63,614 nt of DNA, filler included, from Octopus bimaculoides (GCF_001194135.2; 6 parts of 6 records of this genome joined end to end with filler, not necessarily neighbours in it), one strand, 5' to 3'. Counted from the whole stretch's first letter, positions 1 to 63,614 are shown. Numbers and translations are program-made. The notes: a model not told the origin generated them from the letters alone.

Positions 1-13440: not shown

Positions 13441-13617
13441 GAAGGCAAGAAGCTATTCTTTCATATGACAGAAGTCCACGTCAGTATTGATCTGCAACCC
13501 GGTGATGAAGTTGAACTTGTAACTGTGCATAACCACAGAAATGCCAAATTTTTATCTTGTAGTTTGTGTAAAATTACTGATACTTGACTCCCAGATCTTG
13601 TTTTAAATCGACTAAAG
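13441..13617 (+). pseudogene. CSDE1: Decayed fragment of CSDE1/UNR (last cold-shock domain and C-terminal linker)
   Basis: Translates EGKKLFFHMTEVHVSIDLQPGDEVELVTVHNHRNAKFLSCSLCKITDT*LPDLVLNRLK, matching the UNR C-terminal CSD as recalled (KKLFFHxxEV..LQxGDEVEF..NxRxxKxxAC..PDRLVNRLK). In-frame TGA at 13585-13587. Confidence 0.72.
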
Positions 13618-13631
13618 GACTTTTAACTGAA

Positions 13632-13800
13632 GACCGGCGTGCTTAAAAATTATAAAGCCAGAATTAAATTGAAAGAAAAACGCCTGGGAGTTGACATGAA
13701 AAAACGAACACGGCAAAGAACTGTTCTTATTGATACTTCTTTGGAGTTCATCTTGTAATGCCTATAAAAGTAGCAAATTCGCAAATGGCTATTTGTCAAA
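13632..13800 (+). mobile_element. Possible Gypsy-type pol remnant
   Basis: GVLKNYKARIKLKE..MKKRT resembles the pre-RT linker of K02A2.6-like Gypsy pol; frameshifted. Confidence 0.35.
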
Positions 13801-13919
13801 AATATGTAAACCTTTTCAATAGCTAAACACAAATGTGTCTTGGACTCAAGGCCATATCTGTATATGCCTTAGTTTGCTCTTGCATGTATGTGCTTGTGTA
13901 AATGCTGTTTTCATTAGGA

Positions 13920-14530
13920 GGGTTCTTCATCGTAAATTTCATTTTCTGTAATAACTTTTGGTTTTTCTCTATTTGTTGTAACTGTTGATCTTGTTGACGT
14001 ATGTTTTGTAGCGGCTATGATTGAGATATTAGTAACAGGAAGAGTTGGTACCAATTTAATTTTCTCTCTTGTAGTGCAAAAATCCTTGAAGTTTTCTATC
14101 CTCCTGCACGAATAGCATTTATACTATACACGCTTCCCTTTTGATCACACTCATTGACGCAGAAACATCTTCAGGTGTAATCAACACATGGACTTCTCAG
14201 TTCGGTTTTGTACTGAGGTAGCTCAAGCCATATGACTTCTCGGTTTTTTTTCCACCATTGCCACCACTTCTTGTGATCCTTTGTGTGACGCCACACCAAC
14301 CATTGGTAATTTTGTAATACGTCGTCTCATATTAAGTAGTATCTGTGCGATTTCTTGTGAGGTACTTGTTGTACATTGCTCATTGTGATATATTGCGACT
14401 GCTGTATTCTGCTGTACATCTTCAGCTCCTTTTGCTTCAAATCCCAAATTTCCTTTGATATGAAGTGATATAAAACAGTCTGATAGTTTATCATTTTATC
14501 GATATGATATCGTTCTACGTTTGGTGGCAC
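13920..14530 (-). pseudogene. Decayed coding-like segment, Trp/Tyr/Cys-rich then Thr-rich; product unknown
   Basis: One frame runs about 145 codons with only 3 stops (..NYQWLVWRH..WWQWWKK..YKTELRSPCVDYT*RCFCVNECD..), followed in another frame by a Thr-rich stretch. Confidence 0.3.
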
Positions 14531-14879
14531 TCACTTCTTCGACGACTTGTGCACCATATAAAATTTATAGTTTTCTGTTATGTAGTCTGTATCCTCAGGG
14601 AAACGCTGGGTCCTTGCTCTTACAGCGAGGGAAAATTCTCCATCATTATACTAGTATCGTTGCTGTTGATGCTGCTGACGTTGGTGTTTGATTTTGGTGC
14701 TGTTGCTTTTGTCATCGTTTCATTGTCCAGTATGATGAGACACAGATGGACTAGTGCCTATAATTCAAACACCATATACTCTCTTTTTCCATTTTAATTT
14801 AGTCATTTTCAAATAGTTTCTTCTGGCACAAAAGCTCGATCCGCTGACTGCTTGCTAATCTTCGGGAAAAAAACAAAAA

Positions 14880-16030
14880 CAAAAAACAGAAGAAACATTT
14901 TAGACAACCGAAATCACAGAAAGAGATAAAATGAGAAATAGCTGTAGATGCCGCCGCCTCAGTGCTTGTTTGCATTTCTGCAGCTGCGGTCTATCTAGTT
15001 GTCCACGAAAAGCATGTTGTTAGCAATTGAAACGTCTGTGGAACGTGCTCTCTCCATTAGAAATAGAAGGGTAGACACTCCAATGTTATCGGGTGAAAGA
15101 TGGGGAAAGGCACGACAGTGAGATAGTATTACGTTACATAGACGAAATAGGCATTTGCTACCGCAAAGTCACTTCTGGGTAAACCTAGTCACCCTTCTGG
15201 TAACCTCATCTGATTCCTATTTCCCTAAAACTCTGAAACAAACCAGATCTCAAATACCAAGAAGTTTATCTCGTTTGTCTGTTCAGAGCCCAAAAACGCA
15301 GACAGACATCATGGACTTACCTCTCAAGGTGCTGATCTGCAAGCTCATCGATTTGTCTTGGTTAGGATTTGTTCATGGCATCGCCTTATATTTCCTTAGG
15401 ATGATGATGATGACAACCTCGAGTTTTGTGATGACCGACAACATTTCGATAATGTCGTCTGCATATGTTGACACATTTCAATCGGGGTGACTCTCAGCAC
15501 CCAAAGTATCCTCAGAAATGGTTGTAGACTTTAAAAATACAGAAGAGATTACAGAAACCATTATTGCAGGACAGAGCAAGTGACACTAAATGGTTTCAAT
15601 CGATAGCCATTTGACTTGACCATCGACACAGATGCCTCCAATATTGTAATGATTCTTTCTCTGAAGAGAGGAGCGAAATCAGAAGCCCTTTTGGTAACGT
15701 TCACGAAACGAAAACGCCAACCTATCGAAAGCTTTCGATTGATCCCAATTGATTTGAACTTTACTGGTGTTAGACTTTGTTTTTTACTCGTGTTATATGT
15801 AATGTATCGATGAGATGTTGTATGTGTATGCACAGGGTTGCTCTTGTCTGCGCATGTTCGGTCAAATAAACTGTGAGAAGCCTCAACGTCTTCTCTAACA
15901 CCGCTACCAAATTCTTAATCCTTGTATTCAACAGAATAATTGTTCTATAAATTCGATAATTTTTTTTGTTCTTGTCGTTTCTCACCAGCGTTAAGACTCC
16001 TTGACCGTCAAAACCATTAATTCTACCGTC
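14880..16030 (-). mobile_element. L1/Tx1-clade LINE reverse transcriptase remnant
   Basis: Minus-strand motifs in RT order: NYRIYRTIILLNTRIKNLVAVLEKTL, SNGYRLKPFSVTCSVLQ, STYADD (YADD at 15454-15465), ..KLLGI*DLV..; many stops and frameshifts. Confidence 0.8.
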
Positions 16031-17310
16031 TGTTGCTAGTTGTAGCAGACGGCTGCCAAGAAATTATGAAACATGTCTGATATTTAAGCATACAATAGAC
16101 TCTACCAGCTTTACTCTTAGACCAAACGATCTGCCACTCTGACATTCAATTAACATTTTCTGTTATTTCAACCGCTGTTATCAGACTTTCAGAGCCATTT
16201 GCCCGTCGATCAGAGAGTTGCATCTTTAGTAATTGGGTCGACTAGTGTCTTGGTAGACTTCACCTTACAGTAAAGTACACTATATGTTACTGATGTAGAC
16301 CGCATTCTAATGAAGCTCCAATAACTATTAGAATAACCATCTTTGAGAGCAAAGTCAACAAAACAATACCATTCGAATAGTCTTAAATTCATTCTATTCT
16401 CTACCCAAATGCCATCAAATACCACACCATCGCCAATACTGAAGAAAATAATACCAGCTAGTCTTTCAAATACAATTTTTATCATCTCTCACCATATTTG
16501 AACTATCACCTCTCTACTACCACAAAAGCTGTATTTAAAATATGTTTTCAATAATTTTCCAGTTATCTCCGAAATATGTAGTAAACACTTTAAACCTATT
16601 CACGACTTGGAATAGGTTTACCGTGTTCTTATAAAGTGTTCACTTTACTTTCGATTCTCACTCCTTATCTATTTCATATTTCTTTAATCTAATTTACATC
16701 ACTAAAACTTTTAGGAAAGGCATGAAAGTCATCATTTGGATTTTCTTCTCTACTCTCCAAGTTAATACAGCTGATCAAAAATTGATGGATATCACTGATT
16801 ACGAATAGTCAGGTAGTTATATATACCCCTTCCATACCGTGCCAACCCTACAAAAATAAATAAATAAAAGCGCTGAAAAAAATTTGCTGGTTGACTCTAG
16901 TTTTTCATTTGAGTGTGAAATGAATAGTTTATCAGCTTTATCTTCGAATTTGCGGGCTAAAAAAATACAAACGAACGACCAAAAAATGGCATTATCGATT
17001 TCCGAGCAAAAGGTAATAAAATTCAACAAGCAGAGCAAATTCACAGAAGCAATAAAATACAAAAAGATGAAAAAAAAAAACAAAACAAAAACCATAATAA
17101 ACTCCAACAGCTGCAGCTTTAGTAATAGCAGTGGTAGTAGTAACGGTTGTAATACTAATCTAGAAATGTTCCTTTTTTCTGTCGCAGTGCAAGTTGGAAC
17201 GATACAGCTCTGCGAATAAAACAGTTAATTGAAAATGGAGGTGAGATGTGGCTTTGATGCCTGAACTAACATCATCTATTTTATGCATAGAAATACGGGT
17301 TTGTTTATTG

Positions 17311-17354
<44 letters not shown>

Positions 17355-17803
17355 CATAATTTTCCAAAGGGAGAAAGTGTATTTGATAGAATTGCATTGT
17401 AGTAAAAACGTTTCATTGAATTATTTTATTACTCCCAAGGAAGTGACAGGCAGAGTTAATCCAGTGAAGATAAAGAGAAGAAAATAAAGCGAAGTAAGTA
17501 CTGTTTAACATGTGAACCGATGCACTACCGCTCTGTTCATTCACGGTCTTGAACCAAGAATTAATTTAGCCTCATGGCAGTCATTCAACAAGATAACCCT
17601 CAAATCACATTTGACGATCTTAAAATTAGGAGTTAAAACAAACAGGTGAAATCCTTTGGAATAATGTAGGTCAAGATACTTTAGTTACTCTGTCTGAGAA
17701 AAAAAAGATGGCTACAACGTCTTTGATAATAAAGGTGGTTGACGATAGTTGAACGGACGCTAAATAACAACAAAATAACAGCCAGGATATATAAGTCTAG
17801 AAA

Positions 17804-18020
17804 CATCATCTCATCTCATTTTCTTCGCCTTCTTAATCCTGTGAGAGTCGTGGGTGCAGAATCCTTAAGTACGCCGCCTTCCATCGGGTCCTGTCAGAAA
17901 CAACCATCTCCATTCGACCCGGCTGGATCCTCAAGCGAGATCAACCGAACTCATGGATATCATCCAACCATCTTGTTCCTGGTCTACTCTGTGTTTCTTG
18001 CCAGTTGCTTTTGCCCATAA
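17804..18020 (-). mobile_element. RTE-like LINE 3' end
   Basis: RPGTRWLDDIHEFG..DRTRWKAA C-terminal motif followed by a short-repeat tail (gagatgagatgatg). Confidence 0.65.
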
Positions 18021-18024
18021 AACC

Positions 18025-18268
18025 TGTACATTATTTCCATTTGACGGATATTTGTCCTCATCTTGTTTGTTGTTAACACAACGTTTCGGCTGATATACCC
18101 TCCAACCTTCATCAGGTGTCTTGGGGAAAATTTCGAACCTGGGTTCTCATTCCTAAGGTATTTTTCGATGTTGTTATCATTATTATTATTATTCAGGTCA
18201 CTGCCTGGAATCGAACTCGGAATCTTGGGGTTAGTAGCCCACGCTCTTTACCACTATGCCATATGGCC
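18025..18268 (-). mobile_element. tRNA-headed SINE family H (head + (TAA)n + hammerhead-bearing 3' body), copy 1
   Basis: On minus: A box 'tggcatagtgg', B box 'gagttcgattcc', short TAA array, 'catcgaaaaataccttaggaatgagaacccaggttcgaaat', HHR, tail 'aacaaacaagatgaggacaaatatccgtcaaatg'. Homologous copies at 24586-24864 and 60346-60528. Confidence 0.88.
18075..18120 (-). ncRNA. Minimal type I hammerhead ribozyme, core intact
   Basis: GACAC-CUGAUGA-A-GGUUG-GAGGGUAUAU-CAGCC-GAAA-C-GUU-GUGUU: stem I 5 bp, stem II 5 bp, palindromic stem III ACGU, GUU triplet; predicted cleavage between 18080 and 18079. Confidence 0.82.
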
Positions 18269-18849
18269 CATCAACCCTGTTCAGCAATTGTTTACCGAGA
18301 CATGCTTACCACATGTCCTCAGTATTGAAGCTGTGATCTCTCAAACTCGGGTTTTGAAATATAATTTCAAAAATTCATTCAAGGTCAAAGATATATTAGG
18401 GAGCCAGATCTAATCGAGTTAATCATCCATTAGTCGATTCAATCAGCCATTGTATTAAATGAATGGCATTTATTTTATCGACCAAGGAGGAATAAAAAGA
18501 AAAGCAGATTCTGGGAAGATGTGAACTTGAATAAAAAAACGAAAAACAAAAACAAATGCGGCGTTTTTATTTTTTTATTTTACTGAGACTTTCTACAGTT
18601 TTTGAAACAAACCGACCCGTTTTTAGAGCTAAATAATGGAAAAAGAGAAAAAATATCAACGCTGCTAACTTGGAAAGAAAGATTAGTTGATTAAATCGAC
18701 GGATAGTCTATTTTATCGAACTTTAGACGAATAAAAGACAAAAGTAGCCTCACGTATGTGATCGGGGTAATACGTGCCGTTCCAAGAGACATTAGAATAT
18801 ATAATGTAAGTGAATGCATGTATATTTATGGATGGTTGCATGTATTCTT

Positions 18850-19135
18850 TCGTTTCCTTTTACTTCCTTCAGTCGTTTGACTACGGCCATGCTGGAGCGC
18901 CGACTCGAGAAGTATTAGTCGAACAAATCGACCACGGATTTGTTTATTAAACCTAGTACTTATACTGCCAAATTCTTTTGCTGAAACGATAAGTTCCTGG
19001 GACGTAACAAGTAACAAATCTTTGGTCGGACTGAGGTTATAGTTGAAGACACTTGCCGAATGTGCCGCCCAGTGGGACTGAACCCAGAACGATGTAGTTG
19101 GTGAGCAAGCTTCTTATCACACCGCCTTGTGCCTA
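18850..19135 (-). mobile_element. SINE family B, internally deleted
   Basis: Tail 'cagtcgtttgactacggccatgctggagc' and head 'cagtgggactgaacccagaac..ggtgagcaagcttcttatcac'. Confidence 0.85.
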
Positions 19136-19254
19136 GAGTATAAAAGATTATTTGCTATCAGAGTGTAAAGGCCTGTGATTAAATACCACAAAGCAGGCGT
19201 GTATGTAAACAAGATTGTACGTATGCATGCATGAATGTATGTACGTATATATAT

Positions 19255-19257
19255 ATG

Positions 19258-19346
<89 letters not shown>

Positions 19347-19395
19347 ACACACACATATCTATCTATCTATATATATATATATATATATATATGCA
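19255..19395. repeat. (CA)n + (TA)n microsatellite
   Basis: Read directly. Confidence 0.95.
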
Positions 19396-19978
19396 TGCTT
19401 AATTACAAACACACACACACTCAATATCGTATACACGTTTTGTGAACGCAATGTGTCCTTACGAGACAGAAAAAAATGGCAGTCTTTCGAAATATTTGTA
19501 AATACTCACTGTACCATTATAATTGTTATCAATTGGATAAGCGAATGTGAATCAGTCTTCCATGTTCTTTACTGGAAAGAAAAAACAGCATTTCTACGGT
19601 TCTAGATTAATCTTTATTAATATTGCAGAAGCCAATGATCCTGTAGCGACGGAATAAATCTCATTTAAAGTCAGAGTTTAACCTATAGGGTTCACGATGG
19701 ATTATAGTTGATCTTTACACTACAGATGAGACATAAACAGCTGCAGAACAGTTGACCTTTGTTTCAGTGATAATCTTTCGTTTCTCGTCGTAGCAAATAA
19801 TGTCAGCTTCAGGCCTTTAGGCTTTGTTGGTCTCTACTGTTGTTATTTTATCCTAAGTCAATTCCTTTGATTCTGAAAACGGCATTCTCACTATTTACCT
19901 TATGTATATATAAAGTATTAGTTAATATCTTATTATCCAATGCGTAGGTGTTTACAATTGTATATTTCTGAGATGTCC

Positions 19979-20119
19979 GAAGGCATTGCAATCCCAGAGT
20001 CACAGACAGTGAGGGACTTGAGGATCAGTATGTGTAATGATCCATCATTTCAAAAGCACATTATCAAGATGGCAGCGAAGTGCCGAGAACTGGCAGGCTG
20101 GATTTTAAAGTCCTTCTAG
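19979..20119 (+). mobile_element. CR1/L2-type LINE RT C-terminal fragment
   Basis: EGIAIPESQTVRDLRISMCNDPSFQKHIIKMAAKCRELAGWILKSF*, matching the 'V.DLG...D..F..HI......L.GWI.R.F' motif. Confidence 0.7.
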
Positions 20120-20163
20120 ATAAAAGATCAAGAAGTCGTGTTGACGAAGTGGAAGAATCACAA

Positions 20164-20204
20164 GACACCTGAAGAAGACTGGATTGTACAACAGCTGAAA
20201 CGTA
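20164..20204 (+). ncRNA. Degenerate minimal type I hammerhead related to family H
   Basis: GACAC-CUGAAGA-A-GACUG-(10 nt)-CAGCU-GAAA-C-GUA; core intact, stem II mismatched, stem I partner lost; downstream 'aacaataagatcaggac' homologous to the family H tail. Confidence 0.55.
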
Positions 20205-20454
20205 ACGAAAGCAACAATAAGATCAGGACCTCAGTCTGATTAATGTAAACAGTATGTAGGTTTTATTATAGAAAGTGTGATAAGATTTCAAGGATATTTA
20301 GCTGTTATTTCTCGCAGAATGAGTGACTATCTAGACGTAGCCGAATATTGTTTCTAAGCAATTTGATCATCACAATGATGATTACGGTGAATTAAGTTGT
20401 TTGCTGTTATTGGTAGTAGCAACAGTGGCTTTATTGCTGGTCACAGTTTTGGCG

Positions 20455-20475
20455 GTGATGGTGGTGGTGGTGATA

Positions 20476-20541
<66 letters not shown>

Positions 20542-20580
20542 GTGATGATGATGATGATGATGGAGGTGATGATGATGCTG
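20455..20580. repeat. (GAT)n trinucleotide repeat
   Basis: Read directly. Confidence 0.9.
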
Positions 20581-21067
20581 CTGACGATGAATGTTTTAGA
20601 CTTGTAAAAGCACATTTGAAGTTAATGCCTTCCCTTTTATGTTAGAATTTAAAAAATAAACATGTACATTTGGTAGTAAAGTCTCTTGTGTTCTGTTATT
20701 TTATTCTACTTATTTATTTTCGACTGTATTTTTTTTTTTTTGTATATTTAAACATTGGCATTTTGGAAAGATAAAGGTTTTTCGCAACCGCAATTTCCGT
20801 TTTTGTTTACATATAATCAAACATAAATTTAAGAGATTTGACTGTTATTTCTAACATGTGGAGAGACCTTCAAGTTTTTACTGCATTTACTGGCTGAAGA
20901 TCAGCTACGCCTGCACAAATGAGCGAAAATGTTTCAAAACATCCGGAATATTAATGTGAATTTGAGAAGAGTGGGAGGGGTTTTATTATTATTTTTTTTA
21001 AATTGAAATTTTAGGAAAAAAAGATTTTTAAGAATCATATTACCCACATTCTTCTATGCGGAATTCA

Positions 21068-21250
21068 AGGCGGCGAGGTGGCAGAATTGTTAGCACGCTG
21101 GACGAAATGTTTAACGGTATTTCTCCCGTCGCTACGTTCTGAGTTCAATTTCCACCAAGGTAGACTATACCTTTCATCAGTTCGGCGTTGATAAATTGAG
21201 TGATCGACTATCCTACTCGCCCAAATTTAAGGCTTTGTACACATAATAGG
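21068..21250 (+). mobile_element. SINE family A
   Basis: 'aggcggcgaggtggcagaattgttagcacg...tacgttctgagttcaatttcc'. Confidence 0.85.
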
Positions 21251-22871
21251 AAGGATTTTTCTATGTGGAACCCAAAAATAATTTTCGCAAAAAACTGAGA
21301 AACGGAAAAATCAAGGGTGAGATTCAAATTTTGGAAAAAATCGGGTGAGACGGTGAGATTTAATGTTTGTGAAAAATCGAGGGTGGTCGTGGGGTGAGAT
21401 TTAAATTTTGAAATGTTGATTTTTTTATCAGAATCGGAATCTGTAAATCAAATTAAAAAATGGGTGTGGGTTGCTTATTGTGCTTTTCCCTCAAAAATAT
21501 AACTGAGTTTGGATTTTGTCCTAGTGGAGTTTTGTACGGATCCCAATGCCACTCAGCAAGAAATTTAATGAACCTATACTAGAAGACCCAGCAATGTTAA
21601 GAAATGGACGATATGTTTTACAGCACCATTTAAACTAGTCTCAAGTTCTAGTAGCTGCTTGTGGTCATATTCGAGAATTTCAAAAAAATCTTTGACATTG
21701 TGCAACGAGAATCGCTGTAGAAGTTCATCGCTCTGTCTGAAATGACTACCCGCTATATCAGTATTATGCAATTACATTATGTTTGTGTTTATGCGTTTTG
21801 TCTTTTCGTATCATACATGCTTGTCTTATTTTGTGACTTTATCTAACGTAAAACTTTAGCAGCGCAAGCATAATACCTGATTAACCTGCTCATTGTGTGC
21901 TTATTTTATTCTCCATTTTTGATTTTTAAATTCGCATTTTATCTATGATTAATTGTAAATAGGTTCATTATATATAAATGAACTGTTCTTCATTCTAAAT
22001 CATTCTAAACCATGATTTGTCCTGTAAAGGCAAATAACGTAATGTATCTCCCCGAGAACTACGTTAAGGGTACACGTGTCTGTGGAGTGCTCAGCCACTT
22101 GCACGTTAATTTCACGAGCAGTCTGTTCCATTGATCGGACAAACTGGAACCCTCATCGTCGATACTGACGTAGTGCCACGATATGTCATTAAAATAAGTT
22201 AGGTAGTATAAAAGCAATACATACAGGTAACATATATTAATTCATACACATGTACATACACTTCCATACACACTTGCACACACAAATACACATATATAAT
22301 CATATACTTACGGAAGGAAAACGTCTGAAGCAAGAAGAGAAATTTTCAATAAGTTTTAGTTTAAACTAATACTAACTCCCCAGAATCACAAGTAACCATA
22401 CATAATCAATATCAAAATGGCGAATATCGAATAATTTTTCTTACTAACCCAAACCTCTGGGACTTCTGGAAGCAGTAATTACTTAACTAGTGGCTTGCAT
22501 TAAAAATGACATTCTTACGAACAGATATCATTAGCTGTCACTTAACCCTGAATACACTGACGGCTATCAAAGTTCCATTGTTTATCACAAACATAGAGAC
22601 TCCTTTGATATCGCCATTAACTATGCTCTCTTTGCGTTAGTGAATGGAGTGATACAAGGACCTTTAAACTCTCCTTGCGTATATAACTTGTCTTCGACAT
22701 GCACCTCTGACTCGACTTGTATGTTTTCTTTTCTACGAATATAAAGTCTTTGTTTTGTCACGATTAATAAGCCGTGACAGTTTATCAAATATTCACACTT
22801 CACTTTCATGTGATAGCTAAGCATTGCGATCCTTTATAACTTCTGTTTCTGTATCAAAGGAATTTTTAGTA

Positions 22872-22902
<31 letters not shown>

Positions 22903-22933
22903 TTGTGTTCGTGCGTTTGAGTGTGTTTGTATG

Positions 22934-22985
<52 letters not shown>

Positions 22986-23149
22986 TGAGCTGTAGCGGTG
23001 GTGGGTGGAATATATACTGGATCATGGTAATAAGTTACGTTAATAGATCAAAATGCCATTACAAAACAATTCCATAGCAACTTGTGATGGAAATCATTAT
23101 CTCAGGAACAATGATGCCAGCAAGATGTCAGCATCAATTTTCATTCATC

Positions 23150-23167
23150 GTTACTCATCACCATCGC

Positions 23168-23218
<51 letters not shown>

Positions 23219-23781
23219 AATTATTATTATCATCACCATCAACAATGTGATCATAATCAGTCATTGGCACAAACTTTCATTGTCATCACATCGTTGTCGA
23301 CCGCGTAGTCGTCGTCGCCGTCGAGACCATTGTCATCAACATCGTCACCGTCGTCATCATTGTTGTCATCATCATCATCATCAACAACAACAACAACAAC
23401 ATCGTCACCATCATCGTCATCATCATCGTTATCATCACTGTCATCTTTAAAATTATGTAAAAATCATTCTAGCATTTTATAAGCCACAAAACTGTTCAAT
23501 TTTATCATCATCATTATCATCATCGCTATCGTCATCATGGCTCTCATTATTATTATCGCTGTCGTCGTCATGGTTGTCATCATCATCGTCATCATCATCA
23601 TCATTATCGCCATCAACATCCTCATCATCATCATTATCATCCCCTACATCATCACCGTCGTCATCATCATCATCATTATCATTATTATCGTCATCCTCAT
23701 CATCGTCGTCGTTATCATCATCATCCACATCATCATCGTCATCATCATCGCCGTCATCGCCATCGTTGCCATCATCAACAT

Positions 23782-23814
<33 letters not shown>

Positions 23815-23830
23815 TATCATCATCATCATT
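23150..23830. repeat. Long degenerate (CAT)n/(CGT)n/(CAA)n trinucleotide field
   Basis: Read directly; yields poly-H/D/I/S ORFs in several frames. Confidence 0.9.
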
Positions 23831-24384
23831 GTAGTTTTCGTCACTATCATGATGAACATTTTGACGATCCATCCACATCGTGGAAAGCTATTCTTGCACA
23901 TAATAACCCACAAAACAAATTTAATGGAGTTGCAGCGGAACTGTGTTAATGACCAGGCCGCAGTTGTGCGACGAAAATATTGATACCTCATGAAATTAAT
24001 TTGGAGTGAAATTAACAGTCTTGTGTGTTATTAAATTACCACAATGATTCTTCAACGATGTTGTTGCTACAATTTTCAACACAAGATCTCTAACCACGTG
24101 ACAACTCCAAAATTATGATAATCGTCACTAATTAACACATATGCCCATCGAAGTCATCGTGATAGTCAACTTGATCAAGATGATGATGATGAACATCGTT
24201 ATTGCCATGGTCGTCGAGCTTCTCTTTGTCCACGTCCTGATCTTCCTCCTCAACTCAACAGCACCTCGAGGCGTCGCTGGAGTGAAGGTCGTCGGTAAAT
24301 AGAAATCTCGACCAATGAAACCCATCTTCTCCACACGAAACGAAAGATCATGTACTCCAATATGGTTAGACGTTTTTCAGGATA

Positions 24385-24460
24385 AATACGACTGCAGCCA
24401 TGCTGGAGCACCCACTTTGAAGAATTTTTTTGTCGAGTGACTCGACCCAGTACTCGTTCT
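24385..24460 (-). mobile_element. SINE family B tail fragment
   Basis: 'gactgcagccatgctggagcacc..tttg..gaa...gtcga..gactcgacccag'. Confidence 0.6.
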
Positions 24461-24585
24461 TAAAAAGCCCAGACGGCCGAGATGTGCACAAAGCAACGAA
24501 GTTGTCCTGCAGAAGTTAGCCACATCTACCCACCTTCCAGTTGTTTCATCCTTTCAGCTCATTTCCGAGTGCTTTTCGCCGTGTT

Positions 24586-24733
24586 CATTATTTACAATAT
24601 TTACATTATTTACATTTGACGCATATTTGTCCTCATCTTGTTATTAACACAACGTTTCGGCTGATATACCCGCCAGCCTTCATGTTTTGCGGAAATTTCG
24701 AACCTGGGTTCCCATTCCTAAGGTATTTTTCGA

Positions 24734-24798
<65 letters not shown>

Positions 24799-24864
24799 TC
24801 ACTGCTTGGAATAGCACTCGGAATCTTGATGTTTATAGCCGGCGCTCTTAACCACTACGCCATA
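24586..24864 (-). mobile_element. SINE family H, copy 2 (long TAA array, HHR core deleted)
   Basis: Head 'tatggcgtagtggttaagagcgccggctataaacatcaagattccgagtgctattcc', about 19 TAA units, same body; stems II and III perfect but 'cctga' of the CUGAUGA core is missing. Confidence 0.88.
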
Positions 24865-24865
24865 G

Positions 24866-24952
24866 CAACAAAGAAGATGAAGACGAATATCCGTCAAATG
24901 TAAACAATGTAAATAATGCACATAATTCCTCATCTCTTAAATATAGAACTGT
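24866..24952 (+). mobile_element. Inverted copy of the family H 3' tail
   Basis: 'caacaaagaagatgaagacgaatatccgtcaaatgtaaacaatgtaaataatg' is the family H tail in opposite orientation, abutting the head of copy 2. Confidence 0.8.
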
Positions 24953-25091
24953 ATTCGGTAGTGTTGCTATTGACGATTCCCCGGTTATAAAAATATCTCC
25001 TACCAAAAGATCAGGTCCGAACTAGTTCCTAAGTACCTTAGGTAAACCTAGCGAGATAGGCATTGGGTAAGGTTACTTTTATTTGGTCGTT

Positions 25092-25250
25092 AAAGAGAAA
25101 GAGATTATGTGGAGGACGTGAATGAAAGGACTGAAGAGAATCACCTTCCTCTTCGGCCAGCTTCTTAGTAAATTCTTCAAGCTTCACCCGAAAAGGAAGT
25201 CGAAGACTGAGAGGGAGGCGGTGACTCGCTTCAAAACCCTTCGTAGATTC
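25092..25250 (+). mobile_element. L1/Tx1 ORF2 C-terminal fragment
   Basis: KEIMWRT*MKGLKRITFLFGQLLSKFFKLHPKRKSKTERE resembles the C-terminus of Tx1-type ORF2 (from recall). Confidence 0.55.
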
Positions 25251-25285
25251 TGTACAACTCTTCTTATTCTCCTTTTCTATGTTTT

Positions 25286-25517
25286 TATTATTATTATTGT
25301 TCAGTAGTTTTATTTTTATAACGTGCTTTCACTTCACTACCGAGCGCAGCTCTGTGTGCCTTGGGTATGTGCTGTGGTTTGTTGTGGTGCTCTTATGTTT
25401 ACCGTATTGAAAGTGTTTTGCGTAGAATGTGTGCAGTACCCAGTAGTATAATTTTCTGTATGTTATATATATTTGTAAGTCCTGGTGTTTTTGTTATGTA
25501 TTTGTCTGAATATTTTT
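25286..25517 (-). mobile_element. R4/Dong-like non-LTR element 3' end
   Basis: Minus: KYITKTPGLTNIYNIQKIILLGTAHILRKTLSIR*, about 100 nt of 3' UTR, ending in (TAA)4. Confidence 0.8.
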
Positions 25518-25617
25518 NNNNNNNNNNNNNNNNNNNNNNNNNNNNNNNNNNNNNNNNNNNNTTAATTAATTAANNNNNNNNNNNNNNNNNNNNNNNNNNN
25601 NNNNNNNNNNNNNNNNN

Positions 25618-25682
<65 letters not shown>

Positions 25683-27469
25683 TGCCATTTATATTATTAT
25701 TCAAATTCTCATTCCTACCTGTTTCCCTAGACTCAAGTATTTTAATTTTATGTGCTGCTATTATCTGTGTTATGTTCCTAGTATTTGAAAATCCAAATCT
25801 GATTATATGTGTGTTGATAATCTTACCATAGTGTGAGCTCCTTGGGAAGTGTCTACCTGTCACTTCTCTAAACTTAGCTATGTATATATATATGTATATA
25901 TATATATATATGTATATATATATGTATATATATATATGTATATATATGTATATTTATGTATGCATATATATGTATTGTATACACTCAAACACACATGCAC
26001 ACACACACATATGCATAAATATCACCTTTTTGAAATATGACCGTTTACGTATTTATCTATGACTACTTATATATGTATTTTTCAATGTCTTTTATTCCAA
26101 TTCTCCTTTCTATTTTGTAGCCGTTCTACAATTATACACAGTAGCAGCATCTGTTGTGGCTATCCAAGCCAGAATGACTGGTTATTTCTTGTGCATGAAT
26201 TATCTTTCACAGTTATATTCAAGTGTAAGTACGATTGTTATGTTCCCTCGATCCTTCTTAATCCTTTCTGAAATTGATATCAAGTGATTAACGATACGGT
26301 GATACTTCTGCTGTCTAGTGGGAAGATTGTAAATATTTATCATTGTTCCCCAAAGCTTACTGATTGTTGCAAGTAGCAAGGATATTGTTTAATTAACGAG
26401 TGGATTGTTGGCTTTTAATACTGAATTCAGTTTTAACAGAATTCGCTAGGCCTCGAGAAAAAGTGAGGAAATAATTGTGTCAATCTTTTATCGAAGACAA
26501 AATTTTCTGTATTGCCACCTAACCTGGTACACAGCAAAAAATTATTGTTATTGCTTAATCAGAGCGGGGAGCGTAGCACCCTAGTGCCCCCAAGAATGAC
26601 GAGAAAGAAGATTTCCTCAGACCGAAAACCACGTCCGAATGCTTACAAATAATAGCGCTTTACGAATGTGAATCAAGGGTCAATTGCTGCTTTAAATACT
26701 GAGAGAAATTACACCTACATGCATTTTTCGAATTTCATCAAACTTATGACTATAATATATCAATATTTATTTCTGTGTGCACTATACTGTATGTTAATAA
26801 AATTTTCTCGTTAAGTTTTAGGATTTAGAATTTCATAATCTTTACTAGTAGTGTTTTTTGGCATAACAAATATAAGGACTACTTTACTTCGCGACATTTA
26901 ACAAGCGTGCTAAAGTAGTCATTATTAACACAATACAATTTGACAGAAGCTGGGATTATTGCTATGGTTTATAGTATAGTGTAACCTGCGTTCTGAGATT
27001 TTTAGAAAAGTGGCTTAACTCTGTCTCTCGAAAATAAAATGGGCTTTCTAATTATCATCAAAGAAGCAATTAAATAAATAATTGGCTAATGTGTGATGTG
27101 AGGTGGTTATCAACATATATGGAACAGAACATATGAAAATAGGTGCCTGGTCTTCGAAACAAGAAAGAGACAAAGTGACAGGCGTCACCTATCCAGCCAT
27201 GGGCAGGTGCTACAATATACGGGCCACCGTATTACAAAGATTACATTCAGGGGCATTGAATATTGATTCATCATTACAATGGTCACCAAAAATTGCAATT
27301 GTCATACAATTACCAATGACTGCCGAAGAATACAGAACCATCCTGGAGACATATTCCATTGTGGGTGCTGAAAGAAAAGTCTCGTGGTGCAGGCATCTGT
27401 TGTATTCGAAATAAGAACCTCTTTAACGTTTCCTGTCTTGAATAACCGAAAAGGTACACGTGACGACAT

Positions 27470-27858
27470 ATAGGCGTAGCTCTGTAGTAAGAAGTTTGCT
27501 TTTCAACCATATGGTTCCGGGTTCAGTCCCATTACACCGAAACTTGCGCAAGAGTTTCTTCTAATAGCATCGGGCCGACCACAACTTTGTGAGTGGATTT
27601 AGAAGACGGAAACTGAAGGAAACTCGTCGTATGTATATTTATATGTGTGAGTCTTCGTGTATATCTTTGTTCCACACCTCTTGACATCCGGTGCTGGTTT
27701 GTTTACGTCCCCATAATTTAGCACTTTGGTAAATGGCTGATAGAATAAGGCTTTACAAAAAATAAAATAAAATACACACTGGTGTCTATTCGTACGACTA
27801 AAATTCTTCAAGGCGGTATGCCCCCATGGCTGCAGTGTTGTCACTGAAACAAGTACAA
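27470..27858 (+). mobile_element. SINE family B
   Basis: Head 'ggttccgggttcagtccca', body 'gtgagtggattt..gacggaaactgaa', tail 'ctgaaacaagta'. Confidence 0.85.
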
Positions 27859-28078
27859 TATATATATATGTGTGACTGTGAGTGTCTGTGTGTATCTGTG
27901 TGTGCGTGCGTGCGTGCGTGCATGCGTCTGTGTGTGGGTGTCTTTGTGTACATTCACACCCACACACACCCACACACACACATATATATATATGCATGTA
28001 TATATATATATATATATATANNNNNNNNNNNNNNNNNNNNNNNNNNNNNNNNNNNNNNNNNNNNNNNNNNNNNNNNNN

Positions 28079-28122
<44 letters not shown>

Positions 28123-28515
28123 CATGCAATGAGAAAGAGACAGACAGACAGACAACCGGAAGGGAGAACGAGTGGTTGACAGGCAGTAGAGCTAGCAAAG
28201 AAAGCAGCTCTATCCAGATGCTACTAATTTTAAGTGTCTATCGCCTGCAGCTCCTAGGATAGCATTGAAACTTGCTATGATCTCGGTGTCAGAAGCCGAG
28301 AAATTCACAAGGAAGCTGGAGACCAGGTAACAAAACCATCCTTTCTCCTTAGTAATACATAATTTTGTGACAATGGGGAGCAAACACAGGATGGATATGG
28401 AAAAAAGCTGTGAATAGCAGTAAAATCTAAAAAAAGATAAGGAAATGAAACCCGAACAAAAGGTGCGTAACACGCAAACTCTCGATCTGAAAAAGGTGAC
28501 AGCCGTGAGAGTCGA

Positions 28516-28790
28516 ACATTAAAGATTGTTCCTGTTGTCATCGGAGCATTGGGTTCAATACCTCCCAACCTGAAGAAACATCTGGACACTTTAGAGATAC
28601 CCGACAATCTTGGCGTATTGCAAAAATCGGTTTTATTTGGAACTACACACATACTGCGTAAAGTACTCTGCCTGAGGTCCTTGTTCTGACTTGACAAGTA
28701 GTACAAATCCCAGCTACACACAGTATCCTCAATCAACAACATGGCAATATTAGATCATGTGTGAATTGTTTAACAACAACAACAACGACG
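28516..28790 (+). mobile_element. R4/Dong-like element 3' end
   Basis: KIVPVVIGALGSIPPNLKKHLDTLEIPDNLGVLQKSVLFGTTHILRKVL; 3' UTR ends in (AAC)n. Confidence 0.85.
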
Positions 28791-28814
28791 ACGAAGGGCA
28801 GCAGTTTTTTTTTG

Positions 28815-28915
28815 GGGGGGGGAGTCTTTCACTGGTACTTAATTTATCGACCCCAAAAGGAGGAAAGGCAAAGTCGACCTCGGCGGAAGTTGAACTCAGA
28901 ACGGCAAATATTCTG
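28815..28915 (-). mobile_element. SINE family A fragment
   Basis: 'actggtacttaatttatcgacccc..aaggcaaagtcgacctcggcggaagttgaactcagaacg'. Confidence 0.85.
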
Positions 28916-28939
28916 CTCAATACTACAAATTTGCTTGAC

Positions 28940-29368
28940 ACTTACTTGACCTTAACCAGTTGTGTATTCCCTTAGTGGCTGAAGATATGTGCATTTCTGA
29001 TCACGAGCAAAAATAGTGGGTGAGCATCATAGCCAGGTGCTGAGACGAATTCTTTTGGGTTTGAATAATTCGCCTCTGGAAACATGGGTTTCATTCATCA
29101 CCCATAAACAAACCTTACTCACAGACCTTTTGAGGAGGATGGACTACTTGGCCCGAAGAAAATTCTAACTGGGCCTGACCTGCAAGGTCATGCGCTGTTT
29201 ACTTTGATATAAGATCGCCATGTCGCGCACATGTGGTTGTGATGCATGTGTCTGGTGTACCCTTATCAGACGGGTAGTCATGATGTGTATAATGGGCTTT
29301 GTATATATGTGCCCCAATTTCACTCTGATGTAATGCATTGCTTTCTCAATTATAATAATAATAACAAT
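28940..29368 (+). mobile_element. Non-coding dispersed repeat of about 430 bp ending in (TAA)n
   Basis: Non-coding, bounded 3' by 'aattataataataataac'; recognised from recall as a high-copy octopus repeat; single copy in this window. Confidence 0.45.
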
Positions 29369-29399
29369 CAACAAGGGACTACACAATCAGTTCCATGTA

Positions 29400-30124
29400 G
29401 CCATAAATGAAGTTGCTGGAAAACGTAGGTGGGATTGGCTGATGAAAAGAACACTGAAAAAATGAGAGACTGAGAACAACATACGGGCAGCGCAAGAGCA
29501 AGCTTTGGCCACAAACTGGAGGGTCAGCCTTAGGAATGTGCAAGTGTCTTTAATGTGCCGCATCTGTAGTAGAGTAGAAATTATTACCCATATCGTGAAC
29601 AAATGCCCTACATTTGCTCAAAACTTACAATAATTGTGTCGACACAATTAGATGGCGAAAGTGCTATATTGGAAACTATACGAAAAGTGTGATCTAGGGA
29701 GAGGCAAAATGTGGTATGAGCACAAATCGCAAAAATTGGCAAGTTGAGAACCGTCAAAATTCTGTGGAATCTCCCAATCCAAACAGATAAGGTGTCTGAG
29801 TATAACAAGCCGGACCTAGTGGTGGCAGACAAGGTACACCACATATGCTATATAATTAATGTTGCGAGCCCTTTTCACTCAAGAATAGTCAAGAAGGAAG
29901 GCGAAAAAATTGGCATGTACGATTCTCTTATGTACGAAATAGCCCAGCTATGGAAAATAAAGAAAGTGAAGATAATGCCAATTATTGTTGGGTCCTTGGG
30001 GACAGTATCAGAGGGCATCGAGATAAATATAAACGAAATCGGTATAGAATACCCAGTAGAATTGTTACAAAAGGTTTGCCTCTTTGACATTGCTAGAGTG
30101 ATCAGAATAGTACTAGATAGTTGA
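29400..30124 (+). mobile_element. R4/Dong-like C-terminal region (CCHC knuckle + restriction-like endonuclease)
   Basis: RAAQEQALATN..MCRIC..ITHIVNKC..KILWNLPIQTDK..NKPDLVVADK..IMPIIVGSLGTV..LQKVCL..ARVIRIVLDS*. Confidence 0.9.
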
Positions 30125-30129
30125 AAAAA

Positions 30130-31873
30130 GAGATAGTATGGTACCGTTGGCTGAAGGTAGCAATCCTGTTATGAATGCAATACTCCAGGAGTCCGGATAT
30201 CGCACATGTAGTTAAAATGAATAATAACCACAACTGCGGTATCGGGACTGGAAATGTTAACAGTAAAAATGTCGAGCACGGCAGGCAGGGAGTATCTGAA
30301 TAAGCTCCTGTAGGTTGTTATCAAGCTATTGACCAGGAGCAAAATCGCAGTCAAAAGTGCAAAAGAAAAAGAAAAAAATAATGAAGTGGGAAAAGAAGTA
30401 AATAAAATAGTAATAGAATGCTGGCTGAGAAGAGAGCCAAATAAAAGAGGCTTCATGATTTGAATGAAGAGAACATGGGATGAAAAAAGAGGTTTTGAAG
30501 CGTCTGTCCAGCGACTGATGACCAAGCTAGAACAATCTGTAAGAAAGAAAAAAGCAAGTGAAAACAAAGAACCACACTAGAGGAAGAGAATACAAATGAA
30601 GTTGGAAAAGACACGGAAAGAACTGGGGCAATTGAATAGGATAATGAGATGAGAGCTCAAGAATAAGGTAGTAATCAGAAAATTGAATGGACAGTACAGG
30701 TTAAAAGAAAGGAAATCAAATGGTACATGAAGAATTGACACAAAAGGTGACAGTATTAAAGGCCAAATTGAAAACACATAAAGCTAGATGCAAAGGTTTC
30801 GAACAGAATAGACTATTCCAATCATATAGAAGGCGTCTGCTTGAGGAAATAGAGAGAGGCCAGCACTGGGAACTGATTCCAGATGCAGAAGAAAGTAAAA
30901 AGTTTTGGAGAAGGCTGTGGAACAGGCCAGCGAAACATAAAGAAAGCGCGGAGTGGTTAACAAAGTTAGAAAAACAACTTGCAACTATACCAAGATAAAA
31001 CGATGTCAGAATTAATTTATATACATTGAGACAGAATTTAAAAAAGATAGCAAGTTGGAAAGGACCAGACCCGGATGGATTACAAGGTTATTGGCTGAAA
31101 AACTTTACACAGTTGCATGAAAAGATTGCTGCGCAACTGGATGACTGCCTATAACAAGATCACGTCCTTGCCTGGATGACCAGTGGACGAACACTGCTAT
31201 GCCTCAAGGATTCCTGGAAAGGGAACTTAACATCAAGTTTTCGACCTATAACCTGTTTATCACTAATGTGTAAGCTTATGACCGGTGTCTTGGCGGAAGA
31301 GTTATACAACAATCTGGAAAGTAACAATCTACTTCCAGAAGAACAGAAACAAAGTAGGGCAACATAAGACCACAAGATTGTCGATAAATTGATAATTAGA
31401 AATTGTAGAAGCACGTTGACGGGACTGAATGTAGCATGCTAGATTACAAAAAGGATTATGACATGGAACCACACAGTTGGATAAGTACAACAATGAGCAT
31501 GTTTGAAATAGCAACAAAAAAACATCCCGAAAATGCTTAATAAAAGTATGAAATATTGGAATACCGAATTGATGAGAGGAAAAAAAAACTCGGAAAGGCA
31601 GATCATGCGAACTGTAAAGGTCGTGCCTATAATAATTGGAGCGTCGGGCTCAGTAAGCCAAGATATAGACAAATGGCTGAAGAAGATTGAAATAGAAAGA
31701 CGGGTAGGTCTCCTACAGGAAGTTTGCCTCTTGGAGACAGCAAGGATTTCCAGGAGGGTTCTAAGCATTTGAAAAGCTGCCGAAAACGTGTGGATATCTA
31801 AGATCACAGGTAGTAACCCGCTACTCACAAAGAATAAGACAAAACCTGAGCTGCTTCAAATTTACAGAAAAGA
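30130..31873 (+). mobile_element. R4/Dong-like element with large internal deletion
   Basis: N-terminal KWGKEVNKIVIECW, FEQNRLFQ, WKGPDPDGLQGYWLK, FRPITCLSLMCKLMTGVLAE, SMKYWNTEL; at about 31603 it jumps to the terminal VKVVPIIIGASGSV..LLETARISRRVLSI*, short 3' UTR, then (TAA)n. Confidence 0.9.

Positions 31874-31970
<97 letters not shown>
31874..31970. repeat. (TAA)n array at the 3' end of the Dong-like element
   Basis: About 32 perfect units read directly. Confidence 0.95.
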
Positions 31971-31971
<1 letters not shown>

Positions 31972-32637
31972 AGCTCACGTGACAACGAGCTACCGGGAAG
32001 ATATATCAACNNNNNNNNNNNNNNNNNNNNNNNNNNNNNNNNNNNNNNNNNNNNNNNNNNNNNNNNNNNNNNNNNNNNNNNNNNNNNNNNNNNNNNNNNN
32101 NNNNNNNNNNNNNNNNNNNNNNNNNNNNNNNNNNNNNNNNNNNNNNNNNNNNNNNNNNNNNNNNNNNNNNNNNNNNNNNNNNNNNNNNNNNNNNNNNNNN
32201 NNNNNNNNNNNNNNNNNNNNNNNNNNNNNNNNNNNNNNNNNNNNNNNNNNNNNNNNNNNNNNNNNNNNNNNNNNNNNNNNNNNNNNNNNNNNNNNNNNNN
32301 NNNNNNNNNNNNNNNNNNNNNNNNNNNNNNNNNNNNNNNNNNNNNNNNNNNNNNNNNNNNNNNNNNNNNNNNNNNNNNNNNNNNNNNNNNNNNNNNNNNN
32401 NNNNNNNNNNNNNNNNNNNNNNNNNNNNNNNNNNNNNNNNNNNNNNNNNNNNNNNNNNNNNNNNNNNNNNNNNNNNNNNNNNNNNNNNNNNNNNNNNNNN
32501 NNNNNNNNNNNNNNNNNNNNNNNNNNNNNNNNNNNNNNNNNNNNNNNNNNNNNNNNNNNNNNNNNNNNNNNNNNNNNNNNNNNNNNNNNNNNNNNNNNNN
32601 NATGTATGTATAAATATACATATATATATATATATAC

Positions 32638-32723
<86 letters not shown>

Positions 32724-33799
32724 AAGTATGTATGTATGTATGTATATGCAAAAAATAGCTTTCCCTAGATGCATCGCCACACCAATATGTGCATAAAAAT
32801 GTAAACACGGCAATATTTCTATAGGAAAACTGCAAACCTGTGAATAAAAGTTTAAATTTTGAATTTGAAATTTTAATTACATATACATCCATATTTATAT
32901 AAGACCTCCATAGAAAGCCGATCGCCGACAGAAGAACACATCTAATGCAACAGAAGACTCAAACCAAACCGCATAACAAGACCTATTGATGCAATACAAT
33001 ATCCCCTCCGCAAAAGATGCAGCACACACCACTCCACCAGCACAAAGGTGACACAATGACGCAATAGAAAGTTGCATGAACTTATCAGATGTCGAAAAAT
33101 AATAGTGGTAATGACGGTGGTGACGGGATTTACCTTACCTCACTTTCTGAGAGACATGAGTTTTCGAAGAAACTCTGGCTGTAACAGCGAAAGTGAAGCT
33201 GGACATTTAAGGGAAGGCCTCTCACTTGGCAGTGGTTCAGTAAAGATGCAGACTGACCACAGTTGTTATCCTAAGACAACAGCAGCAGATAATTGTGTGA
33301 GAAGANNNNNNNNNNNNNNNNNNNNNNNNNNNNNNNNNNNNNNNNNNNNTTAATTAATTAANNNNNNNNNNNNNNNNNNNNNNNNNNNNNNNNNNNNNNN
33401 NNNNNTGTATGATGTATGTATATATGTGTGTATGTATGTGTGTGTGTATGTATGGGCTCGCGTGGGCTAGTGTGCTTGTGAGCTTCAGGTGTATACCTGT
33501 TTATGGGGGGAAACGTACACGTGTATATGTGTGCGCGTGCGTTTGTGTACCTATGTGTATATGTGTATGCGTACGTGTGTGTGCGTCCGTATGTGTGTGT
33601 GTGCATGTGTGTGTGTGTGTGAGAGTGTGTGTGTGTGTGCGTGTGCGTGTGTGTGTGAGTGTGAGTGTGTGTGTGTGTGTGCGCGATTCTGAGTTCGGGG
33701 ATAGAGGTATGCGATGAGGAGGTTCAAATGAAGAAATGAAGTCGAATGCGATAAAGATTCTCACAGGAACGATGAAGGACGGAGACTGACGGAGAGGAA

Positions 33800-33942
33800 G
33801 AATGCAAGAGAGGAAATAAGAGAGAGAGAGAGAGGGAGAGAGAGACGAAGGGAGAAGGGAAAGAGGAAAAGGAATTTGAAAAATAAAAAGCGGGGCAAAA
33901 GAGAAAGAGAATTTGAGAGAGAGACAGAGAGAGAGAGAGACA

Positions 33943-33980
<38 letters not shown>

Positions 33981-34076
33981 AAGAGAGAGAATGAGAGTTA
34001 AAGGGAGAAGGGAAAGGTGAAAAAGAATGGAAAAAATAAAAAGCGGTGGGGTGGGAAAGAGAGAGAGAATTTGAGA

Positions 34077-34114
<38 letters not shown>

Positions 34115-34470
34115 ATNNNNNNNNNNNNNNNNNNNNNNNNNNNNNNNNNNNGAGAGAGAGAGAATTTGAGAGAGAGAGAATTTGATAGAGAGAGTGAGAG
34201 AGAGAGAGGGAGTTAAAGGGAGAAGGGAAAGATGGAAAAGAATGAGAAAAATAAAAAAGCGGTGGGGTGGGAGAGAGAGAGAGAATTTGAGAGAGAGAGA
34301 ATTTGAGAGAGAGAGAATTTGAGAGCGAGAGAGAGAGAGAGGGAGGGAGGAGAGAGAAAATGAGAGTTAAAGGGAGGAGGGAAAGAGGAAAAGGAATGGA
34401 AAAAATAAAAAGCGGTGGGGTGGGAAAGAGAGAGAGAGAGAATTTGAGAGAGGGAGAGAGAGAGAGAAAG
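33800..34470. repeat. Purine-rich minisatellite (GA tracts plus a repeated unit of roughly 100-170 bp)
   Basis: 'gagttaaaggga..ggaaa..aaaataaaaagcggtggggtggga..gagagagagaatttgagaga' recurs near 33995, 34208 and 34363, with a degenerate copy near 33850. Confidence 0.85.
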
Positions 34471-34939
34471 GTCGTGTGCGAAAAGAGATGGAGAAGTGGC
34501 TATGTATGTTGGAATAAAAATATGATGATAAAATCAGGGGAAAAGAGGGGGTTGTGACAAAGAGAGAGAAAAAAGTATGGATAACGATGCCAAAACTGTG
34601 ATTGGAAATTAGTGGAAAGACAGAGTTTTAAGTGAGATATAAGTATGTGTTGATATGTTTAAATGTATATTTTAAATGTGTATTTAAACATTTGTTTTTG
34701 TATACATACACACAAATATGCGCATGCATCGTTGATATATATGCATCTATCTGTCTGTCTATATATCTATCTATCTATCTATCTATCTATCAATCAATCT
34801 AACCGTTTAATTCGGCTCCATACATACATTTCACCGTTTCGTTTTCCTGTCTTGTTTTCCGTCCGTCACTACCCTCCACGAAAACAATTTAATTTGTGTT
34901 CGTGGGAAGAACCATTTTAACGATGCGTACTGCCTTAAT

Positions 34940-34984
34940 TCTTCGAAACGCCGGAGTTTTAATGGTGGCAGCTGATGAAGGGGA
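34940..34984 (+). ncRNA. Candidate permuted (type II order) hammerhead-like motif
   Basis: UCUUC-GAAA-CGCCGGAG-UU-(13 nt)-CUGAUGA-A-GGGGA; stem II 5 bp with two wobbles, near-palindromic stem III, stem I only 2 bp. Confidence 0.3.
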
Positions 34985-35498
34985 TGTTTCTATGTGGCCT
35001 GCTTGTTTGTTGCACCTTGTTTACCATTTTGTTCTTGTTCTTTTGCCACGTCATGTACCCAGTTATGTATCTATATGTACATGTGGATGAACGTATATAC
35101 ATACATGTACATATATATGCATATACTCATATATTGTTTATATATATATANNNNNNNNNNNNNNNNNNNNNNNNNNNNNNNNNNNNNNNNNNNNNNNNNN
35201 NNNNNNNNNNNNNNNNNNNNNNNNNNNNNNNNNNNNNNNNNNNNNNNNNNNNNNNNNNNNNNNNNNNNNNNNNNNNNNNNNNNNNNNNNNNNNNNNNNNN
35301 NNNNNNNNNNNNNNNNNNNNNNNNNNNNNNNNNNNNNNNNNNNNNNNNNNNNNNNNNNNNNNNNNNNNNNNNNNNNNNNNNNNNNNNNNNNNNNNNNNNN
35401 NNNNNNNNNNNNNNNNNNNNNNNNNNNNNNNNNNNNNNNNNNNNNNNNNNNNNNNNNNNNNNNNNNNNNNNNNNNNNNNNNNNNNNNNNNNNNNNNNN

Positions 35499-35532
<34 letters not shown>

Positions 35533-35534
<2 letters not shown>

Positions 35535-35698
35535 GACAGGCTTCTTTCAGTTTCCGTTTACCAAATCCACCCACAGGGCTCTGGTCGGCCCGAGGCTATA
35601 GTAGAAGACACTTGCCCAAGATGCCACGCAGTGGGACTGAACCCAGAACCATGTGGTTGGTAAGCAAGCTACTTACCGCACAGCCACTCCTGCGCCTA
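35533..35698 (-). mobile_element. SINE family B 5' half
   Basis: High identity to 8927-9090, complete head to 'cagccactcctgcgcc'. Confidence 0.92.
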
Positions 35699-36429
35699 TT
35701 CTTATTTTATAACAATTTTCTGGAAATCTTTCGTTACACATCTGTGACCTCTTCAGCGACTTTCCATCCCGCATAAACAAGTAAAGAACGAATATATAGC
35801 GCGTGTGTTTATTTGTCCAGAAAAAAAAAATGACTGTCCCGAAATATAACAATATCGGTTTCAACACACGATTTCACACCAGGGATCATGCAAAACAAAT
35901 TCATAAACGTAATACTTTTCTATAATTTTATTTTTATCTGCTTTTAAAGCTATTTTTGCGATTTTGTAATGAATATCTTTCCATGTATATTGTTTTATGT
36001 ATTTTAGAAGAATCCCATTAATAAAAAAAGTTTGAGAATCTTCATTGTTCTAAAAATGGTACGGTATAACAGTAATCCTGCTCAATTTCCCAGGCATGCT
36101 TGGATCAACAGGTCAAAGTGGTGTGTCAAACAAGTTGAATGACCATCAAGCCTGTTGGCTAGTTATACTGGAATCATTGAGCCAACTGGTGCAACGAACT
36201 GGGATCTGAAGGAGTTCAATATACGTTGTGGGGAGGCTCAGAAAGGGTGATAAGCTGTACATAAAAATCTCAGCGGAGCTCAACTCAACGCTGTTTGTAG
36301 CTGGTATTTATCTATGGTGAAAGCACTTTTGATAGAACCTATACGCGCGCGCAGGCACACACGCACACACACATGCACATACACGTACGCACACACACAC
36401 GCACACATACATACACACACACACATCAA

Positions 36430-36650
36430 AAGATCAAAGGTCCTTCCCGAGCCATAGGTTCATAGGCCCAGTTTCCCGGATTCTGTATATATTCTCCCAA
36501 ATGGACGGTCCGACGCCGGACTACTCATTTTTACCAGCTGAGTGGATTGGAGCGACGTGAAATGAAGTGTTTTGCTCAAGAACACAATATATCACCGGGT
36601 CGAGAAATCGAAACCACATTTTTACGACTATAGGAGTGCAACACCCGGAT
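36430..36650 (-). mobile_element. SINE family C
   Basis: 'ccagctgagtggattggagcgacgtgaaatgaagtgttttgctcaagaacacaa..gaaatcgaaacc' (reverse B box); related copy at 3960-4120. Confidence 0.7.
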
Positions 36651-36936
36651 CTATTTTAAAACGGGGACCACATTTTTCATTAATGTTTTACGTAGTGTTT
36701 TTGGTACCGAAAGACTTTCAAACTTCGTATACTTATCTATTTTGTGTTATAGAACAGAAATATATTTGTGTATTCGAATTTATTTCATGTAAAAAATTGT
36801 CTTATTTCGATAATTTCAACCAATCACTGACAAGTATTCAGTTGTTTATATTTACTCCTTTGGCTGATTAAGCGATGTAAAGCGTATTTAATCTCCATAC
36901 CTTCGTTTTATTTGCTTTTTTCATTTTAAATTTGCT

Positions 36937-36982
36937 TTAACCCTAACCCTAACCCTAGGATTAGGGTTAGGGTTAGGGTTAA
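36937..36982. repeat. Perfect 21-bp inverted repeat of telomeric hexamers, (CCCTAA)3-GGAT-(TTAGGG)3
   Basis: ttaaccctaaccctaacccta GGAT tagggttagggttagggttaa read directly. Confidence 0.95.
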
Positions 36983-38466
36983 TTGTTTCAGAANNNNNNN
37001 NNNNNNNNNNNNNNNNNNNNNNNNNNNNNNNNNNNNNNNNNNNNNNNNNNNNNNNNNNNNNNNNNNNNNNNNNNNNNNNNNNNNNNNNNNNNNNNNNNNN
37101 NNNNNNNNNNNNNNNNNNNNNNNNNNNNNNNNNNNNNNNNNNNNNNNNNNNNNNNNNNNNNNNNNNNNNNNNNNNNNNNNNNNNNNNNNNNNNNNNNNNN
37201 NNNNNNNNNNNNNNNNNNNNNNNNNNNNNNNNNNNNNNNNNNNNNNNNNNNNNNNNNNNNNNNNNNNNNNNNNNNNNNNNNNNNNNNNNNNNNNNNNNNN
37301 NNNNNNNNNNNNNNNNNNNNNNNNNNNNNNNNNNNNNNNNNNNNNNNNNNNNNNNNNNNNNNNNNNNNNNNNNNNNNNNNNNNNNNNNNNNNNNNNNNNN
37401 NNNNNNNNNNNNNNNNNNNNNNNNNNNNNNNNNNNNNNNNNNNNNNNNNNNNNNNNNNNNNNNNNNNNNNNNNNNNNNNNNNNNNNNNNNNNNNNNNNNN
37501 NNNNNNNNNNNNNNNNNNNNNNNNNNNNNNNNNNNNNNNNNNNNNNNNNNNNNNNNNNNNNNNNNNNNNNNNNNNNNNNNNNNNNNNNNNNNNNNNNNNN
37601 NNNNNNNNNNNNNNNNNNNNNNNNNNNNNNNNNNNNNNNNNNNNNNNNNNNNNNNNNNNNNNNNNNNNNNNNNNNNNNNNNNNNNNNNNNNNNNNNNNNN
37701 NNNNNNNNNNNNNNNNNNNNNNNNNNNNNNNNNNNNNNNNNNNNNNNNNNNNNNNNNNNNNNNNNNNNNNNNNNNNNNNNNNNNNNNNNNNNNNNNNNNN
37801 NNNNNNNNNNNNNNNNNNNNNNNNNNNNNNNNNNNNNNNNNNNNNNNNNNNNNNNNNNNNNNNNNNNNNNNNATTATAGGGATGCAGAAAGTAATGGAGA
37901 CAGGTAACAATGAACGCAGAAATATAGAGAAAATGAGAAAAGAAAGAAAGAAAGAAAGGAAGGAATAAGGAAAGAAGGAAAGAAAGATAGAAAGACATAT
38001 ATATTGAAAGAGATTGGGAACCCGGTAAGAAGCCATGAGAAATAATGTGTTACGAAGGGAGATAATTTACATGTGACACGATATTAGATTAGTAAAAAGA
38101 ACAAAACCAGAAAACGAGAATACCAAAAACAAAAAAAAAATACTAAATAGAAAAAAAAAGAAACAAATAAACAAAACGAAACAAACAATATCTAGTTCTA
38201 TTGTGTCACACTTGAGGTGACTCATCATAAACGTTACTTCGTCTGAGATTAGTTTTTGGTGAAGCAGAGAGTGAATAAGGAAAAAAAAATACCAAAAAAA
38301 AACAAACAAAAACAAGAAACATGATGATGATGAGAAAAGTTCTTGTGTGTGTGTGCGTGAGTGGGGNNNNNNNNNNNNNNNNNNNNNNNNNNNNNNNNNN
38401 NNNNNNNNNNTTAATTAATTAANNNNNNNNNNNNNNNNNNNNNNNNNNNNNNNNNNNNNNNNNNNN

Positions 38467-38500
<34 letters not shown>

Positions 38501-39599
38501 TACAGTATATTAAAGTTTATTCGCCAACATAACGTTTCAGTGCTGCATAGGACTATCTTACTATTTTCCTCTTTTTCAGTTGGTGTATCTGCACATGGTC
38601 TGTGTCCGAGATATATTGTAAGCAGGGGGGGCCTATGACTCTCTTTCAAAGATAGTCAATCAATATTATTCCGCCTATTAGACGTAGCATATGATATGAT
38701 GTACCAAACTTTGTTTTCGATACTGGGCTTTCATGCATTCGAGAAATTAGTTTCTACTTTTTGGTTTCCAGTTTCTTCGACATGACAGCACGTTCTTGTC
38801 TATCGATTCTTCGATTAGTTTGGTGTTCCAGCATTTGTCGATTGAAATGTTGGTTGCGTGTCACCTGAAAGAAAAAATAATTTTTTTTCTTTTTTTCTTT
38901 TTTGCTTTTATAAATGAACTTGTATTTAGTGTTTTCAATTTTGCGTTCAAACAAACATGGAAAGAACCCCTCCTGACGGCACGTTTATTAACGTACATTG
39001 AATTCTCGAGGAACAAATTACTATAAACCTGTCTTTCGTGATAAACACATGACGTTTCATGTCTCCTGTACAATAAAGGATGCTATTGTGAGGACAATTA
39101 TCCATAAAATAGTTTAAAGCCTCACCAACTATTGCGATATAGTGTATGGTGATCTTTAGATTTGTTCAGATTTTGTTGTTTTAGTTTCAACTGGCTGGAG
39201 GGTAGCGTGGGTCGTAAGAGGAGAAGAAAAATTCAGGAAATTATTTCCCAATGTAACTTGGAAATCTATCTTTTTTCTTATGTAGTTATTCATCCTATTG
39301 AAAAAGAATTTGGTGTGGAATCTTTCAAATATCAAATACATCTTGCATGATTTGTTTTTCTTCAACAAATTTAAGGCGAAAGTAGGAAAATAGACACTGT
39401 TGTACTAATTGTTTATTAAACCAACTTTATTCGAAACCTAAAGATTACTCATGTATACGAATATGATAAGCGCAATACAAGGAGAAAACATTCTGTTGCC
39501 TATCCAACGAATCTAACAGGGAGTCTGATCAATTCGCATGCAATGTACTTTCTGATATCCCTTTTCTATTCATCAGTTTGATCTTAATGTGGTTTCGTC

Positions 39600-40300
39600 T
39601 CTTGTGAGATATTTTGGTGTAGAATTATAGAAACATAGCTCTTCTGTGACCTAGAGTGTTACTAATCGTATTTAGAGAGACATTGAGAATCATTGTAGGG
39701 TTTGCGGATAAATCCTTCGCCTTTCTGTAAATATCTGCGCTCAATCGCAGCTGTATACAACGACGGGACGTCAGGAAAATCGACCATTTTTGATCCCCAC
39801 TGTGTGAGACCACGACCGACCAATGTTTATACCATACTCTCTGCAATTTGCAGTGTTGATGGCATTTCGCCTTCACGTTCTGAAGATATCTATTGAAAGC
39901 CATTCTGGTCTTGGCAAATATGTTGTCGACGTGATTCAGGTTATGAATTGTTCGAGAGTGAACCTTGATAAGCTATGCTCTTATGAATATGACGAAATTT
40001 TATATTGAGAATATATCGTATGTACAAGAAAAACTTGTTCACATCTGTCAAAGGGATGACCTAAATGAGAAGAACAGACAGTGTTTAGGACAATTTTAAC
40101 ACCTTGCACATGAAATGGAGTTTAGCGCTGGGTTCTTCAAACAAAGCAGTGAGTCGCATGATAATCCATCCCTGTTTGATTTGTAATGATATCTACTGCT
40201 TCCATTGATTATCACATGCTCATTTGCGTTTGTCCATCTTAAGTGTCTGGGGTAAATTTTGCGGCGGCATTAACTGCACATAAGTTGATTCCGTTCAGAG
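39600..40300 (-). mobile_element. Possible RTE-type LINE RT remnant
   Basis: Minus: HVIINGS..IKQGWII (GVKQGC-like) and QLR...R (QLRW.GH-like), heavily decayed. Confidence 0.35.
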
Positions 40301-42067
40301 AGTGTTGCGCAATCCTCCTCCTATCATTTTCTGGATATGCTTTCCCATGGATGTTTAATGTAAGTACAAATATTTATCGATGGATTATATGACCAGGATT
40401 TTTTTAATGTTTCAACATGTTCTTAGCATTCCATAATGCTTACTAAGCCCGCACTTTTAACAATGGAAACCTAAGTCGGCCAGAATCGATTTTCAAATCT
40501 GAGGATGGAAATAATGCGAAGCAATAAGGGCATAATATCCGGTATTTGTCTTACTTAAACCTTAAACATATTACAGATTCTTGGAGCCATATTTCTGATG
40601 GGTGTGCAAAACAAACTTTAAATCACGTGCTTCACCCAGAGATGCTACATCAACTTGAATATTGTATACAGCAAGCCATTCTCGTATTGAAGAGAAGTGG
40701 AAATTATTGTACGGAGCATTTTCGATTTCATGATGAGAAAAAGAATGAATTTCAATGAAGACAGAATTGAATAATATAATTGGATTTAGAACTTCTACCG
40801 CTTGTTTTTATTGCAACAAAAATGTTACAGAGTGAATTTTTCGTTCTAAAACCTAGCAAACAACTCGATGACGCATAGTTATGTTTGAGGATGAAAATGT
40901 TTTTAATCTATGGCAAAATAACTGTTTAAAAATTTGTTTCTGAAATAAGATATCCGCGGTATACACATATGGCGTATGAGGTATATTGTTATCAGTGCTA
41001 TTAATATTCTTCTGCTTCAATATTTGCTCATGGAATGTCAATAATAATGTAATATATAAAGCAAGAAAAGCCTAACTTAATAACTCGTATTACTTAATTT
41101 TAAAAAGTTTATAAACTGAATATAGATTTAGCATTTGAATATCAATAAAACCCGGCAGCACTTTTTCAATCATGTTTGGCTAGACAAATGTGTCTGGTTG
41201 CTCTTTTGTAATGTATTCAGTGTTTTCTATTTTTTTTCTCGGTTAAATTTGTAAACTTACAAAGCAGTCGTTTCTACGGGAGTGCTGTATATTTTGCATT
41301 ATATATTTCGTTTATCGATCGCACCGAGAGATAAAGTAACAAATTTATCTCAGACGTCTGGAAAATTAACAAAATGTTTAAAATATTTAATCATCATACA
41401 AAACTTACGTGAATAATTTATATGTATTACATAAAAATTGATGTAGGTGAGAGTAAATATATGCATATTTTTCATATCACAGACATTTATGAGTTTTTCA
41501 TATATATTTATTCTTTACTGTTTATTTTTTTTATTTCTCTTCTATCAACACGATTTAATATAATTGAAAATAAAATGAGTTTATTCTTTAAATGTTTACA
41601 TATATTATATAAGTTTAATACATACAAAAAATTTATAATCACTTAAACTAAATCATGAAATTTTTTCTTTCGTAAGGTATGAGAAATGCTACAAACATAT
41701 CAATTATATTTCTTCTTTTTACTTAGTGATAAAGTAAATGTGTTACAATTATCACCTGTAACAACTGTTATTTTCAAAGAAATAAATATAAGCAAGTGAG
41801 CATGAACATGAAAGGGAATAACTTGCACGAACATGACATCCTATATGACAACCAATTTACAACTACATAGGGAATAGTTTTTTTCATGTATATAAATAAT
41901 TATTTAATTATCGTAACAGCTACACGATCATTTGATCCTCTTCTAATAACCGCCAGATATATCTGAAAATATACGAAACTGTATTTAAACATGATAGAAT
42001 ATGTCGAAAAATATACCCACTGAGAAAGAAAGAAAATGAATGTCCAAACAGGACATATTTTATCAAA

Positions 42068-42297
42068 TACAAAGGCGTGGTGAAAAGTTTCTGGTTTTAA
42101 GAGTATCGCAAAAGGCCTGGTTCGTGGCCCAGAATTCTGAATTCTTTTATAGGTCTTAGAAAAACTGAAGGACCGCTGCAATAAGTGAAATGTTGAATAA
42201 AATCAATAAGTGAAATGTTGAATAAAATCATAATTAATTGATTCTCCTGTATTTTGTTTTAGTCAATGCCTGGAACGTTTCAGCACGCCCTCGCATA
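42068..42297. mobile_element. Mariner-derived MITE
   Basis: Imperfect TIRs 'tacaaaggcgtggtgaaaagtttctgg' / 'cctggaacgtttcagcacgccctcgcata' bounded by TA; internal 24-25 bp tandem duplication. Confidence 0.75.
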
Positions 42298-43394
42298 AAA
42301 CAATCAAAGTTCTCCTGAATTATACAAGTAGGAAACATAGCGAAATATGTTCACGCAATATGTAAGTAGATTTATTAAGAGATTTATAAAACCTTAATGT
42401 AGAAGATGATAAACCTGGCATATATATTTATATATTTATATTTACGTTGTACTTCTGCGCATATATATAATGAGTAAAAGCGTAATGGGGGAAAGACTTC
42501 CTTCGGTCATGAATGCACAATGGATTGCACCTTGAAAGTTACTCTCCAATGCAAGTTTTTCTTTCTTATGGAAGATCAGCAGTAACACACCGATGTTATT
42601 TAAGGGAAAGGCAAAAGCCGATACAGCTCGGCACCAGTGACATCGCAACTCTTTTCTACAGCTGACAGAACTTGAGCAACATGTAATAAAGTGAATTGAA
42701 CCAACGTGTAATAAAGAGAATTGGACCAAATTCTCATGTATAGGTCGATGTAAATAAGTTTTTATTAGTAAATTTCTGAATTGAATATTCACAGGAAAAT
42801 ATAGATTTCATTTTAAACTAATTAACACACACACACACACGTACGCACGAACGCACGAGCGCTCACGCATACACCTACATATATACATTTGTATATATGT
42901 ACGTATGTATGCGTATGTGTGTGTGCTTGTGTGTATGCATGAACATGAAACAGAAACATCATATAAAATATAAATATATATGTTTGTTTCATGTTTTATA
43001 ACACATACAAATACACACATACACAAAAATACACACACACGTGCATCCCCTCACACATACGGACAGGAACACACCAGACAGACACGCATAGATCATTCAT
43101 ATTCTAAAGAACCGAGACGATCAAGTTACTAGCTAATTACTATATATTCTTTCATATTTCAATATTGGAACAGTAATAATTTGAAGTAGAAAGAGAAATA
43201 TTGAGCACGAAGTATGTGTGTATATCTGGGTGTGTGTATGTGCGAGTGTTTGCATGTGTATGTGTATGTGTATATGTATGAGTGCGCAGTAATGCATGTG
43301 TGCGCAGTAATGCATGTGTGCGCGCGTGTTTTGTATGAGATTGTAGGATCGATATATATTTTCTATACAAATATTGAACAATGAAACAGCTTTA

Positions 43395-43462
<68 letters not shown>

Positions 43463-43517
43463 GGTCTGTCTGTCTGACTGTCTGTCTGTTTGTATGTCTG
43501 TCTGTCTATATGTCTGC

Positions 43518-43562
<45 letters not shown>

Positions 43563-43590
43563 AATCTATTTATCTATCTATCTATCTTTT
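43395..43590. repeat. (ATCT)n/(GTCT)n tetranucleotide repeat
   Basis: Read directly. Confidence 0.95.
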
Positions 43591-44518
43591 TTTGTCTTTA
43601 TACATATATACATACATACACACACATATATGTATATATATATGTGTGTGTCTGTTTGTGTAAATGTGTGCGTGTATGTTTATATATAAGTATNNNNNNN
43701 NNNNNNNNNNNNNNNNNNNNNNNNNNNNNNNNNNNNNNNNNNNNNNNNNNNNNNNNNNNNNNNNNNNNNNNNNNNNNNNNNNNNNNNNNNNNNNNNNNNN
43801 NNNNNNNNNNNNNNNNNNNNNNNNNNNNNNNNNNNNNNNNNNNNNNNNNNNNNNNNNNNNNNNNNNNNNNNNNNNNNNNNNNNNNNNNNNNNNNNNNNNN
43901 NNNNNNNNNNNNNNNNNNNNNNNNNNNNNNNNNNNNNNNNNNNNNNNNNNNNNNNNNNNNNTATATATATATATATATATTTATGCATGTATATATATAA
44001 ATATATGTGTGTGTGCGTGTGTGTACATATATAAAGAAATAAGTAGTAGAAGGAAGAGAACTAGTGAATGACATATCTACCTATATACTGTACAAAGAAA
44101 GGATGTTAACAACTATTTATTACGTAGAGAGTTGAATGAAAACCTATAGATATATTCAATATCTTATATAAAGTACATAATACATTATATACGAATAACT
44201 AAACAAATACATTTATAGATATACCTATACATGATTTAGAACTTTTAGAATCAGAGAAAAACCGTGTGTATGCACAGAACACAGTACTTCCGAAATGCAA
44301 TTTGCCGTAAATCTTTTCAAAGTATTCTTTTCTACCTATTCACAACAGTGAATTAATTTCCTACATCCTCACTGCAATACATTCTTTGTATACCATTCAG
44401 TATATATTTGTTTTGAATGATGATTGTCTATAAATTCCTTTGTGTAGGTATTTACGTTTGATTCGATTCTGTATTGTGTGATTTTGTTTAAAATCTGTTA
44501 TAGTTTACATGTCTGTTT

Positions 44519-44552
<34 letters not shown>

Positions 44553-45279
44553 NNNNNNNNNNNNNNNNNNNNNNNNNNNNNNNNNNNNNNNNNNNNNNNN
44601 NNNNNNNNNNNNNNNNNNNNNNNNNNNNNNNNNNNNNNNNNNNNNNNNNNNNNNNNNNNNNNNNNNNNNNNNNNNNNNNNNNNNNNNNNNNNNNNNNNNN
44701 NNNNNNNNNNNNNNNNNNNNNNNNNNNNNNNNNNNNNNNNNNNNNNNNNNNNNNNNNNNNNNNNNNNNNNNNNNNNNNNNNNNNNNNNNNNNNNNNNNNN
44801 NNNNNNNNNNNNNNNNNNNNNNNNNNNNNNNNNNNNNNNNNNNNNNNNNNNNNNNNNNNNNNNNNNNNNNNNNNNNNNNNNNNNNNNNNNNNNNNNNNNN
44901 NNNNNNNNNNNNNNNNNNNNNNNNNNNNNNNNNNNNNNNNNNNNNNNNNNNNNNNNNNNNNNNNNNNNNNNNNNNNTATATATATATATATATATGCATG
45001 CATATGTACGTATTATATATTAAAAGTTTGCATACTGCATTTATACAAATAAGCAAAGAAAATATATAATAGAAGAGAAAAAAATAAAGATATACTATTC
45101 TACTTTATTCCATGCAGCACAACACATTTACCTCCCTCCAGTAATTGAGAGCTCTCTATTGATATACGTTTTATCATTTATTACAAAGCACTTTGGATAT
45201 GTACAGACTTAAATGATATTAATATTTTTATTGACGTTATATTACCGCATTGTCAATACAATCATTATGACGTGTATTG

Positions 45280-45425
<146 letters not shown>

Positions 45426-46178
45426 AGAATTAGTATTATGTTTCAATGATATTCTTGTGCTAGTTACGCAAACAGTTATATACGTTTTACTACGTGTATA
45501 AGTGTGTGATCGTTTGTGTGTGTGTTTGTATATACGTTTTAGGTGGATGGGAAGATGGAACTCTGAATGTATTTAAAAAACATGCATATATATCAATATA
45601 TATTCGATATTATTTGATATATCTAAACAAACTGTATGTACTGACGATTTTATTAATGCTATAATCACTTCTGAGATATATTCTGCAAAATATAAGGCTC
45701 ATATCTTTCAAATATGACATAATTCAAAATGCATGTTGAATGTATTTAATAACTTAAAGCATTTTGAATATTGTCCTACATCTACTGTATATAATGTTTT
45801 AAAGAAATTCATTCATACTTTCGTTCATTTCCTAAAAGAGTACGCCTTGAGATGCTGAAATACTGCTTACATATCTTAAAGTAAATGTAGTCTATCATAT
45901 TTCATTGAATTTTATTGAGTTTTACGGTTACACACACACAAACACACACACATATATGAGCAGTATATTTTGAAAATCATCGCAATTAGTAACTACCAAG
46001 GACACAACTACTTAGAGACATAAAAAGCAACCTATTTTTCCATGAAAGCACAACAACTCAAGTCAGAGAATATACGGAGGACGCATTGGAAGTTGTAGAT
46101 TTGTTACTTCGCCTAGAATGCCGATAGGACTGATATTGGTAGAATGTTTTTAAGAGAGTTAAATTTAGGATAAAGAAA

Positions 46179-46350
46179 TATTGGGTTGTCCGGAAAGTTC
46201 ATGCCGATTTTTAAAGGAAAAAAAAGATCAATATACACTTGCCATTACATTTTTAATCAACCAAATATAAAACAATTTGTTGCACAATGCGTCTACATCT
46301 TTCCTTTAATTTAAAAATACTCTCTTCCCAGAATTGAGGTGGTTTCATAG
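46179..46350. mobile_element. Mariner-type transposon end
   Basis: TA + 'ttgggttgtccggaaagttcatgccgattttt' resembles a mariner TIR; partner end not found. Confidence 0.55.
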
Positions 46351-46357
46351 CAAATAT

Positions 46358-46889
46358 AAGCCGTGCCTTTTCCAGGGCTCCGTCTGGTGGCGTTGGAGTG
46401 TATACTTTTCCGCTTCCTGTGGAAGGGATGCGTCCTGATGGTCAGGTAGTCTGTCTGTTGTCAACAACCACTGCGTGGTGGCCTGACATGCTGCGGTTGA
46501 TGACGCGCAGACATGCGCCGAGGCCACGACATCTCTAGTGCTCCCTTGACGGTGAACAGGTGTGGTCGCCTTTCACCAGACACGTATTTCCGCAGCCAGT
46601 TTCTTTAGCAGAACTGCAGTTTTGGGTAAAACAGAGAACAAGAGGGAGCATTTGGAAAGAGGAATGGCTTCAAGTCCTCACTGCACTCAATAAGTCAGAC
46701 ACTGCGATAGGCGGAACGTCCACTTTAGCCTTGTATATAGAATTAATGGACGAAAAGTGTGATGACGTTCTTGGAGAGACCTTGGGCGTCGAAGATCAAC
46801 TAGCCGTTTTTTCCAGGGATCTTTCGGCCCGGGATCGAAGGATGATTAATGGTACAGAGGGAAGTGTTATCTTCCAGCTAGTTTGCTGA
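46358..46889 (+). mobile_element. L1/Tx1 ORF2 post-RT fragment
   Basis: VPFPGLRLVALECILFRFLWKGCVLMVR*SVCCQQPLRGGL..GEQVWSPFTRHVFPQ..DDVLGETLGV; homologous to the 3' part of the 14880-16030 remnant. Confidence 0.8.
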
Positions 46890-47239
46890 AAGGTAGATCA
46901 AAGTGGCGAAAATGGTGCCAATGAACGGGCTTGACCTGAACATACGCATGTAGCTGGTAAAAAGAAAAAAAAAACGGGCCCCTCCCCAAAAGTCAGGGTA
47001 CCCATGGTCTTTTATGGGGTTTTTCCTTTATTAGCTCTCCTTCCTGTTGAAGATTACACATCGTTTATTTTGTTAGTCTTGTTTATACGCAAAACTCTCA
47101 GAACTACACACACACACACATACGCACACATGTATTCTTTGTTTTGTCCAGTACTGTCCACAATGTTTTCTTATGGTATACCGTTGTGATTAATAAAGAA
47201 ATCATTATTACTATTATTATCATTTTCATCATCGTTATT

Positions 47240-47326
47240 GTAGTAATAGTAGTAGTAGCAGTAGTAGTAGTAGTAGTGGTGGTGGTGGTGGTGATGGTGG
47301 TGGTGGCGGCAGCAGCAGCAGCAGCC

Positions 47327-47392
<66 letters not shown>

Positions 47393-47400
47393 ACTGTAGT
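47240..47400. repeat. (GTA)n/(GTG)n/(GCA)n compound repeat
   Basis: Read directly. Confidence 0.9.
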
Positions 47401-48151
47401 TGCTATTTTCTCTAACGACAAAATTATGGGTTACATTCGGTTTGTTTTAAAGTAACTCAGAATCTATATAATGTGAAGTGGAATATCTTTTTTCTAGTTG
47501 TAAAATAACTGATTCCTTTCTATTTAAGTTTTCCAAAAAATTACTGAATATATTTCTATTTATCTAAAATGAGAAGCTTTACTAAAAAAAAAAAAAAGTA
47601 AAAAAAAATCATCGTTACGTTCATTTGACAGCTAACAAATGGGTAAACGAGTAAAATATCGCATATATTAGATTAAGTCTATACCATTGTATGAGAGATT
47701 CCATACGAAACACTCATACAATCTTAAGGACAACGATCATACTTAGTAACTTTGAATACATTGTTAACAGCAATGTAACGAGGAAATAAAAGTACTTATC
47801 TAAATCCCCCAAATGCATATCGTCGGTGATTTACGCTTTCTGACATTCACCTCTTTATTCCATGTATTATTAACTATCTTAATATATAAGATTATCATCA
47901 ACTGTAACTTATTTGTCAGCATATTTTACGCTACTGACACGTGATAAAGGATTATTTCATGAATAACTTACACAATTGCGTATAACCATACATTTTCTTT
48001 TATTTTTTAAACAGTTATCTCACTTAAAAAAAAAAACCAAATTCACATATTCACATATGTATACATACATGTATAAATACTTAATACAAATATTATATAC
48101 ACACACATATGGACACCCCCACACACACATACATACACACATACATACACA

Positions 48152-48205
<54 letters not shown>

Positions 48206-48206
48206 G

Positions 48207-48349
48207 TGGCAGGTGTGGCAGAGTGGTAAAATATTTGCTTCCTAACAACATGGTTCCGGGTTCACTCATACTGCGTGGCATTTCGGAAAGTTTCATTCTG
48301 TTAGAGACTTTTGAACGGATTTGATAGAAGAAACTGAAAGAAGCCGGTA

Positions 48350-48391
<42 letters not shown>

Positions 48392-48602
48392 ATGTATGTG
48401 TGTGTGTTTATACCCCCACTATCGCTTGTCAACCGATGTTGGTGTGTTTATGTGCCTGTAACTTTGCGGCTCGGCAAAAAGAAACCGATAAAATAAGTGC
48501 TAGGCTTACAAAGAATAAGTTCTCGGCTCGATTTGTTCTACTAAACGGCGATGATCCAGCATGGCCGCAGTCAAATGACTGAAACAAGTAAAAGAATAAA
48601 AG
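48207..48602 (+). mobile_element. SINE family B
   Basis: Head 'ggcaggtgtggcagagtggtaa..ggttccgggttca', internal (TA)n, tail 'cagtcaaatgactgaaacaagtaaaagaataaaag'. Confidence 0.9.
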
Positions 48603-50059
48603 AAAATATATATTCATCGCTTGTTAATTTTATCCCATATTTTGCTCAAATGTCACTCGAATCACTAATATTTTTCTTTTTCTTTTTCTTTTTGCATCCA
48701 CAAGCTTCGAATCTCCCAATATTTAAAATCTTGCGTTGATGAGTTCTTTTATTTACAACAAATATCCATTTCCCAAGTATCATCCATATAATTTACGAAT
48801 ATCTCCTGTAATTTGCCATTCAACTAAAAATTTTATTGGAATTTTTTCTCTTATAATTTATGTTTTGGTGCATCTTTGCTGATTTAATTAAAAGTAAATA
48901 TGCAGATATGCTCGTCATTTAGATTTGAATTATTTTCATCAGTAATGCGCAGCCATGTTTTCTTACTCGTCTTATAATCACGCACATAAACATTTCTTCA
49001 TTGCTTCAGGCCCTTCAAAGATATTTTAGTTAATTTAAGCGTTCGTAGGATGTCATCTCGATTTTAGAAAGAGAGAGATTAGAAGTTTACGGTGTAGTCT
49101 TACATTTTGATCTATTTCTTGGAATGAGCTGGCACAAATGAAGGTGAAATGATGGTGAGATAGCGTTCGCTCCTAATTAGCTTTTAGAGCAATAAATTTA
49201 AACAGGTGTTTCAAGATAGCAGGAAATTTACGAAGCTGGGAAAATTTACGAAGCTACGAGGCAGAATGGTGTTTCGCAGACAAATTAGTCACTCTAATAT
49301 TGCTGCCATTCCAATAAAGTTAGGGATTACTAAAAACAATAAAATCTACATGAAAAGTAAAAAAAAAATACAAAAGGAAAATGGCCTGGAAAATAAGATG
49401 AAAAAAAAATAAATAGAAGCTATTTCTATACAAGTTGCAACAGCTGAACGTTTAAAATGCATGATAAAGATAGAATTAGAATATAGCAATTTTCATTGAA
49501 ATTGTGTTAGTTCTCTATGAATTCTAGTTGTCAAGTACTAATAACACTACTAAAAGTACGGTTTTAGATACGTGTAACAATAATTATCAACAGCTACCTA
49601 CCTACACAGCTCACCTTAAAGGAAGAAGGGGATTACGATCAGCAGCTGAATTCCCTTCACCACCAGCAACGCCAGCGCTGGCAACACCACCACCACCAAT
49701 AATAACAGCAAAAACAAAACGACCGCCACATCTCCACCATATATACTACCAAAAACAACTTAAACATTCGCTATACTAACACCATCGCCAACTCATCCAT
49801 CGCAGCCGCTGCAAACGATTTGCCATCGCCAGTCATTAAATCAACTTTGACATGAAAATTGCAGCGCTCATGTAGGCTAAACCAGTTAAGGCTGGTGTGT
49901 AAATATTATTTTACCGTGCTTCTCCGTGTAGAAAGAAGACATGTTGTACTTGCTATATTGTTATAGTCCCCTTTAAATAAACAATCAACTATCACTTATT
50001 GCAAAATCTGTTTTGTGTCGTTACAATTTTATATGTGTTACTTATTTTTATATTCATCT

Positions 50060-50089
50060 TTATTATTATTATTATCATCATCATCATCA

Positions 50090-50142
<53 letters not shown>
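50060..50142. repeat. (TAT)n/(CAT)n repeat
   Basis: Read directly. Confidence 0.9.
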
Positions 50143-51164
50143 TCTGTTGTTCTCGCTGTTGGTTTTTAATTCTACTACCGTCTCTACATTTCTATACTGA
50201 CGCGAATGTCTTGCACGGCACCTCAGTAATGGTGACACTGCTGTGATGTGTAGTTGTTGGCCAGCGGTTTTGTTTTCAAAGTATATTTTGGCGTGATATT
50301 AACAATGTACGTGCGCGGGTGCACCCATATCGAGCACATACGCGTGCGTGTGTCTCTGTTTATGTATTTCTATGTATGTATCAATGCATAAGTAAGTATG
50401 TATATGCTTGCTAATCTCTCCCAATCTCTCTCACGCACACACGTATGATTGTGCGCATGGAAGAACGTGTGTGTTTCGCTATATGCCATTTATTCGAATA
50501 TAATGCAAGCTACAGCAATGCATTATATTCTCCACTAGCTGGCTACGTGCCGCCAATGATGATGGCCAATTGTAGTATTTTATATATAAATACGGTACAA
50601 AATAAAGTGCGTAATAATCACTCATACAAACATTCACATACTTCCCTTGTACACGCACACACGTACACAAATATACTCACACAGAGTTGAAACGCTGATT
50701 TTTGTTTCACCCCTTCCTTTCTCTCATTGCTAGTACTTTCTCCCACTCCCTCTCAGTCAGGGATATTACTCTCACTACTTCTCCTTCACTGAACTACTAT
50801 TCTCTTTCCTCCGCGTCCGGCGTGATTCTGGACAAATATATATATATATATATATACACACAAATATATGAAAACACTATGCTCATTATTATATTAGGAG
50901 ATTATAATACACATATCTTATCGCAGACCTAATTATATTTGATTTAGTCAACTAATATAAGAGAGTTGCAAAACATAAAATGTATTCGACGCCCTAAACA
51001 TATAAGCAAAACAAAGGAATGTGGGTTATAATGATTTTAATCACAAAATTTGATATTTAAATGCTTAATTTTAAGGAATAATGTGTAAAAAAATCTCAGA
51101 CTGTATGCTTGCTTATAGACTTAACAATAGCTTCCAAACTTTTTCGGTGCGCATATTGGTTCAT

Positions 51165-51279
51165 TGTCAGGCGTGGGAGTAACATTGTTTTGTGTTTAGG
51201 TCCACTGTGTGACTGGCAAATGTTACCTACGATAGCATTGCGAGTGGATTTGATAGACGGAAACTAAAAGAAAACCGTC

Positions 51280-51335
<56 letters not shown>
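51165..51335 (+). mobile_element. SINE family B 5' fragment ending in (TA)n
   Basis: 'gagtggatttgatagacggaaactaaaagaaaaccgtcgtatatata'. Confidence 0.7.
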
Positions 51336-52399
51336 CGTAAGAAATATGATATTGGCTTAAAATTAATATTATATAGTGGTATTTCAAGAGAATTTAAATA
51401 ACTTCATAGATCAGATTTAACTTTAATATAAATGTAATTAGAGGAGATTTGAGAGAGGAAATTTACAATAGATTTAGTTATGAGACTTTTGTGTGTAAAA
51501 AAATATCACTACGCTAATGTATCAATAAATGAATAAGACATTAATTGCGTTATCAGACTAATATAAATTCATGATTATTTAAGAATTTCATTGAGACACG
51601 TGATGTCTTTTTTACTAAGCTGAACAATAAGAAATCATATGAATCGCAAAATATCAAACGTGGGAACAAAGATTATTATGGAGAGGACGACAAATGGGTA
51701 AAAACAAAAACGGGATTTGAAATTTTATTTCCAGAAGTGGCATGCCAAGATTAAGATGTACCAAATACAGTACACAACAATTGCATCCTTTCACGACACA
51801 AAGTTATGCGAAGTAGAGAGTAAGACATACTTCAGCAACATCCGGCATATCTTGAGTCTCAACGCATAATATACCCTGAGCCCCATATATATTTATCACG
51901 CTATGTATTTCACTGCAGGATATCCCATGTAATACTCCTCACGATATATTAATTAAAACATGTAGAGAAATGTTTTAAACCACACAGGTTATGAACCATT
52001 TAAATTCGTAAGCAAAATAGCAACCCGGAATTACTAATGTTTTATAAAGTTAATTACGGGAATTAATCATAATATTCGTCAAGAATTTCCGGCAGAAGAT
52101 TGCATTGTACACAGATTAACTTTTAAAGTATTTATAATTAACAATTTCCTCAGTTATATATCTGCTTCTCAGTATTAATCGTATAGTAAATAAACAGTTC
52201 TGTAACGTAAGAAAAAGAAAACCGGAAGTCTGAAGTTCATGAACTTTTCATAGCGCGATAGCCTGAATTTCGAAAGTAGGCTTCTCTAAGTAGAGTCTCA
52301 CGACAATTCAGGAGTAGAATCTTCAATCTCCCCACAAAACCACACACACGCACACACACACGTGCTCGCATACACACTCAAATATTATACGTATATATA

Positions 52400-52620
52400 T
52401 ATACATGTATAAGTATGTATGTGTGTATCTTTGCGTTTCTGTTTGTCTCCCGACACTGCTAAAAATATGGTATTGGTTTATTTACGTCCCCACACCTAGC
52501 GGTTTGGTAACAGAAACTGATATAGTATATACTTAAATAGAAGTACTGGGTCTTCTGCTTTCGACTATCTACTCCGGCATAACCGAAGCCCAAGAACTGA
52601 AACAAGTAAAATATAAAAGA
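52400..52620 (+). mobile_element. SINE family B 3' fragment
   Basis: 'tttacgtcccc..gcggtttgg..aagtactggg..tcgacta..actgaaacaagtaaaa'. Confidence 0.6.
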
Positions 52621-54069
52621 TATACTATGTATGTGCTTGTCTTTGTGGTCTGTGTACGTGTGTGTGTGCGTGTGAGTGTGCGAATAAGTAGTCTGTAAAC
52701 ATGTCCATCTACATTTTCTTTTTTGTTGGTTTTTAAATAAGTATGAAGAGGAAATTAGTAGAAATCATCTCGCGGAAACAAAACAACACATGTTGCCCGC
52801 CTCTCTAACAAATGATCACTGCACATTACATTCCATTTGACTTGACTGAGTTTACATCAGAGACTGGCGACGAGCGTCTTTAGGATATTACATGAAATAA
52901 TTTATCATTTAATTATATGTCTTGTACAGACTGCGTTTCGTTTCTCTTATATTTTTATTCTTTGCTATTATTATTTTCTTTTTACATTATTTATTTCACA
53001 TCATTTGTTTTGTTTTGTGATTCTCTCTCTTCTGGCCTGACGCTCGTCTTGTCTAACAAATTCTCTCCCATACTTCTCAATCATTTCATGAATGCATGAC
53101 ATTTGTACCTCACATTTTGTTTTCATTATCTTCTCTTTGTTAATGTCTTTTATCACATATTTCTTTTATAACAGGCATCAGTCATGATCTAGCTAATCCA
53201 TGGCCCCTGGTCACGCCAGATATCTTTCAAATTCTTTCTGTGGTATAATTAAAGTTTTGGTTGCATTTCTCCCCATTTTTTTTATTATATATATTTGTGT
53301 TCATTTATACTGTCCTTTTTATCTTTTCCTTTCTTTCTTTTGTACAATATCTCAGAATATATGTAATTTATTACAGGAACAAAAGCGAATCCATCAAAGC
53401 AGTAATAAAAGGAAACATAAACAGCAAAAAAAATATGATAAAAGATCAAACGTAAAACTTAAAGACAAACCTAGGCGTGTGATAGGATGGAGAAAGCCAA
53501 AAGTACGAAATTAATAACTGAAAAGATAACAGTACTTGTGGTTTCTCTTAATATAACTATGATTGTAGAACATGAAGAATAGCTCGGATATAATTATTTC
53601 ATTTCATATGTATTTCATTCATTCTCTGAAAATCGAAGCAACAAAGTTTAGCTCAAGATTAATTCTGATCACAACTTTTAAGGTAAAATATATTACGTTA
53701 TCCGAGGAAATTGGGTTTATGGAAGCAGAAATCTATTTTGCCAGACTGCAAAACACTAAGAAAACGTCTGCTGTATGGTTTGACTATTTTAATAATGGTA
53801 TGTTTTCTTCGTTTTCTCCTATTTTCAAACACACACACACACACACATGTATGTATGTAGGTATTTTAGCATGTGTGAGTATTAGTGTATTTTTGTTTGT
53901 GCGTATATGTATGTATATATATATATATATATNNNNNNNNNNNNNNNNNNNNNNNNNNNNNNNNNNNNNNNNNNNNNNNNNNNNNNNNNNNNNNNNNNNN
54001 NNNNNNNNNNNNNNNNNNNNNNNNNNNNNNNNNNNNNNNNNNNNNNNNNNNNNNNNNNNNNNNNNNNNN

Positions 54070-54137
<68 letters not shown>

Positions 54138-54762
54138 TGTGTCTGTGTGTCTGTATCTGTGTGTCCGGCGAAAGAAATGATATCGAGCTGCATATATTGT
54201 ATTAGAATCGGATTCGGAGAGGTATGTGTAATAGTCAAGAATATAGAGACTATATCTGGGTGAGGACATGTGGAAAGAAGGGCTGAAATATTGGACATGT
54301 GTAATAGCAATATTAGATATTTGCGTCGTAACCACGTTCTTTGTTAGTGCACTCTAGTGTTGCTGTGGACGTATGGGCAGGATAGATTTGTAGGTGAAAT
54401 GTTTGTATGCGTAAATGCGTATGTGCGTGTTAGAGTATATATGTACACATCAGCAGGCGGATTTAGAGGTGTCAGTTCTGACTGATTAGAGAAATTCTAT
54501 CTGTTAGTACTGTGGGAATGGAAAAGTCCGATTCGAAGAAAATATTTTTGTTTTTGAGTTTGCATAATAGCATGTAGCTTGTAGTATTAGAATCACCAGA
54601 AGATGGCCGTATTTCGCCGTCACTGGACAGTTAGGATGAAATGGTGACATGTTATGAGGGATATCGATTAAGTGTTCTCTATAGCGATCTAGTATGTGAT
54701 GGTCTAGTTTGTCTATAGATGGAACTTTACAGAAATAGATTTCAATATTGCGTATTAGGTTA

Positions 54763-54975
54763 AGGCAGCGAGTTGGCAGAATCGTTATCACGCTGGGCAA
54801 AATACTTAGTGGCATTTTGTTTGTCTTCACGTACTCAGTTCAGATTCCGCCGAGGTCGACTTTACATCCCATCCTTTCGGAGTCGATAAAATAAGCATCA
54901 ATTGGATACTGGAGTCGATGTAATCGACTCATTCCTCCCCCTCCACCAAATTACTAGCCTTGTGCCAAAATTTAA
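54763..54975 (+). mobile_element. SINE family A
   Basis: 'ggcagcgagttggcagaatcgttatcacg..ccgaggtcgactt..gtcgataaaataag'. Confidence 0.88.
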
Positions 54976-55914
54976 CATGAATACAGAGGGAAGCGTCCGG
55001 GAAATTTGAATGTTAGTATACTTAAAAGCACTTAGGTTTTGGTGATGAATTACAAAATTTGCAATCAGACAAGTTCCAAATTGTTTGAAAAATTAGGTGA
55101 AAACTTCTAAGCTATTTCTTATGAATCGCTAGAAATAAGGGTCACATTTACTGAAAACAACCTATGACTTTCCTTAAGTACAAAGGATACAGTCTGAATG
55201 TATGTAACACAAATTCTTTTCCTACATGTGTAAGACTTTAAGGGCCAAGCAGTGACTCATGGATATTTGATTGGATTGTTGTGCTGGCAACAATGTCTAG
55301 AGTGATTTGTGTGCGCAACATGTAGGAGTGAACACGCGTTGGCACTTGCGTATGTGCACGCACTCACATTATCTCTTTCTACCTTGTAACTGTTCAAACT
55401 GAATTCATTGTGTAAACTGAAACTAATTAATTCTAAGATATGGTTAAGATGTTAGAAGTATTGTCATTCTCTTTCTTCCTCCTTTTAGGACTGCTTTCAA
55501 TGCACACCTCATTATTCTCAAAGAAACATTATAGTTCCCACTCCACGCTAACTAATGGATGACTTGAAAAATTATGGAGTGTTGCCCAGCCTTTGAACTT
55601 TCTGCTGTGGGAAATATTTATAAACGTATAGACAGTTATACACCACATCCTCAAGTTCTCAAAAGTTTAAACGCTCTACCTCTAACGTAGTGTAGAGGTA
55701 AACTTTCGTATTTAACTTTTTATCGATTATATATGTTAATATATATAAATTCTTGCAAGAAATATGTGCATCATTTAATGTTTACCGCTCGCAGTATCTT
55801 GGCAACATTATGATAACTCTCGCTCAGATGATGCAGTGGTTCTTTCCTCATCAACTCATTCACCTACCATTTAATCTGTCAATGCAACCGTTGCTACTGC
55901 TGGTGCTTGTATCA

Positions 55915-56320
55915 TTCTTTTCTCCACTAGGCACAAGGCCCGAAATTATTGGAGAGGGGTTCACTCAATTAGATCGACTCCAGTGCGTAACTGGTACTTG
56001 AGTTATCAATCCCGAAAGGATGAAAGGCAAACTTGACCTCAGTGGAATTTGAACTCAGAATGTAACGGCAGACGAAATACCGCTAAGCATTTCGCCCTGT
56101 TTGCTAGCGTCTTTTATTTCTTTATTGCCCACAAGGGGCCACACATAGAGGGGACAAACAAGGACAGACAAAAAGATTAAGTCGATTACATCGACCGCAG
56201 CGCGTGATTTGTACTTAATTTATCAACTCCGAAAGGATAAAAAGCAAAGTCGACCTCGGTGGAATTTGAACTCAGAACGTAACGGCAGATGAAATACCGC
56301 TAACCATTTCGCTCGGTGTG
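55915..56320 (-). mobile_element. SINE family A, two tandem copies
   Basis: Two 'gaaaggat.aaa.gcaaa.t.gacctc.gtggaatttgaactcagaa' blocks; carries the same 'tctttattgcccacaagggg' tail as 7630-7692. Confidence 0.9.
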
Positions 56321-57754
56321 CTTGAATAATTGGAATGGCACATAGCACATTTAGTTTCAGCTTTTCGATTCTTACTTCAAGACCCCACGTAGCCTCAGTG
56401 GCTGCTGTACATCATCTGTTGCTCTATTTAAACAATAATCAGGCATCTCGGGTATCTTTAACATAGGCTACCCTTTCCTAAATATTAAGGCTAAGTGTTT
56501 GGTGCCAGGGGAACTTTCACATTCAAGGCTGACTCGGGGATCCAGAAAATGATCATAGGTGCTGATTTCCCTTATAACTAAGAGTTATAAATATATCATT
56601 CTAAAAAATAGCAAATGACACATAATTGCATAATCACTTTCATCTGATCTTAGTTAATTACGATCAAAAAATTACCAGAGCAGAATTTCTCTTTCTCTTT
56701 TTTCTATTCTCTCCCCTACATACACGCGCACGCGCACACATACACACACATGCACACCCAAGCGTTCGTACACGCACATACACACATACACACACATACA
56801 CACACATACACACAAACAGGCACGCACTCTTTCTCTTTATCTATAAATGTTTCTGTGTGTGTGTGTATGTGAGTGCGTGTGTGTGTTTGCGCGCATGTAT
56901 GTCTATGTATACGTGAGTGCGTGTGTGATGTGTGTATGTGTGTGTGTGTGTGTGTGCATGTATGCATGTGTATGTGTGTTTCCAAAAATAATTATATCCA
57001 TAACACTACCGTCTATTAATACAACCTCACCTCCATCCTCTCCCCACCACCACAACACATCCAAAAGAAAAAAAGAAGAAACTTAATCAAACATTCTACG
57101 GAATCGAAAACATTTGCAGATAATTAACGAAAGAAAACAGTAATATACACGTCGTGATGACATAAAGATAATTAACAGTAATATGCCGGTAGTCATACAA
57201 TCGTATCATATTTCTTTTGTGCGTTATTCCTTTTTTGGTCATATTTGCAGCGTATTTCCTTATGCTTGTATATTCGTTAACTACGTATTAGCTATTATTA
57301 CTATTCCGTGATTTTTATTATAACATGGTTATATTAATTATTTGCATGATTTCATATAATTTTGCGGAATATTTATGTAACTTTTTTTTTAAAGAATCCT
57401 CCAAACAACAATGAGAACCATTAATAGTTGTGCCTGCGGATAACATTACTTAGTGTGTTACGGTGTGACAAAATTAAAAATATTCTGTATTATTACGCAA
57501 TTTATGTGGCTGTTTCTTCATTGTATTCAGAGTCGTCAGTGTTTTCACTCTGCTGCCTCTTGTATAGATTTTTAACAGAGGGCAAAATGCTACATCATCA
57601 ACAGACTTTTCAAATGATTTCCCTGTGTATCTCTTTTTGGTGCTATATTTATTCTCGTTCGTACTGTATTTGTAAAGAAGGAAGCTTTCTAGAAATGCCT
57701 ATAGAAACAGGTTATTATGAGAACTGATCTCGCTTATAATGTTTTCAACGTATT

Positions 57755-57835
57755 TATCCTTTTATTCTTTTACTTATTTTAGTCATTAGACTACGGCCAT
57801 GCTGGAATACCAACTTTAGTCGAACAAATCCCAGG
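57755..57835 (-). mobile_element. SINE family B tail fragment
   Basis: 'ttttacttattttagtcattagactacggccatgctgga..tttagtcgaacaaat'. Confidence 0.7.
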
Positions 57836-57839
57836 GCAG

Positions 57840-57893
<54 letters not shown>

Positions 57894-58311
57894 NNNNNNN
57901 NNNNNNNNNNNNNNNNNNNNNNNNNNNNNNNNNNNNNNNNNNNNNNNNNNNNNNNNNNNNNNNNNNNNNNNNNNNNNNNNNNNNNNNNNNNNNNNNNNNN
58001 NNNNNNNNNNNNNNNNNNNNNNNNNNNNNNNNNNNNNNNNNNNNNNNNNNNNNNNNNNNNNNNNNNNNNNNNNNNNNNNNNNNNNNNNNNNNNNNNNNNN
58101 NNNNNNNNNNNNNNNNNNNNNNNNNNNNNNNNNNNNNNNNNNNNNNNNNNNNNNNNNNNNNNNNNNNNNNNNNNNNNNNNNNNNNNNNNNNNNNNNNNNN
58201 NNNNNNNNNNNNNNNNNNNNNNNNNNNNNNNNNNNNNNNNNNNNNNNNNNNNNNNNNNNNNGGTTATAGTAGATACCTGTGTAAGTTGCCACAGTATGGC
58301 AAATTCCAGAG

Positions 58312-58520
58312 GCGGCGAGCTGGCGGAAACGTTAGAACGCCGGAATAAATGCTTAGCGGTATTTCGTCTGTCTTTACGCCCTGAGTTCAAATTCCACCGA
58401 AGCCGACTTTGCCTTTCATCCTTCCGGGGTCGATAAATTAAGTGCCAGTTGCGTACTGGTGTCGATCTAATCGACTGAACCCCTCCGCAAACATTTCGGC
58501 CCTTGTGCCTAGAGTAGAAA
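58312..58520 (+). mobile_element. SINE family A
   Basis: 'ggcggcgagctggcggaaacgttag..gagttcaaattccaccga..gtcgataaattaagtgccagtt'. Confidence 0.9.
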
Positions 58521-59269
58521 ATTATGGCGAAACCCAGACCATGCTGCTAGGAAGCGAAACTTTTTACTACACAGCCGCGTCTGCAATTTTATCGGACATA
58601 TTAATTTTCAATCATGTAGAGCTACGTTCGGGAACAGGTAAATTTACTGATGCTAAACTACTCGAGAAAACGTCCAATATACTGGTTCTCGTGTTTTTTT
58701 ATATGTTTGAATTAGACATTACTGTTTTTCTCCATTATCAAATCTAGGTCATTTGAATTATTCTCAGAATTAGATTTATATAAAACTTAATAAAAACATT
58801 ACGGAAATGTACTTGCATAGCAAATGACCTGATGTGAGATCGAGTGCTGAAACGAAAACAGCTGCGGCGTGGAAGGTGATTATAAGCAATTTAAAAACAC
58901 ACAAAAACCCATAGATTTACTTCAACATTTAAATTTTATTTGCCAACCTTATTTATTGTTCCATGATCTATATATCTCTCTCCCATTGCATACATACATG
59001 CATGCATACATACATACATACATAAATACGTACAGATAACGTAAAAATTACAATAGATATAAATTACAGTTTTGTGACGTGTGTATAGAAATAAATTTAT
59101 ATCGATATTCGAAATAATATAGACGAAATGTAAGCAACACCTATGTTAGTACTCTAAAATATATGTGTGCCTAGGTATGTATGTGTGAGTGTGTGTATTT
59201 ATATGTGTGTGTATTTATATATGTGTGTGTGTATGTACATATATAGATACAGCCATGTGTGTAAATGTA

Positions 59270-59307
<38 letters not shown>

Positions 59308-59407
59308 NNNNNNNNNNNNNNNNNNNNNNNNNNNNNNNNNNNNNNNNNNNNTTAATTAATTAANNNNNNNNNNNNNNNNNNNNNNNNNNNNNNNNNNNNN
59401 NNNNNNN

Positions 59408-59457
<50 letters not shown>

Positions 59458-59479
59458 CTCTTGGGTATGCATCTACTGC

Positions 59480-60302
59480 TCAAGTGCATGTATCGACAGT
59501 TCAACCAACACACCAACTCAGTCACATATTTACAAACACCAGGAACCTTCTTAACAATGCATATCTTGAGCTGTCAAAAGATCCTCTGATGAAGCTTGTG
59601 CACCAGCATGATAAAGTAAAGAAGCTATACTCGGTATACAAAGAATCTGTACAGTTTAAGAAACAATTGATGACGGAGGAACCTAGGATGAAGGTGAGTG
59701 AGAAAGTAACCCAGTTTGCTAAAAGAGTTAAGGAAGAGATGAAAAAAACAAGCCCAGAAGAAGAGCAAAGAAGAATAGCTTGAAAAACCGGTGCATGGCT
59801 GATACTCATGTAGAGCGAACAAACCAGACGTAGAAAAACGAGACACTCATGTATGGATGAAGAGCTCAGGACTGAAGGCTGAAACCGAAGGTTTTATCAT
59901 AGCAGCACAAGATCAAAGCTTGGCAACCAGGGCTTACCACAAAATAATGAACTATGGCACTGACCCGAAATGCAGAATGTGCCATGAGCAGGGTGAAAGA
60001 GTGGACCACATCTTAACTGGATGCACAGTGCTTGCAAAAACCGAAAATATTCATAGACACGATAGAGTAGCGCAATATATCCATTGGAAGATATGTAAAC
60101 ACTACTAGCTTCCAACTTCAGAAAGATGGTACCAGCATAAACCTGAAACTGTGACCGGAAAAGATGATGTAACAGTACTCTGGAACATGCCAATCAACGC
60201 CGATAAAGAAATCAAGGCAAACGGGCCGGACATAATCATCAAAGATGGGAAGAATAAGAAATGCTTAATGATAGATGTGACAGTACCATCAGAGAGAAAC
60301 GT
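59480..60302 (+). mobile_element. R4/Dong-like C-terminal fragment (CCHC knuckle, RHD motif, start of RLE)
   Basis: LKAETEGFIIAAQDQSLATR..CRMCHEQGERVDHILTGC..HRHDRVAQYIHWKIC..VLWNMPINADKEIKANGPDIII..CLMIDV; 3'-truncated at about 60302. Confidence 0.9.
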
Positions 60303-60345
60303 GACGCCGGTTCAGCAGAAGACAACGGACCATGCTTTATTTTTT

Positions 60346-60528
60346 AAAATAATCATAATAATAATAATAACAACAACATCGAAAAATACCTTAGGAATGA
60401 GAACCCAGGTTCGAAATTTCCCCAAGACACCTGATGAAGGCTGGAGAGTGTATCAGTCGAAACATTGTGTTAACAACAAACACGATGAGGACAAATATTT
60501 GACAAATGTAAATAATGTAAATAATAAT
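60346..60528 (+). mobile_element. SINE family H, copy 3 (no tRNA head)
   Basis: TAA array, 'catcgaaaaataccttaggaatgagaacccaggttcgaaatttcccc', HHR, tail. Confidence 0.88.
60426..60471 (+). ncRNA. Minimal type I hammerhead, stem III mutated
   Basis: GACAC-CUGAUGA-A-GGCUG-GAGAGUGUAU-CAGUC-GAAA-C-AUU-GUGUU; G16.2>A at 60464 breaks the ACGU palindrome. Confidence 0.7.
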
Positions 60529-61924
60529 ATACATACATACATACATTCATACATGCATTCATACATACATATGCCGGGTGTTGTCCATTAGTGATACTCG
60601 TATTGGATAGGATCCATAAGAAACGCCTGATCACATATTGAGGAGCAAGGCATTACGTGACATACAATCCATCTTCATCTGACCAGTGTGTTTATTCCAT
60701 ATGTTTCGTATATTACATAATTAATTCAAGGGTGACACCAACAAACGTTGCCTACCTCGAGTATAATAATTCAGGAGAGCCAGTTTTAGTATCTGCAGGT
60801 TCCAACGAGTGTCTCTAACGGGGGATACCAGCAACGGGACATCTATATGGTCAATGGACGTGCTAGAAACATCGACGAAATTACTTTTAAATTACACAGA
60901 AAATTATAAAGAAAATGAAAGGATATATAGTTGTTAGATAATATAGTAGTAGGTTCACTTTGATTGATAAAAAAATGTGGGGAGCATCACGGCTGGAATC
61001 CCTTTGATCTCAGGAATGACTGATCAGGGCTCACTTGGGGTCCTCGTCACAATAACAGCAGGCTGACAACTTTCTATATTTGTGTCTAATGAAAGATGAA
61101 TGGATTTTTTCTGCAATATTCCTATGCACGCCCACTGAAGTGTATGTATTTGTGTATATACATATATATACATATACATATACATATACATATATATNNN
61201 NNNNNNNNNNNNNNNNNNNNNNNNNNNNNNNNNNNNNNNNNTTAATTAATTAANNNNNNNNNNNNNNNNNNNNNNNNNNNNNNNNNNNNNNNNNNNNCAT
61301 TATTATAGTTGATGATGATGATGATGGTGGTGATGATGATTTTAATGTTTTCGTTGCTGGCATCTTCGTCGTTGTTGATGCAGTTGAAATTTTAGCTGCT
61401 GATTTAGTTGTTTTAATACTTGTTGTTATTGTTACTGTTGTTGTTGTTGTTATTATCATTATTGTTGTTGTTGCTTTTTCCCCCCCACCAACCGACTAAT
61501 TAACGACATGTGTAACACAAATGATCATAAACCATTTAACCTGTCCTCTCACCTTTTTATTATTATTATTATTTTTCTTTCTCTCTTTATTTCTTTTCTT
61601 TCTCACAACAGTCTGCACCACACTGCCTTTCCATAAGTACTTCGGGACACCTTAACCCCCTCCCCCAGCAGATCACCGCACACCCCCAAACACATCGACA
61701 CCCTCTTTCCCATCTTTACAAGGCCACAGACACCCGTGACCCCCCCCCCATGCATTTATTATTTCAATAGCCTCCGAAACAAGCCATCTCCCTCAAATAA
61801 TGATCGTACGTTATACTATATAACATTACAATATGCTACATGGTTACACTACATTATGTATACATGGTCATATTGATGGTAGAAAATATACAATATTTAT
61901 TGAAGACAGAGACGGTATTAATGA

Positions 61925-62140
61925 TCCTTTCTACTATAGGCACAAAGCCTAAAATTAGGGGGAGGGGGCCAGTCGATTACATCGACCTGAGTACACAACT
62001 GGTACTTAATTTATCGACCCCAAAACGATGAAAGGCAAAGTCGACCTCGGCGGAAGTTGAACACGCAACGTAGCAGCGGACGAAATACCGTTAAGCATTT
62101 TGCCCGGTGTGCTAACAACTGCGCCAGCTCGCCACCTTAG
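61925..62140 (-). mobile_element. SINE family A
   Basis: 'aactggtacttaatttatcgaccccaaaacgatgaaaggcaaagtcgacctcggcggaa..gccagctcgccacctt'. Confidence 0.9.
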
Positions 62141-62672
62141 GGGCGGTATTAATATTGAGAGGTAATATCTATCCCCTCTTAAACATGGATGTTCTTATAG
62201 AGCAAACTATACTGCAGTAAATACAATGAGAGAAACTCTCATGCTGGCTTTTGGTGCAAAATGCGCTCTTGTTTATATTGTCTGCGGAGAAATAAGATAC
62301 TACAAGATATTGCCAAGATACTACATGATACTACATTTTTTCTCCGTTTTTTCTTTCGTTTCCTCTGAATCCTTTCTGTCGAAGAGCGTAGGCTCGAAGC
62401 ATCAAATACTTTTCCATTCTTCCCGAGCTTGAAACCAACACGCCTGCTTGTTGTTCCTTCACCAATTTTTCGTCTTTCGATTCCTATAAATTTGAACTAT
62501 ATATAGTTCACATTGCTTAAATAAATGGAGTCGCATGAAACGATCGCACTGCATTAACTTTGGATATTCTTGTTGCTTATTTTGATTATAATCACCTTAT
62601 TTTGAAATTGTATGGATAGTACCATACTTAATTCTGGTGCCTAAACTTAAGTACCATATTCACCTTGAATCT

Positions 62673-62736
62673 ATATTATATTATATTATATTATATTATA
62701 TTATATTATATTATATTATATTATATTATATTATAT
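62673..62736. repeat. (ATATT)n pentanucleotide repeat
   Basis: Read directly. Confidence 0.95.
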
Positions 62737-63135
62737 AAACGCTCGTTTTTTAGATATACAAAAAAAACATAACATCGAATCACATTCCATTACGAATGGA
62801 GAGAGGGAGGGAGGCAAGGCAGCCATATTGAACCCGTCCAGCAACAAAAACAACATGAACAACAACATTACCAGTGACCCAATCATAATTAGCTTATTTC
62901 GTTATATGTCATTATAACATTAATTAGGCTGTTTACTCTATTTATAAAACTATCAGAAAAAAAAAAACGACCTGACGAGTGTTCATCATCGAAATAATTG
63001 ATGTGAATATTAATAATAATGATAACCTTGGTTTCTTTTATTGTTTAATAACAATTTCTGTTATAAACAAGAATAATGATGATGATGGTGATGACGATGA
63101 CGATGATGATGATGATGACAACGATGATGAAAACG

Positions 63136-63167
<32 letters not shown>

Positions 63168-63168
<1 letters not shown>

Positions 63169-63385
63169 GTTTCAAATTTTGCCACAGGAGCGGCAGTTTG
63201 GACGGAGAGGATGAGTCGATTACGTCGACCCCAGTGTTTAACTGGTACTTGTTTTATCAATCCCGAAAGGATGAAAGGCAAAGTTGACCTCGGCGGAATT
63301 TGAACTACTCAGATCGTAAAAACGGACGAAATGCCGCTAAGCATTTTGCCCAGCATGCTAACGATTCTGCCAGGTCGCCGCCTTA
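63168..63385 (-). mobile_element. SINE family A
   Basis: 'gtcgaccccagtgtttaactggtactt..gaaaggatgaaaggcaaagttgacctcggcggaatttgaact..gattctgccaggtcgccgcctt'. Confidence 0.9.
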
Positions 63386-63529
63386 ATAATAATAATAATA
63401 GTAACAATAATAATGATAATAATAATAATAACAATAAGAAGAAGGAGAAAGAATGATTATAATTTTAATAAAGGTAATCATACAAACACATACACAGAAG
63501 CTCATAATCACATATACATTCTCAAACAC

Positions 63530-63556
63530 AGAAACACACACACACACACACACAAA

Positions 63557-63614
<58 letters not shown>
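63530..63614. repeat. (CA)n microsatellite
   Basis: Read directly. Confidence 0.95.

What the first reader, a model, noticed from the sequence alone, without database searches (positions are those of the whole stretch)
18025..18268. tRNA-headed SINE carrying an intact minimal hammerhead ribozyme (retrozyme-like system)
Seen: on the minus strand a Pol III-type head (A box TGGCATAGTGG, B box GAGTTCGATTCC), a TAA array, a short linker, then GACAC-CUGAUGA-A-GGUUG-(10 nt)-CAGCC-GAAA-C-GUU/GUGUU at 18120-18075. All core nucleotides, stem I and stem II are present; stem III is the loopless palindrome ACGU. The same unit occurs three times in this window. Established: such loopless palindromic-stem-III type I HHRs occur in Penelope-like elements and cleave as dimers, and Schistosoma Sm-alpha is a tRNA-related SINE with an HHR. 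Inference: this is a high-copy cephalopod SINE whose 3' body derives from a PLE pseudo-LTR and whose transcript may self-cleave (3' end formation or circularisation) and be mobilised by a PLE. I do not know of it being described, but could not search. Caveat: this copy has a T4 run at 18127-18130 that might stop Pol III before the HHR; copies 2 and 3 have only T3.
Basis: partly seen in the sequence, partly recalled or inferred. Interest (0 to 1): 0.9.

Follow-up and report, generated by a model that had tools for sequence, protein, structure and literature searches.

The report
Cephalopod SINE carrying a minimal hammerhead
This is one copy of a short octopus "jumping" element that pairs a tRNA-like promoter with a stripped-down self-cutting RNA motif of the Penelope-retrotransposon type; squids carry the same motif block, so it has been kept a long time, but whether it cuts is untested.

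Summary
The motif is real. Window 18120-18075 (minus strand) is a complete Penelope-type minimal type-I hammerhead: CUGAUGA/GAAA core, 6-bp helix II with G10.1-C11.1, an unpaired A after A9, a loopless ACGU helix III and a 5-bp helix I. None of 1000 shuffles of the window produced one. It lies in a 238-bp tRNA-headed SINE copy (18265-18028) bounded by a 15-bp target-site duplication. A second full copy (24866-24586) has lost CUGA by deletion. Two 5'-truncated copies (20161-20263; 24863-24919) keep only the 3' part. The ~125-nt 3' module (hammerhead plus tail) also occurs in a decapodiform squid assembly (~78% identical over the aligned 123 nt), behind a different tRNA-like head and often as 2-5 tandem ~129-nt units. 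The consensus keeps every core nucleotide, and helix II shows a U-A to C-G swap. Inverted 5'-truncated copies abut the head in 3 of 6 full copies, and partial tandems occur; both are Penelope-style insertion features. Against this: no Penelope ORF sharing the module was found, no insertion end matches the cleavage site, Rfam models miss the motif, and cleavage is untested. Verdict: a genuine hammerhead-bearing SINE lineage of cephalopods and a new variant of known kinds. The retrozyme/circularisation reading is unsupported for the octopus copy.

The parts
18266..18280 (-). 5' target-site duplication ACAGGGTTGATGGGC
   Evidence: 13 of 15 identical to 18027-18013, sitting exactly at both element ends. 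My rough estimate of the chance probability is ~4e-4.
18194..18265 (-). tRNA-like Pol III head (A box 18261-18251, B box 18218-18207)
   Evidence: The A box is an exact consensus match and occurs only at the two heads. B box. The Rfam tRNA model matches weakly, 14.1 bits over model positions 8-63. ARAGORN is negative.
18170..18193 (-). internal (AAT)n microsatellite plus GATAACAAC linker
   Evidence: (AAT)5 here versus about (AAT)21 at the same junction in copy 2.
18028..18152 (-). conserved 3' module (pre-hammerhead segment, hammerhead, tail), shared with squid elements
   Evidence: Local alignment to L005 9761-9900 scores 99, against 27 +/- 5 for shuffles (0 of 500 reach it). blastn gives 81-83% identity.
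18127..18130 (-). T4 run 7 nt upstream of helix I; a possible Pol III stop specific to this copy
   Evidence: Copy 2 has TTT here and squid copies have none.
18075..18120 (-). intact minimal type-I hammerhead; predicted cut between 18080 and 18079
   Evidence: 0 of 1000 shuffles. Pair counts across 20 homologous units.
18028..18074 (-). A-rich 3' tail downstream of the cut site, ending in AATGTAAAT-like repeats
   Evidence: Retained in all copies, including the 5'-truncated ones. Homologous to the squid tail.
18013..18027 (-). 3' target-site duplication ACAGGTTTTATGGGC
24586..24866 (-). second full SINE copy; hammerhead inactivated (CCUGA deleted, remnant at 24683-24638)
   Evidence: 88% identical to copy 1 over 236 aligned nt; flanks unrelated.
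24863..24919 (+). inverted, 5'-truncated tail-only copy abutting the 5' end of copy 2
   Evidence: nhmmer E=4.3e-9; alignments. It starts 8-11 nt downstream of the position equivalent to the cut site.
20161..20263 (+). 5'-truncated, diverged copy: hammerhead core plus tail, no head, helix I 3' strand lost
   Evidence: nhmmer E=2.1e-7; sequence; alignment.

Best explanation
Window 18265-18028 (minus strand) is an old, probably dead insertion of a cephalopod SINE.

Build of the element:
- a tRNA-like internal Pol III promoter (A and B boxes);
- an (AAT)n stretch;
- a ~125-nt 3' module made of a short leader, a Penelope-type minimal type-I hammerhead and a ~50-nt A-rich tail.

Shown:
- The element moved as one unit (target-site duplication; same head/body junction in independent copies).
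- Reverse transcription starts at the tail, because 5'-truncated copies keep it.
- The hammerhead is kept in the lineage's source copies. The consensus is intact in both octopus and squid, with a compensatory change in helix II, while individual genomic copies decay.

Inferred:
- The 3' module is, or mimics, the 3' end (pseudo-LTR part) of a Penelope-like element.
- The module is what a Penelope reverse transcriptase/GIY-YIG endonuclease recognises. The SINE would then be mobilised in trans by Penelope-like elements rather than by a LINE.
- This would explain the inverted 5'-truncated copies abutting the head and the partial tandems of the module.
- Helix III is only the ACGU palindrome, so the ribozyme can be active only when two motifs pair. 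That can happen between tandem units in squid, or between two transcripts in octopus.
- The most likely catalytic job is cutting multimeric or read-through transcripts into units. It does not make the 3' end of the retrotransposition template.
For: 1. The motif is complete and beyond chance. It also shows features the search descriptor does not force but which PMC4209133 lists for Penelope hammerheads: a nucleotide between A9 and G10.1, a G10.1-C11.1 pair, palindromic 15.2-16.2, and helix I of 4-5 bp.
2. SINE status: A box only at the two heads; 15-bp target-site duplication; copies 1 and 2 are 88% identical with flanks at chance similarity. O. bimaculoides ORFs P0128 (head-(AAT)n-body junction) and P0137 (hammerhead plus tail) are further copies in another species.
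3. Conservation: 17 homologous hammerhead units in five loci of ENA assembly ERZ21867824, whose rhodopsin is 94% identical to Loligo forbesii. Over all 20 units the consensus is ACAC-CUGAAGA-A-GGCCGG-AGGACAUA-UCGGCC-GAAA-CG-UU-GUGG. Helix II is 92% paired, with C-G (11), U-A (3) and U-G (3) at one pair. The ACGU palindrome is 97.5% kept. Pairing is 76%, against at most 48% when partners are slid.
4. The module alignment between octopus and squid scores 99 against 27 +/- 5 for shuffles, while the two heads are not similar (score 20 against 18 +/- 3).
5. Penelope-style architecture: an inverted 5'-truncated copy abuts the head in octopus copy 2, L004 and L005 (3 of 6 full copies). L007 15914-15996 holds inverted tail pairs. 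Squid loci hold tandems of 2-5 units of ~129 nt. This matches Fig. 2 of PMC8557442.
6. The sense strand is A-rich and T-poor. The 819-nt L005 array has no T4 run, which is compatible with Pol III read-through.
Against: - No Penelope RT/GIY-YIG ORF exists in the window or in the ORFs I scanned in L004-L006, so the autonomous partner is unidentified.
- Helix I is only 3 bp in the squid consensus and 48% paired overall.
- The covariation score is reached by 30 of 500 shuffles, and the key compensatory swap is essentially one event between two lineages.
- The predicted double-hammerhead dimer (-17.5 kcal/mol) is less stable than two misfolded monomers (2 x -10.2 kcal/mol). The module is not unusually structured (z -0.5 to -0.9).
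- Minimal hammerheads cleave poorly in vitro (PMC4209133).
- No copy begins or ends at the cut site.
- Rfam hammerhead models give nothing.
- Only 1 of 3 hammerhead units in the window is intact, and copy 1 has a T4 run upstream of it.
- There are 0 copies in the rhodopsin loci of three Octopus species, so copy number is unknown.
Confidence: 0.6

Rival explanations
1. It is an ordinary LINE-dependent tRNA-SINE. The 3' module would be a LINE 3'-UTR stem-loop recognised by a LINE reverse transcriptase, and the hammerhead likeness would be structural only and never catalytic.
For: The layout is the classical SINE one of head, body and tail. LINE fragments lie next to copy 1 and copy 3. No footprint of cleavage appears at any insertion end. 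The dimer is not favoured thermodynamically. No Penelope element was found.
Against: All 13 core nucleotides and the ACGU palindrome are kept in the consensus of two lineages, while the loop and flanks change. The inverted tail-plus-full-copy structures cannot arise by twin priming on one RNA and are typical of Penelope-like elements (PMC8557442). Similarity between the sequences downstream of copies 1 and 2 is at chance level, so the adjacent LINE pieces are not part of the element.
Confidence: 0.17
2. It is a chance juxtaposition. An unrelated tRNA-SINE with an (AAT)n tail would lie next to a solo, 5'-truncated Penelope pseudo-LTR fragment that landed in the microsatellite.
For: Penelope-like elements prefer microsatellite targets (PMC8557442). 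An (AAT)n stretch separates head and module. Headless module copies exist (20161-20263; 24863-24919). The octopus and squid heads are not homologous.
Against: The target-site duplication encloses head plus module in copy 1. Copy 2 and the O. bimaculoides ORF P0128 have the same head-(AAT)n-body junction. Squid copies also join a tRNA-like head to the module. This remains plausible as the origin of the family, but not as the explanation of this copy.
Confidence: 0.05
3. It is a Pol III-driven retrozyme. Transcripts would be cut at two hammerheads, ligated into small circular RNAs by a tRNA ligase, and copied by rolling-circle reverse transcription, which would generate the tandem arrays.
For: Squid loci carry 2-5 tandem ~129-nt units, each with a hammerhead, behind a Pol III-type head and without T4 runs. 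Metazoan retrozymes are proposed to be non-autonomous Penelope derivatives (PMC7229834; bioRxiv 10.64898/2026.07.22.740005).
Against: The octopus copies have a single hammerhead each. The unit is not highly self-paired, unlike retrozyme RNAs (z -0.9). The hammerhead is the minimal type, not the canonical type I. Array ends do not fall at cut sites. No RNA data were available.
Confidence: 0.15

Closest known systems
Minimal type-I hammerheads of Penelope-like elements (Cervera & de la Pena 2014, PMC4209133; Lunse, Weinberg & Breaker 2017, known to me only through citations)
   Same: Core boxes; large helix II with G10.1-C11.1; an unpaired nucleotide after A9; helix III reduced to a palindrome so that only dimers can be active; short helix I; thousands of dispersed solo copies reported in metazoan genomes; tandem and inverted arrangements.
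   Different: Here the motif is joined to a tRNA-like Pol III head and is bounded with it by a target-site duplication. The dispersed solo motifs were previously assumed to be truncated Penelope elements. No flanking RT/GIY-YIG ORF is seen.
Sm-alpha / Sj-alpha SINE-like elements of Schistosoma (Ferbeyre et al. 1998; Laha et al. 2000; as summarised in PMC6765202)
   Same: A short non-coding retroposon with Pol III promoter boxes plus a type-I hammerhead, found both dispersed and in tandem.
   Different: As I recall, Sm-alpha carries a canonical hammerhead with a real helix III and loop-loop contacts that cleaves efficiently. The cephalopod motif is the minimal, loopless Penelope type. There is no sequence relationship, and the host phylum differs.
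Metazoan non-LTR retrozymes (Cervera & de la Pena 2020, PMC7229834)
   Same: Non-autonomous and non-coding, with type-I hammerheads and tandem units. They co-occur with Penelope-like elements and are proposed to depend on them.
   Different: Retrozymes are 170-400-nt tandem units with canonical hammerheads, and their RNAs are highly self-paired circles. No Pol III head is described for them. The octopus element is monomeric, has a head and a target-site duplication, and is not unusually structured.
Classical tRNA-SINE/LINE partnerships and conserved-domain SINE superfamilies (CORE, V, Deu, Ceph, Meta; PMC5786205, PMC4824008)
   Same: Head-body-tail build; a central/3' block conserved across distant hosts while heads are exchanged.
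   Different: The conserved block here is a hammerhead plus tail with Penelope-type insertion structures, not a LINE 5'/3' fragment. It does not contain the RTE-like Ceph-domain string quoted in PMC5786205. I could not compare it with the OK, OR1, OR2 or Ceph-SINE consensus sequences.

Membership tests
Hammerhead ribozyme, minimal type I (Penelope-type min-HHR) | Conserved core C3 U4 G5 A6 N7 G8 A9 ... G12 A13 A14 and a non-G at position 17 | tested here: met
   CUGAUGA at 18115-18109, GAAA at 18087-18084, U17 at 18080. The consensus of 20 units keeps all of these.
Hammerhead ribozyme, minimal type I (Penelope-type min-HHR) | Helix II closed by G10.1-C11.1, preceded by one unpaired nucleotide | tested here: met
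   A at 18108, then GGUUGG/UCAGCC. Helix II is 92% paired over 20 units, with G-C at 10.1-11.1 in 16 of 20.
Hammerhead ribozyme, minimal type I (Penelope-type min-HHR) | Helix III reduced to a palindromic 15.1-16.1 / 15.2-16.2 without a loop | tested here: met
   ACGU at 18084-18081; kept in 97.5% of cells.
Hammerhead ribozyme, minimal type I (Penelope-type min-HHR) | Helix I of about 4-5 bp flanking the motif | tested here: inconclusive
   5 bp in octopus copy 1, but only 3 bp (CAC/GUG) in the squid consensus; 48% of cells paired.
Hammerhead ribozyme, minimal type I (Penelope-type min-HHR) | Location in the pseudo-LTR of an element encoding RT plus GIY-YIG endonuclease | tested here: not met
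   No such ORF in the window or in the ORFs scanned in L004-L006. Only ~170 kb of cephalopod DNA could be reached, so this says little about the genome.
Hammerhead ribozyme, minimal type I (Penelope-type min-HHR) | Self-cleavage, as a dimer | not testable with these tools
   Only energies are available: double-hammerhead -17.5 kcal/mol against 2 x -10.2 kcal/mol for the monomer fold.
Rfam hammerhead families (Hammerhead_1, Hammerhead_3, HH9, HH10, II) | Score at or above the gathering threshold of a curated covariance model | tested here: not met
   No hit even at E<=10 in a 321-nt search or in the squid array. As a positive control, a canonical hammerhead in L005 scores 25.8 bits, E=0.0014. 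This outcome is expected, since the models require a helix III.
tRNA-derived SINE | 5' internal Pol III promoter (A and B boxes) of tRNA origin | tested here: met
   The A box is exact and the B box has 1 mismatch, with about 33 nt between the boxes. tRNA origin itself is only weakly supported (Rfam 14 bits; ARAGORN none).
tRNA-derived SINE | Short, non-coding, dispersed copies with different flanks and target-site duplications | tested here: met
   238 and 281 bp; 15-bp target-site duplication at copy 1; flanks unrelated. Further copies occur in O. bimaculoides.
tRNA-derived SINE | 3' end shared with an autonomous partner | not testable with these tools
   No cephalopod genome could be searched as DNA. 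Scans of the metagenome, viral and prokaryote collections were empty.
Metazoan non-LTR retrozyme | Tandem units, each with a type-I hammerhead, so that two cuts release a monomer | tested here: not met
   Single hammerhead per octopus copy; copies 1 and 2 lie 6.5 kb apart. The feature is met only in the squid loci.
Metazoan non-LTR retrozyme | Highly self-paired unit RNA expressed as a small circle | tested here: inconclusive
   Unit folding z-scores are -0.9 (squid) and -0.5 (octopus), so the unit is not unusually self-paired. Expression and circularity are not testable here.

The most novel reading that the evidence does not exclude
Cephalopods may carry an ancient SINE superfamily, shared by octopods and decapodiforms, whose conserved domain is a Penelope-type minimal hammerhead plus tail. 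Different Pol III heads would have captured this domain repeatedly, and Penelope-like elements would mobilise it. If so, many of the thousands of 'orphan' minimal hammerheads scattered in animal genomes would be Pol III-driven SINEs rather than truncated Penelope elements. The tandem squid form would be a Pol III-transcribed, retrozyme-like source of ~129-nt RNAs.
Probability: 0.35. Interest if true: 0.7.

Novelty: new variant of a known kind. Interest (0 to 1): 0.55.

Why it matters
The role of minimal hammerheads in Penelope-like elements is openly described as unknown (PMC7761336, PMC8557442). It is also unclear what the thousands of dispersed solo motifs are. A SINE that borrows just the hammerhead-plus-tail block marks that block as the part needed for mobilisation, in the same way that SINE tails defined LINE recognition sites.

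That gives a compact, testable substrate of about 125 nt. It can be used for Penelope reverse-transcriptase binding and priming assays, and for asking whether cleavage, dimerisation or mere structure is what is selected.

It would also add a retroelement class other than LINEs as a driver of SINE amplification in genomes where SINEs make up more than 10% of the DNA (O. vulgaris, PMC13282606).

Tried and rejected
- Rfam at gathering and at E<=10 found no hammerhead. The many mir-297/mir-3149 'hits' are microsatellites.
- Exact-pattern scans of metagenome (2), viral (1) and prokaryote-genome (1) collections with conserved 21-23-mers returned 0 hits.
- Word-indexed protein searches with the antisense SINE ORF and with the LINE-like fragment returned nothing.
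- Exact look-ups of three window ORFs found none on record, so the window's source record stays unidentified.
- I fetched the rhodopsin loci of O. vulgaris, O. bimaculoides and O. sinensis as unbiased octopus DNA. They hold no copy and no minimal hammerhead.
- I considered that the element extends 3' into a LINE-like 'RPGTRWLDDI' frame seen after copy 1. I rejected this because the downstream similarity between copies 1 and 2 is at chance level (score 28 against 26 +/- 5).
- I considered that the octopus and squid heads are homologous. This is not supported.
- A Pfam scan of window ORFs and of squid ORFs near the copies found no RT or GIY-YIG domain, only a weak zf-RVT (LINE-type) hit in L005.
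- Cofolding does not predict the double hammerhead. This is uninformative, since any hairpin homodimer wins in such a calculation.
- Literature searches, by keyword and by sequence string, found no description of a tRNA-headed SINE with a minimal hammerhead in cephalopods. Lunse et al. 2017 and Ohshima & Okada 1994 could not be read. Repbase, Dfam and SINEBase could not be consulted.

Full report
**What is in the sequence**

Read on the minus strand, the region runs in this order:
- a 15-bp direct repeat, ACAGGGTTGATGGGC (18280-18266);
- a tRNA-like head (18265-18194);
- (AAT)5 plus a short linker (18193-18170);
- a body;
- the hammerhead (18120-18075);
- an A-rich tail (18074-18028);
- the same 15-mer again with two mismatches (18027-18013).

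Head details:
- The A box TGGCATAGTGG (18261-18251) is an exact TRGCNNAGTGG match. That consensus occurs only twice in the window, both times at heads of this element, against 0.17 expected.
- The B box GAGTTCGATTCC lies at 18218-18207.
- ARAGORN calls no tRNA. The Rfam tRNA model reaches only 14 bits.
- So the head is a degenerate tRNA derivative, not a tRNA gene.

**The hammerhead**

The motif reads GACAC-CUGAUGA-A-GGUUGG-AGGGUAUA-UCAGCC-GAAA-CG-U-U|GUGUU. It has:
- all core positions;
- a 6-bp helix II closed by G10.1-C11.1;
- one unpaired A between A9 and G10.1;
- a helix III that is only the palindrome ACGU;
- a 5-bp helix I.

A descriptor I wrote for this architecture finds exactly this one site in the window. 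It found none in 1000 dinucleotide-preserving shuffles under strict settings and 3 in 1000 under relaxed settings.

The features that my descriptor does not force are the ones Cervera & de la Pena list as recurrent in minimal hammerheads of Penelope-like elements (PMC4209133). These are the extra nucleotide, the G10.1-C11.1 pair, the palindromic 15.2-16.2 and the short helix I.

No Rfam hammerhead model matches, even at E<=10 in a 321-nt search. The same tool does pick up a canonical hammerhead elsewhere. The negative result therefore reflects the missing helix III, as expected for this class.

**Copies in the window**

nhmmer and blastn find four members.

| Copy | Coordinates | Strand | State |
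|---|---|---|---|
| 1 | 18265-18028 | - | Full copy, described above |
| 2 | 24866-24586 | - | Full copy, hammerhead inactivated |
| 3 | 20161-20263 | + | 5'-truncated, no head |
| Tail-only | 24863-24919 | + | Inverted; abuts the 5' end of copy 2 |

- Copy 2 has the same head, about 21 AAT repeats and the same body. It is 88% identical to copy 1 over 236 aligned bases, and its flanks are unrelated. A 5-nt deletion has removed CCUGA, so its hammerhead is dead.
- Copy 3 begins 4 nt before helix I. It keeps CUGAAGA...GAAAC and the tail. It has a mismatch in helix II and no helix I 3' strand.
Just one hammerhead in the window is intact. By parsimony, however, the ancestor of the three had the full motif: copies 1 and 3 share GACAC-CUGA, and copies 1 and 2 share GUGUU.
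- The T4 run at 18130-18127 is specific to copy 1. Copy 2 has T3 at that position.

**Reaching other cephalopod sequence**

- DNA-pattern scans of the available collections were empty.
- A squid rhodopsin query retrieved Octopus rhodopsins. From these I fetched the loci of O. vulgaris, O. bimaculoides and O. sinensis (L001-L003).
- These loci share other SINE families with the window at 83-88% identity, which places the window in an octopus. They contain no copy of this element and no minimal hammerhead. 'High copy' is therefore unproven.
- A profile of the sense-frame translations of copies 1 and 2, run against 1.8 billion proteins, gave 18 hits.
  - Two are O. bimaculoides ORFs. P0128 spans the head-(AAT)n-body junction. 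P0137 (XP_052830334.1) spans the hammerhead and tail. Both are further copies in another species.
  - Fourteen of the others carry the peptide KHLKKAGGHIGRNVVEITIKMKTIVRKPLMIK, mostly repeated in tandem. This back-translates to a hammerhead plus tail. One hit, P0141 (1059 aa), looks like an unrelated repeat protein.

**The squid loci**

Four of those hits were traced to ENA assembly ERZ21867824. The same assembly also encodes a rhodopsin 94% identical to that of Loligo forbesii, so it holds a decapodiform genome. The rhodopsin locus gave a fifth stretch of that genome.

In these five loci (L004-L008) the element is built as follows:
- a tRNA-like head, GGACACATAGCGTAACGG...GGTTCAATCCTGAC;
- a body;
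- one to five tandem ~129-nt units, each with the hammerhead ACAC-CUGAAGA-A-GGCCGG-AGGACAUA-UCGGCC-GAAA-CG-UU-GUGG and a tail.

Two copies lie in the unbiased rhodopsin locus L006.

The octopus and squid 3' modules align over about 125 nt with a score of 99, against 27 +/- 5 for shuffles. The two heads do not align (score 20 against 18 +/- 3). The conserved, exchangeable part is therefore the hammerhead-plus-tail block.

**Is the structure maintained?**

I aligned 20 units, 3 from octopus and 17 from squid (A3).

| Element | Result |
|---|---|
| CUGANGA box | Intact in 15 of 20 units |
| GAAA box | Intact in 19 of 20 units |
| Consensus | Complete core |
| Helix II | 92% paired |
| Helix II, pair 10.4-11.4 | C-G 11, U-A 3, U-G 3; the U-A pairs are the octopus lineage |
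| ACGU palindrome | 97.5% kept |
| Overall pairing | 76%, against 13-48% when the 3' partners are slid |
| Helix I | Weak: 3 bp in squid, 48% paired overall |
| Covariation score | Reached by 30 of 500 shuffles |

The compensatory swap amounts to about one event. The case therefore rests mainly on the conserved core and helix II across two deep lineages, not on statistics of covariation.

**How it moves**

- The 5'-truncated copies keep the tail, so reverse transcription is primed at the tail, as in target-primed reverse transcription.
- Three of six head-bearing copies have an inverted, 5'-truncated copy abutting or overlapping the head by a few bases. These are octopus copy 2, L004 and L005. 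L007 holds an inverted pair of tail fragments, and the module is often in partial tandem.
- A tail present twice in opposite orientation cannot come from twin priming on one RNA. [quoted passage not shown]
- Together with the hammerhead type, this makes a Penelope-like partner the best guess. It remains an inference, because no RT/GIY-YIG ORF was seen in the window or in the squid ORFs I scanned.

**What the ribozyme does**

- None of the ~10 copies with an intact 3' end stops at GUU. All keep the tail beyond the cut site.
- The 5' ends of truncated copies are scattered.
- Cleavage therefore does not create the ends of the template that gets inserted.
- Circularisation needs two cuts in one RNA. 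That is possible in squid arrays, where the 819-nt array in L005 has no T4 run. It is not possible in monomeric octopus copies.
- The unit is not unusually self-paired (z -0.5 to -0.9), unlike retrozyme RNAs.
- The predicted double hammerhead (-17.5 kcal/mol) is not favoured over two misfolded monomers. Published minimal hammerheads cleave poorly in vitro.
- My best reading is that the block is kept because it is the Penelope recognition/priming element, with unit-length processing of multimers as the likely catalytic role. Pure structural mimicry cannot be excluded.

**Comparison with what is known**

- Minimal Penelope hammerheads and their thousands of dispersed solo copies are known (PMC4209133; PMC7761336).
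- SINE-like elements with a Pol III promoter and a canonical hammerhead are known in Schistosoma (PMC6765202).
- Metazoan retrozymes are proposed to be non-autonomous Penelope derivatives (PMC7229834; bioRxiv 2026).
- In the searchable literature I found no description of a tRNA-headed SINE, bounded by a target-site duplication, built on the minimal Penelope-type hammerhead, nor of its conservation between octopods and decapodiforms.
- The SINE itself may already be catalogued in Repbase, Dfam or SINEBase without the ribozyme being noted. I could not check this.
- I file it as a new variant of known kinds, of moderate interest.

Noticed in passing
L005 5225-5340 (minus strand): A second, different hammerhead-bearing short element in the squid-like assembly. 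A tRNA-like fragment with a B box (GGGTTTCGATCCCAGC) is followed by a canonical-looking hammerhead, CCACA-CUGAUGA-GUUC-UGAUA-GAAC-GAAA-C-AGAUCU-G-UC|UGUGG. The element is flanked by (AC)n and (CT)n. Rfam Hammerhead_3 gives 25.8 bits, E=0.0014.
   Followed up: partly
window 17860-18010 (minus strand): Directly 3' of SINE copy 1 lies a frame reading ..SRPGTRWLDDIHEF..VSDRTRWKAAY... From my own knowledge it resembles the C-terminal end of LINE ORF2 proteins. It has no Pfam hit and is not part of the SINE.
   Followed up: partly
window 19925-20150 (plus strand): Directly 5' of the truncated copy 3 lies a frame reading ..TVRDLRISMCNDPSFQKHIIKMAAKCRELAGWILKSF*IKDQEVVL.. It resembles the mid-part of a LINE reverse transcriptase. 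That judgement rests on my own knowledge; there is no database or Pfam hit.
   Followed up: partly
window 4640-4838, 8881-9079, 19014-19126, 1729-1811: Several copies of another abundant SINE family that ends in (TG)n/(TA)n microsatellites. They match O. vulgaris L001 at 83-88% identity, which is the main evidence that the window is octopus DNA.
   Followed up: partly
window 3108-3178, 5330-5490, 19215-19300: The Rfam mir-297, mir-3149, mir-466 and mir-1277 matches (E down to 6e-9, all below gathering score) are (TG)n/(TA)n microsatellites, not microRNA genes.
   Followed up: yes
window 12160-12420; 20435-20590 and 23140-23880: There is a long (AAT)n array, and long (GAT)n/(ATC)n arrays in opposite orientation that form 130-156-nt imperfect inverted repeats about 3 kb apart. 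They create spurious D-rich and I-rich ORFs.
   Followed up: no
L006 4380-4465: One squid SINE copy carries an ~85-nt near-perfect hairpin inside its body (GGGAGCCAACATGGATCTTCGCAACCACGTCC-TTTA-GGACGTGGTTGCGAAGATCCGTGTTGGCTCCC). This is an inverted duplication of the body segment.
   Followed up: no
L004-L008 (ENA ERZ21867824): An assembly held among metagenome assemblies contains long contigs (35-450 kb) of a decapodiform cephalopod genome. Its rhodopsin is 94% identical to that of Loligo forbesii.
   Followed up: partly
window 25273-25353 (minus strand): A weak nhmmer match (E=0.015) to the T-arm/(AAT)n part of the SINE, with no hammerhead downstream. It could be an older, decayed relative or chance.
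   Followed up: no
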